This document shows, piece by piece, positions 1 to 64,000 of a stretch of DNA of 64,000 nucleotides. The position numbers and the translations under genes were made by a program. Source of the DNA: the human T2T-CHM13v2.0 reference genome, Homo sapiens; the NCBI RefSeq assembly GCF_009914755.1, contig NC_060937.1; one strand, written 5' to 3'. The notes beneath the pieces were generated by a model. It did no database searches. It was given only the letters and a program-made list of their open reading frames with translations, and was not told the origin of the DNA. Each line of letters begins with the position of its first letter. The stretch's first letter is position 1.

Positions 1-1029
1 TTCTATACACAGAAACAAATCCGTCTTCACATCAAAGCTGTCTATATTGGTATGGGACTTTCCTAGGGCCACAAAAATGAAGGGGGATGTTAGCTTCCTT
101 GTGAAATGATTACTCATGTCATTTAGAACTTGCAAGAGTGCCAGGTTTTAAAATGTTTTCTCCCACATATGCTTAAAAGTGATTTTTTTTTCTAGGAACC
201 AATAAGATTAATTCTGCAGAGCCAGTAAGAGGAAGATATGAGAAAATAACAATTGCATGCTGAAGAAACACAGATGGCTACAAGCAGAGCCAAATAAGCA
301 ATTTTTAAAATTATGGTTTTACTTTCTCACTTAAAATTTTTACTAAGGAAAACTATAAATACACTTTCTGTCCATTAACTTGATTCTAGCTCCATTTTTG
401 TCTGACTGTAATATGATCTCATTTTCTCTCTTTAATAGGACATCGTGACTAACCCTGATTGTATCATCAATTTATGGTCAGAGAACCACAGATTTGCTTG
501 GGAACATAGGGATTGCCTTGTTCAATGTCCCCACTTAGTAGAGAGGATGGACGCTCAGAAGGAAGGTAATATGTCTAAGACCACAATTAGTGGCACAATC
601 AGCACAAAAACTCATTTTCAGTTTCTCTGTAAAATCCCCTTTTTAATTCCGCTGGGCTCAAAAAAATAATTAACTGAGCTGGGTCCTTTCCCAGTAAGAG
701 CCATTTGTCATCCAAAAGGAACAGAGGTAAAAACTAGGGTTTGGCTAGTGATTTTTCATATGCCCTAATATAAGATGACCCCAAACATAAGGTAATCTTG
801 TATTTTCCCAAATGGGCCCAAATAACATATCTGGCCACCTGACATATATCAACTTTTAGGAGTACAAATAAAGTGGTCAAATGCCAATATATAATATTTA
901 ATCTAATAATGTAAATATTTTTAAATAATAAAGTATGTTAGAGAAAAATTAGAGACAATACAATCTTTAAAAATCAAAGCATTTTTATTTCCATAAGTTA
1001 TTTGAAAATCAGCATTTAAGAAGACTGCT

Positions 1030-1346
<317 letters not shown>

Positions 1347-1912
1347 TCACTGGAAATTCTCCGCCAGGTCATGAGTACCCATTCCTACACTATTAGTGCA
1401 ACTAATGTTTCACTCACCCTATAGGTGTATAGTCATAATTTCCACCAACATAACCATTTATCATGCTGCTTTTTAAAGTGACATATAAAGGATTGTTTTC
1501 AGCAGTGTGTCCAGGAATACCTAGTACACCTTTGTTAAATTTTTAACCTATTCTAAGCTATTTCAAAACCAGCATTGATTAAGATACAACTATCTGCCCT
1601 AAAAAGTCAGTTGTTCAAAATGCAGTAACTGAGAGCACCCCATAATATGACCTTTATAATAATTTAAATATAAGATGGCTCCCTTTGCAGAGGCAAAGTT
1701 TTGGGGTGAAAACTTCATTTAACACGCAGGCATTTATGGGATCGTCAATCAGGTATAAGGCCAACTTGCCCTCAGTAAAGGACAAAGTCAACGGCTCTGC
1801 ATATGCCAACAGGTGCTCTTTATCAGCACCAAGAACAAACAAAAACCAAAAAAACTTAACAGAGGGATCAGCTGTTTACTTTTGTAAATTATAATCCACA
1901 TGACAAACATAC

Positions 1913-2071
1913 CTAAATCCACAAGAATCGCATGCTGCTGAGCAGTGAGCTGCTTCAAAAGTTCCTTATAGGATATGTCAGGAGGCTGTTGTTTATTAGG
2001 CAATCTGTGTCTGAGTCGGTACTGTAAAGCCAGAAACTGCCAAATTTCTCCTCGTCGACTTTTGGGAACTC
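1913..2071 (-). CDS. TBC1D4: TBC1D4 exon 16 (159 nt; [14 protein letters not shown]...HAILVDL, start of TBC/Rab-GAP domain)
   Basis: ttcattgtag|GA acceptor, TAG|gtatgt donor; TBC motif GVP..RG.IW and IxxDxxR start. Confidence 0.96.
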
Positions 2072-2339
2072 CTACAATGAAGGAGATAAATAACCAAGGC
2101 CTTGAACTCTGGAATGAAGTTGATAGATCCCAGCTGATTCACTATATAATTCTGGTAAACAGGCAGCTGTATGTACTGCATGCCACCCTAAGACCACACA
2201 ATATAATTGACAGAAGCATATTTTGACAAGCTGAATCCTATAGCTCTTGATGCCTTGCAAAAGAAAACCCTCACGCAACACTTACGATAATGACAATATT
2301 AACAATAACATCACCCGTTGCTGACTGAGCATTAATAAA

Positions 2340-2550
2340 ACATTTATTGAGGGTGCCTAGCTACTAAGCACATGCACTCAGAAAACAACTCAACTATAAG
2401 GTAGGCAATTACTATTAGGTCCACTTTATAGACAGAAAGCTGAGGCAGAAAGAGATGAAGTAATTGCCCCAAGTTCACATGGCTAGGAAGTGGCAGTTTA
2501 GAATTAGAACTCCAAAAGTCTGGTTTCAGAGGCCAAATCCTGATATCCCA
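2340..2550 (+). mobile_element. MIR fragment
   Basis: MIR core-like cactttatagacagaaagctgaggcagaaagagatgaagtaattgccccaagttcacatggctag. Confidence 0.7.
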
Positions 2551-2680
2551 AAGTGTATTACTGCCTATTTTCACTCTTTATCTGGCTTGAGGATAGCAAC
2601 AAATGCTAAACCTAATTTACAACTCTAAATATTTGTCATCAACAAGTAACTTTATAATAGAGAATCAAATAGCATTCTTA

Positions 2681-3075
<395 letters not shown>

Positions 3076-4620
3076 TTAGCACATATAATGAAACATTAAC
3101 TCTAGTATGCTTGAACACCAAAATGTATCACAAGCAGTTCAAGGACACTATGACTATGTTTTTTATGCCAAGGGAAATGAAGTAAGCACTGGGAGGGACA
3201 GAATTCAATTCTGCACAGTGCAGGCAACTTTATTTCACTCACTAAGAGTTTTCAGTTTGGACACATTGAATCGGCAATGGGTTCCTTTGCTCCAGCTGGT
3301 TAAGGAAATGCTTAATGACAGTAATCTCTTCTGACTGATTGCCAGAGTTTGTACAAGCTGAAAGTATTATTGTCCGACAGGTGAAACTGAGGCTCGTTGG
3401 CATGACTTATGAGGCCTCTACAATATAGCTCCAAACTACCTTTTTAAGCACCATTACTTCCCAGTCCCTGATGTATACTAGACGCTTGTGGTTATTTTCA
3501 CTTCTCCAGTTTCTTGCACCTCCTGTTGCCTTTATGGAATTCCAAGCTCCCTCGCTTGACTTCCCATTGTACGTCTATTCATCTTTCATGAATGAGCTTG
3601 AGTGTCACCTTTTCTTTTGAAGCTCTCCCTAACATCTCGAGATGTAATCAGTCCCTTTTCACACACCATTTGACTCATACTGTAACATTACCATATTAGA
3701 TTACAGTTAGCTCTATATTGAAGTTTTGTCTCTTTTCCCTGCTTAAATGGTCCTTGAGAATAGCAAGCATATTTTCATCTCTGTATGATAAAATCCAAGA
3801 ATATACCTTGCTGCTTATACATTTGTTGAATGAATGAATGACAGCATAGAAAATGTCATTTTTAGAAGGTAACTATCAGCCCACTAAATGAATCACTGAT
3901 AACATGAGTGGGCAGTTTTATTATCCAACCAATAATAAATGTACAAAAAGCAACTTCATTCCAGTCAAACAAACATTTATTGAGCATCCAGTATGTAACA
4001 GAGAATAAAGCAAGGCAGTCAGGATGCCTCATCATTGAGTGATGAATAAATCCATTCTCAGGAAAATCATCTCATTCATTCATTCATCCATTCATTCATC
4101 TAGTAATGAGTGCAAGATACTGTCTTAGGTGCTAGGTGTGCAGTGGTGGGGTAAGAAAAACATTAAACAAATACACACATAATTATTAAACTGTAAATTA
4201 TGATTAAGTATAATAAATCACGAAAAAGAATGATAAAGTACAATGAACTGATTTTGGTCGGGGGGCAGGGGTGGTGCTCTGAGGAAATGGTATTTGAGGG
4301 ACCTGAGGGATAATAGGATGCTCGGGGCTTAAAGCGCAGGCAGCAGTCACTCCAGGAGAGGACCGCATAAAGGCCCTGAGACGGGCAGAGGAAAGGGCGG
4401 AAGAAAGAGGAGTGAGAAGAGGATGGAGTGGAAAGAAAGGGAGATGGGAAATGAGAATGTGGAGAAGTAAGGAAGAAGGAGAATAGGGAGGGCTGGAACA
4501 TTCCATGCAAGAAATAGCAAAGGACATATCAGTGCTCAAAGTAAAATAGAGCACACAATACAAGGTAAGGAGAGATAACAAAATGAGATCAGAAAGGAGG
4601 AAGTAGATATTATAGAACAA

Positions 4621-4981
4621 TGGTATGGTTTGGCTGTGTCCCCACCCAAATCTCATCTTGAACTGTAGCTCCCATAATTCCATGTGTAGTGAGAAGGACC
4701 CGGTGGGACATAATTGAATCATGGGGGCAGTTTCCCCCATACTGTTCCTGTGGTAGTGAGTAAGTCTCATGAAATCTGATGGCTTGTTAAGGAGAAACCC
4801 CTTTCACTTGGTTCTCATTCTCTTTTGTTTGCCTCCATGTGAGACACACCTTTCACCTTCCGCCATGATTGTGAGGCCTCCCCAGACACGTGGAACTGTG
4901 AGTCCATAAAACCTCTTTTTCTTTAGAAATTACTCAGTCTTGGGTTTGTCTTTATCAGCAGCCTAAAAATGGACTAGTACA
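4621..4981 (+). mobile_element. THE1-type MaLR solo LTR
   Basis: Starts tg.tatggtttggctgtgtccccacccaaatctcatcttgaa; ends ...ggactagtaca; ~360 bp. Confidence 0.88.
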
Positions 4982-5980
4982 AAGGCCTTGGGCACAGGGC
5001 CAAGAAGTTTAAACTGTATCCAATAAGAAATAGGAAGATAAGCACTCCTAAAATATCTTTGAAAGTCATGCCAAAAAATGGTGTGATCTACATCTCATAG
5101 ACATTCTGTTAACCATTATTGTGTCTCCCAAATAAAGCATTCAGTAAAAATCTTTAGGATTTCCATATCTTCAAGGATAAAGAACACTATATTAAGTTTG
5201 TCAATGCAGCAGCTTTCAAAATAACACTTATCTTAATTTAAACTTAACTGTGGCTCAACAGTCTCACACATTAGCATAGGCTTTTAAAACAACAATCATT
5301 ATAGAATTTCTTTGGGTATTTTGGAATTTTTATTTTACACCCACAGTTTATGCAGGCTATGGAGATTCTAATTTTAATATATTTAATCTGAGTCACAGAA
5401 ACTGCAACTAAAAGTTGACTTATTAGTTTTATTTTTAAATTTAAAATTCTTAAATATCAGGCATCTTATATGGCATAGCAGCAATAAAAGAATAAATGCG
5501 ATATAATGGCTAAATAAAAGCAACTTCTCCAAAATTAGTGAAGAAATGAATGGATGAAAGAAAATTGATTGATTACTTAGCCAAAATATAAATCTATACA
5601 TATAAATACATACAAGTATATATACACAGTCATGTAAATATACACATATATGTAAATGAATACTTCTGACCAAATGATGAAAATGAGTCAAGTTTGAAAG
5701 ACTGAATTATTAATATTTTTATGGCAGTGATCAAAGATTTGTATCAATGCATGCACTTCTTCCTTGGTAAACACCACCACCATGCTGAAAATAGGTTTGT
5801 GCTACCTCCTCAGAGACAGTCACTAAACTACAGGAAGAAACAAATTACTTCTCTTTTTTTACTAAGCAAAACACAAGGACAAAATTACTAAGCAAAATCT
5901 GAGCTCCACAAATCAAACAAAAAAAAAATCCCCCAGGCTTTTCTTTAAAAAACAAAAATTACTGAGATTATCCCAAATAC

Positions 5981-6139
5981 CTTCTTTAAGAAGAGTATGA
6001 ATATCTTCCATATCACATCTGATTTTAGCTCTGCAGTTTAACAACTTCTTATCCCAAGTTATTAAGACCTCTTTCTGACATGCACCAACTTCTTCATAGT
6101 CTAATTTAACTTTTCTGGACTGGAGTTCATCTCTGCTTG
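5981..6139 (-). CDS. TBC1D4: TBC1D4 exon 15 (159 nt; [17 protein letters not shown]...HTLLKE)
   Basis: ORF 5913..6293; tttttccttag|CA acceptor, AAG|gtattt donor. Confidence 0.96.
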
Positions 6140-6639
6140 CTAAGGAAAAAAACAATTTACGTAAGACCAATGTGTTTTTCAAATGTAAAACTTTAGACAT
6201 TTGATTGTATTTGTAAAACCATACCAAATGACTTTCAGGAATCAACTGGTAGTGTATCTCAAAAAGAAAATTTAAAACAAATTGAGGATACATGAAAGGG
6301 TCCCAAGCTTTGAGTCATTTCATGTGAGAAAAAAAATGAGGAATAACCTCCTAAGGAGGTTTTACTCTGTATCTTACATATGGCGACTCTGCTAAGTATA
6401 AAAAGTAAACCGTGTTGATCATTCTATAATTTTCCATTTTTTGACACCACTGAAGTGTTAATATTTTATATGTGCCATACATGAGAAGACAAAGACTCAT
6501 GCTCATCTTGATTTGAAAAATATATGACCATAACATGATACATTTTTATAACTGTTTCCAGAGTTATCCATACTGCCCTTAATAACTAATAAAACTAGCT
6601 TATGTGTTCCCGTGTTCGTTATTTTCTCTTTCGTTTGTT

Positions 6640-6929
6640 TTTGCTTTTGTTTCTTAGAGACAGGGTCTCACTCTGTACCCCAAGCTGGAGTGCAGTGGTG
6701 CAATCATAGCTCACTGCAGCCTCAACCTCCTGAGCTCCCATCTCAGCCTCCTGGGTAGCTAGGACTACAGGCATGCGCCACTACACTTGGCTAATTTGAC
6801 AAACTTTTTTGTAAAGATGGGGTCTTGCTATGCTGCCCAGGCTGGTCTTAAACTCCTGGCCTCAAGCAATCCTCCTACCTCAGCCTCCCAAAGAGCTGGG
6901 ATAACAGGTGTGAGCCACTGCACCCAGCC
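6640..6929 (-). mobile_element. Alu (AluJ-like)
   Basis: Reverse-complement Alu with T-rich tail on the left. Confidence 0.9.
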
Positions 6930-7242
6930 CTCCTGTGTTCATTTGTAATAAACTTAAAAAGAAAAATTCCTTTCACTGAAGTTAACACTAATTCTATTTT
7001 TAAAATAATATAGAGTTCTCTCTAATTTGATGGTCTAACATATCCGCCCAGAGCTCATTAAAAGAAATGTCTATAAAAGCAACCAGTATCTTGATTTGTT
7101 CTTTATCATGAAAAACTGATTTCAAAAGAGAAGGAAGAGCAGACACAAGAGTATACTTCTTCTCTTCATTAGGATCACGGTGGACAGGAACATCTCAGAG
7201 CAATCTGTATTCATGCATGCTCACAGCGCTCGGCCACCTTAC

Positions 7243-7245
7243 CTC
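7243..7245 (-). CDS. TBC1D4: Candidate 3-nt alternative microexon (GAG) between exons 14 and 15; adds one Gly (KLE-G-ASR)
   Basis: Minus strand reads tttgtgttgcag|GAG|gtaagg, with TGCATG motifs on both sides; frame preserving. Confidence 0.6.
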
Positions 7246-9609
7246 CTGCAACACAAATCTTTGTCATGCATCCCAAGTCCTCGACAGCACAAAAACAACA
7301 GCAGAATGAAAGTTACTCTTTACTTAGTGTGTTTGAAACCATTTCAAAAGACTTAAAATATCTTATAACAAACTGTTATTCAAGCAAGGCAGTAAAAATT
7401 CCTACTTAAAAGTCCAAACATAATCTAAAGATAAATCACAGTACAAAACTATTCCTTCCGGATACCACAGATGGCTTTCTAACACTGTCTAGCTTGGCTG
7501 TTTGGCTATTTGCTTTATATTTCTCTGATAACCAAGTAATTTTTTAAAAGGTGTGGCTTTATTAAGGCTAAAAACAAATATACTCCTATATATAACTTTA
7601 CTAATTATTTTCTTCATGATGGACAAAACATAATTACTTCCTTAGAGTTTTTCTCTAATCTTCTCTAGATTATTGATCATTTAAAATAATCACGAGCATC
7701 TGCTTATGTGCCAGCCGCACACCCTGAGGATAAAATGGTGAACAGGGACAGTTAATATCTGCCCTTAACTGTTTAACTAGAAAAGACTAAAGAACTATCA
7801 AGAAATAATTATCCATTGGTTAGAATTTTCATAGGTTAAACTATTTTTTATCTTTGTTATGTAGGCAGAGAAACAGAGAACCGATGAAGGTTTCTGAGAA
7901 TGTATTCTAAATGTCACCTCCTTTCTTAACCTGTAAAATCATATAGTATAACTGATCTCAGAATACACAGCAGCCATTTATGTAAAACATTCCATTTCCT
8001 TATATTAACATACACAGCTGAGAAATACTGTGGGGTGCTGGGGAAAGCCCGAGAACCACGATGAATAAACCTGAGTTTTGGTACTTGCTCTGCCAGTATG
8101 TCACTATTTGACCTTAGGTTAATTCTCTACCTTTCCCAAGCCAGTCACTACTTCTACTGTAGAATGAAGAATCTAGCTAAGTAATCTCTAAGGCTATTTC
8201 TACTTCAAATAGTCTATGATTCTGAAACCACCTTTTGATATTTAATATCAGATTTTATTTGTACATACTCCCAAGTGAAATACAGTTTCATGCATTAAAT
8301 TTTTTGAGGAAAGGATGACCACCTTTTTTTCAACCTCTTTTTCTGAGTTAGTTCAAAATATAACTACTTGCTTACAAATATGAATTCAATTTCTTTTGAA
8401 GCCTGCGAAACCTCAAGTGGGCAGACCATTTATCAAACTGAACTTTTAAAATTATGCTAACGACAAGTAATAGCATTTTTAATTTTGAAGAAAAGAAGAT
8501 GTATTTCCAAAGGATATTTAAAATCCTATGTACTTTTCACTCTGCTAACAGCGATTTTAAAAAATGTGCTCTTGCAAACTATATATTGTTAAAATAAAAA
8601 AATTAAATTGAATCATAGGTGTAGTAACAAGAATCTTAAGGTAGATGATAAAGTCAGAAATGTGGAATACCTATACTAAAAAAGCTGTATGAAAGACCAC
8701 AAAATAAAGGCAAGTGAGAGAAATATCTAAATTATACTTGTGCCAATAATCTTAAAAGTCAAACGGACCACTTATGTTAAATGTTTCATTTTACAAGTGT
8801 AAAAATGAGACCCTTTCAGGTTAAGTGATTTTCCCAAAATAATGAAATTTATACATTTTTTTGGATTTCTTAGCATCTCCTTGTATGTGGTTCTATCAGT
8901 ACTGGAGTAAATTATATCATTCTTTCAAAGGCTGAAAAACACATTCCAAAGCATTTGGTAATCATAATCTTAGCAATAAGGCACCACAAACAGTACAAAA
9001 TCTATTATAAATTATTTGATTATAAATATAATGATTTGAATACGACTTTGTTAAATAGAAAATTTATAAAGCATTAACAAAAAATAGGAATAGGTTTGGC
9101 TTGATAACAGATAATTATAATTAAATAGTTAAATTGAATACAATGTAAGTAGGATTTACTTGAGGTAGGCATATTTCTCCCATTATGAATGTAATTAACC
9201 TGAAACTTGAAAATCACATTCAAAGAAAAGAAAATTTGCTTTCTCATATTTAAGGATTTTTTAGAAGTGACACTAAGATAATGAACTTTCAGACACATCA
9301 AATACATTGATTCCATATTATCTACATTCTATTTTACCTAAATATACTCTAAGAGTTTCTTAAGTCTTAAATCTATTTAAAATGCAAACCCATTTAAAAC
9401 AAAACCACAAATATCTTAAGCTGACCTTTCCCATGTTATAACCACCTCACAAAATGGAAATCAACAATTATAATCAGTAGGTATTCTTCTTAAAGTGTGC
9501 ATACAGTCCAAAACTGAGTGCGGATAGTATGTATGGGGAGAGAAAGGTAGGTTTAACATACACCCTTCAATCATAGCATCATAGCATTTAGTCTGTTAAA
9601 ATGGCTAAC

Positions 9610-9819
9610 CTTCAAGTTTCTGGTTTTCTTTTTCCATTCGAAGTAACAAGATTTGTTGGTGTATAGCTTTTCTCCACAAGCTCCTCAGTTCTTTTGATTT
9701 CTTTCTTTCTTCAATCTTTTCTGGGTCATCCTCCCCAGACAGGAATACAACCAGCGGTTCCTCCTCCATGGTTGGAGAGAGGGGGGACAGTGGCAGCAGC
9801 TCGTTCCTGTCCAATCCAT
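9610..9819 (-). CDS. TBC1D4: TBC1D4 exon 14 (210 nt; GLDRNELL...[26 protein letters not shown], calmodulin-binding helix)
   Basis: ORF 9605..9847; ttctctgcag|AT acceptor, AAG|gttagc donor. Confidence 0.97.
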
Positions 9820-10299
9820 CTGCAGAGAAGAACACAGTGAGAGGCATTCCTTAGCAGTAACCCAGACTACCCAAGTTTCTGTAGAATTCACATTCTCATC
9901 TGATCTTCTACACTTAAAAATGTCACAAAGCCGCTTTCCCTGTAACTTAGTTTCTGCAGCTAATATTTAAGTAAATTCACTAGACTGAATTCCCCTTCCA
10001 GATTTCCCTGTCATGATGAAACAGAAGCATAGGTCATTTCACCACTTCTTCTTTCCACCCAAAGAGCTCTGTAAGAGAGGTGCCCCAAAACTAACTGGCC
10101 TCTCCTGAGTCCAACACTTCTGCAATTTACTTACGTATATTCTCTGGCTGTGAGGAACGAGATTAAGTGGCTAGGTATCAGTGATCTCCGAAGGTCTACA
10201 TCGATCATCAGAATCCGTCAGGAGCATAGCCACTGAGCAATGCTGGGCCTCTCCTGGCTGAGCACAGTACTCCCTCTGCTCATTCCTCCTGCAACACCT

Positions 10300-10680
10300 T
10301 TTTCTTTTTCTTTTTCAATTTTTATTTTAGGTTGAAGGGGTCCATGTGCAGGTTTGCTACATGGGTAAATTACGTGACTCTGGGGTACAATGTACAAATG
10401 AAATGACTTCGCCACCCAGGTAGTGAGCACAGTACCTGAGAGGTAGTTTTTCAATCCTCATCCTCCTCCCACCCTCCACCCTCAAGGGGGTCCCGGTGTC
10501 TAATGTTCCCTTCTTTGTTTCTATGTGTACTCAATGTTTAGATCCCGCTTATAAGTGAGAACATGCAGTATTTGGTTTTCTGCTCCTGTGTTAATTCTTA
10601 GGATAATAACCTCCAGCTACATCCATGTGGCTCCAAAGGACATGATTTCATTATTTTTCATGGCTGTGCAGTATTCCATG
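10300..10680 (-). mobile_element. 5'-truncated L1 3' end (older L1PA)
   Basis: catgtgcaggtttgctacatgggtaaat...agtgagaacatgcagtatttgg; flanked by tgcaacac repeat. Confidence 0.85.
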
Positions 10681-11059
10681 TGCAACACTCCCTTAACAGG
10701 TGACTCATTCTCTCCCTTCCTACTGCCAATGATTTTCCTATTAACAACCATAATCACATCTCTTAAAACATTTCAATGGTTGCTTATATCGCAAGAACAA
10801 ATTGGGACTAGCATTTAAGTTCCTTCAGATTCTGGTCTCCACTCAGATTTCCAGCCTCATATCTCAATCTTCTATTCTTTGCATTCATCATGCTGAATTT
10901 CTCATGATTCTCTGATCTGCAAAGTTCACTCAAATGACTCCAGAGCTTCGTCATTCCTTCCTTCTAAAGCATGGTTCTTCCAGCAACGAGTTTAAATAAA
11001 CATCTAATTGTTCTGTGAAGCTTTTTCTGACCACCTCGGGCAGAGTTAACTTCATCTTT

Positions 11060-11960
11060 AGTAATACCAGTTGTTTTCTTCTATTTTCTTCTTTTTTTAT
11101 ATATATTCATTGACCTCTGCCTTTACTTTTATTATTTACTTCCATACGTTTTACTGTTGTTGTTTTAAAATTTTAATACCTGGCTCTCTTACTAGCTTTT
11201 TGAGTTGAACACTCAGTGTAACTAATTTTTGGCCTTCTTGATTTTATATCAATATATTCATGGCTTTTAACTGCTCCCTAGATCCGTTTCAATAGGTAAG
11301 GCTCTAAGCATTGAATTTTCTTCCTTCTAGCTTCTAAGAGTAGTTTTCTATTCCCAAACACATGTCATTCTACTTGTCTTCTAATCCTTGATTTCTTTCT
11401 TTTTTTGGCATTGTGGTCAGAGAATATTTGTATAAATGATTATGATTATTTGGATTTCAAAAAGATTTACTTAAAAATCTTTGTGGACAGGTACATAATT
11501 ACATTTTATGAATGTTCCAAGTGTGCTAAAAATGAATGAGTTTTCTCCATAGGAGGCGAAGTTCTCTATAAATATTAGGTCAAGCTTATTTATTTGTGTT
11601 ACTCAAATATTATTTATATTTAATTTCTAAAGATGAGTATGTTAAAATCTCCCACAGGAGCTATTAATTTATCGATTTCACTCCAGAATTCTTTTAGGTG
11701 TTATTTTCTAGCTCTCAAAGCTACATCATTATGTATGTTCTCATGATTGTTCTATCTGTTTGTTTACTGTTACATGTGCTTGCCTCTTTGGATGCTTTTG
11801 CTTTAGTTTAATAGGTCAATTACTCAAAGAGAGCTGCCTGTGCTCTCTTTTGCTCAGTATTTGCCTAGTATATTGTATATATTCCTTTATTGCTCAATAT
11901 TTCTATGTCAGTTTGTTTTATGTGTGGCTCTTATAAAAGGCTATGTTGCTTTTCTAATAA
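11060..11960 (-). mobile_element. Old, degenerate L1 (L1M) fragment
   Basis: T-rich antisense ORF2-like text (attgtggtcagagaat, gtatgttaaaatctccca). Confidence 0.5.
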
Positions 11961-11971
11961 TAAAAAGATCT

Positions 11972-12121
11972 TTGGAAGCTGAGGTAAGATGATTGCTTGA
12001 GCCCAGGAGTTCAAGGCTACAGTGAGCTATGATTACACCACTGCAACCCCAGCCTGGGCAACAGAGCAAGGCCCAATCTCTGGGAAAAAAAAAAAGAAAG
12101 AAAGAAAGAAAGAAAGAAAAA
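11972..12121 (+). mobile_element. Alu right-arm/FRAM fragment with (GAAA)n tail
   Basis: gctgagg...gattgcttgagcccaggagttcaaggctacagtgagc. Confidence 0.85.
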
Positions 12122-12405
12122 GGACATACAGCTTCTTTCCTAGCACTATCACAGTTCCGTCTACCTTGTGGAGTAGGCCCAAGTACAGGTTTTTGGAAAC
12201 TGTCTCACTCATTCATTCATTCAACAAGCAGGTATTGAATGCCTAATGTTTTCTAATGATACCTGAAAGAGAAACCACTGTATCACATACAGAAAGATAT
12301 TTCTACACTGTAATCACTTAAATCTCTTTATACACAGCACGTGCATTCCATTAGCTAATTTCTGACACTCAGAGGGATAAATTCCTTAGGGAGTGCAACA
12401 CAGAC

Positions 12406-12566
12406 CTTGCTGTTGCATTGCTGAGGGAGATTTGTTCATGGGAGAAGCAACCCTGAGGAAAATGCGCTGCCGCCAGGAGATCCGGCGAGGAGTGACAGAG
12501 GTTCCTCCCACACTTAGGGACTCATTGCTGCAGGTAGATGAGGTCCTTTTTCTCCCTTCTCCATCA
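12406..12566 (-). CDS. TBC1D4: TBC1D4 exon 13 (161 nt; [10 protein letters not shown]751...[10 protein letters not shown]...MQQQ)
   Basis: ORF 12386..12592; ttcaacag|T acceptor, AAG|gtctgt donor. Confidence 0.96.
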
Positions 12567-13195
12567 CTGTTGAAAGCAAATAAACATATCACTTATAAGG
12601 AGAGCTGCACATCATGGCACTTCACAACCAACTGGTAGCACAAGCCATTCACAAGTTCTGTCACGGGCAAGCACAAGCCACAGGCAACATGGAGCAATGC
12701 ATCACCAGGCACACTAGTCACCCAGGCCACCACATCCTGGGGAAACAGCAATCTAGGCCACAGCCCAGTCAAGAGAAGCTCCCCTGTTTCTACTCATTCC
12801 TTAGCAGCCAACCAGTCCTAGTTCTAATCTGAGGAACAGAAGCACTTATAAGGAGGAGTACAGGTTGCTTAAGTCATGAATTCATGCTTTGCTAAGGAAA
12901 TAACATGAATAGCTTATTTGAAACAAGGTAAATATTCCATAAAAGCCTCACAAAGAGCTTTTGTTAGAGCTCTTATAGAACAGGTCAATAAAGACTGTTT
13001 CTAATTGCCTACGACTGTTAAGATGTGTCTCTGAATGGTCAGCTACCAACAGTTGAATCATGGCAGATGATAACCTGAATATAAGCAGAACAGTCAACCT
13101 TGGGATTATTGGTAGGTGATATACTAAGAAAAAACTGGGGTCAAATAAGATTGGATGGCTAAGTTAAAAAATAGATCTTTTTATATTTTTATTGA

Positions 13196-13492
<297 letters not shown>

Positions 13493-14351
13493 TGTTAAAA
13501 AATGTTAACAGATTTCTTTATAGCAGTACTTGTTAGAGACTGTTAATACACTGGCATGCACTGTACCTCTCCAACAGGGAAACAGTGTATAGAAATTCCC
13601 CAACTTATTGAAATTAATTGATTCTAGAATCACCTCCCTCAATTTTTGGGGGACAGGGAGTAGTGTCACATCATTCTATATTAGTGCATAAGAAAATGCT
13701 CCTCTATTGTCAAAATTTCATTTCCTAAAAAAGACCACTTTGAGTTATGCTAGGCCTATCTGCAAAAAAAGGTCGGTATGACTCAAAATCATTTTTGAGA
13801 CCAATTATATTTGCTGCTGGAAGACCTCACAATAATTGTTGCTGTTAGTGGCAGGAATATCTTACATTTTTAAGTTTCACAGTCTGAGTTTGCCTGAGAG
13901 AACAATAAGGATACCAATATTTACAGGTGATGATACCAACAAATGAAGGTATAAGACTTTTGATGGAATCAAAAGGTCAGTGCTGAGGTCAGAAATAAAG
14001 CTCAGACAGAACAGCCACTCTCAGATACTCAAAGGAACTCAATAGTGTTGAGGCAATTAATAGTGAGAAGAGCAATTCAGCATCTGCCTATCGTATCTTT
14101 ATTTACTCAGGCAATTCAGTTCATTCTAGTCTGGATCTATTTTATGGAAACATTACTTCTGGATTGGCTAAATTAAAGTTAAAAAAAAGACTTCTGAGCT
14201 GCTATGCAGAGAGTAAGTATTATGACGTGATACTTTAGAAAGTACAGTACTTGATACATATATCTCAATATAGTCAAACTCTGGTTATTATGCATCCTGG
14301 ATAACACTATAACCCTAATATGTGTCCATTGTTCAAAACTCCTGAGGCAGT

Positions 14352-15113
<762 letters not shown>

Positions 15114-16589
15114 TTACTTGCACTTTGGAAAACATTAATGCAAGTATTTCCCTTTTAAAAATATGATTCAAATGTTCTATATATAATAGTTACAACCCAA
15201 TAAATACAGTTGAAGTACTCATTATCTTCATTTTTGTAACACGACCTTGATGGCAGTTATTTGCTAAATGCCCAGTTCATAGGTATATTTCTAGCTTGTA
15301 GTGTAGTAACAGGTAAATAATAAGCACTGAATAATATCTACTGAATAAATTAATATTTTATAAAACTAAATGAAATATTAACTCAGAAGTTTAAGTGAAA
15401 CAGACAAAAATACTGGCTAGGCTAACATGTCAGGAATAAATAAAAGATCTACCTTCTTAAAACCCTTTATTGGGAGTCAAGTCCTAATAGCTTTGTTTTT
15501 CTAAAGTATGTTCTGAACTGTTGATGGCACTGGTAGGTATTGACCATGACAATGTTGTTAATAAACAACAAAAAGCATATTTTTTCTAGTAAGTGTTATT
15601 CCTTTCCTACATAAAGCCATCTAATTTATACTTTAAGCTTTGAAAGCTAAATGAAATACTTATTTAAAAGCACTATGTCAATGCTCCACAGGGCAAAAGA
15701 TCAACAAATATTAATTTAGCTTGACTTTTTTAGTGCTCTAACAAACCAGAGTTGACCAAATCAGAGGACTCCGAAATGTTTATATTTTAATGCTGGAATT
15801 AAAACAGCTTTTAAGAATCACCTTCCAATTCACTGCTAATGACATATCAAGTGTTTAGAACGTACTAAAAATAAAACTGAGTTGTACCCATATCAGTTTC
15901 ATGATTGCCTATAAAATACAAAGTTTTGGGGGCAATATGTTATAAAAGAGGCGCATACAGTATTTACATTAGCCCACTGATATTCAAAAATTTCATAAAC
16001 CTAAAATTTTAAATCCTATAATATAAACTGCCCAATGACAAATTTTTCTCCCATGTCTGGAATTTACTGACTAGTAATAAGCCAAAAAATTAGCAGTCAA
16101 AATAGAAGATAATAATATACTGAAAAGAAGAACTTACATAACAAACCATTGACCCTTTATCTTGTACTAAAAATCGACATCTTGAAAAAGTAGTTGGTTG
16201 CTGAGATATGGCAAAAGCAGCTCTGCTTTTAATAAGAGAAGATCTGTATTCAGAAGTTAAGTTCCCAATAAACATTTAAGCAGTCAGTGCTATTATGCAA
16301 CTTATAGCAGTTTCCTGTTTGATTTACTTTTAGTCAGCAATCTGACATTCTTAAGGTGGCAATTGCAAGAATCAAAACCAAATGAAACACTGCATCAAAA
16401 TTCCTATAACCCAACTTGGAAACTACACTGGGATGGGGGTGGAGGGAGTTTATTTCTTTTGGTTTGTTTGTTTGTTTTTATTACAACATTAGTTATCACA
16501 TTAACTTTTCCTTTGATTAAACTTAGGTAAGAAAGCATAATGTCTACTTTTTGAGTAAAAACAAAAATAAAACAACACGTGGTGTTTAC

Positions 16590-16830
16590 TGTAATAATAA
16601 TAAAGCTAAGACTCTCAGCACATACTTCATGCCAGGTATCGATTGTTCTAAACATTTTACGAGTATGAATTAATTTCATCCTCACAGCAACCTTGCAAGG
16701 TAGATGTCATTACTACTTCCATTTTTGGTGCAATACTGAAGTAGAAAGAGGCTAAGTAACTTGCCCACAGTCACACGGATAATAAAGTGAAGGAACCAGG
16801 ATGCAAACCTAGGTGGTCCAGAATCCAGCA
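16590..16830 (+). mobile_element. MIR element
   Basis: catcctcacagcaaccttgcaaggtagatg...gaggctaagtaacttgcccacagtcacac. Confidence 0.75.
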
Positions 16831-19679
16831 TTAGGCACTGCAGCTGATCCTGCCAGTGTAAATACTCCTTGCATTAGTTCTGAACAAAGCTCTATAGGAC
16901 CACAAAAACAAAGCTGTTGGGACCCCCAGGATCCTCTGCATTTCTGGTGAAAAATTAAGTCTCCAATTAGCACTAAGCCTTTTGATTGGGTACTTCTCTT
17001 TCCATTTTTTAATGGATTAATTTTATATCAACAGAGAAATAACTTCAGAGTACTATCAGGTGCTCGTTTATGTAAATGTCTCACTTCCTTTTCTTTGCTT
17101 TGAAATAATTACATTCCAAAATGTATACACTTTTAACTGTAAATAGAAGGACCAAATAAAAAAACACCTAAATATAGTTGAATATACATACACTGGTATT
17201 TTAATCATCTTTACATTTCTTAAATGATGAAGCAAGTTATAACCATTCCCTTATGTTTCCATAGAATTTTTTCCTTCTTCTTTTGTATTTTGGAATCTAA
17301 GCATGTGTATTATAAAACTCCTTCCCAAGATACATATTCAGGAAAAGTATTCTGTGCCAGCATTACCTCTATCAGAAATTGACAAAGTTAAAAAATGAAT
17401 ATCTAGGAAGGAAACATAACTTGGAGAACTCCCACCCATTTTTGACTGGTATATTGTATATATACTCCCTCTTACCACTCACCAGTTAATTAAGAACCAC
17501 AGTTTGTGAACACAAATTCAGACTTCATATGGGGAGAAAATGTCCCATATTACATATATCCCCCAATATAGGGTAGGAAGGCTATTTCCAAGTCCTTTGT
17601 ATATAGGATCCATCAAATGCTATAATATGAACTTGTCAAAGCTTCAAGATAATCTTTTAACATATCCTTGAACAAGCAGTTATAGTCTTCACCAGATCAA
17701 CTCTTAAATTAACATCCCACTTCTTATTTTAACATAGAATTGTAATGTCTACTTGCCTGCTTTAAAAGAATTCATTGACTATTGTACAGAATGGAGATGC
17801 TCTAATGACCACTCACAGAGACTCAACTTTAAGAAGGATGTAGTCATATTTTACTTCCTGCCAGGGCAACACAGATATACTTTGCACAAAGGCAAACTCT
17901 TCTGTCAGGACCAGTCTTGCAAAGGTGGTGTTATACTGAGCAGCAACCTGCCTCCTATCCCCCAACCCTCTGGCACCCAGTTGAAACTCCCAGCATCTGC
18001 ACTTCAGCCTGAATGACACAGCAAGACTCTATCTCTGAAGTCCAAATAAATGACAAAACACTGTCTAAATCTGTATCTAAATCACAATGAATTCAACATA
18101 AGATAGATACCAAAACTTCATTAGTGTGATAGCAACTATTGAACCGAAAGCTGAAAAAGCTTTCTCTTTGTAAGCCTTAAGAAATGCTAAGTAAAACAAT
18201 TTCATTTCATAGAAATGAAACCATATTTTTTCTACAGGATCCACAGTATAATTTAACTCATAATTGCATCAGGTGCACTAACAGTTTATATAGGTTCTGG
18301 CTTTTAACTGCATACATGTCTGTTATCCTATGGAAAATCTTTACTAATTAAGTAAAATTGAGATTAAACTATTCTAGTGGAAATCAATATATAGTATTTG
18401 ACCTATGAGTCAAAAGAGATAGATTAGTCAGTGGAACAACGTGTAGATGAAAGAAGCAGAAAAACAAAGAGTTTTATTTCCTAAACTCTACACACTGCAG
18501 ATTTTAAGAAAATAAGTTTAGTATATTGGAATTTAAAACATCTCTGGGTATCTCATATGTTTATTTATATCCTTATGACCTAAGCTGAAAAAAAATCAAG
18601 CAAAATATAAAACCTTTTTGGAGTTCAATCTATCCATGTGTAAAATAAGGAAATCATAGACTAGATTAACTCTAAAGTAATAAACAGAGCTAATTCCATA
18701 CCTAAAAGGACACAAGGCAGAACTAACATTTCCATTAGGCTTTTAAGAATAGGTAAGAAGTATTATTTAAATGGTCTTACACCTAACCATGACTGAGACT
18801 TGCCAATTACCAGTCTCAAAAAAGTCACTTTTTAATCTTATAATTGTTGCTAAAATAATTTTCTGAGGATTTTTTCTCCTTGAACATCTCAGTCTAGTGC
18901 GATACTTAATATTATATTTTCACTCTAGCTACAAAGAAATCTAAATAGTGGCCCCAAATAGGAAGATGGGCATGTATCTTTTTCACTGGGCTCATGATAA
19001 AAGCAACATGTAGAAACTGGAATAAAGCAGAGGACAGTTATTTGCAGTGGTTGTTAGCAGTGATTCTAGATGTTCACCACAAAAAAAGCATGTGAGTCAA
19101 GAGATGTCAACACAGATGTGGTCAAACTTCCATAATAAGGAACTAGGTGTTTCCTGTGTCCAGACAAATGGGAGGTCTGAACGGCTTTAGCAGTGTCTCA
19201 AAGTGACCAACGTGACAGGAATTTAGGTGAACAGAAATAGACGAATAATCCTCTTCAGTTGAAAGGCAGATTCAATTTTGTGAGTACGTTTCTTTTAGGA
19301 TGCTCATTTCTGCATCTTCTTGGCATTTGGAATAAACTCCACTTAGGCACATATGTACCCCCTAACTAGCAAATCCACTTCTATTAATTTAAAATTAAAA
19401 TTAGGCTTTGGTTGAAGGCCACAGCACAGCTCTAAGGAAATTTCAGCATGGAATAGAGTAGAAACAGGATTTCTGTCTGCAATCAACATTTTACATGGTA
19501 ATTCATGGTCTTTGATTACACCAAGGGTCACATTTTCCCTACTATATAGCCCTCAGAGCACTCAGAAAGATGGCATGCATTCAGGAGACAAACAAAACTG
19601 CTTTTTAAACTAAGGATGATGTTCAGTTGGAAGAATCTGTGAATTTTTTTTAAATAAAAATACGTAGACCTCTAATCAC

Positions 19680-19703
19680 CTTGATTCTGAAGCAGTGTCT
19701 TGT
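19680..19703 (-). CDS. TBC1D4: TBC1D4 exon 12 (24-nt microexon; QDTASES)
   Basis: ttttcctgttgtaccag|ACAAGACACTGCTTCAGAATCAAG|gtgatt; phase 2-2; restores the expected S751 numbering downstream. Confidence 0.93.
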
Positions 19704-20408
19704 CTGGTACAACAGGAAAACAAGGAATGGAATTAGCACACACAAATATGTCCAAATCAGGATTCAGGATAAAAGGCATTCCAATAAGTCATCAATAAGT
19801 CATGGTAAGGTTACTTCAATAATGAACCACAATGAATAATTATACCTTTTTTTTTCACTGAATACAAGAGAAATATAGAACAAAAACTATACCACAAAGT
19901 ACTTCATCATCAAAGATTTTATTTTCTCATTGAAAAGTTTTATCAGTGAATAGAAGTAGTATCTATCATTTACTTTTTTTTGACTGTCATTTACTTCTGA
20001 GCAATGAATTTCAACATAAATAAATTTTTAAGCACAGGCTTAAAACCTGAGAAGCACTGTAAAAAGTAACAAATATGTCTGTGATAATATTTAATAAGCA
20101 GATGTTATAAAAATTACCATAACATTATATAAAATTATAGTTTACTAAACAATGAAATAACATTAAATTTTGAAAAATTAATTCAAAGTGAGGTAAAAGA
20201 AAAAATACACACATTCCCTCTCCTCTATCATTTCAGTTATGTGCAAATAAATCTACTAACCAACTATTAAAAAGATCTTGGCTCCTTTTTCTCAGCCTGC
20301 TTAAAAATAGTAACCTGTTTTCAGTAATTCAGGATAGTGGTCCTGGAAATGGATGCCTAATCTGAATTTAAAATTTCAAAATAATGTGCTTTTAAAAAAG
20401 TAATAGTA

Positions 20409-20732
<324 letters not shown>

Positions 20733-23284
20733 TTAGCGTATCTCCTACCCTACCCTATTCCCTACTTGACTATGCATATTTAGAGATTCATTTTATGCAA
20801 CTAATAAGATATTAAGTATTCAACTGACAAGAAAATTATAACTGATAGTACTATGAACCTTCTCCCCTCACTATTCTGAATAGTTCCAGATATCATAGTA
20901 ATTATGTGTACATGATATCCTCTCTAAAACAAGTGATAATGAGAATGTAGAGTTCAGAAACCACTGGGTTTCAGAAACCATGCTCTTGAATTGAATATCC
21001 TTTTTCTTAGGAAATACACCCTAAAGTATTAAGAGTAAACGGACACGATGCATGCAACTTATTCACAAATGGCTTAGAATGAGGAAATATAGCGGTGCAT
21101 ATATATGTATATATATATGTAAATGGACCAAAAATTATAAAACAAATGTAGCAAAATATAAAAAGTTGATTAACCTGGATAAAGGGTTAACAGGAATCCT
21201 CTGTGATATTTCTGCAACTTTAGTATAAATTTGAAATTGTTTCAAAATACAAATTAAAAATTCTCCAATCTTCTAACTTGAACATTTATGTTGAAGTGAC
21301 TTACTAGTTCAGATAAACCTATTAAGAGAGCATTTTGTCCAACAATTTTACTACCGTGTAGATATTCATCAATAATTCATATGTAGGTACAATTAAAGAC
21401 ATGTATAATAATAGTGAAGACAGGACTCTTTTTGAAGCCAAAAACCTAGAAATAACCCATATGTCTACTCACAAGAGAATGGAAAAATTGAGATATATTA
21501 AATGGAATACTAAATAGCAATAAAATGAATGAAATAAAATGCTCATTAAAAGAGGAATTAAATCTCACAAACGAATGTCAGTGAAAGATGTGAGATAAAA
21601 GAATATAGGCTGTATCATTCCATTTATACAAAGTTCAAAGCCAAGCACCACTAATCTAAGATATCTGAGGTCAGCATGGGGATGGTGATTAGATGGGGGA
21701 CATGGGAGAAGTTGCAGGCATGCTGCTAGCATTCCATTTATTGACTGGGGTGAAGAGAAATAGTGGTGTTCACTCTGTGATAATCCATTGAGCTGTGTGC
21801 TTTCAATTGGTGTCCTTTCCTGGGAAAACAATTTTTTAAGTACACTTTTGGCCTATTCATTTTCTGCTATCAAACTTTCAAAGTGTAGAAAAGGGTACAA
21901 ACAAGTACTCTCTGATTTTTAGAATTGCACATAGCCAAGAAAACATTAAAACATACAGAAAACAAGGATTTTTTAATGATCTTAGAAATTTAAAAGTTTG
22001 CCATATATTTCAATACACCACTTAAAACAACACAGCTACAAAAAGGTGAAATTTTTCAACCCAAAACTAATGTGTATTTGCCCTTTGACTTCAAAATCCT
22101 TCTATTAGAATGAGGTATAGAGGGCTTTGGGAAGCTATTGGCAAAAAGAACACATACAACTAAGCAGGAACTCCTGAAAGCAAATGAATAACCTTATATT
22201 AAACAATATGAACAATCTGTATAGACAGAAGCCACCACTTTTGTGCTTTACATCCTAGTTACAGCTAACCTTTGATCTTAATGGGTATTGCTAATTGTCA
22301 CTTTCAGGCATGGTTCTCTCAGGAAGGAAACTGGGATTCTCCATATACTCACTTTAACAAACATAACAATAAGAAAATGCAAATAGGTTGGTTGAAAGTG
22401 TTGTATTCTTATCAGTAGGCCGTATTATAGAGATACGGCAAACTGATATCTTTATGTATATTCTTGGTTCTCTAAATTAGTTTCATATTCTATATATCTT
22501 ATACTAGTTTTGTGGCTATTTCCTTTGAAATTTCTTCCATAAGGTCGTCCCTGAAAGCACTCTAAAGTAAATTCTTCATATACTTTCTTCACTATAAATC
22601 AAATTCACTGTTGGAACATGACTTTGTACTAATTCAGAGGAAAGTTCAGGATCAAAATTATATTAATCCAGTATTAGTTATCTTTTCTTAAAGTGAAAAA
22701 AAGGCACACATGGACAAAAGACCCTCAGGAATAATTCAAGGATTAGTCTACTTTAACTAGTGAGTGAGTGCTACCTAGTTATATATTAACTTTTAGCATG
22801 TACTATGTCTAAGAGAAATAGGCCAAAAGAATATCTAAGAAGATGTTAATGGCACACAGGCTAGTGGATAACATGTATTCCTCTCCTGACTACAAGAAGT
22901 GCCAATTATCAAACAACAAGAAACAACCCAAATATCCATCAGCAAGAGAGTGGATAAAATGTAATGTATGAAATGGAATACTATACAGCAATAAAAGTGA
23001 ATAAGTCAAGCTATACACAAAAACAGGAATGAATCTCACAAACATCTATGACACCAACAAATTTAGAAAGGTTCCCAAGTAAGCCCATTACTTTCTAGAG
23101 GCTGCAGCACCCCACTAAGAATTTGAATGATCAATATTATTGCATGTATAATTTTAATTTTTTTAAAAAAAAGCAATTCTCCAAAAATCACTACGTCTAA
23201 TTTTGTGTTACTAAAAGAACAAGAATAAGATTTAACAGGCTATACATTTTCCATACTGGGGATAAAAACAAAACAAAATAGAAT

Positions 23285-23333
23285 GTTCACAAGATTCAAG
23301 AGGTCGTTCACAAGATTCAAGAGGTCCTTCACA
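23285..23333. repeat. Perfect 21-bp tandem duplication GTTCACAAGATTCAAGAGGTC x2 (+ partial third)
   Basis: Direct reading 23285-23305 and 23306-23326. Confidence 0.92.
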
Positions 23334-23902
23334 GATCCCTCATGCTATCTAAGAGTTGCTATCCATATGATCTTGTAACCATTATGCGATTTATATTGAG
23401 ATCCAGAAAAGTCTGTCATTGAAAAATCAAAGAAATGCCTAGGAAATATTCTATATACTTAAAAATAAAGACATTATTGTATCTATCAGTTTAGTACAGT
23501 TATGTCAATCAGTGGCTTTTGGATTCCATTAAATATGTCTAGAAAGGCCAAGGAAAAAAAAAGGCACAATCAGGGAAGGTTCACTTAGTATATGTTAGCA
23601 TCAGTTGTGCTAACAATACAAAGCTTAGACTCTGGAGTTTGAGAAAACGAAACACACAAACAATACAAAAAGCATAATTCAAAAAGATATCATATCATCA
23701 AAAAGCTTTGAAACTACTGGTTGAAAAAGTTCTCTTAATAAAATTAATTGGGATTGAAACCAATATATTAGAAACAGATTAGAACAAGCACAACACAGGG
23801 ATGCATAAATGTCACTCCAAAATTAATCAACCACTTTTTAGTAACATATCAGTATATCACTGCAGAAAATTTTGCTTTGCAAACAGAGGACACTGATCTC
23901 AC

Positions 23903-24067
23903 CTGATTTCATTTTCATACTGTGGGGACAGTCTACCTGAATTCTGGTAAAAGCTTTTCAGGAAAGAGGGGGCAGTGAAGGAAGGGGCAGAGAAGGAAGT
24001 GTGAAGACTTGGAAGACTGGAGGAAGAATTACTCTCCTTGTACATGCGTCGAACTGACGAAAGATTG
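23903..24067 (-). CDS. TBC1D4: TBC1D4 exon 11 (165 nt, long-isoform cassette; [10 protein letters not shown]...QYENEI; R684, S704)
   Basis: tgtactcag|CAA acceptor, CAG|gtgaga donor; phase 2-2, 55 codons, no stop. Confidence 0.95.
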
Positions 24068-25862
24068 CTGAGTACAGAAAATACAGCAAATATGTCTTAA
24101 TTTATATTTTGACAAAATCTTCATTCACTATGAAAAAGCATATAAACAGGTTCTTGCTATTAATTTAATCTTTCCTTTCAAGGCTCAGGGCTGGATCTTA
24201 CATGAAAAAAAAAGAAGAAGCATGCAGTTCTCTATTTAGATAACTATGACCTAATTTCATTCCTTTACAATTTGAATTCCTTATCTATACAGTATGTCTA
24301 AGCATCTGTGTTTGTCTCTAAAAATTTCTTAACAATTTGAGGACAAAAAGTATTTGTTTTCACATGCAAAAGACACTTCAAGGGAAAAAAGCAGGAAAGC
24401 ACAAATAATTACAGGAAACAAGTTCCAGAAGGAAGGACTGATTATCACTAGTTCAAAGACTTTGACTATTTTAAAGATATAAACCCTTCTAAATATTTAA
24501 GAACAACATGTTTGGTTGTTGGAAGTTATCATAATGCCTTTGGCTTAACAAACATTAATGTCCGTGTTCTTTCCTGAGGACAGTGGAATTGTGCCACTAT
24601 GGTTTAATCGAAAGCCCAAAATCTAGAAGATTCTTTGCATAGCAAGCTTTCACAATGACACAGAGAGCATCTTTTTATAGTGATAGAAATTGTTTGAACT
24701 TATACATTATAAAATGTGGAAAACAGAGGGAAGGATTGAGATATTTATAGTCTAAAATGATTGATGTCTTTAATTATTGAAAATAATTTTTCCTGGAAAA
24801 AAAAAGAGTTCTATTGCCTTGAGTAAATATATATGAAGTGATCATTTAAATATCTTGATATACATATGACTACTTAATATCCTTTACACACACAGCAAAA
24901 AAATCTGAGAATAATGAACTCTGTTAACTTTATTTTTTGTATCATAAAATATCTCATTTTTAAATTTCGAGTCATTCAGAAAACAACAATGAAAATAAAA
25001 CTGTATCCTTAGAAGAAATGCAGGCAAATTTTGTAACACACGATATAAAAATTAGCCTTCTCCTTTTACATCGAGTTGTGTTTTTTTTTTTCTCTCCAAC
25101 GAGCATCTTTACTTAACCCTATTTTCCGTAACAAATTCATAGGTAAAGAAGAGAAACAAAATGAGTTCTAAGATATAAATTTGATCTGTGTTACACAGAA
25201 AGAAGAAAATCATTCCAAGTTTATCCTCTTTACTGTTTCTCACCAAATATCAAGCAACTTTTTGTTAAATTATGTTTTAAATACTGTGTAAGATCTTTTC
25301 TAAGTGGACACTGCCTGTCAATTATGGTATATATACTCTTCTTTATACATATCACCTTATTCTAGATACAATTTATAACAATTTTCATATTCAGCTTTAA
25401 TTTATTATGTAACAAAATATAGCCAAATATTATCTCATGTATGAAAGTAACTTAGGTGACTTTTAAAACCCTGGTATTTTATCATAAGCTAACAGGAAGT
25501 TCTAATGCTATGTTATTTTCAAATCTGCTGACTTTGTTTCTCTAGAATCATCATCAAGACACTGCGTAACGTGTTATCAGCAGGTTTTCAGACAAAACAA
25601 CTGCATGGTTATCTTGTTTTTTCTATTTTTCTGAAAGGAAAAACAAAAGAGTTTCCACCCAAACGAATTAACTCTTCTTTTTGTGTATGCCTTAACCTTG
25701 CCTGTTTCGCCTAGTAAATGAGGTAACTTAATTTGTTTTTATGGTGTTTCTCAAAACTAAAAGTTGGCTACAGCATAAATTCACAATCCACCTTGACTCC
25801 AGAGTAATCAAAACTGTGTGCCTTGAGAATCTAGGTCTCATTCTGGAGAGGGTCAGACTCAC

Positions 25863-26089
25863 CTGCACTGTTCACTGGAGCTCTGCCTCAGCAGAGGGGA
25901 ACGCACACCCTGAGCCCTCCCATCCTGCAAATTCAGCTTTCTCTTTGTGCTTGAAGGTGGGTGGCTGAACGTGTGTGCCCGTCTTCGAAACTGCGGGGAG
26001 TCGGAATCCTCTTCGGGAAACGTTTGCCAAGCTGAGGACGGTGGGGACGCTGGCGGTGTCCCTGGTGGAGAATCCCCTGGTGAGTAGTC
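25863..26089 (-). CDS. TBC1D4: TBC1D4 exon 10 (227 nt; DYSPGD...RRRAHT642FS...[10 protein letters not shown])
   Basis: ORF 25859..26098; tgtttcag|GAC acceptor, CAG|gtgagt donor; Akt/14-3-3 site T642. Confidence 0.97.
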
Positions 26090-26245
26090 CTGAAACACAA
26101 GCGGAAGGGAGCCCTTTATTTCCCACGTGGGTCATGGCAGACCTGCCAAAACACAGAGCTCAAAAGTGACAGTGTGCCTCATCTTCCTCCTGAGTCATGA
26201 CAAAACTGTTTTTCCTCCCCCTTTTACTTAATTTATGCCGTAGGC

Positions 26246-26335
26246 TAATCAGTATCACTACAACCCATTATCTTCTGATAAGCAGCTGTAATCAGTATCA
26301 CCACAACCCACTTATCTTTGGATAAGCAGCTGTAA
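26246..26335. repeat. ~43-bp tandem duplication containing GATA and E-box motifs
   Basis: taatcagtatcacYacaaccca(c)ttatctt..gataagcagctg present twice. Confidence 0.9.
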
Positions 26336-27417
26336 GACAGCATCCGTAAAGACAGGCCAGAAAGTGAGAGGGATGACAAAAAAGTGAAAGCTATTCTCTC
26401 CCCTGACACTTTGTGATGAAACGCTAGAGCTACTGTACTTCTCTCACTGTTGCCAGAGAGATGAAAAAAAGATCATGACCAAAAGAGGGTGGAGTCTGTG
26501 TTTCCGTATCTCCTGGCTTCCGTGACATATCAATTGCATGCTTCCTGTACTGCCAAAACAGTATTACAATGCCTAAGTGTCCAAGTCTCATGGCAAAGCC
26601 TTCCGGAAAATAAAGTCTGTTAAGTATCTTCCCTCACCGTGGATGTTTCTATTCAATTACATGTTCCCTGAGGTAAATTTCTTTTAAAACACATGAAAAA
26701 CAGGAAATGAATGAAAACCGAGCTATGCTGGAATGCATCTCATATTGCATGGGTAGAAATCATAAATCTCTCAATTTAGACAGGTATGCTGTTAAAACTT
26801 TCCAGAACAGGCACCACTGTAGAAATATTTAGCTTGATAAACATGGGTTAGTGATAATAGACTCATAGCTGGACTAAGTCCCCACTTCCATCAACAGAAA
26901 GTTTAACAGAAATATTTTAATATATTTCCATTTTAAAAAATAGGCTGCATGTGCCTCAGGTGACATACTGCACTACGCAGGAAACAGGAAACCCAACCTA
27001 CCGAGAGTTGTCAATGAGATAAAGAAGATCCCAGTGTTGCAGCTAAAATGATTTTTAAAAAATGAGGGGGGAAAATAACACGGGAAGGGAACAAATAAAA
27101 TCACTGTACAAGTATATAATTACTAATATATGGCTCATTTTTTATAAGGCATTGGATCAATAGTTGCTCAAATACTGTTGTCCAAAGCATACTATCTCCA
27201 AACAATAAAAAGCCTAACAGAGCACAGTTAGCCTGTAAGGGAATAAGAAGCTACATGCTAATGCCTAGAATCTTCTTAGTTAAAATAATAAAGTCTCAAA
27301 TATTTATTTTTTAAAAAGCTATAAAGCATTCATAATAAAAAATGGAGCATGCATATTACCATATCGGTGCTGACTTTGTTAAGTTGCAATTAGTGTAAAC
27401 AAGCTCTAGTTAGATAC

Positions 27418-27492
27418 CTTCTCTGAAGCAAGACTGTTGGACCGTTCAAAACTGTCCACACTTCCAAGCCGACCTCTCATTCTGTTAGCTCC
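27418..27492 (-). CDS. TBC1D4: TBC1D4 exon 9 (75 nt; [25 protein letters not shown]; Akt site S588)
   Basis: ttcactcag|GGA acceptor, AAG|gtatct donor; RxRxxS motif. Confidence 0.96.
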
Positions 27493-29052
27493 CTGAGTGA
27501 AAAGAATAAAATTAAGTGCTTCGTGTGATTTAAAATTTTACTTCAAAACTATAAAAGGTAGTTCCAGGTGGTCTCTTAATGTTAGCATTAAATTGATCAT
27601 TTTGTGGTTCACTTAAATTTGTTGGCTTTATTAATAGTCATTACAGCACAGTAAAAATAACTATTTCTGATCTATTTCCATTATTTTTAAATCAGCCGTT
27701 AGATAACTAGATACTCAGACCAAGCTTTTTGAAGTTAGTTTGGTTACAAGATTACACGTTATTCATCCATAAGTTCAGTGAGGGCCCCAATTAACTCTGT
27801 CTCAGATTCAAATATGGAAGATACAGCAAAACAAACCAGAAAAGCTATGCAGAAAATGACTTAATACATACAACCTAGATCAAAACATCATAATTCATTT
27901 ATAGGATTATAATAAACATCAGTTAAAAACCACATGGAAAAGAAAACCACATTCTAAAATTTATCGGTTTTGCATCATTCATTATTCCATAATGCCAAAC
28001 TATTTCAAGAAATCATTTAATTCTGGAAGACTAGATATCAGTCTGCTTCAATACTGGTGAATTGGTTATCAATTTTTTTTCACATAGTCCTTTGGTGTGG
28101 ATTTTATAAATGATCTCAGAAAGAGATCTAAGAGATCACCTAAGATCTAAGAGACCTAAGAACCTAAGAGATTATTCTTTCTGTTCCCCCCTCACTTTAA
28201 ATAGGAAGAAACTGAGGCCAACTATAGAAGGAAAGAGGATACAAGTCAGGTTGGGAACCTCATCATCTACAAGGTCTTAAAAGACAAAACACAGACTGAG
28301 GAGTTCCACACAACTCTAGAGCATGTGGCGAAGTTCTAAAAAAGAATGAGTGGAAACACCAGTCAGATCCATGTGACAGTGACCCTGCGAAATTTTTTAA
28401 CAATGCATAACATTTGCATAGTACTTTCCAGGCTTCGACTCTGTCTGCAAACATTCTTAGGTTTATTTGGGGGTCGGGGGTAAGGGGTTGCATTTCATTT
28501 TAATTTTTAATCAAAGTAATATCAGCACAAAGTTTCAAAAGTGAAACTGTGCTATCAAGTTTATAATGAAAAGTGGTGGTCATCAACCCCCTCTCTTGCA
28601 CTCTGAATCCCACTCCCCAAAAGCGAACCTTGAAATTATTTATATTGATATTTCTGGTATTCAGCTTATCCTACCGTTCCTTAAGCTTTCCATTTTAGGA
28701 AGTATCTATTGACTTCCTAACTCTGGAAGATGAAATTTAATATTCTTACCTCATTATATACCCAGTTCCACCTCCCCCCAACCCCCACACACACCTTTCT
28801 TCCCCTCTTCCTTCAATATAGTTACATCACGAATTTTGGTTAAATCAGTACTTTGTGCTTAGATTATTAGGACTGTAAGTATTGTTTGCAGCTGAGCGAC
28901 ATATTTTACTATGATTATGTCTGCTTACACCTCATATCTTATATATTTTGTTTTTCATGGAGTTAGTGACTACTTCAGCAAACACGAATATATTACAAAA
29001 CTCTCCTACAGTTCACAATATGGTCAAACATCACCACACCAACCATCAATTA

Positions 29053-29120
29053 CCCTCCCCTCCCCTTCCCTCCCCTCACGTCTCCTCTCCTCTCTCTCTT
29101 TCTCTCTCTCTCTCTCCCCC
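29053..29120. repeat. Polypyrimidine/(CT)n tract
   Basis: About 68 bp almost entirely C/T. Confidence 0.9.
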
Positions 29121-30069
29121 GCTTGTTTTTTTAAGCTACCATTATGGAGACCTCTGTGTTTCTGCCCCAATCTGGACATGTTACAATATAGGCTTGCTCT
29201 ACAAAGCTTCCCAGGATTTTCCTTCACTATCAACCTAGAAATTTCCTTTGACTCTCTCCTCTGTTGGAATTTCTGCTTCCTTGGTCCCATGTCTTCTCCT
29301 TTTTTAGTTTAATTCCTCATTTGGGTGAGGCACATTCTCCGGGTGCTTTCTGAGAAAGGGAGAGTGGGAACTAAATTTTTTAAAAAATGTACATGTCCAT
29401 AAATGTCATTATTCTATGCTTGTATTTCACTAATAGTTCGGCTGGATATCGTATATTGTAGTAGTTAGAAATTTTGCTTCCAAATATCTTAGCATTGCTC
29501 AAATGTCCTTTGTTTCAGAAGTCTAAAGCCATTGTGATTCTAGAGCCTGTGTGTCTGACCTGCTGTTTCTCTTTGGAACAGAATCTAAGTTTGCCCTTTG
29601 GCATTGTGAAATTTCACAACGACGTGCCTTAGCATGACTTTTACACAGTCACTCTGTTGTGCACTTTCTGAGTTCACTAAATCTGGAAACTCACGCTCTT
29701 TAGCTCTGAGAAATTTTTAAAATTATTTCTTTAAAAATTTCCTTGCAGGCATTTTTTCTTACTGGAACTCCTACTGTTTGGTTCTGGACTAATCCTTTAA
29801 CTTTTTACCTTGTTCTCCTATTTTCCATTTCTTTGAAGTTTGCTCCATTTTCTGAAAGGCCTTTTTTCAACTCTAGTTTCCTAGCCTTCTCTTGAATTTT
29901 TCTTTTTACATCTACTATCAGAAAGTTTAAACAGTTCTTTCTTCTTTTCAGATGACTGTGTTTTATTTATGACATCCTATCTTGTTTCGTAAAGCAATAT
30001 TTATTCTTATCTGCATATATTATAGCTTTATCTCCAATGGCTTACTATAGGATAACTAAAACAATAATA

Positions 30070-30300
30070 AAATTAATAGCTGCACCTAATATTATTGAAC
30101 GCTTATCATGTGCCATATACTACGTTAAGGATTTTACACTGCATTAGCTCACTTAATCCTCATACCAGTTGTGAGGTAAGTATGGTTATTTAGCCCGTCT
30201 TCACAGATATAGAGACTGAAGTTCTGATAGATTACATTGCCCAAGTTTACACAGCTAGTTAAAAGAAAGGGCAGCAATTTTGACACAGGAAGCACAATTG
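30070..30300 (+). mobile_element. MIR element
   Basis: cacttaatcctcatacc...cacagatatagagactgaag...gcccaagtttacacagctagt. Confidence 0.72.
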
Positions 30301-30877
30301 TAAAGTGAAGCTCCTGAGCTGTTACTACTACATCCCTAAACTAAAGCTCTGTGAAAAAGAGAATTACAAATAAAGCTAATTAGCCTACACAGGTTACATG
30401 GAATTTTGTAAATGTCCTAGAACCTCATCAAATTCTTTTCAGTTCTTCAGTTCTATGTTATAATTGGCATCCTTCCAATAACAAAAACTCTATTTGTGGC
30501 TAATAAATTATTGGGTTAGTGTGTGTAGCCAAGAGGAAAATATAGTAAAGATGAGATTGCTGTTATTTTTAGCGCTACTTACACGCCCACCTGCCTGGTT
30601 ATCTCAGACAGGTTATTTGGTCTTAACAGACAAAGTAGTCAGATGGGTATCAAACCATTCCTATTACTAGAAAAACAACTGAAATCACCTATTTTACTCA
30701 TAGTGGTGTTTTACCCACACAAGCTTTTTTTGTGCACAAAGAAAAACAAAGTTACTTTAAAATTATACTCTACCACTTCACACATTTCAACAAGTAAAGA
30801 CAATGGATATTACTCTGAAGAAAGTAGAAAATGAGTACTATTTTTAAAATAACTTGCACTTTATATTAGTAAATATT

Positions 30878-31183
<306 letters not shown>

Positions 31184-32209
31184 TTATATTAGTAAATATT
31201 TCTGTTTTGGAAAACAACTGAAAAAATAAAAGCAACAGATAGCCATTACATGATTCTGATTTTCACCTTTGAACAGACAGCTTTTTCTGTTTTACTACAT
31301 TGTGATTTGCTAATTCATGTGTCAGGCCCTTTCCCTTGGACTCGCTTTTTAGTGGTTAATGAGCTGAGTTTCTTTGCATTTAAAAAATGGATCCTATTTC
31401 ATAAACAACTATAGTTAGCTAAATAAAATATTTTGATGTTTAAAAATGGCAGCAATTATGAGCTAAACTCCAAAACTGGAGTGTGAATTTTCTACTATAC
31501 AACTCAGCAGGAAAAAAAAAAAAAAAGACAAGTTTTAGAAGTATACAAAACCCCTTTTGCTATGTAACCTTTAATACAACATGGGGAGCTGCCAACCTGC
31601 CCAAAAAGTGCAATCTGTTGCACACGGTACAAGCAAGACCTTGTTAGGTCGCAAAATTTATGTCATTTGGCATCACTCTGGGAAACAAAAGCTACAGTAT
31701 CCACCTTGATCAAAACAGATTGGCTGTGCCCTTGCTGAAAATGTCATTACAGCAATTGAAGGCATGCAAAAAAGACTTCAAAGTTGGCACTGCAAGTATT
31801 ATGCAGGATGCCAAGGTACTAAATGGAGATAAAGGAACACCCTAAATACCCTTTGCCATTTTGTAAATGACAGAGGTTTTGAGCTTACTACTGAATATAC
31901 CACCTCCTATCTATGATGTGATATTTCCCTAACACACTAACATTTAATCCTCACAATTACATGAGGCAAGTGGGTGTTAATATATCCATTTCACAAATGG
32001 GAAAACTATGGCTTAGAAAAGGCAAATAATTCATCCAAGATCATAAATATAAAATCGGCTAGGGCCAGGGATTACATTCAGGTACCCTGACACCTACTTA
32101 AATGGTCTTTTCTGCTAAAATTTTCACTAAACACTGTGTTCAATTCAGGTAGCTGATGCTGTTTCTGATGCTGGTGCTTTAAGAATTACACGTGCCTTAA
32201 GTAAGTGTA

Positions 32210-32400
32210 ATTGCATCAGCCTCACCTGGAAGGCTTGTTGAAACCCAAATTACTGGACCCCACCCCGAGAGTTTCTGATTAAGTAGGTCTGGGGTGAGGA
32301 CCAGGATTTTACTAATTTATAAATTTTGAAGGAAAAAGGCATATTTTATGAAATTTGCATTGGCATACTTCTGACAAATCTCCTAGATACTCTTTTCTGA
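32210..32400. mobile_element. MER5-type hAT DNA transposon fragment
   Basis: tgcatcagcctcacctgga...ccccaccccgagagtttctgattaagtaggtctggggtgagg. Confidence 0.65.
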
Positions 32401-33129
32401 GATTCAGTTTTCCACTGATAAAATAATGGCATTCACAATTGATCATGCTTGCTGCAGGGCTTCTGTTAAAGTTAGAAGGATCTCTATCATTAAGAGAAAT
32501 AACTAGAAAAGTATTTTGAGCCATAACAAAGAAACAAAACTAGGAACACGGGATATCAGAAGTTACTGTGTCCTAATGCTCTATTGCACAAGCATGGAAA
32601 AAATCAAAATGTATCCAACTATTTAACTAAACATATTCTTATAATGCTACTAAGGTTAAACAGGTGGAAATAATGTTTTTAAAAACAATACACATTTGCA
32701 AATAGAGTTCAATGGTTAATTCAAAGTTCCTCTCAAAGTCTAAGAATTTTTACCACTCATTTGCCTCTTTAAAGGCACTGAGAGATCACTAAGGAAGACA
32801 CTTATACACTGAAGGTGAAATTTTTCTTTGTGTATTAACATAAAGGCCAAGAGACTTTAAAAAGTCATCAAGGGTACCTTTTGAAACTTTGTTCACAGGA
32901 GTTAAAACACCTACCACCCAACCAGTCTTACTACTTGGTTTTCACAGGCAGTGTGCTGGGTACAGAAAAGAGCCCTTATTGATGACTGTACAATGGCAGT
33001 ACTTGTGATCCATTAATAACCTGAGCTATTCATTAACACATGAAAACAGCAAGCAGAAAAAATAAATTTAAAAAAACACCCTGGGTGGGCTTTGTGAGGC
33101 ATGTGTGATAAGCAGGTTTAAAACGATCA

Positions 33130-35160
33130 CTTTGTTTCTCTTTTTTCATTTTGAAGCCATCTCAAATGCAGAGGCAAGTTATAAGTACAGTACAAAAATT
33201 TTTTTTCCCCACAACGATTTTCAAGTAAGTTACCAATATAAAGCTCCACCACCCTGAAATACTTTACTGTGTATTTTCTATAAAAAAGGACATTCTCCAA
33301 TATAACTAAAATACAACTTTCAAAACCAGGATACTGACATTGATACAGTAATACTATTGAATCTTCAGACTTCACTCCAATTGCATTGGTTGTCCCAATA
33401 ATGGCTTTTAGGGCAAAAGGATCCAATTCACAATCTCCCATTCCACTTGTTTTTGTGTTTCTTTAGGGTCCTTCAGTCTGGAGTTATTCCTCAACCTGTT
33501 CTTGACTTTCTTGAAGATAACAGGCTTGTTATTTTGTAGACTCCACCTCAATTTGGGTTTGTTGACATTTCCCCTTGATTAGATTCAAGCACTGCCTATT
33601 TGACAGGAATACCACAGAAGCAGTTCTGTTTCTTCATATCAGGTGGCACAGGGCTGCAATTTGTCCCACTGCTGATGATGTTCAATTTGATCACTTGGTG
33701 GTGCCTGCCAGCCTTCTCCATTGTAAAGTTATTTTCCCATTAGTAATTAATAAATATTAATTACATACAGCAAATATCTTATTTATGATAAAACTTTCAA
33801 TATATTCATTTATTTTTTGTATCAGAAAATAGTTGCCTATTTTATGCAACAGGTTAGATTATCTGTTGCTATCATTTATGTCAACGCTCATATTGTCCCA
33901 GTGGGAGCCCTTTCAAGGTTTTTATGTCTTTATGACACGTCACCATTTTTCTTTGAATATTTTCCTACTATCTAAAACACCAAGATGTTCTGGGATCATA
34001 CTTTTCCTGCAGTACTGAAATTAGCCATGTTTCTCAGAATCTTGGTTCTGTCTAGTAGGAACATATACATATATACTTATGTTTACATTTACATTTTTTA
34101 TATTTACATATATATTTCTATATGATTGTATATATAATATGTCTATATTTACATGTATATAAAATTCATGATTTTATATTGATACCTCCAAGTTTTATTT
34201 TTGTAATTTTTTTATTTCCATAGGTTATTGGGGAACAGGTGGTTTTTTGTTTGTTTGTTTGTTTGTTTAGACAGGGTCTCACTCTGTCTCCCAGGCTGGA
34301 GTACAGTGGCATGATCTCAGCTCACTGCAACCCCTGCCTGCTGGGTTCCAGTGATTTTCGTGCCTCAGCCTCCTGAGTAGCTGGGATTACAGGCACGCAA
34401 CACCACACCCAGCTCATTTTTTTGTATTTTTAGTAGAGACAGGGTTTTACCATGTCGGCCAGGCAGGAACAGGTATTATCTGGTTACATGAGTAAGTTCT
34501 TTAGTGTGATACCTCCAAGTTGAATCCAACACAGGGTTCATTCTAATTTCTACCCTTTTCATATTAGTAATTTCTTCCTCCCTGGACCCCACTATCCTTA
34601 AGACATTTACTTACTTCTTCAGTCCCTGTGTATATATAACCCATCTCCACAATGGCCACTGCACAGACACTGTCCTCATCCCACCCAGGCTGTGCCAACT
34701 CCCTGCTGGGGCTGCCACCCCAACACATGCACATCCTCAGCCTGCTTAGGCACCCATCCCTGTGAATGCTCGCTCCCCTCCACTGTGGCTCTGACACCCG
34801 CACTGGGCCTTCCCTCTGCCAGTATGCTGCCTCCTACAACCTCCCAAACCAGGTTCCCCTTCTCTGCAGATTCCCTCCTTACTGCAAGAGGCTCCCACAC
34901 CCTGCATCGGGCCATCCCCACATTCCACACCCCATATGGACAGTCTCCCTGCTCTGAGCCACAGTGGGTCCCCCATGCCACAGCCCAGAACACCCACGTA
35001 GCTTGACCTCACCTAATAGCTCTAAGGCAGAATTGTTCAGGAAGAGGAAAATGAAGTTGAAGGGGAACCATTTTGCTTATTTTAAAATGGAATATATATA
35101 CTTACTAAATGGAATACATAAATTTCCATTAATTTATACTTTTTTCAGCACTTCCTCTAA
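33130..35160 (-). mobile_element. L1MC-type 3' region interrupted by younger inserts
   Basis: aggacattctc..atataac, ttccc.ttgattagattcaag, tttgatcacttggt, and the C-rich repetitive segment 34660-35000. Confidence 0.6.
34245..34463 (-). mobile_element. 5'-truncated Alu nested in a short L1PB-type 3' end (34195-34506)
   Basis: Alu flanked by ggaacaggt repeats; the L1 piece is flanked by tgatacctccaagtt repeats. Confidence 0.85.
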
Positions 35161-35175
35161 GTTCCTAAGAATCGG

Positions 35176-35583
35176 TGATATGGTTTGGATCCGCCCAAAT
35201 CTCATGTCAGATTGTAATTCCCAATGTTGGAGGTCGGCCTGGTGGGAGGTGACCGGATCACAGGGATGGATTTCTTAGGAATGGTTTAGCACCATCCACT
35301 TGGTGCTGTTCTCATGATACTGAGTTCTCATGAGATCTGGTTGTTTAAAAGTATGCAGCACCTCCTCATTCTCTCTCTCTTGTTCCTGATCCCACCATGT
35401 GAGATGTCTCACTCCCCCTTTGCCTTCCACCATGATTGGAAGCTTCCTGAGGTCTCTCCAGAAGCAGAAGCCACTATGCTTCCTGTATAACCTGCAGAAC
35501 CGTGAGTCAATGAAACCTCTTTTCTTTACAAGTTACCCAGTTTCAGGTATTTCTTTATAGCAATGCGAAAATGAACTAATACA
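35176..35583 (+). mobile_element. MST-type MaLR solo LTR
   Basis: tgatatggtttggat...cccaaatctcatg...tttatagcaatgcgaaaatgaactaataca. Confidence 0.88.
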
Positions 35584-35783
35584 ATGGGCAAAAGAAGAAT
35601 TTCTTTATAACTTTCTATGGGAAATGATTTTTAAAGTTCTTATAGTATTGAGCATCAGTATTCTATTTCCCCTTTTCTATACATATATATTTCTACTACT
35701 AAATATCTATTGCTCGAATTCAAATAAAGGCCCCAGAATAAATCTCGATCTGAGAAGCAAACTTATTTTGAAAGATCATTTTG

Positions 35784-36445
<662 letters not shown>

Positions 36446-36587
36446 TTAAATAATTTTTAAAAGTTATCTTAGGTTTTTTTGTTGTTTGTTTTTTGTTTTA
36501 AGGAAATCAGTGAGCCTGTTGAGACTGAAGCTAAACTGTTAGAAAACACAGATATGCATACTTGAAAGACCATTGGTGCAATCTTAC

Positions 36588-36707
36588 CCTTGAGAAGATA
36601 TTTTCCAGGGAGCTAGTTAAGGATCTCTTAGCTTTATTTTTCAGAATGTCAAGTTTGAACCTTCCACTGCTTGTTGCATTTTCTGGGATTGTACTATTTG
36701 AAATAGT
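36588..36707 (-). CDS. TBC1D4: TBC1D4 exon 8 (120 nt; [10 protein letters not shown]...[14 protein letters not shown]; T568/S570)
   Basis: tttttttag|ACT acceptor, AGG|gtaaga donor. Confidence 0.96.
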
Positions 36708-37566
36708 CTAAAAAAAGAAAAACAGATACATTTTAGTTTGGAAATACTCAAGGTTAAATGAAACTTTAATTATAGGCTTAAGACTAAGCTATTAAAAAAC
36801 ACAAGAATTCTTCAGTAGCTCTATTAATAAGTAATAATTTAGGTCCCACACTGTGAACATAATGCTTATAAGGAAAGGGGTTTAATTTTTCATATTGTAT
36901 GTAATAAAAAGACAGATGTAAAATATTTCCTTCATGCCTTTCCTTTCCATGAATACACTCCTACTGCATTTAGCAAAAATTATACTTGATATGTCAATTT
37001 TTACTACTGCTACTCTGATTAACATCTATAACCATCCCTTTCCAAGATGTATACTTTATATCCAAATTGCCAAGAAAAACACAGAACACAAGTTCCAAAG
37101 AACAAAGCATTTTCCAAACAAAACTGGATTCTGGTAATGCCTCTGTTATAATTCCATTTTCATTCGTGAGTGGGTCATTTATGTCTTAGATCACAAGAAT
37201 AGAACCAAACTGGGTGAGAATCTATGATGTGTCCACTATATTAGGTTCTCTATGTATTTTATCCATTGAAGTAAGCAGCTACTATGTATATCACATGGTC
37301 CTTAGTAGCAAAAAACTTTCAAGCGAGAAACCTTATGATTTGCTTGGGGAGGGAATAGCAACACAAAGCACGTGTAAGTATCAAATACCAAAGCAGGAAG
37401 ATTGGCTGTGGGTCTAAACAGGAAGAAAAGAATACACAGGATTCAGACAGGCGGGAAGAAAGGGATGAAGACTTCCCCAGAACTGGGGATGCTTGTTGGC
37501 AAAATCCTAAAGGGTGGATTGCTTAAGGGAGAGAAAGTCAGGGCATGTATTTAGTTAAAATATTGC

Positions 37567-37619
37567 TTGCCATTACTTTTAATGGCAAAAACTGCAATTA
37601 CTTCTGCACCTGCCTAATA
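37567..37619. mobile_element. Partial MADE1 (Hsmar1-derived MITE)
   Basis: ttgccattacttttaatggcaaaaactgcaattacttctgcacctgcctaa-ta: centre plus one TIR. Confidence 0.85.
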
Positions 37620-39253
37620 GAAGGGAGCAGTAGAAGGTAACACGAGAAACTCAGGCTGGAAAATAAAACCTTGAATGTTCTTAAGTGCCAGGTAAATAGG
37701 AAGAATTAGCAATCCAAATTTATAAGCTGAGGGAAATCCCTGTGAATGTAATGTTTTAGGGAGAGTTATCAAAAAGAAGTGTTCAAAAACACATCTAAAA
37801 GACAGGAAAATCAGACTGAAACATCAAACTGAACTTGAGGCTTCAGCACAGTCTATGTAGGAGGCAATAAGGGCCCACACTAGCACCAGCTCCATCAAAT
37901 CAGTTAAGAAGTTACAGATGCAAGAAAGGCCCCACCAAGAAAGGAAAGGAGAGGAAAAAAAAAACAATGGGTATACATGTGGGCTGGACAGGGCTCAGGG
38001 TGTGTATAAAGCACTGGGATCATTCATTATTCTAAGGCTTCCAGATAAACAAATGTGACAAAAATAGAAAAACTGTATGGGCACTTAGCAAATATCTGAC
38101 ACATAGTAACTGCTCAGTAAATACCAGTTGAATAAATGGAAGGACATGAAGGAAAGGAGAGCGTGATGGAGGCAGAAGCTTAGCTACGAGCAAGAAAACA
38201 TGAAAATATTGTTAAAATCTCCTCCTGTATGATCATTTCTTTGTGATTTCTCCATCACAAAGAAATGCACATCTCGTGAACATCCTCCTTTAACTTCAGG
38301 TCCACAACAAAGCTCATGTCTTCCATATTTATACTCAAATTCCTCTATAGGCACCAAATGTATCAACCTCCTTACTCATCACCTCAAATTCCTCTATGGG
38401 CACCAAATCCATTTTTCTAATTGAATCTCAAACACATTTCCAAATTGAATTCTTATTTTTTATTCTCATCCCCTGCCCCACTCTCGTCTGCTTTCTTTAT
38501 TTCCCGGCTCTGTTTCATCAAATTTCCCCACACGGGAAACCCTGACGTTGTTCACAGCAACTCCCTCTCCCTTCCTTTACAGATTCTTCCAGCCAGTCAC
38601 TAAGTCCTAATGATTATGCCGCCTAAATAGCTCTTCACTCAGTTCCTTCCCCACTTCTCTAGGGCTCTAGCTTGGCCTCTCTGAGTCAAATAAATGCTTC
38701 AAGACGAATTATTCAAGCTATTTATGTACCAATGCTACCTCTAACTTGTGCATACATCATTATACCAATCACATCATATTTTAATGTATTTGGTTTCACA
38801 TTGGTTTCTCCTCCTAAACAGTTAGATGGCAGGGAAGGGTCGCCATTATTCATCACTGTTTCCTAGTACAGTCTGTACTCGATAAAGATTTGTGCAATAA
38901 TTAAATCACTTATCATATATTCTATTAAAACATTCTCCCAACTGGAGAATATGACTTAGTCCTAACCCCCTCACCAAGCAACCTCCCCCATAAATAAATC
39001 TACCATCAGAAGAACAGCAGAATTTTCTCTTTGTGGTGCAAATCTGATCTTCTCACTCCCTTACTTAAAATCCTTCCATGACAAAGTCAGGCCTGCCAGT
39101 AACTTAAGGCCCTTCCTCATCTCATTCTGCCTATCATCCCAGCCTTGTTTCCCCCACCAATCCCCAAGCACAACCTCAAAACCAGCACCTAATTCCAGTG
39201 CCTGCATGGAGTAAGTTTGGGCACACTACTACATAACTTTGTGCTCAATGTTC

Positions 39254-39540
39254 TTTTTTTTTTTTTGAGACGGAGTCTCCTGTCGCCTGGGGAGTGCAAT
39301 GGCATGATCTTGGCTCACTGCAACCTCCACCTCCCAGGTTCACGTGCTTCTCCTGCCTCAGCTTCCTGAGTAGCTGGGATTACAGGCACACACCACCACA
39401 CCGGCTAATTTTTTTTTGTATTTTTAGTAGAGACGGGGTTTCACTATGTTGGCCAGACTCTAAACTCCTGACCTCGTGATTCACCAGCCTCAGCCTCCCA
39501 AAGTGCTGGGATCACAGGCGTGAGCCACCACACCCGGCCC
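39254..39540 (-). mobile_element. Alu (AluS)
   Basis: Reverse-complement Alu. Confidence 0.92.
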
Positions 39541-40290
39541 AAAAAGTACAGTTCCTCAACTGTTCTGACAGCAAAGTTTATCTCTCCTAAAATTCCAACT
39601 CCCTCAAAATGTCCTTCCTCTTGAATCTCCTCTTCTCTTACTCTCTACTCCAGCTCCAAAGCAAAGACACAGCTACTTTTGTGCTCACTACAGATTCTTT
39701 TTTAAAGCCACTTATTGACTTTATTCTATGTATCTATTGATCTGTTTGCATTCCCCTTTCAAATATTTGAGCTATTCTCTGGAGAGGACATGATTCATTC
39801 ATCAGGTTTTTTTTGTCACCTTTTTCCATCACATAGTTTAACTCATAGAAGGTTCTCAAGAAATGCTTGTTCTGTGACTAAATGAAGGACTGTGTACTAA
39901 CAATATGTGATTTGTTCTGAATATCGTGAAATAAAGATATAACCTGAATTAGTGTTATCAAGAGTAAATATTTCACAATTCCCTTTGATGTTACGGCTGG
40001 TGGTCCTGCTTCTTCTATATGCAGCAGAGGATAAATTCTAGACCACATGCACAAAAATACCATCCCTCAGTTTGCAGCTAGGGTACCATTTACATGATAT
40101 TACTGCTGTTTCACCATTTGGGCTATCTCCAGTTTCGATGAAATAAAATGTTCATATGAATTGGAAATAAAATAATAGATTAATATAACTAAAAATAATG
40201 TATGTTCATTCTAAATCACGAACATGTACTATTAATGCTTTTTTTTAACCAAAACCCACAAATTCTTTTACATTTTAAGACCATCATTAG

Positions 40291-40636
<346 letters not shown>

Positions 40637-40794
40637 CTATAAAACTATTAAAATGCTGGGCGGGGGAGTGAGGGGGTAGTTCAGGAAACTCTGATAGGAC
40701 TTTAGCCCTAAAGAACCTGAGAGTACAAAGGGAAGAATTAACAAAATCCATAAACAACAACAAAAGTAGGTGAAGTAGGAAATAATCTTCTCAC

Positions 40795-40905
40795 AGAAGG
40801 GCCTTCCCCGATGTGCACGTGTGTCTTCTGCTTGGCTTCACACAGCTGCCTCAGGTGTAAAATCACAAGTTCATTTTCTTCCTGGTCACTGACTGGCTTC
40901 ATTTT
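40795..40905 (-). CDS. TBC1D4: TBC1D4 exon 7 (111 nt; [21 protein letters not shown]...GEGPS)
   Basis: ORF 40738..40920; aacag|AAA acceptor, TCT|gtgaga donor. Confidence 0.96.
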
Positions 40906-41165
40906 CTGTTCAACAGACAAACCAAAAGAACACTATGGCAACACCACTTCCCTCCTTTTATTCTGTCGGGCAGACAAACGTAAATAAAGCTAAGAGTTTT
41001 AACTTCGCTCAGAAGCAAAAGTAAAATGGCATTCTATTCTATCCAGTAGTACTCTAGGTCATGCATCTTTAGCTCTAGGCAGCAGAATGAAAACAGGAAC
41101 GCATAAAAACAGGATCCAATTCTCATTCCTTATGTCTTATTTATGAGACCTACAAATAATGTTAC

Positions 41166-41257
41166 CTGAACTCTTTCAAAGATGTCAGCTTGCTCATTAT
41201 CTGTCAGTGATGAGAGATGCCTCTGTATCACCAGCTTGGCTCTTGGTGGGTAGAGAC
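41166..41257 (-). CDS. TBC1D4: TBC1D4 exon 6 (92 nt; [15 protein letters not shown]...FERVQ)
   Basis: ttttccttag|GT acceptor, CAG|gtaaca donor; phase 1 to 0 matches neighbours. Confidence 0.95.
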
Positions 41258-41501
41258 CTAAGGAAAATGATGAGGGAAGGTATTAAACAGAGTCTAGCAG
41301 CAGAGATCCAGGGGCAGAGAATGCATTACACTTCACCTCTTCCCAAGCAGGCTCTGAACTTAAATCTTCTCAAGGAGACGTGTTCCTGCCTAAAAGAAAC
41401 CTTGGAATACTACATTGAAATGATTAAAACTAGATGAAAAACCTCTCCACCAAAATCAACAGCCCCCAGTAGTGATCTTGGCATTACAATTACTAACAAC
41501 G

Positions 41502-41885
41502 GGCCGGGCGCAGTGGCTCGCGCCTGTAATCCCAACACTTTGGGAGGTGGAGAGGAGTTCTCAGAAACTTTTCCTCTAGTTCTCATTCAGTACTGCACAG
41601 TGGTTTAAAACAGGCCTGGTGACAGTGTGGCCACAGTATGGCAGGACTGTGTGCGTTCTGACAAGCATGAAGCAAATTCTAGTTCTTTTACACCCTGTCT
41701 CTACTAAAAATACAAAAATTAGCCAGCCATGGTGGCGGGGGCCTGTAATCCCAGCTACTCAGGAGGCGAGGCAGGAGACTCACTTGAACATGGGAGGCAG
41801 AGGTTGCAGTGAGCCAAGATCGAGCCACTGCACTCCAGCCTGGGCGACAAAGTGAGACTCCATCTCAAAACAACAACAACAAAAA
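41502..41885 (+). mobile_element. Alu whose left arm is interrupted by a 142-bp non-Alu insert
   Basis: Alu 41502-41548 and 41691-41885; TSD aattactaacaa(c/t)g on both sides. Confidence 0.92.
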
Positions 41886-43070
41886 TTACTAACAATGAAT
41901 TTCTAAGCGATACCGAGCACAACCAGATACCACTTTACACTAACAAACAGCCACAGTAGAAACTCACAGATGATTTAACATTAACCTAAGACCTCACATG
42001 GAAATAAAAGCTAAAGACTAGCCTTGGCCAAAAATTTTAAGTTTACAACTTGACATTTAAAGAAGAAAGAACAAGTAATAATATTAAAAGGCAAGACTAC
42101 GGCTTTGACAGAGATCTCTTCCCCGATGCAGCTCTTGTTCTGTGAGAATAAAGTTTTAAGGATAGCATTAGTATTTAGTGAACTTTCAATGTTATTATTT
42201 TATCAAGAAATCATTTACTTCTTTATATCATGATATTCACAAACCTATCCCATTCTTACACATAATTTATATTAAGTCCTTGGGAAAATCTTTTTTCATG
42301 AGAAGGTTGTTTTTAAATTTTTTTTTAAAAAAGAAAGTTTAATTCATATTTGCAGTAATTCAACAGACCATTCATTTTTAAAGAACAGATTTCTCTTTCT
42401 TCAAAAGAAGATTCAAAGAAAAAGAGCAGATTTTCATTACAGTTAGGTTCCACTTAGAGTATTGCTACTATATTTTGATTATGAAGAGAATATATATATA
42501 TATTCTGGATATATATAATATTTAATAAACCTTATAGGTAGGCTGGCATTTTAAAATCATTTGTTATTATAAGGCTGCCTTTGCTATCATTCTCAGGTTA
42601 TAACTAAATATATTACATGATGTTATGACATAATTTGAATGTTTTCCATGTATTCTTTGTATTTATTTACAAAGAATAAGACAAAGTAATTGGCCGAAAA
42701 TACTTATAATTTGTTCCGCTAAGTTGCATCACAGAATTTTAAAATAATGTATTAGTCTATAAGTACATTGTGCACTTTTCTCATTGTATTCATTTCTAAG
42801 AAAATATGAGGTGCCAGGCAACTGAAGTAAACTGATTTAATAGATTTGAGCTACTTTTTAAAATTAAATAACTATCAAGATCTCTACAGATAGTATACAG
42901 GAGGATCACCTGAAAATACACATTGTTTTAAAAGATCTAGAATTCACTTCACACTTGCCAGAAAGCACACAGTACTGCCATACTGCAGCCACACGGCCAC
43001 CAGGCCTGCTTTAAACCACTGTGCAGTACTGAATGAGAACTAGAGGAAAAGTTTCCAAAAACTCCACTCC
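41549..43070. repeat. Inverted repeat: 41549-41690 is the reverse complement of 42929-43070 (~88% identity)
   Basis: Manual ungapped alignment, 17 mismatches in 142 bp. Confidence 0.95.
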
Positions 43071-43174
43071 ACATTTCTTTGTGCAATGTACAGCAAAATT
43101 CGGTGCAAGTCTTGGTGATCACAGACAGAAAACTAAATTCATTTTGATGGTATGACACCACTCACTATCACAGT

Positions 43175-43818
<644 letters not shown>

Positions 43819-45234
43819 ACTATCACAATTTATTATTTGCTGGGAAAGTCTCCTTCAGAGGCTTAGACAACATATTATGATAATGATTCACATGATTGTT
43901 TTTGTTTTGTTTCCTGTTGTTTATTACTCAAGTGACTAACATGGAAGATAAAAGATTGAAAAGAGGAAAAGAAAAATAAAGAAGGTAGTTATTTGAAGTA
44001 TGTAACTAAATTCATAAACTAGGAAGTTTCTTTAGTCCTCTATGTTAGTCAAAGAATTGGAATTGGCTGGAGTTTATTTCTTTCAAACTATACATGCTCC
44101 CTCTTCCATGAATCTGATTGGACTTCCTTCCTCCCAGCAACTGGAATCACTGACTGGCGAATTACTGATATTGAAAGCATGTATATTATCCACTATGCAT
44201 GTTAATGTAGGAAACCAACATTAGGATAATCGGTCTATCTCGGTGATACTCAGCATCACTTTTCAGATTCACATTCTGAGGTTTGGTCCTTGGGAAACAG
44301 CGTTCCCCTTCGATGCCACCCCCTCAATTCACTTCAGTCCACAGAGATGGCTGACTGTTCCTCCTGGGATAAACAGTAAGAGTGAACACAAGGACAGACG
44401 ATGAAGGCTCACATACACATACTTATCTACTTTATTTTTATCTTATTTTTGTCATTAAAAATAGAACTCAATGCAGCTAAATGTATTGACAAGAATACTA
44501 CAATTCTGAATGAGTGAAATAAAATACTACTATCTGGTTTTTTAAAATATCTTCCTCACTAACAATACTTTTATTAATTTGTGTTTATCTAAATGTGATC
44601 CTTCTTCCAGCTTTGTACTTTGTACCTAAGCATAAAACAAACTTAGAATTAACAGTTATCTTACTTAAATGAAAGTAACTGTTTGGAAAACACACAGATA
44701 CCAGGAGGCTTCCAGGCCCTGAGGGTCCCTGCCTTTGGATACTCTCTTAGAGAAAAGGTATCCAGGTGCTTTGGAAGCCAATTAGGCAAGTCCAAATCCT
44801 GGCTCTGCCCCTTCTAAGCAAAGTGAATACAGCAGTTATTACCCCACTACGGGTCTCAGTGTCTCAGCTGCTTCATGTGTAAAAGAGATTCAGTTTTTTT
44901 CATATGGATGGAATGGGCTAATACATGTGAAACACAATAGTGCCTCGCACATGGAGAGGCCTACAGAGGATCTGCCTTACTGTTACTACCTTTGTTCTTA
45001 CTATTAATATCAGAGTACTGTGCTGTCTTACTGCTATCTTTACTCAACATAAAAAGGAGGAAGGAAAAAATCCTATCAGAGAGTGTGATCCAGGGACTTA
45101 GGAAAACAACCCTGAGTGACTCACAAGTCCTTCTTTTTACTCCCTTCAGATACATGCATGCCTTGAAGTGCATAAAGCTTAAGTTTCAGAGTCCCTTCGA
45201 GATTTTGGGAAGGGCCCTAACAATTCTGAATTCA

Positions 45235-45426
<192 letters not shown>

Positions 45427-45831
45427 TTAAAACTATAAAAACTTCAGTCTCCAGAAAATCAAGATCCAGCTATATGTCTACACGGAGTCCTTTGTATAAG
45501 TGATAGCTCCCCTATAGGTTTAGAGCCAGCTTCTGACAAAGACTGCCTACTTTTATGAGAATTTAAAACTTCTGTTTTGTATTAGAAAGCATATTTTAAA
45601 ACACACCTAGAGTCTGTTTAAATAATTTTAAAAACAGAAATACAAAGTTGTTTCTTTACTCCTATGTTTTTAACTTTGCCTACACAGAACTAATTTATTT
45701 TACAGTGTATGGTTTGAAAAATAAAATTTAAGGAGGAAAATATTACTTATAAACAATGGGAAAAGACGGGTAAGGAATATTTGGAAACTCTCTGCAACTT
45801 TTCTGTAAATCTAAAAGTAGATCAAAGTTTT

Positions 45832-46425
45832 GTTTTTTTTATATACTAAGTTTTGGGATACATGTGCAGAATGTGCAGGTTTGTTACACAGGTATATACG
45901 TGCCATGGTGGTTTGCTGCACCCATCAACCCGTCATCTACATTAGGTATTTCTAGTAATGTTATCCCTCCCCTAGACCCCCACCCCTTGACAGGCCCCCG
46001 GCATGTGATGTTCCCCTCCCTGTGTCTATGTGTTCTCATTGTTCAACTCCCACTTATGAGTGAGAACATGCAGTGTTTGGTTTTCTGTTCCTGTGTTAGT
46101 TTGCTGAGAGTGATGGTTTCCAGCTTCATCCATGTCCCTGCAAAGGACATAAACTCATCCTTTTTTATGGCTGCATAGCATTCCACGGTGTATATGTGCT
46201 ACATTTTCTTTATCCAGTCTATCACTGATGGGCATTTGGGTTGGTTCCAAGTCTTTGCTAGTGTGGATAGTGCTGCAATAAACATACGTGTGCATGTGTC
46301 TTTAGAACAGAATGATTTATAATCCTTTGGGTATATACCCAGTAATGGGATTGCTGGATCAAACGGTATTTCTGGCTCTAGACCCTTGAGGAATTGCCAG
46401 ACTGCCTTCCTGAAAGTGACGGAGT
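45832..46425 (-). mobile_element. 5'-truncated L1PA 3' end
   Basis: L1 3'UTR/ORF2 end antisense; TSD gtagatcaaagtttt (45817-45831, 46426-46440). Confidence 0.93.
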
Positions 46426-46449
46426 GTAGATCAAAGTTTTTGAAAAAAA

Positions 46450-47400
46450 AAATTTATGGCATTATACTATGTACTTTTCCATATATATAAATATATGCTG
46501 TATGTTATTAAGCAAATTATTTTTTCACTCAACAATACAATTTTAAGATGCATCCATGTTGACACATAGTTCAAATTCATTCCTATTAACTGCTTCATTA
46601 TGTGAATATACTACTAATTATGCCATTGATCGACATTTAGATCATTTCCAATTTTCCATTATTTACAAGTAACACAACATTTTAAATGTCACCTTCTGTA
46701 CTTACATAAAAGTTTTTCTTATCAAGACATGGAACTTCTAGATAACAGAGTATGTGCAATGTTAGGTTAATGAGTTTATATTAACTGTCCCCCCAAAATG
46801 GCTGTAGCAATCTACACTCCCATCAGTATTACACAAACGTATTACATAACCATACAATTTCTCCAACAGTTAATCTGATGAGTATCTTATTGTTGTTTCC
46901 ATTTTCATTTCTCTGACATCCAGTAAGGTTCAGCATCCTTACATTTCCATTCTTGGAACTTTTAATTTCCTTTTCTGAGAAGTATTTTTCAATATGACTT
47001 ACACAATTTCCTACTGCGTGGTTTTATCTTTTTCTTATAGGTTAAAGTTCTTACAAATTCTGGATTCCAATCTGCTATCTCCTTGTTTGTTACTGATCAT
47101 ATAACTCCCAAACAGTTACTGCTATGTAAACACTTTAAATTTTCATAAAATCAAATATGTCAGTGTCTTCTTCTGATTGTTCTTGCATTTCTGTGTCTTA
47201 ATAAATCTCTCTTCAAGAAATAAGAATACTCTTCTTGTTTTCTTTTAATGGTTTTAATATTTTGTTTGTTTACACTGAGGACTTTGATCCATCTAGCATG
47301 TATTACTAAGCAGGATGAATATAAGCAATCTTTGCCCTTTTGGGATGGCTAATTGATCCAACACTATCTCCTGAGTGACTGGCACCCGTTGACACACAGA
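46450..47400 (-). mobile_element. Old L1M fragment
   Basis: catccatgttg, tggctgtagcaatctacactcccatcag, ttttcatttctctga, L1ME-like antisense text. Confidence 0.6.
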
Positions 47401-47531
47401 TTTACATGCTTCCTTTATCACACAGCTAAGAATGTTCCATTTTTTTAAATGCTTTATGTGTTTGAAAATAATGTACATTCTGCAATATTACAATTATAAT
47501 TGTTTAAGCCTATTACATTGAAATAGTCTTT

Positions 47532-47843
47532 GGCTGGGCACAGTGGCTCATGCCTGTAATCTCAGCACTTTGGGAGGCCAGGACAGGAGGATTGCTTGAG
47601 ACCAAGAGTTTGATACCAGGCTGACCAACATAGTGAGACCCCATCTCTACAAAAAATTTTTTAAAAAAATTAGCTGGGTGTGGTGGCACACACCTGTTGT
47701 CCCAATTACTTGGAAGGCTGAGGCAGGAGGATTGCTTGAAGCTGGTAGGTAGAGGCTGCAGTGAGTCATAATCACATCACTGAAATCCAGCCTGGGCAAC
47801 AGAGCAAGGCTGTGCCTCAAAACAAACAAACAACAAAAAAAAA
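47532..47843 (+). mobile_element. Alu (AluJ-like)
   Basis: Dimeric Alu. Confidence 0.9.
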
Positions 47844-48591
47844 ACCTGTGTTTGATCACATAGTTGTGTAAACATTCAACGAATACTGTTATTCATCACT
47901 GATTCTGCCTTGTGCCTATGATTCTGCTGCCTACTGAACAGAAATCATGATTTGCATTTCCAGTGTCTAGACCAATCTCTGCTATGTTTATTAATAATTT
48001 GCACTCTTCCCATCTATTATAACACCTATCATAATGAATTACATTTAATTGCTAATACACCTGTCTCCCACTCTAGACTGTAAGCTTCTTGGGATTAGTC
48101 CATGTCTCAATCATTTCTGTATCCCCCAGTGCCTAGCACATTGCCTGGTCCAGAGTAGACATTTCACTAGTGTTTATTAAATTGTGTTTTTTGTCTTGTA
48201 TAGTAGTTTTCAAGCTTTTTTGTGTTGTTGTTAGTAAGAGATAAACGAAAAGGAAGTTGAGTCACAGGATCATCTCTTTCTCATGGCCTTCACTCCTTCT
48301 CAGAACATATTAAAAAAAACTGCTTTATATTATCACCTCTATTATCTCTGTCATTGACAAATGTCCTTCAAAAGCCAAGCAGGCTTCACTAAAGTTCTAC
48401 ATTTTTAGAAAAGGAACTCATCATCAAGTAAAGGAGAAAAGGGGAAATATTAAATAAACACTTGACATTCTGTGATGGTTTTGTCTCTCTTCATTCATTC
48501 AACAAATATTTGGTCAGTTCCCACCATGTACTTAGCAGAGTCTTAAAAACTGTGGGAAATACAAATACCTTCTTGAGTTTGCCTTCAGAAA

Positions 48592-48629
48592 TGAGAGAGA
48601 GAGAGAGGAGAGAGAGTAGAGAGAGAGAG

Positions 48630-48670
<41 letters not shown>
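48592..48670. repeat. Compound (GA)n-(GT)19 microsatellite
   Basis: Direct reading; GT run 48633-48670. Confidence 0.96.
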
Positions 48671-48671
<1 letters not shown>

Positions 48672-48843
48672 AAGCACCTAGCAGAGATTGACAGCCCACT
48701 CACATTTGAGTGGACATGAGAAATGATTCTTTGGGTTCTTGTTTCACATCGAAACAAAGAACTATTCAATGACAATAGGGACTTTCTCATTTCCCAAATG
48801 CCAAAGCAAACTTCTCTTTTGCCAAAGCCACATTAAACTGTAC

Positions 48844-48976
48844 CTTCAATCCTTTCACAGAGCTTATGCAAAGAGTGCATCGGGCAGGCCTCACACAGTT
48901 TAATCTGCGTCTTGGCACTCTGCAGGGCAGCCGCCGTACTGAAGGCCTGTTTCAGAGTCAGCATTACCTCATCAAC
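48844..48976 (-). CDS. TBC1D4: TBC1D4 exon 5 (133 nt; [12 protein letters not shown]...LCERIE)
   Basis: ttcttcctgtag|GTT acceptor, AAG|gtacag donor; frame continuous. Confidence 0.96.
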
Positions 48977-51049
48977 CTACAGGAAGAAACAAAACTCAGG
49001 TCTATAAAAGTTGGCTTACATGGCAACATTCAACATTCAACAGCAATGTGAGCCTTTGTTGATGCTGACTAAATAAAAAATAATAGAATTTTGATGACTA
49101 GAGAGTTAGCCGAGAGAAAATACTAAGTCTTGGAGTTAGACGTTTCATACATATAATTGAAAGCTGGATGAAGTAAGATTATTTCAATGTGTGTAATATA
49201 ATACCGCTCTGTTAATTTAAATTTAATGCTATTTTCAAATTGCATTGAGGGCTATGCCGTCACAGAGAGTTTAATTAGTTAATCCTTCTGTTTAATTATA
49301 TGCTTTATCAGATAAAGATCCTTTTGGAAGTTTTGTCTGCCACTTATATGAAACAACAAAATAGGTCCAACATTCACTTTGTTAATAGGTATCCTATTTA
49401 CTTTTCTGGATTACTTTTAGTGTAAAAGCAAACAAAAAGTGTTAAGTAAAGTTCTGGATAAAAATGAGTTCCATTTAAACAATGGTGGGGAAAGTCTGTG
49501 AATAATGCTGGCTTATCCCTGTAACTTCTGATTTATTAATATTATCATTCCACTTCTGATTTGTGACACTAAGAAGGTCTTACATAGAGGCATCTAACAG
49601 CTGAGTCTCACCATTAGGCCAGCAGCTTGCAAACTACCAGTTAACTTCTTTTTTGTTCCTCCATGACCCAGTCAAAAAGTTTTAATCTAGCCTTTTTATT
49701 TCCTGGATGCTTCTTTGAAACCAACTAACAGCTCATCCCCATGCATTGTTAAACCAATTTTAGGTTGTATCTCCTTTTCTGGAAACAATCACAAATGTAA
49801 AGTGTAATTTTCCTACATTCTGTAGGACTTAGATCAAATTATGAAACCTGCATAACAGAGACATTGAGCACTAAGGGCCTCATCCGAACTAGCTTTGATA
49901 TTCCAAACCATTTACCATGCTTGGTAAGCACATTTTTATATTCTTTTCCCCTTCCCCTATGGCCTGATTTAAGAATAAATTATTATTTAAAGAATGTAAT
50001 CTACTTCTACATTTCAGTATATGAGGAAACTGAAATAAACAGACTATTCTTCTACTATTTCTGAAAGAAGAGATCAAACACCAAGCAGTCAGTCATTATT
50101 CAGTTACGTTTTGTTATATCAGCAACCTTAAGGCTTATGAATTTCTTATCATTCCATTAATAAAAGTAATTTTTGATAAAATGTTATTTTATACTATAAG
50201 CAAAAAGTAATAATTTCTAATTCTTGAAAATAAAAGCACTACATGTTTAATACCTTTGCATTTTTATTTCATTTGCCTTGTTAACGCATTCAAAAGCTAT
50301 TTGTGCAGATGTTCCTTTATTTCTTCTTTCTTGTTTCTTATTTATTTTAAACACTGAAGGGGTTAGCAATCTACTAGTAATATAAATGATTTCCATATAA
50401 GTTATTCATCATTTAATAATACCGCCTTGTAAAAGGTATCTAGTAGAAATAATGAACTTTTGATGTTTTTGCTATTTCTGGGTCATGGTGTCTGAAATGT
50501 GGCTACCAACTTCTCCTGTACACAAATATTACTAAAAACTTACTTGACTTCTAAAATTATAAATACTTTATTTTCTAAAATCTACCACTTTTCCCAAATG
50601 ACCTATAAATTCTATTATGAGATCAGTGCAACTAAAAGTTCAAATTAGTGTACCGTGAATAACTTAATTATTTTAGTCTAGATACAACTGCAACAAAGTT
50701 ATAGGTCATGTCAAAAGGTTAAAAGCAAAGGAATGGGCAAAGATAAATCAATCATACACCAACAGAAAGAAAGTACCTATTTTTGGCACTACCACTGGGC
50801 AAATTAAATTTCCAGCAAAAAACATAAGATAGGACAAAGCCCAATTTACAAAATTAGAAGGAAAATCTATAATGCAGACGATGCTCATAAACATTTACAC
50901 TATATATCAAACTTACATATTTTATAGCATTTGAGAATAAGTCTAAGAATCACAGGATGTGAAGGACTTCAAATATTATCTAGTCTAATTCTCTGAAAAA
51001 AATTTAAATTTTTAAATTATCCAATAAAGAATGGCATCAATCCTATTTT

Positions 51050-51519
51050 TTGGGGGGGGTATATATATACTTATTGTAAAAATCTTTTTTTTTAATTTTA
51101 TTATTATTATACTTTTAAGTTTTAGGGTACATGTGCACAACGTGCAGGTTAGTTACATATGTATACATGCGCCATGTTGGTGTGCTGCACCCATTAACTC
51201 GTCATTTAGCATTAGGTATATCTCCTAAGGCTATCCTTCCCCCCTCCCCCCACCCCACAATAGTCCCCGGTGTGTGATGTTCCCCTTCCTGTGTCCATGT
51301 GTTCTCATTGTTCAATTCCCACCTATGAGTGAGAACATGCGGTGTTTGGTTTTTTTGTCCTTGCAACAGTTTGCTGAGAATGATGGTTTCCAGTTTCATC
51401 CATGTCCCTAACATGAACTCATCATTTTTTATGGCTGCATAGTATTCCATGGTGTATATGTGCCACATTTTCTTAATCTAATCTACCGTTGTTGGACATT
51501 TAGGTTGGTTCCAAGTCTT
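51050..51519 (-). mobile_element. 5'-truncated young L1PA 3' end with extra 3' sequence
   Basis: ORF 51202..51468 (WHIYTMEYYAAIKNDEFM) is the L1 ORF2 C-terminus; TSD tggcatcaatcctatttt. Confidence 0.94.
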
Positions 51520-53389
51520 TGGCATCAATCCTATTTTAACAATTCTTAACAACCAGGTCTACTTCAATGGCTAATTAACCACCCATGTATTGAAGTGTTC
51601 TCCATATTTGTTAGATTTTAAGCCCATTTATCACATTTTATCGCATTTTATACTACGTGTAAATTCTCACATGACAGCTCATATGTCTGAAGCTAAGACC
51701 TATACTTCTTGTCCCTAGGCTGAATGATGCCAATTATGTCCATTTTTCTTAGATGAGAAACTTTCACAGAGTACTGCTCTTTTCTGAAACATCTGCAACT
51801 TTTCCTCATGATTTAAACATGCAGATTGGAAACCTCACCCTGTCTCTTTACCTGCTATCTTCCCACTTTGCTTGATCCTTAATTGTTACAGATGTAAATT
51901 TACAAATATACTCAATATCAGATGTAAGAGAAAGATAACTTCCCAGATTTTGTATCTCATCCCTCTATCAATATGCTAATATTTCATTTCTAATGAAATA
52001 CCATGCTTATTTCATTAACTATTAACCCCATACAAATTCTGGGTCTTGGGCAGCTGGGTCTTTTTCTTTTTTTTTCCTTTTGGTTATACTTTCCCTAAAT
52101 ATTTTGGTCTGCATCTGTGGAGTTTACTTTTTCTTCATTTGTAAGTAGCAGTCCACCTGTACTTTTTTCAAACTCTTTAAACCTATTTTAGAGAAAGCAC
52201 TTTTGAAGAAATAATATTTTCTACAAATCTCAAGGGTTGGTTAAACAAGATGAAGCTGCTCACCAACAACTATTTTAAGAAAGAAAGAAAGAAAAGAGAG
52301 GGAGAAGGAAAGAAGGGAGAAGGTTGGGAGAGACAAAGACAGGAGAAAAGGAAGAATTGATCATCTAAACTTCCAGCAAAGCCCTCCAGGCCCGTCAGAA
52401 CACTATACTGTCTACAAATTCATAGCAATTATTACAAAGAAGCAAAAGAAAATGCTAATTGTGTATTCTTGGTACTCAGAGAAGATAAATCAGCAGGTGT
52501 GGTGTTGCAATACATTGTGTTACACAAACCACATCACTCCTAACACTGCTTAGACTGATAATATTTAATTGACTGTTTTGTTTTGGTCTATGTATCAGCT
52601 GCTTAAGCCATCCTCTATTATGAAGGAAATTTACGTTTAATTTTTTTCTTGAGGCTTGCAGTTCTATTGCCTCACTATTCAGTTAAGATGCTTACCAATA
52701 AAATTAAACATGGTTTGAGAGATCCTAGCATAGGCCTGTTCTTAAGAATAATTATGCCAAACCTCGGATTCTGACACAGCTTCAAGTAGTAGGAAGGCAT
52801 TCACAGCCAGTCAAGTCTGTTGCCTTAGTCACAGATCATGCTAGGTGGAAAAATGCAGCATGTTCCCAGACTTTCTACTGTGATTCCCTGTTTCCAAAAC
52901 TCATTCTACATGCATGAGGGCAAAATGAAAACTAAAAACAAAACAAAACCTGTAAAAAAGATTAGAAGTAACAAAGTTTTACATCATTTTCCTTTTAATG
53001 CAAGTTCTCCAGTGATCACAGATGAACCAGCACCTAGAAAATGATTGCCTGAAGTTCAGAGTAATGCAGTCATTCAATCACTCAAAATACAAAAGTACCA
53101 AGCACCTGCTATCCTAGAACCTCCATGACACAACACGTAAAAGAGACAGTCCAAAATCTGTGAAACTCACAATCTAGTAGAGTAGGTGGTTATGCAACAA
53201 TAAGTGAGTGTGGGGATTGGCAAGAACTGTTTGAGACCTAGGAATAAAGTATAGTAAGAGAACTAACAATAGCACAACTAAAGGAGGCAATTCCTGCAAA
53301 AAAGGGGGTCAAGAAAGGCTTCGGTAGGATGTGATATGTAAGCTGGGTCCTGAAAAATATGCAGTAGAAAAGAAGCGGAAGGGTACTCA

Positions 53390-53905
53390 GACTATAGTAG
53401 GGCAGAGCCAGGCCTGCTTCACTTCCAAAATTAAAAGCAGTAAAAAAAAGAGATAACTAAAGCATTGCACACTCTCCTTGCTTAGTAACAGGCAGATTCT
53501 TGAGGCTGACATGGCTTCCTTCCCAGCCGGACAGTATGAAAGGCAGCAAGCCCTGGTTCTGGCATCCTCTGACATGGCACACTCCTCACTCCATGCAGTG
53601 AATGGGGACCTCTGAGTTTCAGCTGTACTACTGTGAGCCACAGTGGGCCTTCAGAGAGCTGCAGCCTCTCACTCAAGTCCTTAGGTCCCAGGAACTAACC
53701 AACACGTGTGGGTTTCAGTAGCAAGCCAAACTAAAAGCAGTATCACACCAACCATCGAAGCAGTCTTTGTGGTCTGACCCAGAGAAGAGCTTGTAAGACG
53801 AACGACATATGTGAAGAAGGTCATGAAAGGGCATAGTATTCCGGTCTAAGTGCAGAATAACATCAGATGAGGCTAGAGAATGAAGTGAGCCCCACTGTGT
53901 GCTAC
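53390..53905. mobile_element. Probable degenerate MLT1-type MaLR LTR
   Basis: cttcagagagctgcagcctctc, atgaaaggcagc and tg...ca-like ends; weak recognition. Confidence 0.4.
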
Positions 53906-55140
53906 ACAATATAGATTTTGTCCCTTAACAGTGAGGCATACACCAGGTTCCAAGGAGGAAATTTTGTGAGAAATAAAACTCTAACATAATGTAGAAAATG
54001 AAGAGATGGCAGATTAAGCCAGTGGCAGGACGACTAGTTAGGACATTAACACAAGGGCCCAAGTAAAGAAGATGAATGCCTAGAATCGGGTAGCAAAGAG
54101 GAAATGGGGGAGAAATGGAGAAAAGAGACATTCTTATCTTTCAGTCAATAGGATTTGATGAACAACTGCACATAAAATGTGAAAGAGATACATTAGCATT
54201 TGTAAGTAGAGAAGTTAGGTAAATGGTGCTTCCAAAATAAAACATATGGGGTATATGATAGTTTTTAGAAAGGTAGCAGAGTGGGGGGATCCAGAACATG
54301 ACAGAAGGATCAGTCCTAGAGTAGAGGAGGGACACAGAGAAGGAGTGAGGTGTGGGCGTGTAGGGGATGGGTGGGGAGCGGGGCATGTGTGGAATAACAT
54401 CCTAGGATACCACTTTCTACCAAACTGTTACTTGGTTGGCATTTTCTAGTGTTAGGTCATCGGTTTTCTTTGGCTTTCTTTCTCTTTCTTCCCCCGGGTG
54501 TTTATCCAACCTGCCTTTCACTGTCATTTACACAATGACAATCTCAAATTTCTATCTCAAGTCCTAAATGCAACCCATTTAGCAACAGCCTCTGGATATC
54601 AACATGTGGATATTGCATAGGTGTGGTTATTTAGAGGGAGAACAAAACTCAAATGGAACCCTCTAGAATAGGAAAGTGTTAGTGATGGGAGTTTTCTATC
54701 TTTTAGAGAAAAAGATGAAGGCCAGAGGCTGCTGGTCACAAAGTGCCTTTGAACAAATTCACTCCTACTTCTTCATTATTCCTAACCTCAGTGTCCACAC
54801 TGGGAATGTGGAAGGCGAGAGTCGGGCAGGGATAATTGTGATATTCACCAAGGGCACAAGGGCAATGCTGCCTGACTGATTTCTATATGACGAAGTTGTA
54901 TGTGTTTCCCTGGGAGAAATCCTGGTGGGAGGATCACATGTCTAAGAAAATAATTTTCTGTAAACTTTTCTAAGAATGGTGATGTATATGTCTAAAGGGT
55001 TGTGTTAAAATGACATGGGAAGATGGCATAGGTGCAAGAATGAGTAAAAACTTTGAGGGGAAAAAAATCAACTTATTTCTTAGCCACTCAGATATATGTC
55101 CAAGCCTGCCTTACATATGAACTCCAATTACCTTGAACTC

Positions 55141-56067
55141 TGCAATACAAAATTGATGGGAATATATCTTTTAATCAGCAATATGGAAAGCAACATCAGT
55201 TCTCTGCTTTCACAGCTCTACGAATCTCTCCTTCACAGCAATGAAGGGGGGACATAATGCCTTGAACTCCAATTACCTTTAGTTGAGAGTAGGAGAGGGG
55301 TAGTATTAAAGAGAATTGACTTTTAAATGCCAAAGAAGAAAATTAAGGTTAAAGTAAGACCACAAAGTATATGATATTTCAAAAATGAAGAAGGGGCTAA
55401 TAAAATAAAAGAAGAAAACCAAAATAGCTCTCTGTTCTGCTGATATAAGCATTATCTACTCTGCAATGTTATAGCAGTTAAGAAAATAAAAGATCAATGG
55501 CCTTCCTTATCTTCTCATATGAGCAATGAAAAAAGTAACAGCTTTTCTCCTATTATTAGTCTTTTCCTGCCTTTTAAAAAGCTCAAGTTTCCATGACTGG
55601 GTTTATTAAACCCACAAAAGTATGTAGGCATATATTTTACCATGACAATTTGTTTTTGCTTTTCTACTGCTGTGCTGCTTTGAAGGGGAGGAACATATTT
55701 CTAGACGCCTTCTTCTTTTCCCATAGATAGCCATATTGCAAGGCTTGGGCTCCTAAGAGACAAGTCTTCTGTTCGACAGATGTGTCCGCAGGAGCAGGCA
55801 GACAGCAATAACACTACTTACCAGAGATTCGCTGGCACACTGGAATACATAACAAATATACTGGCTAAGTCCAGGCTCTGGAGACTCCCGGCAGATAAAG
55901 CCAAAGTGATCCACATGCTTTATACCCTAGATGGAGGGGAAGAAGTGCAATAAAAATGTATGGGAATATATATTTTTTACTCAACAATATGGAAAGCAAC
56001 ATCAGTTCTTTGCTTTCACAGTTCTACGAATTTCTCCTTCACAGCAATGAAGGGGGGACATAATGCC
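55141..56067. repeat. Dispersed direct repeat: 55141-55261 matches 55946-56067 (~120 bp) on either side of exon 4
   Basis: caatatggaaagcaacatcagttct...cacagcaatgaaggggggacataatgcc occurs twice. Confidence 0.95.
55822..55926 (-). CDS. TBC1D4: TBC1D4 exon 4 (105 nt; [14 protein letters not shown]...CASESL, PTB domain)
   Basis: ctccatctag|GGT acceptor, CTG|gtaagt donor; PTB signature HFGFI...YVFQC. Confidence 0.96.
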
Positions 56068-58242
56068 ATAGCAAACTCATGCAGTGGCCTGTTGATACAT
56101 AAAATAAAAGGTGAGACCAACTCAGACTGTTTTGCTTCTGATAAACATTCTGCGACTCAAGGCCACAGGAGGAAAAACATTGATGGTATGATCCACTGTG
56201 TCTTGTAATAAAATGCTACTCCATGTCTGCAAGTAACGGAGTTTTCAGTTTACTGTCTTCTTGGCACGGCAGTCTGATATTCATCATAAACCCTGTTCTT
56301 ATCTGAGGCTAAGAATCTGAGAAAAACTAATACTGACAATACTCAAATTAACTGGTATGGAATTCCCTAAAGTATGCATAGAATTATTGGAATGTTTGTC
56401 TCTTTATAGACACTCAAGCAGCCACACTTAAAAGACTGATATGTTATAGAAATTATTGCAGGTGCCAATTATCCACAGTGACAAATCATTGTACTTCCTG
56501 GACCCAGGCTAAATAACCTCCCTATATCCCATTAAAAAAAATCAGAATCATCTGTGATTTTCATTCAGTCTGAATGTATACATACTGGTAAGTAGACAAC
56601 ACCTTAATAGCAAGCACAGTACTTAGATAAGCCAGGTAGGCAAAAAATTTAAAGTTGTCCCCAAATCACCTAAATCCAAGTGAAAAGGAAAAACATGCTT
56701 TGAAGTCAGATTTGTGCTGAAATCTTCATTCAACTAATTGTGAGATATGTGATATTGCGCTGGGTTGCTCATAACTATCTCTGAGCATCCATTTCTCATT
56801 ATAAAACAGTAGTAATAGCATCTACTGTCAGGAATGTTTGGATTTAGAACTAAGAAATATAATTCCTAGGATGTTTGATAAATGGTTGCCCCTATTTTGT
56901 TATAATAAGCTCTATCCAATGGAAATAGAAAAAGGAAATCAATTCCTGTAAAAAGAAAAAGTCAGTACAGAGGAGAGAGGCTGCAATTCTTGAGGTGAAA
57001 GTAAGCAATCCGTATGGATATGACATCCACACAGATTAAATTTGCACGGTGACTACCAGCCCCCCATATGACCTTTAGATACACAACCTCGATTTTCATC
57101 TTTCCATCCTCATCTGCTTTCCTCTGGCTTTCTCTCCTATAACATTCCCTTCTCACCTCCCCAACTCCAGCCACACTGGCCTCAATTTGGTACAACTTGT
57201 TAGTGACTTAAGAATACCCTTTACTTGCTTAGCACTAAATGGGAAAAATTCACAGGACCTCATTAGCTCGGAGAGTCCTGAGGCAATGGCAATGTTTCCA
57301 GGAAAGAAAACCATTCCCGTAGTCCCCATGCTTGCCAGGCAAACAGTCCGACAGATTTTGAAGAAAGAAGCATTTGGGATGTGCACTGTTAAAAATCAGG
57401 CTGTTCCTGAAAACAGCCACATTATATGCGTTCAGTTCCATGGAAGGATGTAATAAGAGCAGAGCCAGCCACTCAGTGAGGAGCAGATGGCTAACCTGAC
57501 AATTACCTCAATGAAAGGCAGTGCTTTCCACAAATCTCCCTCCTGCTTCTGTTTATTTCTTTTTCTGAACCAGAATATCAGAATGCAAATCTTGACTTTA
57601 AAAAAATACAAAGGAGAAACAAGAAATTGTATCTGAACTTCCAATTTTTGGTTTGGCTAGTTCTTTTTTCTTTCTATTTTTTTTTTTCTTTTAGCTGCCC
57701 AATGAGCATTGCGAGTTTTCTCACCAGGAGGCTTGAGGAGTGTGGGGTGGGAGGCACAGCTTTTGAGGATGCCCCCTGGTGCTCTGGGATAGGAACTGCT
57801 TCGGTTCAGACATCACTTTCTCTTCAGTATTTGGCATAAGGCCCACCATGTGTAAAGTGCTCATTCATTCAACATGTATTGAACACCTCAGGGTTAAGCT
57901 CTGTCTTAGTACATCTGACTCTGATGTGCTACAGAATGACACCACAGCCTTAGACACCTGCCCTCACAGCACTTACGATCTCCCAGGGACAACCAGTAAA
58001 TTGGTAATTACAAGAATGCTTAATAAATACTTTTCAGTTAAAATTTCTGTGTCCTTTAAGTAGGAATTTAGAAATTTACAATATATTCCTCCTTATTTCA
58101 ACTGCTGACAAAGTTATCAGAGTAGAAAATTTTTATCTACACAATGTAATTTTATGTCTCCATATAATATAAAGTATATTAAAATATCAGAAGTGAACTG
58201 TATTAGCTGAGACTGAGGCAAACAATTAAGGTGTACAAAAAC

Positions 58243-58567
58243 TGGCCAGCATGGTGGCTCATGCTTGTTAATCCCAGCACTTTGGGAGGCCAAAGCAGGA
58301 AGATCTTGAGGCCAGGAGTTCAAGACTAGCCTGGGCAACATAATGAGACCTCGTCTCTACAAAAAATTCAAGAAAATAAAAAAAATAACAAGTACCCAGG
58401 CATGGTGGCACATGCCTGTGGTCCCAGCTACTAGAGAGGCTAAGGTGGGAGGATTGCTTGAGCCGGAAAGGTCAAGGCTGTAATGAGCCATGATCACGCC
58501 ACTGCAATCCAGCCTGGATGACAGAGGAAGACCCTGTCTCCAAAAATAAATAAATAAATAAATAAAA
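58243..58567 (+). mobile_element. Alu (AluJ-like) with (TAAA)n tail
   Basis: TSD gtacaaaaact. Confidence 0.9.
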
Positions 58568-59445
58568 GTACAAAAACTGTCTTGTTAACTTCAAAGGGAA
58601 GAATGTCTGAATATCATACCTATAGCAATGCTAACTTCAAATTATCTTTAAAAAGATAGTAACTAAAGAAAACAAGATAGGCCGGCGTGGCTTTTCAACA
58701 TTAAAATATATGGACCTTGGCAAGATCCAGCTCCTTGAAGGTAAGTTAAGTCACCAGGCAGAAAAGAAGTGAATTCTCAATTCCAGGAACCTCCTTAGAG
58801 GTGCATTTTTTAACCTCCCTACATTTACATTTAGATACTCCTTCTATCTGACATCTTCAAAAGTTCTTTTTAATCTTGTAATCTCTTCAATGTCTAATAT
58901 AATCTTGTACATAATTGGCTGTATTATTTTAAAAAACATTTAAATACACAGTTTGTGAATTAAAAACAAATAAAAGAACAAAAATACAAAAATATTTTCA
59001 AAGTTTAGTATTTACATTAAAATAAGCTGAAACCCTCGTTCTCCTTTTACTACCTACTACGGTATAAAGAGCAAGCATGACTCAGTTATACCCACAAGTC
59101 CCACAGGCCAACATTCCAAGGAACTAACTGTGAAGGTATTTTCAAAAGAACTCACCACCACAAAAATTCCATCACTGGAAGGGATTTGATGGCATTACAA
59201 TGAGAAAGAGTTGGCTAAAATGAGGACAAACTGTTAGGATAGATACCAAGGGACCTGGGCAGGATTTTGGTGCTGCCATAGACAAAAACCCAGGAGCCCT
59301 TAGTTTAAGACAAATTCCCTTTAAGAATAAAAATTTAAATTTCAAAAAAAATTAAAATTTGAAGGGGGTCAAGCCCACTTATTTTATTGTTAATTCTGAA
59401 ACAAGATTGGTCTCTTCACATACTATGATATACTTTGATACATAC

Positions 59446-59535
59446 CTGAGAACAAGAGGAGATATCTTTAAAATTCTTTTCTAGCACAACTGATTTAGTG
59501 TCTGGACTGATAAGGTTAATCTCAAATCGCCCAAC
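59446..59535 (-). CDS. TBC1D4: TBC1D4 exon 3 (90 nt; [33 protein letters not shown] domain)
   Basis: tttttaag|GTT acceptor, CAG|gtatgt donor; manual translation continues the exon 2 frame. Confidence 0.96.
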
Positions 59536-60139
59536 CTTAAAAATAAAAGCATTCCAATTAATTTCAATTCATAAGGATCTAACATCTTACTTTATAACCA
59601 AATATTAAACTAATAATATAGATTCAAATGCAATATCCCAGATATATGTATTTCATATGTGCTTAAACATCTAATCCAACCAATATTTTTAACCCCAAAT
59701 ATCAGCTGCCTCAAAAATGTTTCTTTCCTCTGTCAAAAAACGTATGAAAATTAAGTTAGTCTTCAATTATTATAAGATACAAACAAATATTTTTCAGATT
59801 AGAAACAACTGTCTTTTTAAAAAATATGCAAACTTTCCTCACTTCATGATTTCTAAAAATAGTAATTTTAAAAAATAAGTTATAATCATACTTTCTTCTA
59901 AATGGTCAGCAAAAGGATGTATCTGTAATTGGGCTAATGAATTAAAATCTTTGAAAATAACCCATTCAGAAAAATTAACAACAAGGACTGTGACTAACTA
60001 AAAAAAGAACAAATCTGATAACCCCAAGAAAAGGGGAAATTCAGTTAATACATCACCAAAGACTAGAGAGGCTTTAATGACATACCTTGAGTTCATTAAA
60101 AACAAAACCACCACCAACAAAAAAGAAAAAATATGAACT

Positions 60140-60200
60140 TCCAGGGGTCAAGGCTGTAGTGAGCTGTGATCACACTGCTGCACTCCAGCCTGGATGACAG
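60140..60200 (+). mobile_element. Short Alu right-arm fragment
   Basis: gtcaaggctgtagtgagctgtgatcacactgctgcactccagcctggatgacag. Confidence 0.8.
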
Positions 60201-61025
60201 GGGTGTGTTTTTTTTTAATCAAGTAGTAATATATTCAATGCTACTTCTTGCCATCATTTTCAATTGTTGAAATGGGCATACTGAGCTCAGAAAGCAAATC
60301 TGATGCCTTCATGATATGGAGCCACATTTGTGTTCTGTGTGGGATTACTTCTGCAGGAGAACATCACATTTTCTCCTTAAGGCAAAATGTTTGTAAGTGT
60401 TGCCTCTTTACTCTGAATTTACTTTTGAAGCTGTACTTGTTCACCTACCAGTGTTTATGAAATCCTGCATTTGGGATGCTTTTTCTATAATAAAATATTA
60501 TCATTTGTGAAAAAAAGCCTCATGAACTTCCGATAAAGCAAACTTCTGATATTACACACCGGTACTATTTACCAAAATACTCCGGAATCTCCTTCTTAGG
60601 AAATCTTTAAAATAGGTTTAAAAAAGACAGTCACTCTTTTCTTTCCCCCCAAGGAAACTCAAATCTCACAAGCTGAGAATTAAAGACTCTCTACAGAGTA
60701 TTGTTAGGAATTAAGTTATTTTAAGCGGAACCTGACACCTTCTATACCCTGTACAACATTCAAAAATGTTTAGAATTAAGAATTATCTTTTATACCAATA
60801 CTACAGCTTGCATCAAATTATTTTAGTATCCAATTCAGTACATTTTTAGGCCAATGATGTTTCTTTAACGTCTTTTGGTGTGACAGCATAAATTGGTGTG
60901 TCCTCGACTCAAAATACAAATACAAGTCTCTGGAGTTTTTTCTTCTCTAGAAAAAAAGTCCCTTGTTTCTCCATGCCAAATCGCACTCTCTCAGATTCAT
61001 ATCTTTAAAGATTTACTTTCTACAA

Positions 61026-61322
61026 TTTTTTTGTTGTTGTTGAGATGGAGTCTCGCTCTGTCGCCCAGGCTCGAGTGCAGGGGGTCAATCTCAGCTCACT
61101 ACAACCTCCGACTCCCCAGTTCAAGCAATTCTCCCGCCTCAGCACCTGATTAGCTGGGATTACAGGCACGCCCCCACCACATCCGGCTAATTTTTGTTTT
61201 TTAATAGAGACGGGGTTTTGCCATGTTGGCCAGGCTGATCTGGAACTCCTGACCTCAAGTAATCCGCGTACCTTGGCCTCCCAAGGTGCCGGAATTACAG
61301 GCGTGAGCCCCCGCGCCGGGCC
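61026..61322 (-). mobile_element. Alu (AluS)
   Basis: Reverse-complement Alu; TSD tacaatttttt. Confidence 0.92.
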
Positions 61323-61668
61323 TACAATTTTTTTTTAAGCATTTATTTGAGAATCACCCCAAGGCAAATGCTGGTTATAGATTCTTATTCTCTCTACCAG
61401 GTGTCCAGGACGTTCTACGAATTGCTTCCTCCTCCCCTTCCTTCCCTACTCCCTTAATTCTTATACTCCACACTCCACGTCTGCCTCTCCCCCCTTCCCT
61501 ACTTTCCTCTGCACTCTTCCTCCACCTGCCTTATCTGCTTTGAAGGGGAAAACAAATAAAAGTTAGATTATTCGTTATATAGAGGTGGAGCTGGGAGGAA
61601 CTGGATGCCCAGCTACTTCCATCTGGCACCTTTTGGGGCAAGGGCAGACAGCGTCCGATCAGGTGTAC

Positions 61669-62250
61669 CTGGAAGAGCATGGTCCTGTTCTTCTCCGAGT
61701 CCGAGGGCTGGACGTGACTGGGTGCGCTCGCGTGTCTCCGTCGCGGCTGGGATTTCTGGCTGCCCTCGTGAACTCTCCGTTGCACGCCGGTGACACTGCT
61801 GCACCGAGACCGAAACTCCTGCTGCTCATCAAAGCCAGAATCTTCCAAAATCCGCTCAGGGAAGCAGACCCGAGAGCTGGTCAGGGCAGGCTGGCTGGCC
61901 CCGGCAGGTAAGCCAAGGTGGGTGTCGGTGCCGTCAGCCTCCTCCGGCAGGCAGTCTCCGGGGGACCCGGGCACCACCACCTCCAAGTCAGCCAGGTCCT
62001 CTCCTGGGTCCGGACCGCGCTGCTCGCCTTGGATCTTCAGGCGCTGCTGTTCGTGCAGGCTGAACTTCTCCATGCAGTCATCGATGAGGCTTGAGGGGGC
62101 CTTCTTGTGGGTCACGGTCACCTTTCCACAGTACAGGACTTCGAACTTCTGAGAGTTGTAAAAGGCGTCCTCATTATCTTTGCTGGGTTTGGCATCCTCT
62201 TTCATGGCCGCTTTAGATAATTGCCTTATGCTGCTAATAACATCAGGAAC
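61669..62250 (-). CDS. TBC1D4: TBC1D4/AS160 exon 2 (582 nt, ~aa 167-360; [10 protein letters not shown]...RTMLFQ; contains Akt-type sites RSRCSS318 and RRRHAS341)
   Basis: Overlaps ORF 61531..62205; acceptor ttcccccag|GTT at 62250, donor CAG|gtacac at 61669; protein recognised as AS160. Confidence 0.98.
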
Positions 62251-62639
62251 CTGGGGGAAAAAATTAAAACCCTGATTCTAGTTGAAAGTTTTGAGACAAT
62301 TTACATTTACCTAGCCCAATTATTACCACATGGAATGTATTTTCATCCTAAATAATATACAAAGTAATAGACACTACACGAGACAGAGCATACACTTACA
62401 TTATTTGACATAAATGACTTCAAGATAAAATTAAAATGTAATGAAAATTGAAATTGAATAGCAGGATTATATTTTCCCACTTTAAATGAGTCTCCCAGAA
62501 ACAAAACCATGAAACTATATAAGCCACTGCCAACCTATTATGTCATAATATGTCTTTTGATTGTGTTTAAAAGTTATTTGTGCCTCAGCTGAAAGGAACC
62601 AAAGTTCCAACCATGAGGACAAAATAACCTTTTTTGATG

Positions 62640-63497
62640 AGGAGATTAAAACCTAGACATCCCTCATCAGCATTAACTATCAGAGAAAATGCAAATTAAA
62701 ACCACAATAAGATACCACTATATACCTCTTAGAATGGCTAAGATAAAAAGAAGACTGCCAGCAAGGACATGGGAGCAACTGAACTCTCATACATTGTACA
62801 CAGACATATAAAATGACATACCACTCTAGAGGATGGTTTGGCAGTTTCTTAGGAGTTAAATATAGACCTACTTCATTACCTAGGCATTCCACTCCTAAAA
62901 ATTAAAAGACTGGAAAACATGTCCACACAAGAGCCTACAAACAAATATTCAAAGGCACTTTTGTCCCAATACCCTGTGAAAGGAAAATATCTTAGGCCCC
63001 CAAAATCACTAAGGAAAACTCAAGCTGAAAATTGCTTAGGGCAAACCTACCTCCTATCTATTCAAAGTCACCCCTCTGCTCACTGAGATAGATGCATATC
63101 TGATTGCCTCCTTTGGAAAGGTTAATCAGAAACTCAAAAGAATGTAACCATAGCACCTGTTTATGACCTAAAAACTCCCTCCCTGCTTTGAGTCTTCCTG
63201 CCTTTGCTTCAAATTGTCCCGCCTTTCCAGACGGATCCAAGGTACTTCTTACATATATTGACTGATGTCTCATGTCTGCCTGAAGTGTATAAAACCAAGC
63301 TGTGCCCTAACCACCCTGGGGACATGTCATCAGGACTTCCTGGGGCTATGTCACAGGTGCGCATCCTCAACCTTGGCAAAATACACTTTCTAAATTAACT
63401 GAGACCTGTCTCAGATTTTCTGGTTCACAACTCTAAAACTGAGAACAATCCAAACGTCCATCAGCAAGTGAAGAGATAAATAAAATGTGGTACATTC
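62640..63497 (+). mobile_element. Old L1M ORF2 3' fragment, interrupted by a MER4-family LTR
   Basis: atcagagaaaatgcaaattaaaaccacaataagatacca...caatccaaacgtccatcagca. Confidence 0.75.
62975..63429 (+). mobile_element. MER4-family (ERV1) solo LTR
   Basis: tgtgaaaggaaaatatctt.ggcccccaaaatcactaag...gagacctgtctcaga...ggttcaca; 4-bp flanks accc/actc. Confidence 0.82.
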
Positions 63498-63805
63498 TAT
63501 AAACCAAAAAGTATCTGAGACAGGTCTCAATCAGTTTAAAAGTTTATTTTGCCAAGGTTAAGGGCATGACCATGACACAGCCTCAGGAGGTTCTGAGAAC
63601 ATGTGCCCAAGGTGGTTGGGCTACAGCTTGGTTTTCTACATGTTAGGGAGACATGAGACATCAATCAGTATATGTAAGATGTACATTGGTTCGATCCACA
63701 AAGGTGGGAGAACTCAAAGGGGCAGGGTGGGGAGTGTGCATGGTTGGGGCGGTGCAGTTCCAGATCGTAGGTGGATTCAAAGATTTCCTGATTGGCAATT
63801 GGTTC
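63498..63805 (-). mobile_element. Second, partial MER4-family LTR in the opposite orientation
   Basis: tctgagacaggtctcaatc...ttgccaaggttaag...catgagacatcaatca...tgtaaga mirrors the 3' half of the first LTR. Confidence 0.78.
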
Positions 63806-64000
63806 CTAGAGTTTATCTCCTACTAAATTCCCTTCTACTCAGCTCCAGCCACAATGGCCTCCTTGCTATTTCTCCAACATACAAGGCACATTCCTCCCAC
63901 AAGGTCTCTGAGTTCAGAGATGTTAACAGTTTATTGCCACATCCATTTAATATTTTCGGACCACAGATGACCACAGGTGACTGAAACTGTGGATAAGGAG

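What the first reader, a model, noticed from the sequence alone, without database searches (positions are those of the whole stretch)
7205..7330. Candidate 3-nt regulated microexon (GAG) in TBC1D4 intron 14
Seen: the minus strand reads ...TGCATGacaaagatttgtgtTGCAG|GAG|GTAAGGtggccgagcgctgtgaGCATGCATG. An acceptor and a strong donor enclose exactly 3 nt (7243-7245). TGCATG lies at 7265-7270 upstream and overlapping TGCATG/GCATG at 7212-7220 downstream, with further UGC-containing U-rich sequence and a CACTAAG upstream. Established: downstream UGCAUG (RBFOX) promotes inclusion, and UGC near the 3' splice site is the SRRM3/4 microexon signature. Inference: inclusion changes KLE-ASR to KLE-G-ASR, a one-residue insertion in the helix between the calmodulin-binding segment and the GAP domain, which would shift helical register. 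From memory (unverified), AS160 sequences differing by one residue at this point exist in human and mouse. Standard aligners would miss such an exon or call it a 3-nt insertion.
Basis: partly seen in the sequence, partly recalled or inferred. Interest (0 to 1): 0.8.

Follow-up and report, generated by a model that had tools for sequence, protein, structure and literature searches.

The report
Real three-base microexon in TBC1D4
A three-letter exon hidden in an intron of the insulin-response gene TBC1D4 is genuine and adds one amino acid to the protein in some samples, but a public splicing database already lists it.

Summary
The minus strand reads ttgcag|GAG|gtaagg, with GAG at 7245-7243. TGCATG lies 20-25 nt upstream and GCATGCATG 23-31 nt downstream. 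Insertion between the exons ending at 9610 and starting at 6139 gives KLE-G-ASR.

The exon is real and already catalogued. Supplemental Table S4 of Tapial et al. 2017 (PMC5630039) lists TBC1D4 event HsaEX0063890: 3 nt, class MIC, 96 samples, mean PSI 5.77, range 0-84.01, "SwitchAS". Its distances to both flanking splice sites (2365 and 1104 nt) match the window exactly.

Gene models agree. With an unbiased query, 11 of 120 TBC1D4 models carry one extra residue exactly at this junction. It is Gly in three monkeys. It is Glu in mouse isoform X5, other mammals, a marsupial, birds, a crocodile and squamates. No human-labelled model has it.

AlphaFold2 places the junction inside a confident 41-residue helix leading into the RabGAP domain.

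RBFOX or SRRM3/4 control rests on motifs only. The tissue with 84% inclusion was not available to me.

Verdict: correct reading, already known as a database event, functionally unstudied.

The parts
7243..7245 (-). 3-nt cassette microexon GAG. It adds one Gly codon (G|GA G|CA) between ...KLE and ASR...
   Evidence: Sequence; reading phase. It equals VastDB HsaEX0063890 (length 3, class MIC, PSI 0-84.01) by exact offsets of 2365 and 1104 nt. Three monkey models carry Gly at this junction.
7246..7268 (-). 3' splice site region: ttgcag, with UGC at -5..-3 and a purine-rich, pyrimidine-poor proximal stretch
   Evidence: Pyrimidine fraction over -20..-3 is 0.44, the lowest against 0.61-0.89 for the 14 annotated exons scored in the window.
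7237..7242 (-). 5' splice site GAG|gtaagg: seven consecutive consensus positions (-2 to +5)
   Evidence: Among the 14 annotated exons, only 36588-36707 and 55822-55926 also have gtaag.
7265..7270 (-). Upstream TGCATG (RBFOX-type hexamer) at -25..-20. It overlaps a possible branch point (caugAc).
   Evidence: The branch-point role is inference only.
7212..7220 (-). Downstream GCATGCATG, two overlapping (U)GCAUG at +23..+31
   Evidence: Li et al. 2015 report TGCATG over-represented downstream of alternative micro-exons (passages).
7283..7312 (-). Distal U-rich tract with two UGC (-67..-38), preceded by the branch-point-like gtaac and cactaag (7312-7329)
   Evidence: Pyrimidine fraction over -65..-21 is 0.60, third highest of the 15 sites scored. 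The layout matches published descriptions of alternative microexons (passages).
9610..9819 (-). Upstream constitutive exon (exon 14 of NM_014832.5), ending ...MEKENQKLE plus G
   Evidence: hub annotation.
5981..6139 (-). Downstream exon (exon 15), starting CA AGC AGA = (A)SR
   Evidence: hub annotation. Five of 211 orthologue models skip it in frame.

Best explanation
Window 7243-7245 (minus strand) is a genuine, frame-preserving 3-nt cassette microexon in intron 14 of TBC1D4.

Inclusion pattern: most human samples skip it (mean inclusion about 6%), but a few include it strongly (up to 84%). It therefore behaves as a switch.

Protein effect: inclusion adds one residue between the end of the DUF3350 segment and the start of the RabGAP domain, in the middle of a long predicted helix. 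The residue is Gly in human and monkeys and Glu in other amniotes.

Likely recognition (inferred): the very strong 5' splice site (GAG|GUAAGG) compensates for a weak, pyrimidine-poor 3' splice site. That site's pyrimidine tract and branch point lie 40-80 nt upstream, which is the usual architecture of regulated microexons.

Likely regulators (inferred, about even odds for each):
- RBFOX proteins bound to GCAUGCAUG 23-31 nt downstream could promote inclusion.
- SRRM3/4 acting through the UGC motifs next to the AG could also promote inclusion.

Likely consequence (inferred): the one-residue insertion rotates the calmodulin-binding/DUF3350 part by about 100 degrees relative to the GAP domain. In primates it also places a helix-destabilising Gly there, which could tune GAP activity or its control.
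For: Shown:
1. The sequence is exactly as described.
2. Tapial et al. 2017 Table S4 (PMC5630039, held supplement file 7, passages seen) gives this row: TBC1D4, HsaEX0063890, chr13:75881711-75881713, length 3, flanks 75884078 and 75880607, MIC, N_samples 96, PercAS 11, AvPSI 5.77, MIN 0, MAX 84.01, SwitchAS. The offsets of 2365 and 1104 nt equal 9610-7245 and 7243-6139.
3. With an unbiased query (the exon-14 translation), 11 of 120 listed TBC1D4 models have one extra residue exactly at KLE|A(S/R)R: 3 Gly and 8 Glu.
4. Queries that themselves carry the residue brought the total to 87 of 244 models: 3 Gly, 79 Glu, 3 Val, 2 Ala. These include Mus musculus X5, Sarcophilus X5/X6, Gallus X1/X3, Crocodylus, Crotalus and Sphaerodactylus.
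5. Gly occurs only in Macaca fascicularis, Chlorocebus and Cebus. This fits GAG in the human DNA. The human intron holds 0 sites that could encode Glu and 7 that could encode Gly. Only this one of the 7 has CAG plus GTAAG.
6. The acceptor is weak proximally (pyrimidine fraction 0.44) and pyrimidine-rich distally (0.60), and the donor is strong. This matches published microexon architecture (passages).
7. The AlphaFold2 model has helix 110-150 at pLDDT 90-95, with the junction at 138|139.
8. The junction is the last position of Pfam DUF3350. It lies 9 residues before the crystallised TBC1D4 GAP domain 3qyb. The TBC1D1 crystal chain 3qye aligns from query residue 139, the first residue after the junction.
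Against: 1. No human-labelled protein record with the extra Gly was among the cluster representatives listed. The hub's RefSeq table has no exon here.
2. A read carrying ...GAAG-GAG-CAAG... cannot by itself tell this site from three other AG|GAG|GT sites in the same intron (7920-7918, 6729-6727, 6350-6348). The placement rests on splice-site quality. Li et al. 2015 found 21.7% of 3-nt inserts ambiguous.
3. I could not examine DNA of other vertebrates. Conservation of the AG/GT and GCATG motifs, and the position of the Glu-coding triplet in other species, are therefore untested. In birds the residue could be constitutive.
4. On regulators, TBC1D4 was absent from every supplement searched:
   - Srrm3 photoreceptor paper (12 of 17 files)
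   - conserved neuronal microexon paper (10 files)
   - MicroExonator mouse paper (7 files)
   - nSR100 knockout paper (only 1,066 characters held)
   The event id also appears in no other searched file of Tapial's supplement.
5. The upstream TGCATG sits where RBFOX binding usually represses.
6. Gene models from automatic pipelines can copy a residue from one species to another by protein alignment.
Confidence: 0.85

Rival explanations
1. The extra codon in mRNAs is real but comes from another AG|GAG|GT site in the same intron, or from several sites. On this reading 7243-7245 is only the best-looking candidate.
For: One search finds four AG|GAG|GT sites in the 3470-nt intron: 7920-7918, 7245-7243, 6729-6727 and 6350-6348. 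The site at 6350-6348 has a good acceptor (cctccttag). Li et al. 2015 report that 21.7% of 3-nt inserts map ambiguously.
Against: The other three sites have poor donors (gtgaca, gttgag, gttatt). One has a purine-rich acceptor (gttaagaaag). Another lies in a stretch NCBI masks as repeat (6631-6935) and looks Alu-like. Only 7245-7243 combines CAG with GTAAGG and flanking GCATG motifs. VastDB places the event here.
Confidence: 0.06
2. The microexon is real, but inclusion is driven mainly by SRRM3/4 (the neuronal/endocrine programme). The GCATG motifs would be secondary or repressive.
For: UGC lies at -5..-3 directly before the AG, and there are four TGC in 60 nt, which 1.2% of windows reach. The site has weak proximal and strong distal pyrimidine content plus a strong 5' splice site. 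This is the architecture described for SRRM3/4-dependent microexons (passages). The upstream TGCATG overlaps a possible branch point, where RBFOX would repress.
Against: TBC1D4 is absent from the supplements searched for Srrm3-dependent retinal microexons (12 of 17 files) and for conserved neuronal microexons. A UGC motif is neither necessary nor sufficient.
Confidence: 0.3
3. The site acts chiefly as a recursive splice site or decoy. Because the microexon ends in AG, splicing exon 14 to the second AG (GAG|) would regenerate a 5' splice site (AAG|GTAAGG). The intron would then be removed in two steps, yielding the skipped mRNA. The 3-nt product would be a by-product of choosing the first AG.
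For: Sequence only: CAG GAG GTAAGG is a tandem NAG-NAG directly abutting a strong donor. Mean inclusion is low at 5.77%.
Against: GAG is the least favoured acceptor triplet (recalled knowledge). The intron is only 3.5 kb, so recursion is not needed. Inclusion reaches 84% in at least one sample. The extra residue is kept in gene models across amniotes, which argues for selection on the protein product. No lariat or intermediate data were available.
Confidence: 0.04
4. Chance coincidence of motifs: no exon is used here, and the database entries and gene models are artefacts.
For: There are 222 AG-NNN-GT sites on this strand of the window alone. Automatic annotation can propagate an extra residue between species. 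No human protein record with the Gly was listed.
Against: VastDB gives a quantified event in 96 samples with PSI up to 84.01. The residue changes with lineage, Gly in monkeys and Glu elsewhere, in the way the DNA predicts. The Val and Ala variants look like aligners failing to place a separate tiny exon.
Confidence: 0.03

Closest known systems
VastDB event HsaEX0063890 (TBC1D4, 3 nt, class MIC; Tapial et al. 2017, Supplemental Table S4)
   Same: It is the same object. The length is identical, and the distances to both neighbouring splice sites are identical at 2365 and 1104 nt.
   Different: Nothing differs in the object itself. The table gives only summary PSI values. I saw no tissue, regulator or function, and no searchable main text mentions the event.
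Cytohesin-1/-2/-3 3-nt microexon (diglycine/triglycine PH-domain variants; Ratcliffe et al. 2019, PMC6314551)
   Same: It is a conserved 3-nt cassette microexon that adds a single glycine inside a structured region and switches function (passages). From recall, not from a call, that exon is also the triplet GAG.
   Different: It sits in a different gene family. There the insertion lies in a PH-domain lipid-binding loop with a proven effect on phosphoinositide specificity. Here it lies in a helix before a RabGAP domain with no functional data. Here the residue is Glu in most amniotes and Gly only in monkeys and human.
Other 3-nt micro-exons: TLN1 (Li et al. 2015) and CLTC HsaEX0015816 (Tapial Table S4)
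   Same: Both are 3-nt exons found only by dedicated pipelines. The TLN1 exon is said to be conserved in mammals. The CLTC exon is listed as MIC in the same table.
   Different: They are unrelated genes, and I made no comparison of their flanking motifs.
RBFOX-enhanced alternative micro-exons (Li et al. 2015, PMC4317164)
   Same: TGCATG lies just downstream. Thymine content is low immediately upstream and higher beyond 20 nt upstream.
   Different: That study dropped exons shorter than 6 nt from its analysis. RBFOX binding or response at this site is untested. An extra TGCATG lies upstream, which is a position usually linked to repression.
SRRM3/4-dependent neuronal and islet microexons
   Same: UGC lies next to the AG, the pyrimidine tract and branch point are distant, and the 5' splice site is strong.
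   Different: TBC1D4 was not found in the SRRM3/4-related lists I could search. No expression or perturbation evidence was seen.

Membership tests
Microexon (3-27 nt cassette exon; VastDB class MIC) | Length of 3-27 nt, flanked by canonical AG and GT | tested here: met
   3 nt, cag|GAG|gtaagg.
Microexon (3-27 nt cassette exon; VastDB class MIC) | Observed inclusion in mature mRNA | tested here: met
   I counted no reads. Tapial et al. 2017 Table S4 lists the event with PSI 0-84.01 over 96 samples. Coordinates were matched to the window by exact offsets.
Microexon (3-27 nt cassette exon; VastDB class MIC) | Preserves the reading frame | tested here: met
   Phase-1 intron; the 3 nt add one codon, giving KLE-G-ASR.
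Microexon (3-27 nt cassette exon; VastDB class MIC) | Evolutionary conservation of the exon | tested here: inconclusive
   Protein models with one extra residue at the junction occur across amniotes (87 of 244 models). No vertebrate DNA was available to align the exon or its motifs.
RBFOX-regulated exon | (U)GCAUG in the proximal downstream intron | tested here: met
   GCATGCATG at +23..+31. This is the only triple GCATG cluster in 64 kb.
RBFOX-regulated exon | RBFOX binding (CLIP) or a splicing change on RBFOX perturbation; inclusion in brain, heart or muscle | not testable with these tools
   No read or CLIP data were available. Of the 23 papers holding both Tbc1d4 and Rbfox, none of the 15 listed concerned this splicing event, judging by title and abstract start only.
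SRRM3/4-dependent microexon | UGC between the pyrimidine tract/branch point and the AG; weak proximal 3' splice site; strong 5' splice site | tested here: met
   UGC at -5..-3. Pyrimidine fraction is 0.44 proximally and 0.60 distally. The donor is GTAAGG. The architecture is as described.
SRRM3/4-dependent microexon | Neural, retinal or islet-enriched inclusion that responds to SRRM3/4 | tested here: inconclusive
   TBC1D4 is absent from the searched supplements. Several files were not searchable and the bioRxiv supplements were closed.

The most novel reading that the evidence does not exclude
The microexon may be a cell-type switch that re-registers the single long helix joining the calmodulin-binding/DUF3350 segment to the RabGAP domain of AS160. 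That would change how Ca2+/calmodulin or phosphorylation inputs reach GAP activity towards GLUT4-vesicle Rabs. In the simian lineage, a single base change in the microexon (Glu triplet to GAG) would have replaced a helix-forming Glu with a helix-breaking Gly, giving primates a different 'on' isoform from other amniotes.
Probability: 0.2. Interest if true: 0.6.

Novelty: already known. Interest (0 to 1): 0.3.

Why it matters
TBC1D4 (AS160) is the RabGAP that gates insulin- and contraction-stimulated GLUT4 traffic. A switch-like one-residue insertion next to its GAP domain would give an isoform difference that the RefSeq table supplied for this window lacks and that standard RNA-seq aligners mostly miss.

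The event sits in a database table. In the library I could search, no paper's main text discusses it. Its tissue pattern, regulators and effect on GAP activity or calmodulin control therefore appear unstudied.

For the scan, this is a useful positive control. A reader working from raw sequence alone located a true 3-nt exon.

Tried and rejected
1. RNA structure. The idea was that the upstream UGCAUG pairs with the downstream CAUGCA to loop out the exon. Folding 7285-7200 (minus strand) gave -17 kcal/mol against a shuffle mean of -20.2, z = +1.10, and 176 of 200 shuffles folded at least as well. Rejected.

2. Deep homologues. Among the best 150 representatives at 50% identity (TBC1D1, fish and invertebrate relatives), 85 local alignments spanned the junction.
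   - None shows a clean one-residue insertion at the junction.
   - Two (P0214, P0271) have a spacing one residue longer, with the gap placed a few residues downstream.
   - Several have long inserts starting with G at the exact junction (P0216, P0217, P0230). These look like intron read-through, which shows only that the phase-1 intron is old.
   - So there is no evidence for the microexon outside amniote TBC1D4, and none against it either.

3. Literature.
   - TBC1D4 + microexon: 0 papers.
   - TBC1D4 + micro-exon: 0 papers.
   - AS160 + microexon: 1 general review (listing only).
   - HsaEX0063890: 0 papers.
   - Tbc1d4 + Rbfox: 23 papers, and none of the 15 listed is about this splicing, by title.

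4. Supplements without TBC1D4.
   - MicroExonator, 7 files.
   - Srrm3 photoreceptor paper, 12 of 17 files.
   - Li et al. 2015, 5 files searched, file 1 not searchable.
   - eLife 2025 zebrafish paper, 10 files.
   - nSR100 knockout paper, 1,066 characters searched, file 2 not searchable.

5. Mouse or chicken row of the Tapial table. A phrase search across tabs failed. Guessed mouse event-id prefixes hit other Tbc1d genes.

6. Sources not available. Irimia et al. 2014 (PMC4390143) is not held.

Full report
**1. Observation**

On the minus strand the window reads ...tgcatgacaaagatttgtgttgcag|GAG|gtaaggtggccgagcgctgtgagcatgcatga....
- GAG occupies 7245-7243.
- The upstream TGCATG is at 7270-7265 (-25..-20).
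- GCATGCATG is at 7220-7212 (+23..+31).
- CACTAAG is at 7329-7323.

The upstream annotated exon ends ...AAACTTGAAG at 9610. The next exon begins CAAGCAGAG at 6139. The exon-14 translation ends ...MEKENQKLE, with one G left over. The 3 nt therefore add a single Gly codon and restore the Ala codon, giving KLE-G-ASR.

**2. Is the motif layout more than chance?**

- The 64-kb window holds 222 (minus strand) and 200 (plus strand) AG-NNN-GT sites. Only 5 and 7 of these have YAG plus GTRAG.
- Three minus-strand sites have GCATG within 60 nt on both sides. This is the only one of the three with strong splice sites.
- It is the only place on either strand with three GCATG within 60 nt.
- Four TGC lie in the 60 nt upstream, which 1.2% of 60-nt windows reach.
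- Within the 3470-nt intron there are 18 AG-NNN-GT sites. Seven could encode Gly and none Glu. Only 7245-7243 combines CAG with GTAAG.

The layout is unusual locally. Motifs alone would still not prove an exon genome-wide.

**3. Decisive evidence**

Supplemental Table S4 of Tapial et al. 2017 (Genome Res; PMC5630039) is held as supplement file 7. I saw passages only, and file 1 of that supplement could not be searched. The table contains this row: TBC1D4, HsaEX0063890, chr13:75881711-75881713, LENGTH 3, FullCO chr13:75884078,75881711-75881713,75880607, COMPLEX MIC, N_samples 96, PercAS 11, AvPSI 5.77, MIN 0, MAX 84.01, RANGE 84.01, TYPE SwitchAS. The same event is listed again as LFAS.

The distance from the upstream donor to the exon is 2365 nt, equal to 9610-7245. 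The distance from the exon to the downstream acceptor is 1104 nt, equal to 7243-6139. The database event is therefore this very triplet.

The paper defines SwitchAS as PSI >90 or <10 in more than 80% of samples with a PSI range of at least 80. The exon is thus real, mostly skipped and strongly included in a minority of samples. The table does not say which samples.

**4. Independent support from gene models**

I searched a large protein collection with the exon-14 translation, taking longer proteins. It returned 1339 hits, of which 120 were listed.
- 11 of the 120 carry exactly one extra residue at the junction.
- Three have Gly: Macaca fascicularis A0A2K5VUQ4, Chlorocebus isoform X3 and Cebus imitator X4.
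- Eight have Glu: four Ictidomys isoforms, Otolemur, Chrysochloris, Tupaia and Orycteropus.

Two further searches used 51-residue regions that themselves contain the extra residue, which biases the ranking towards such forms. They added many more.
- Over all 244 models examined: 79 Glu, 3 Gly, 3 Val and 2 Ala.
- The Glu forms include Mus musculus isoform X5 (P0371), hamster, Peromyscus, squirrel, naked mole-rat, pika, dog X4, a cat-family cluster, bats and a mole.
- They also include Tasmanian devil X5/X6, chicken X1/X3 and many other birds, Crocodylus, Crotalus and Sphaerodactylus.
- No human- or ape-labelled model in the lists has the residue. A human form hidden inside a 90%-identity cluster cannot be excluded.

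The Val forms (Ensembl-derived turkey and flycatcher) and Ala forms (alpaca) are what would result if an aligner pushed the exon-15 acceptor 3 nt upstream (tag gives G|TA, cag gives G|CA). I read these as attempts to fit a residue that is not contiguous with either flanking exon. This is inference, because I had no DNA from those species.

Gly in monkeys fits GAG in the human DNA. Glu elsewhere would need AAG or AGG, one base away.

**5. How it is probably recognised (inferred)**

- The donor GAG|GTAAGG matches the consensus at seven consecutive positions.
- The acceptor has the lowest proximal pyrimidine content of the 15 sites scored: 0.44 against 0.61-0.89 for the 14 annotated exons.
- It has high distal pyrimidine content (0.60), with a U-rich, UGC-bearing tract at -67..-38 and branch-point-like sequences beyond it.

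This is the architecture published for regulated microexons. Li et al. 2015 (passages) describe lower T immediately upstream, higher T beyond 20 nt, and TGCATG enriched downstream. A 2025 preprint on SRRM3/4 sensitivity (passages) describes a strong 5' splice site, a pyrimidine tract and branch point far from the AG, and UGC near the AG.

The downstream GCAUGCAUG is well placed for RBFOX enhancement. The UGC at -5..-3 is well placed for SRRM3/4. Neither is shown.
- TBC1D4 was absent from every SRRM3/4- or neuron-centred supplement I could search.
- It was absent from the MicroExonator mouse tables.
- Li et al. 2015 excluded exons under 6 nt from their analysis.

An RNA stem between the flanking GCAUG motifs is not supported (z = +1.10).

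**6. Protein context**

- The junction is the last position of Pfam DUF3350 (PF11830, residues 587-650 of P0019).
- It lies 9 residues before the crystallised TBC1D4 GAP domain. Structure 3qyb covers P0002 147-444, and the junction is 138|139.
- The TBC1D1 structure 3qye aligns from query residue 139.
- An AlphaFold2 model built from a 67-sequence alignment has mean pLDDT 83.5. It puts the junction in the middle of a single helix, 110-150, at pLDDT 90-95.

A one-residue insertion there would rotate the N-terminal part of the helix by about 100 degrees relative to the GAP domain, and Gly would weaken the helix. This is inference. That the calmodulin-binding segment lies in this stretch is recalled, not tested.

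Among deep homologues (TBC1D1, fish and invertebrate relatives; 85 alignments spanning the junction), the spacing is the short form. Two ambiguous cases are one residue longer. The short form is therefore ancestral, and the microexon is so far documented only for amniote TBC1D4.

**7. Comparison with what is known, and novelty**

The object is identical to VastDB HsaEX0063890, so it is already known as an event. The closest studied analogue is the 3-nt microexon of the cytohesins, which adds one glycine in the PH domain and changes lipid specificity and cell migration (passages). Other 3-nt exons are TLN1 and CLTC.

What appears unstudied is everything beyond its existence. No main text in the searchable library links TBC1D4 or AS160 with a microexon. 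The RefSeq table supplied for the window has no exon here.

**8. Verdict**

The regulators remain hypotheses. The finding is not new. Interest is modest (0.3), because the gene is central to insulin-regulated glucose transport and the isoform is functionally unexplored.

Noticed in passing
window 7243-7245; proteins P0015, P0019, P0042 versus P0371, P0155, P0379 and others: The extra residue is Gly only in the three monkey models, and GAG in the human DNA agrees with that. It is Glu in all other mammals, birds and reptiles listed. This suggests a single base change in the microexon on the simian lineage that swapped a helix-forming residue for Gly.
   Followed up: partly
window 23903-24067 (exon 11, 165 nt): The same Tapial table lists this annotated exon of the RefSeq-selected transcript as HsaEX0063893, SwitchAS, with mean PSI 6.8 and range 0-98.85 over 98 samples. 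The selected transcript therefore carries an exon that most sampled tissues skip.
   Followed up: no
window 19680-19703 (exon 12, 24 nt): An annotated 24-nt exon, itself a microexon by the 3-27 nt definition. Its acceptor is ccag and its donor is gtgatt.
   Followed up: no
window 5981-6139 (exon 15, 159 nt): Five of 211 orthologue models join KLE directly to GVPKSRRG (P0012, P0053, P0067, P0085, P0097). This is an in-frame skip of the exon, which would remove the helix that leads into the GAP domain.
   Followed up: no
window 9600-9609 (start of intron 14); protein P0050: One squirrel model ends ...KLEG. That is what reading through the donor gives (GAA GGT TAG), so it is an intron-retention model truncated before the GAP domain.
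   Followed up: no
proteins P0216, P0217, P0230 (unnamed 50%-identity representatives): Long inserts beginning with G sit at exactly this junction in distant TBC1D4/TBC1D1-like models. They probably reflect intron read-through in automatic predictions, and they indicate that the phase-1 intron position is old and shared with TBC1D1.
   Followed up: no
window 6727-6729: Another AG|GAG|GT site lies inside a stretch NCBI masks as repeat (6631-6935) that looks Alu-like. It is one of the four places where a read with an extra GAG could formally be mapped.
   Followed up: partly

What the first reader, a model, noticed from the sequence alone, without database searches (positions are those of the whole stretch)
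41549..43070. 142-bp inverted copy of neighbouring intron DNA written into an Alu
Seen: ~55 bp of the Alu left arm is replaced by a segment that is the reverse complement of 42929-43070, ~1.24 kb away (17 mismatches, no gaps, including a 44-bp perfect block). The Alu TSD is intact and there is GTGGAG-type junction homology. Four double mismatches are CA versus TG, i.e. ancestral CpGs that decayed on the same genomic strand in both copies. Inference: a templated insertion by template switching or microhomology-mediated repair, during or soon after Alu integration. It creates a unique-sequence (non-Alu) dsRNA stem starting ~290 nt upstream of the exon 6 acceptor, a potential ADAR/Dicer substrate or splicing modulator.
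Basis: partly seen in the sequence, partly recalled or inferred. Interest (0 to 1): 0.7.

Follow-up and report, generated by a model that had tools for sequence, protein, structure and literature searches.

The report
Repair-copied intron patch inside an Alu
A 142-base piece of a TBC1D4 intron is copied backwards into a nearby Alu repeat, most likely as the scar of a DNA-break repair of a kind already catalogued hundreds of times in human repeats; it is predicted to form a long RNA stem, but no function is shown.

Summary
41547-41690 is an ungapped inverted copy of 42929-43072 (144 bp, 17 mismatches, 1,238 nt apart), found twice in the genome search. It replaces 58 nt of an Alu whose 14-bp target-site duplication is intact. 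This fits a described class, repair-mediated duplications (Pace et al. 2009: 824 in human repeats, median 147 bp, peak about 1.2 kb); I did not find this locus in their table. The 204 kb of TBC1D4 examined hold four more local duplicates. One sits in another Alu and is far younger than it, so capture after Alu insertion happens here. Capture during Alu insertion remains the rival: the ages are indistinguishable and an 11-nt match to the deleted Alu part lies beside the donor. The predicted stem (139 of 144 paired) competes with, or nests inside, ordinary inverted-Alu stems. One oddity is unexplained: all 12 transitions give G-U pairs on the TBC1D4 strand and none gives A-C (about 0.1-1% under neutral models). 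Simple selection for pairing fits no better. Primate orthologues and editing data would decide. Verdict: ordinary class, low interest.

The parts
41488..41501 (+). Left target-site duplication of the host Alu (14 bp)
   Evidence: 1 mismatch to 41884-41897
41502..41547 (+). Host Alu, consensus positions 1-46; the last G is shared with the donor (1-nt microhomology)
   Evidence: alignment to the local Alu consensus
41548..41689 (+). Inserted copy (142 nt), reverse complement of the donor; replaces Alu positions 47-104
41690..41883 (+). Host Alu from position 105 to its A-rich tail; 41690-41692 is the 3-nt right microhomology (AAA in consensus and donor, ACA today). AluS-type by recalled diagnostic bases, not from a call
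41884..41897 (+). Right target-site duplication
42929..43072 (-). Donor segment, intron DNA with no other match in the genome search; 46% GC against 27-37% in its flanks
42926..42933 (.). TTTTAAAA palindrome at the donor breakpoint, an L1-endonuclease-type motif
   Evidence: 4.3% of 7,039 non-Alu TTT sites read TTTTAA and 1.0% TTTTAAAA; motif TT/AAAA as given in PMC13174262
42903..42913 (+). 11-nt exact match to the deleted part of the Alu (C variant at position 65), so the pre-mRNA here could pair with Alu RNA
   Evidence: 6 such 11-mers, this one included, in 178,964 non-Alu bases; P about 0.008 within 50 bp of the donor
43174..43818 (-). Two antisense Alus in tandem that compete for the host Alu in RNA folding
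40329..40635 (+). Sense Alu that takes up the antisense Alus in the larger fold and leaves the copy-donor stem free

Best explanation
A 142-bp inverted copy of intron DNA from 1.2 kb away replaces 58 nt of an Alu, most likely written there by repair of a DNA break after the Alu had inserted, and it is probably a neutral scar. Shown: the copy, its orientation, the 58-nt loss, the intact target-site duplication, and short junction homology measured against a local consensus. Inferred steps: (1) the Alu inserted by normal target-primed reverse transcription; (2) a break formed in its left arm and about 58 nt were lost; (3) one broken end paired with the nearby donor through 1-3 matching bases and copied about 142 nt; (4) the new strand let go and rejoined the other Alu end (synthesis-dependent strand annealing or microhomology-mediated joining); (5) both copies then drifted, the one-sided G-U pattern being a rare draw on top of a mild transcription-linked bias. 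A by-product is a predicted RNA stem in the TBC1D4 pre-mRNA.
For: Size, distance, copy number and position in a repeat match repair-mediated duplications: 824 within 5 kb, median 147 bp, peak near 1,200 bp, found in all repeat classes roughly by abundance, most frequent 30-42 Myr ago (PMC2671141). Two matches in the genome search. Four more local duplicates of 77-226 bp at 0.7-2.9 kb in 204 kb of the same gene; the 3 of the 4 that I searched gave 2 genome matches each. One of the four sits inside another Alu with a 5-nt microhomology and differs from its donor at 2 of 226 sites while that Alu differs from the consensus at 14 of 115 non-CpG sites, so it arose long after its Alu. Total divergence and the 5 transversions are at the neutral level (expected 3.7-5.1).
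Against: The 58-nt deletion exceeds the 1-15 nt in the breakpoints that Pace et al. inspected and their 30-bp filter. The age cannot be told from that of the Alu (p 0.61). The 11-nt match and the TTTTAAAA motif beside the donor are not predicted by this model. The mismatch spectrum is unlikely under neutral drift: no A-C pair among 12 transitions has P 0.008 analytically (0.010 either direction) and 0-0.002 in simulation, and 0 of 195 comparable windows of inverted Alu pairs show it (windows not independent).
Confidence: 0.7

Rival explanations
1. Capture during Alu insertion: the L1 reverse transcriptase, copying the Alu RNA, jumped at position 105 onto the minus strand of the donor (nascent TBC1D4 pre-mRNA or exposed DNA), copied 142 nt, and jumped back to Alu position 46. 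An 11-nt duplex between Alu RNA and the intron next to the donor would hold the two templates together and explain why that part of the Alu was skipped.
For: One target-site duplication and tail enclose the whole chimera. Ages overlap. The insert has the sense of the TBC1D4 transcript, the orientation expected from template switching between RNAs (PMC13174262 passage; 50% by chance). 11-nt match 15 nt from the donor end, P about 0.008; duplex -31.5 kcal/mol, reached by 1.3% of 2,578 random non-Alu windows. Breakpoint on a TTTT/AAAA motif. 22 templated insertions during L1 integration were reported in tumours (bioRxiv 10.1101/2024.08.27.596794 passage).
Against: Those templates typically lie within 15 bp of the insertion site; this donor is about 1,030 bp from the right duplication. 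Two jumps are needed. The 11-nt match was noticed after the fact among several features, and it is exact only if the host had C at position 65 (5 of 14 local Alus with the host's right-arm variant). An A/T-rich breakpoint is partly forced by the AAA homology. A second Alu in the gene shows capture long after insertion.
Confidence: 0.22
2. Whatever its origin, the stem is functional and selection keeps it paired in the TBC1D4 pre-mRNA (splicing of the nearby exon, or an editing substrate).
For: 139 of 144 positions pair on the TBC1D4 strand, -246.9 kcal/mol against -209.6 on the other strand. All 12 transitions are G-U. The stem is in the lowest-energy fold of 40250-43900.
Against: Five transversion mismatches are at the full neutral rate. 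Simulated selection strong enough to remove A-C pairs removes transversions too: joint P at most 0.002 over 8 settings of 1,500 runs each. In the fold of 41200-43900 the stem is absent and costs 8.6 kcal/mol to force. Inverted Alus already give this intron longer duplexes (-274 to -488 kcal/mol). No Rfam family reaches its gathering score here; the 4 weak matches lie on the Alu, one running about 30 nt into the insert.
Confidence: 0.05
3. The one-sided G-U pattern records a strand-specific mutation process acting on both arms, for example A-to-I editing of the stem written back into DNA (ancestral TA rather than CG at the four doublets).
For: 12 of 12 transitions can be read as A-to-G on the TBC1D4 strand. 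Neither neutral drift nor selection reproduces the spectrum. Such a route is discussed as a hypothesis in PMC2927911 (section 12).
Against: The number of transitions is not in excess (12 seen, 13-16 simulated). The same 12 can be read as C-to-T on that strand. No singly changed TA site exists either (6 shared TA). Numbers are small and the pattern was found after the fact. The control on other inverted duplicates in other genes was not obtained; the two others in TBC1D4 have one transition each (1 G-U, 1 A-C).
Confidence: 0.03
4. The segment is a high-copy repeat inserted twice independently.
For: The donor is richer in GC than its flanks (46% against 27-37%), and the search tool skips very common words.
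Against: 2 matches only in two genome searches; the copy has no duplication or tail of its own.
Confidence: 0.01

Closest known systems
Repair-mediated duplications (Pace, Sen, Batzer, Feschotte 2009, PMC2671141; read: parts 1-5 of 8 of the text, passages of the methods, chr13 rows of supplementary file 3)
   Same: A single-copy segment of 50 bp or more interrupts a repeat; donor within 5 kb (here 1.24 kb, at their peak); length 142 against a median of 147; microhomology plus deletion; an inverted case is described (ACSBG2).
   Different: Deletion of 58 nt, beyond their 1-15 nt and their 30-bp filter. Not found among their 49 chr13 rows; 'TBC1D4' occurs 0 times in the 4 supplementary files. 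Their coordinates are hg18 and I could not convert them, so the match was by gene name, repeat type, size and distance.
Templated insertions made during L1 integration (bioRxiv 10.1101/2024.08.27.596794; passages read, supplements closed)
   Same: Non-element DNA under 250 bp copied into a new insertion.
   Different: Reported for L1 with templates typically within 15 bp of the site; here an Alu, an internal replacement, and a donor about 1 kb away.
Doublets, short paired duplications (Thomas et al. 2004; paper not held, seen only as cited in PMC2671141)
   Same: Short local duplications that share many attributes with repair-mediated duplications.
   Different: Those surveys looked at near-identical copies under 100 bp; this pair is 144 bp at 88%.
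Predicted human dsRNAs (dsRNAscan, PMC11838218; passages read, tables not opened)
   Same: Edited non-repetitive stems have a median of 144 bp and 87.5% pairing, like this one.
   Different: About 497,000 non-repetitive stems are predicted and 4,597 are edited, so a predicted stem alone says little; 'TBC1D4' does not occur in the main text.

Membership tests
Repair-mediated duplication | Insert of 50 bp or more interrupting one repeat copy | tested here: met
   142 nt between Alu positions 46 and 105 within one 14-bp duplication
Repair-mediated duplication | Only one other copy in the genome | tested here: met
   2 matches; the search can miss common words
Repair-mediated duplication | Donor on the same chromosome within 5 kb | tested here: met
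   1,238 nt
Repair-mediated duplication | No A/T tail of 5 or more bases added to the insert | tested here: met
   the insert ends in 4 T that the donor also has
Repair-mediated duplication | Microhomology, deletion or filler at the junctions | tested here: met
   3 nt right (from the consensus), 1 nt left, 58-nt deletion, no filler; the deletion is larger than the published range, so the authors' own 30-bp screen would have missed it
Repair-mediated duplication | Empty site (uninterrupted repeat) in an outgroup | not testable with these tools
   no relatives of this genome are held
Repair-mediated duplication | Neutral divergence of donor and copy (typical, not defining) | tested here: inconclusive
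   amount neutral, spectrum one-sided
Templated insertion during retrotransposition | Whole chimera inside one target-site duplication with a tail | tested here: met
   also true of later capture
Templated insertion during retrotransposition | Template typically within 15 bp of the insertion site | tested here: not met
   about 1,030 bp from the right duplication
Templated insertion during retrotransposition | Insert as old as the element | tested here: inconclusive
   3.3% against 4.2%, wide intervals
ADAR-edited intronic dsRNA | Long duplex on the transcribed strand | tested here: inconclusive
   predicted 139 pairs; present in 2 of 3 unconstrained folds
ADAR-edited intronic dsRNA | A-to-I sites on both arms in RNA | not testable with these tools
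   no RNA data; a paper search for TBC1D4 with RNA editing and ADAR listed 2 papers, neither on this by title or abstract start

The most novel reading that the evidence does not exclude
The L1 reverse transcriptase made an Alu-intron-Alu chimera by jumping onto the host gene's own nascent pre-mRNA and back, guided by an 11-nt RNA duplex, and the long stem that resulted has since left a one-strand (G-U only) mutation imprint in the DNA of both arms.
Probability: 0.04. Interest if true: 0.7.

Novelty: new member of a known kind. Interest (0 to 1): 0.2.

Why it matters
As a single locus it matters little: it is one more of hundreds of repair-made local duplications, and this gene alone has several. 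It does show how such repair can put non-Alu inverted repeats into introns. It would matter more if orthologues showed capture at the moment of Alu insertion from the host pre-mRNA, or if the G-U-only pattern held across many inverted duplicates inside genes. The second would make a link between RNA duplexes and germline mutation direction testable with natural two-copy reporters.

Tried and rejected
High-copy repeat: rejected. Inversion of the interval: rejected, both Alu halves and both duplications keep one orientation. Known RNA family in copy or donor: none at gathering score. Gene conversion tract behind the 46-bp block: not needed (P 0.07). Local strand bias as full explanation of 12 G-U to 0 A-C: too weak; in 33 Alus of the gene CpG decay is 252 coding to 240 template, A>G is 1.7 times T>C and C>T 1.15 times G>A; inverted Alu pairs give 54% G-U; the host Alu itself leans 8 to 3 (p 0.13). 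Simple selection for pairing: rejected. APOBEC or AID contexts: read by eye against recalled motifs, no clear fit. A wider control on inverted duplicates in other genes was not obtained, so the G-U pattern rests on one locus. Paper searches without a description of this locus: TBC1D4 + Alu + intron (9 papers, 7 listed, listing only), TBC1D4 + RNA editing + ADAR (2), inverted duplication + G-U + strand asymmetry terms (0 with 5 of 6 terms). PMC2912911 passages and the listings added nothing specific to the locus. Most subscription papers are not searched.

Full report
1. Observation. The repeat finder gives arms 41547-41690 and 42929-43072, 144 nt, 88% complementary, 1,238 nt apart. BLAST within the window gives 17 mismatches and no gaps. 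The longest perfect run is 46 bp. Searches of the whole genome with the donor, and with 606 bp around it, return only donor and copy; the tool warns that common words are skipped. The feature is real and far beyond chance.

2. Anatomy. I built a consensus from 33 full-length Alus (of 89 hits) in the window and 140 kb more of TBC1D4. The host Alu keeps positions 1-46 (41502-41547) and resumes at 105 (41690). So 58 nt are lost and 142 nt (41548-41689) are gained. The target-site duplication is 14 bp with one CG/TG difference. Both Alu halves keep one orientation, so nothing between copy and donor is inverted. Junction homology is short: one G at the left (4 of 6 if GCCGAG is set against GTGGAG) and AAA at the right, ACA in the window today. 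These rest on a consensus, not on the true ancestral Alu.

3. Age. Leaving out the four doublets, copy and donor differ at 9 of 136 sites, 3.3% per branch (95% CI 1.5-6.3). The host Alu differs from the consensus at 9 of 167 non-CpG sites; I dropped 2 as subfamily variants (one by recall, one shared by many local Alus), leaving 4.2% (1.7-8.6). Fisher p is 0.61. The copy is old, but same-time and somewhat-later cannot be told apart.

4. It is not alone. After masking Alus, a self-comparison of the 204 kb shows four more close duplicates at 91-99% identity: two inverted (169 bp at 2.9 kb; 77 bp at 0.7 kb) and two direct (about 226 bp at 1.5 kb; 123 bp at 0.8 kb). Three were searched genome-wide and gave two matches each. 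The fourth lies inside another Alu (L010:498-958), joined by a 5-nt microhomology. It differs from its donor at 2 of 226 sites while the left part of its Alu differs from the consensus at 14 of 115 non-CpG sites. Capture of nearby DNA into an old Alu therefore happens in this gene.

5. Known class. Pace et al. 2009 (PMC2671141; parts 1-5 of 8 and methods passages read) screened for repeats interrupted by single-copy DNA. They found 824 with the donor within 5 kb, median 147 bp, distance peak near 1,200 bp, with microhomology, deletion or filler, and ascribed them to synthesis-dependent strand annealing. This locus meets every feature I could test. The exception is a larger deletion, which their 30-bp filter would exclude. 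I did not find it in their 49 chr13 rows, judged by gene name, repeat, size and distance.

6. The rival, capture during insertion. The insert has the sense of the TBC1D4 transcript. Fifteen bases beyond the donor end, 42903-42913 matches 11 nt of the deleted Alu part, so the pre-mRNA there could pair with Alu RNA. Six such 11-mers occur in 178,964 non-Alu bases, this one included, giving P about 0.008 near the donor; the duplex energy is reached by 1.3% of 2,578 random windows. The donor breakpoint falls in TTTTAAAA (1.0% of 7,039 TTT sites; 4.3% for TTTTAA). These were noticed after the fact, and the match is exact only for the variant carried by 5 of 14 comparable Alus. Templated insertions during L1 integration are described, but typically within 15 bp of the site (passages; supplements closed). 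I give this rival 0.22.

7. RNA stem. On the TBC1D4 strand 139 of 144 positions pair (-246.9 kcal/mol; -209.6 on the other strand). In the lowest-energy fold the stem forms for 41200-43170, is replaced by Alu-Alu pairing for 41200-43900 (forcing it costs 8.6 kcal/mol), and forms again for 40250-43900, where the Alu at 40329 takes the antisense Alus. These are predictions on 2-3.7 kb of RNA and ignore co-transcriptional order. The intron already has stronger inverted-Alu duplexes. A genome-wide prediction lists about 497,000 non-repetitive stems, 4,597 of them edited (PMC11838218 passages). No Rfam family reaches its threshold.

8. The unexplained part. All 12 transitions give G-U pairs on the TBC1D4 strand and none gives A-C; 8 of them form four CA/TG doublets, and no site has a CpG intact in one copy and decayed in the other. 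Local bias is mild: 51% for CpG decay and about 57% otherwise. Counting 8 events, P is 0.008; simulations give 0-0.002 for no A-C and 0-0.003 for the doublet pattern at CpG rates 10-15 times background, up to 0.027 at 25 times. In inverted Alu pairs, 0 of 195 windows with 10-16 transitions lack A-C, and 6 of 307 windows with 4 or more doublets lack singles. Selection for pairing does not rescue it, because the 5 transversions are at the neutral rate (joint P at most 0.002). An editing imprint is discussed as a hypothesis in PMC2927911 (section 12), but transitions are not in excess here. With one locus, several features inspected and no outgroup, I read this as most likely a rare draw. The control in other genes is open.

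9. Verdict. A real, old, repair-made local duplication in an Alu: a new member of a known kind. Interest 0.2.

Noticed in passing
L010:498-958 (G000:C13:74658498-74658958) and L009:9160-9385: A second Alu in TBC1D4 carries a direct copy of about 226 bp from 1.5 kb away, 2 mismatches, 5-nt microhomology; much younger than its Alu, so it might be recent or polymorphic.
   Followed up: partly
L011:5657-5825 and L011:8568-8736: 169-bp inverted duplicate, 98% identical, 2.9 kb apart, 2 matches in the genome search; a nearly perfect non-Alu stem in the TBC1D4 pre-mRNA if it folds.
   Followed up: partly
L012:4386-4462 and L012:5112-5188: 77-bp inverted duplicate, 1 mismatch, 0.7 kb apart, 2 matches in the genome search.
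   Followed up: partly
window 55141-55261 and 55946-56067: 123-bp direct duplicate (91%) on both sides of exon 55822-55926; it copies intron DNA from just upstream of that exon's acceptor. All 6 transitions have C or G in the left copy.
   Followed up: partly
window 40329-40635 and 43174-43818: Inverted Alus enclose exons 41166-41257 and 40795-40905 (185-nt arms, 88%), an arrangement that can favour back-splicing or skipping (general knowledge, not tested).
   Followed up: no
window 43163-43834: Two antisense Alus in tandem lie inside one 17-bp direct repeat (43163-43179 and 43818-43834, 16 of 17), likely one Alu inserted in the tail of another.
   Followed up: no
L010:4455-4612: 79-bp tandem duplication, 96% identical.
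   Followed up: no
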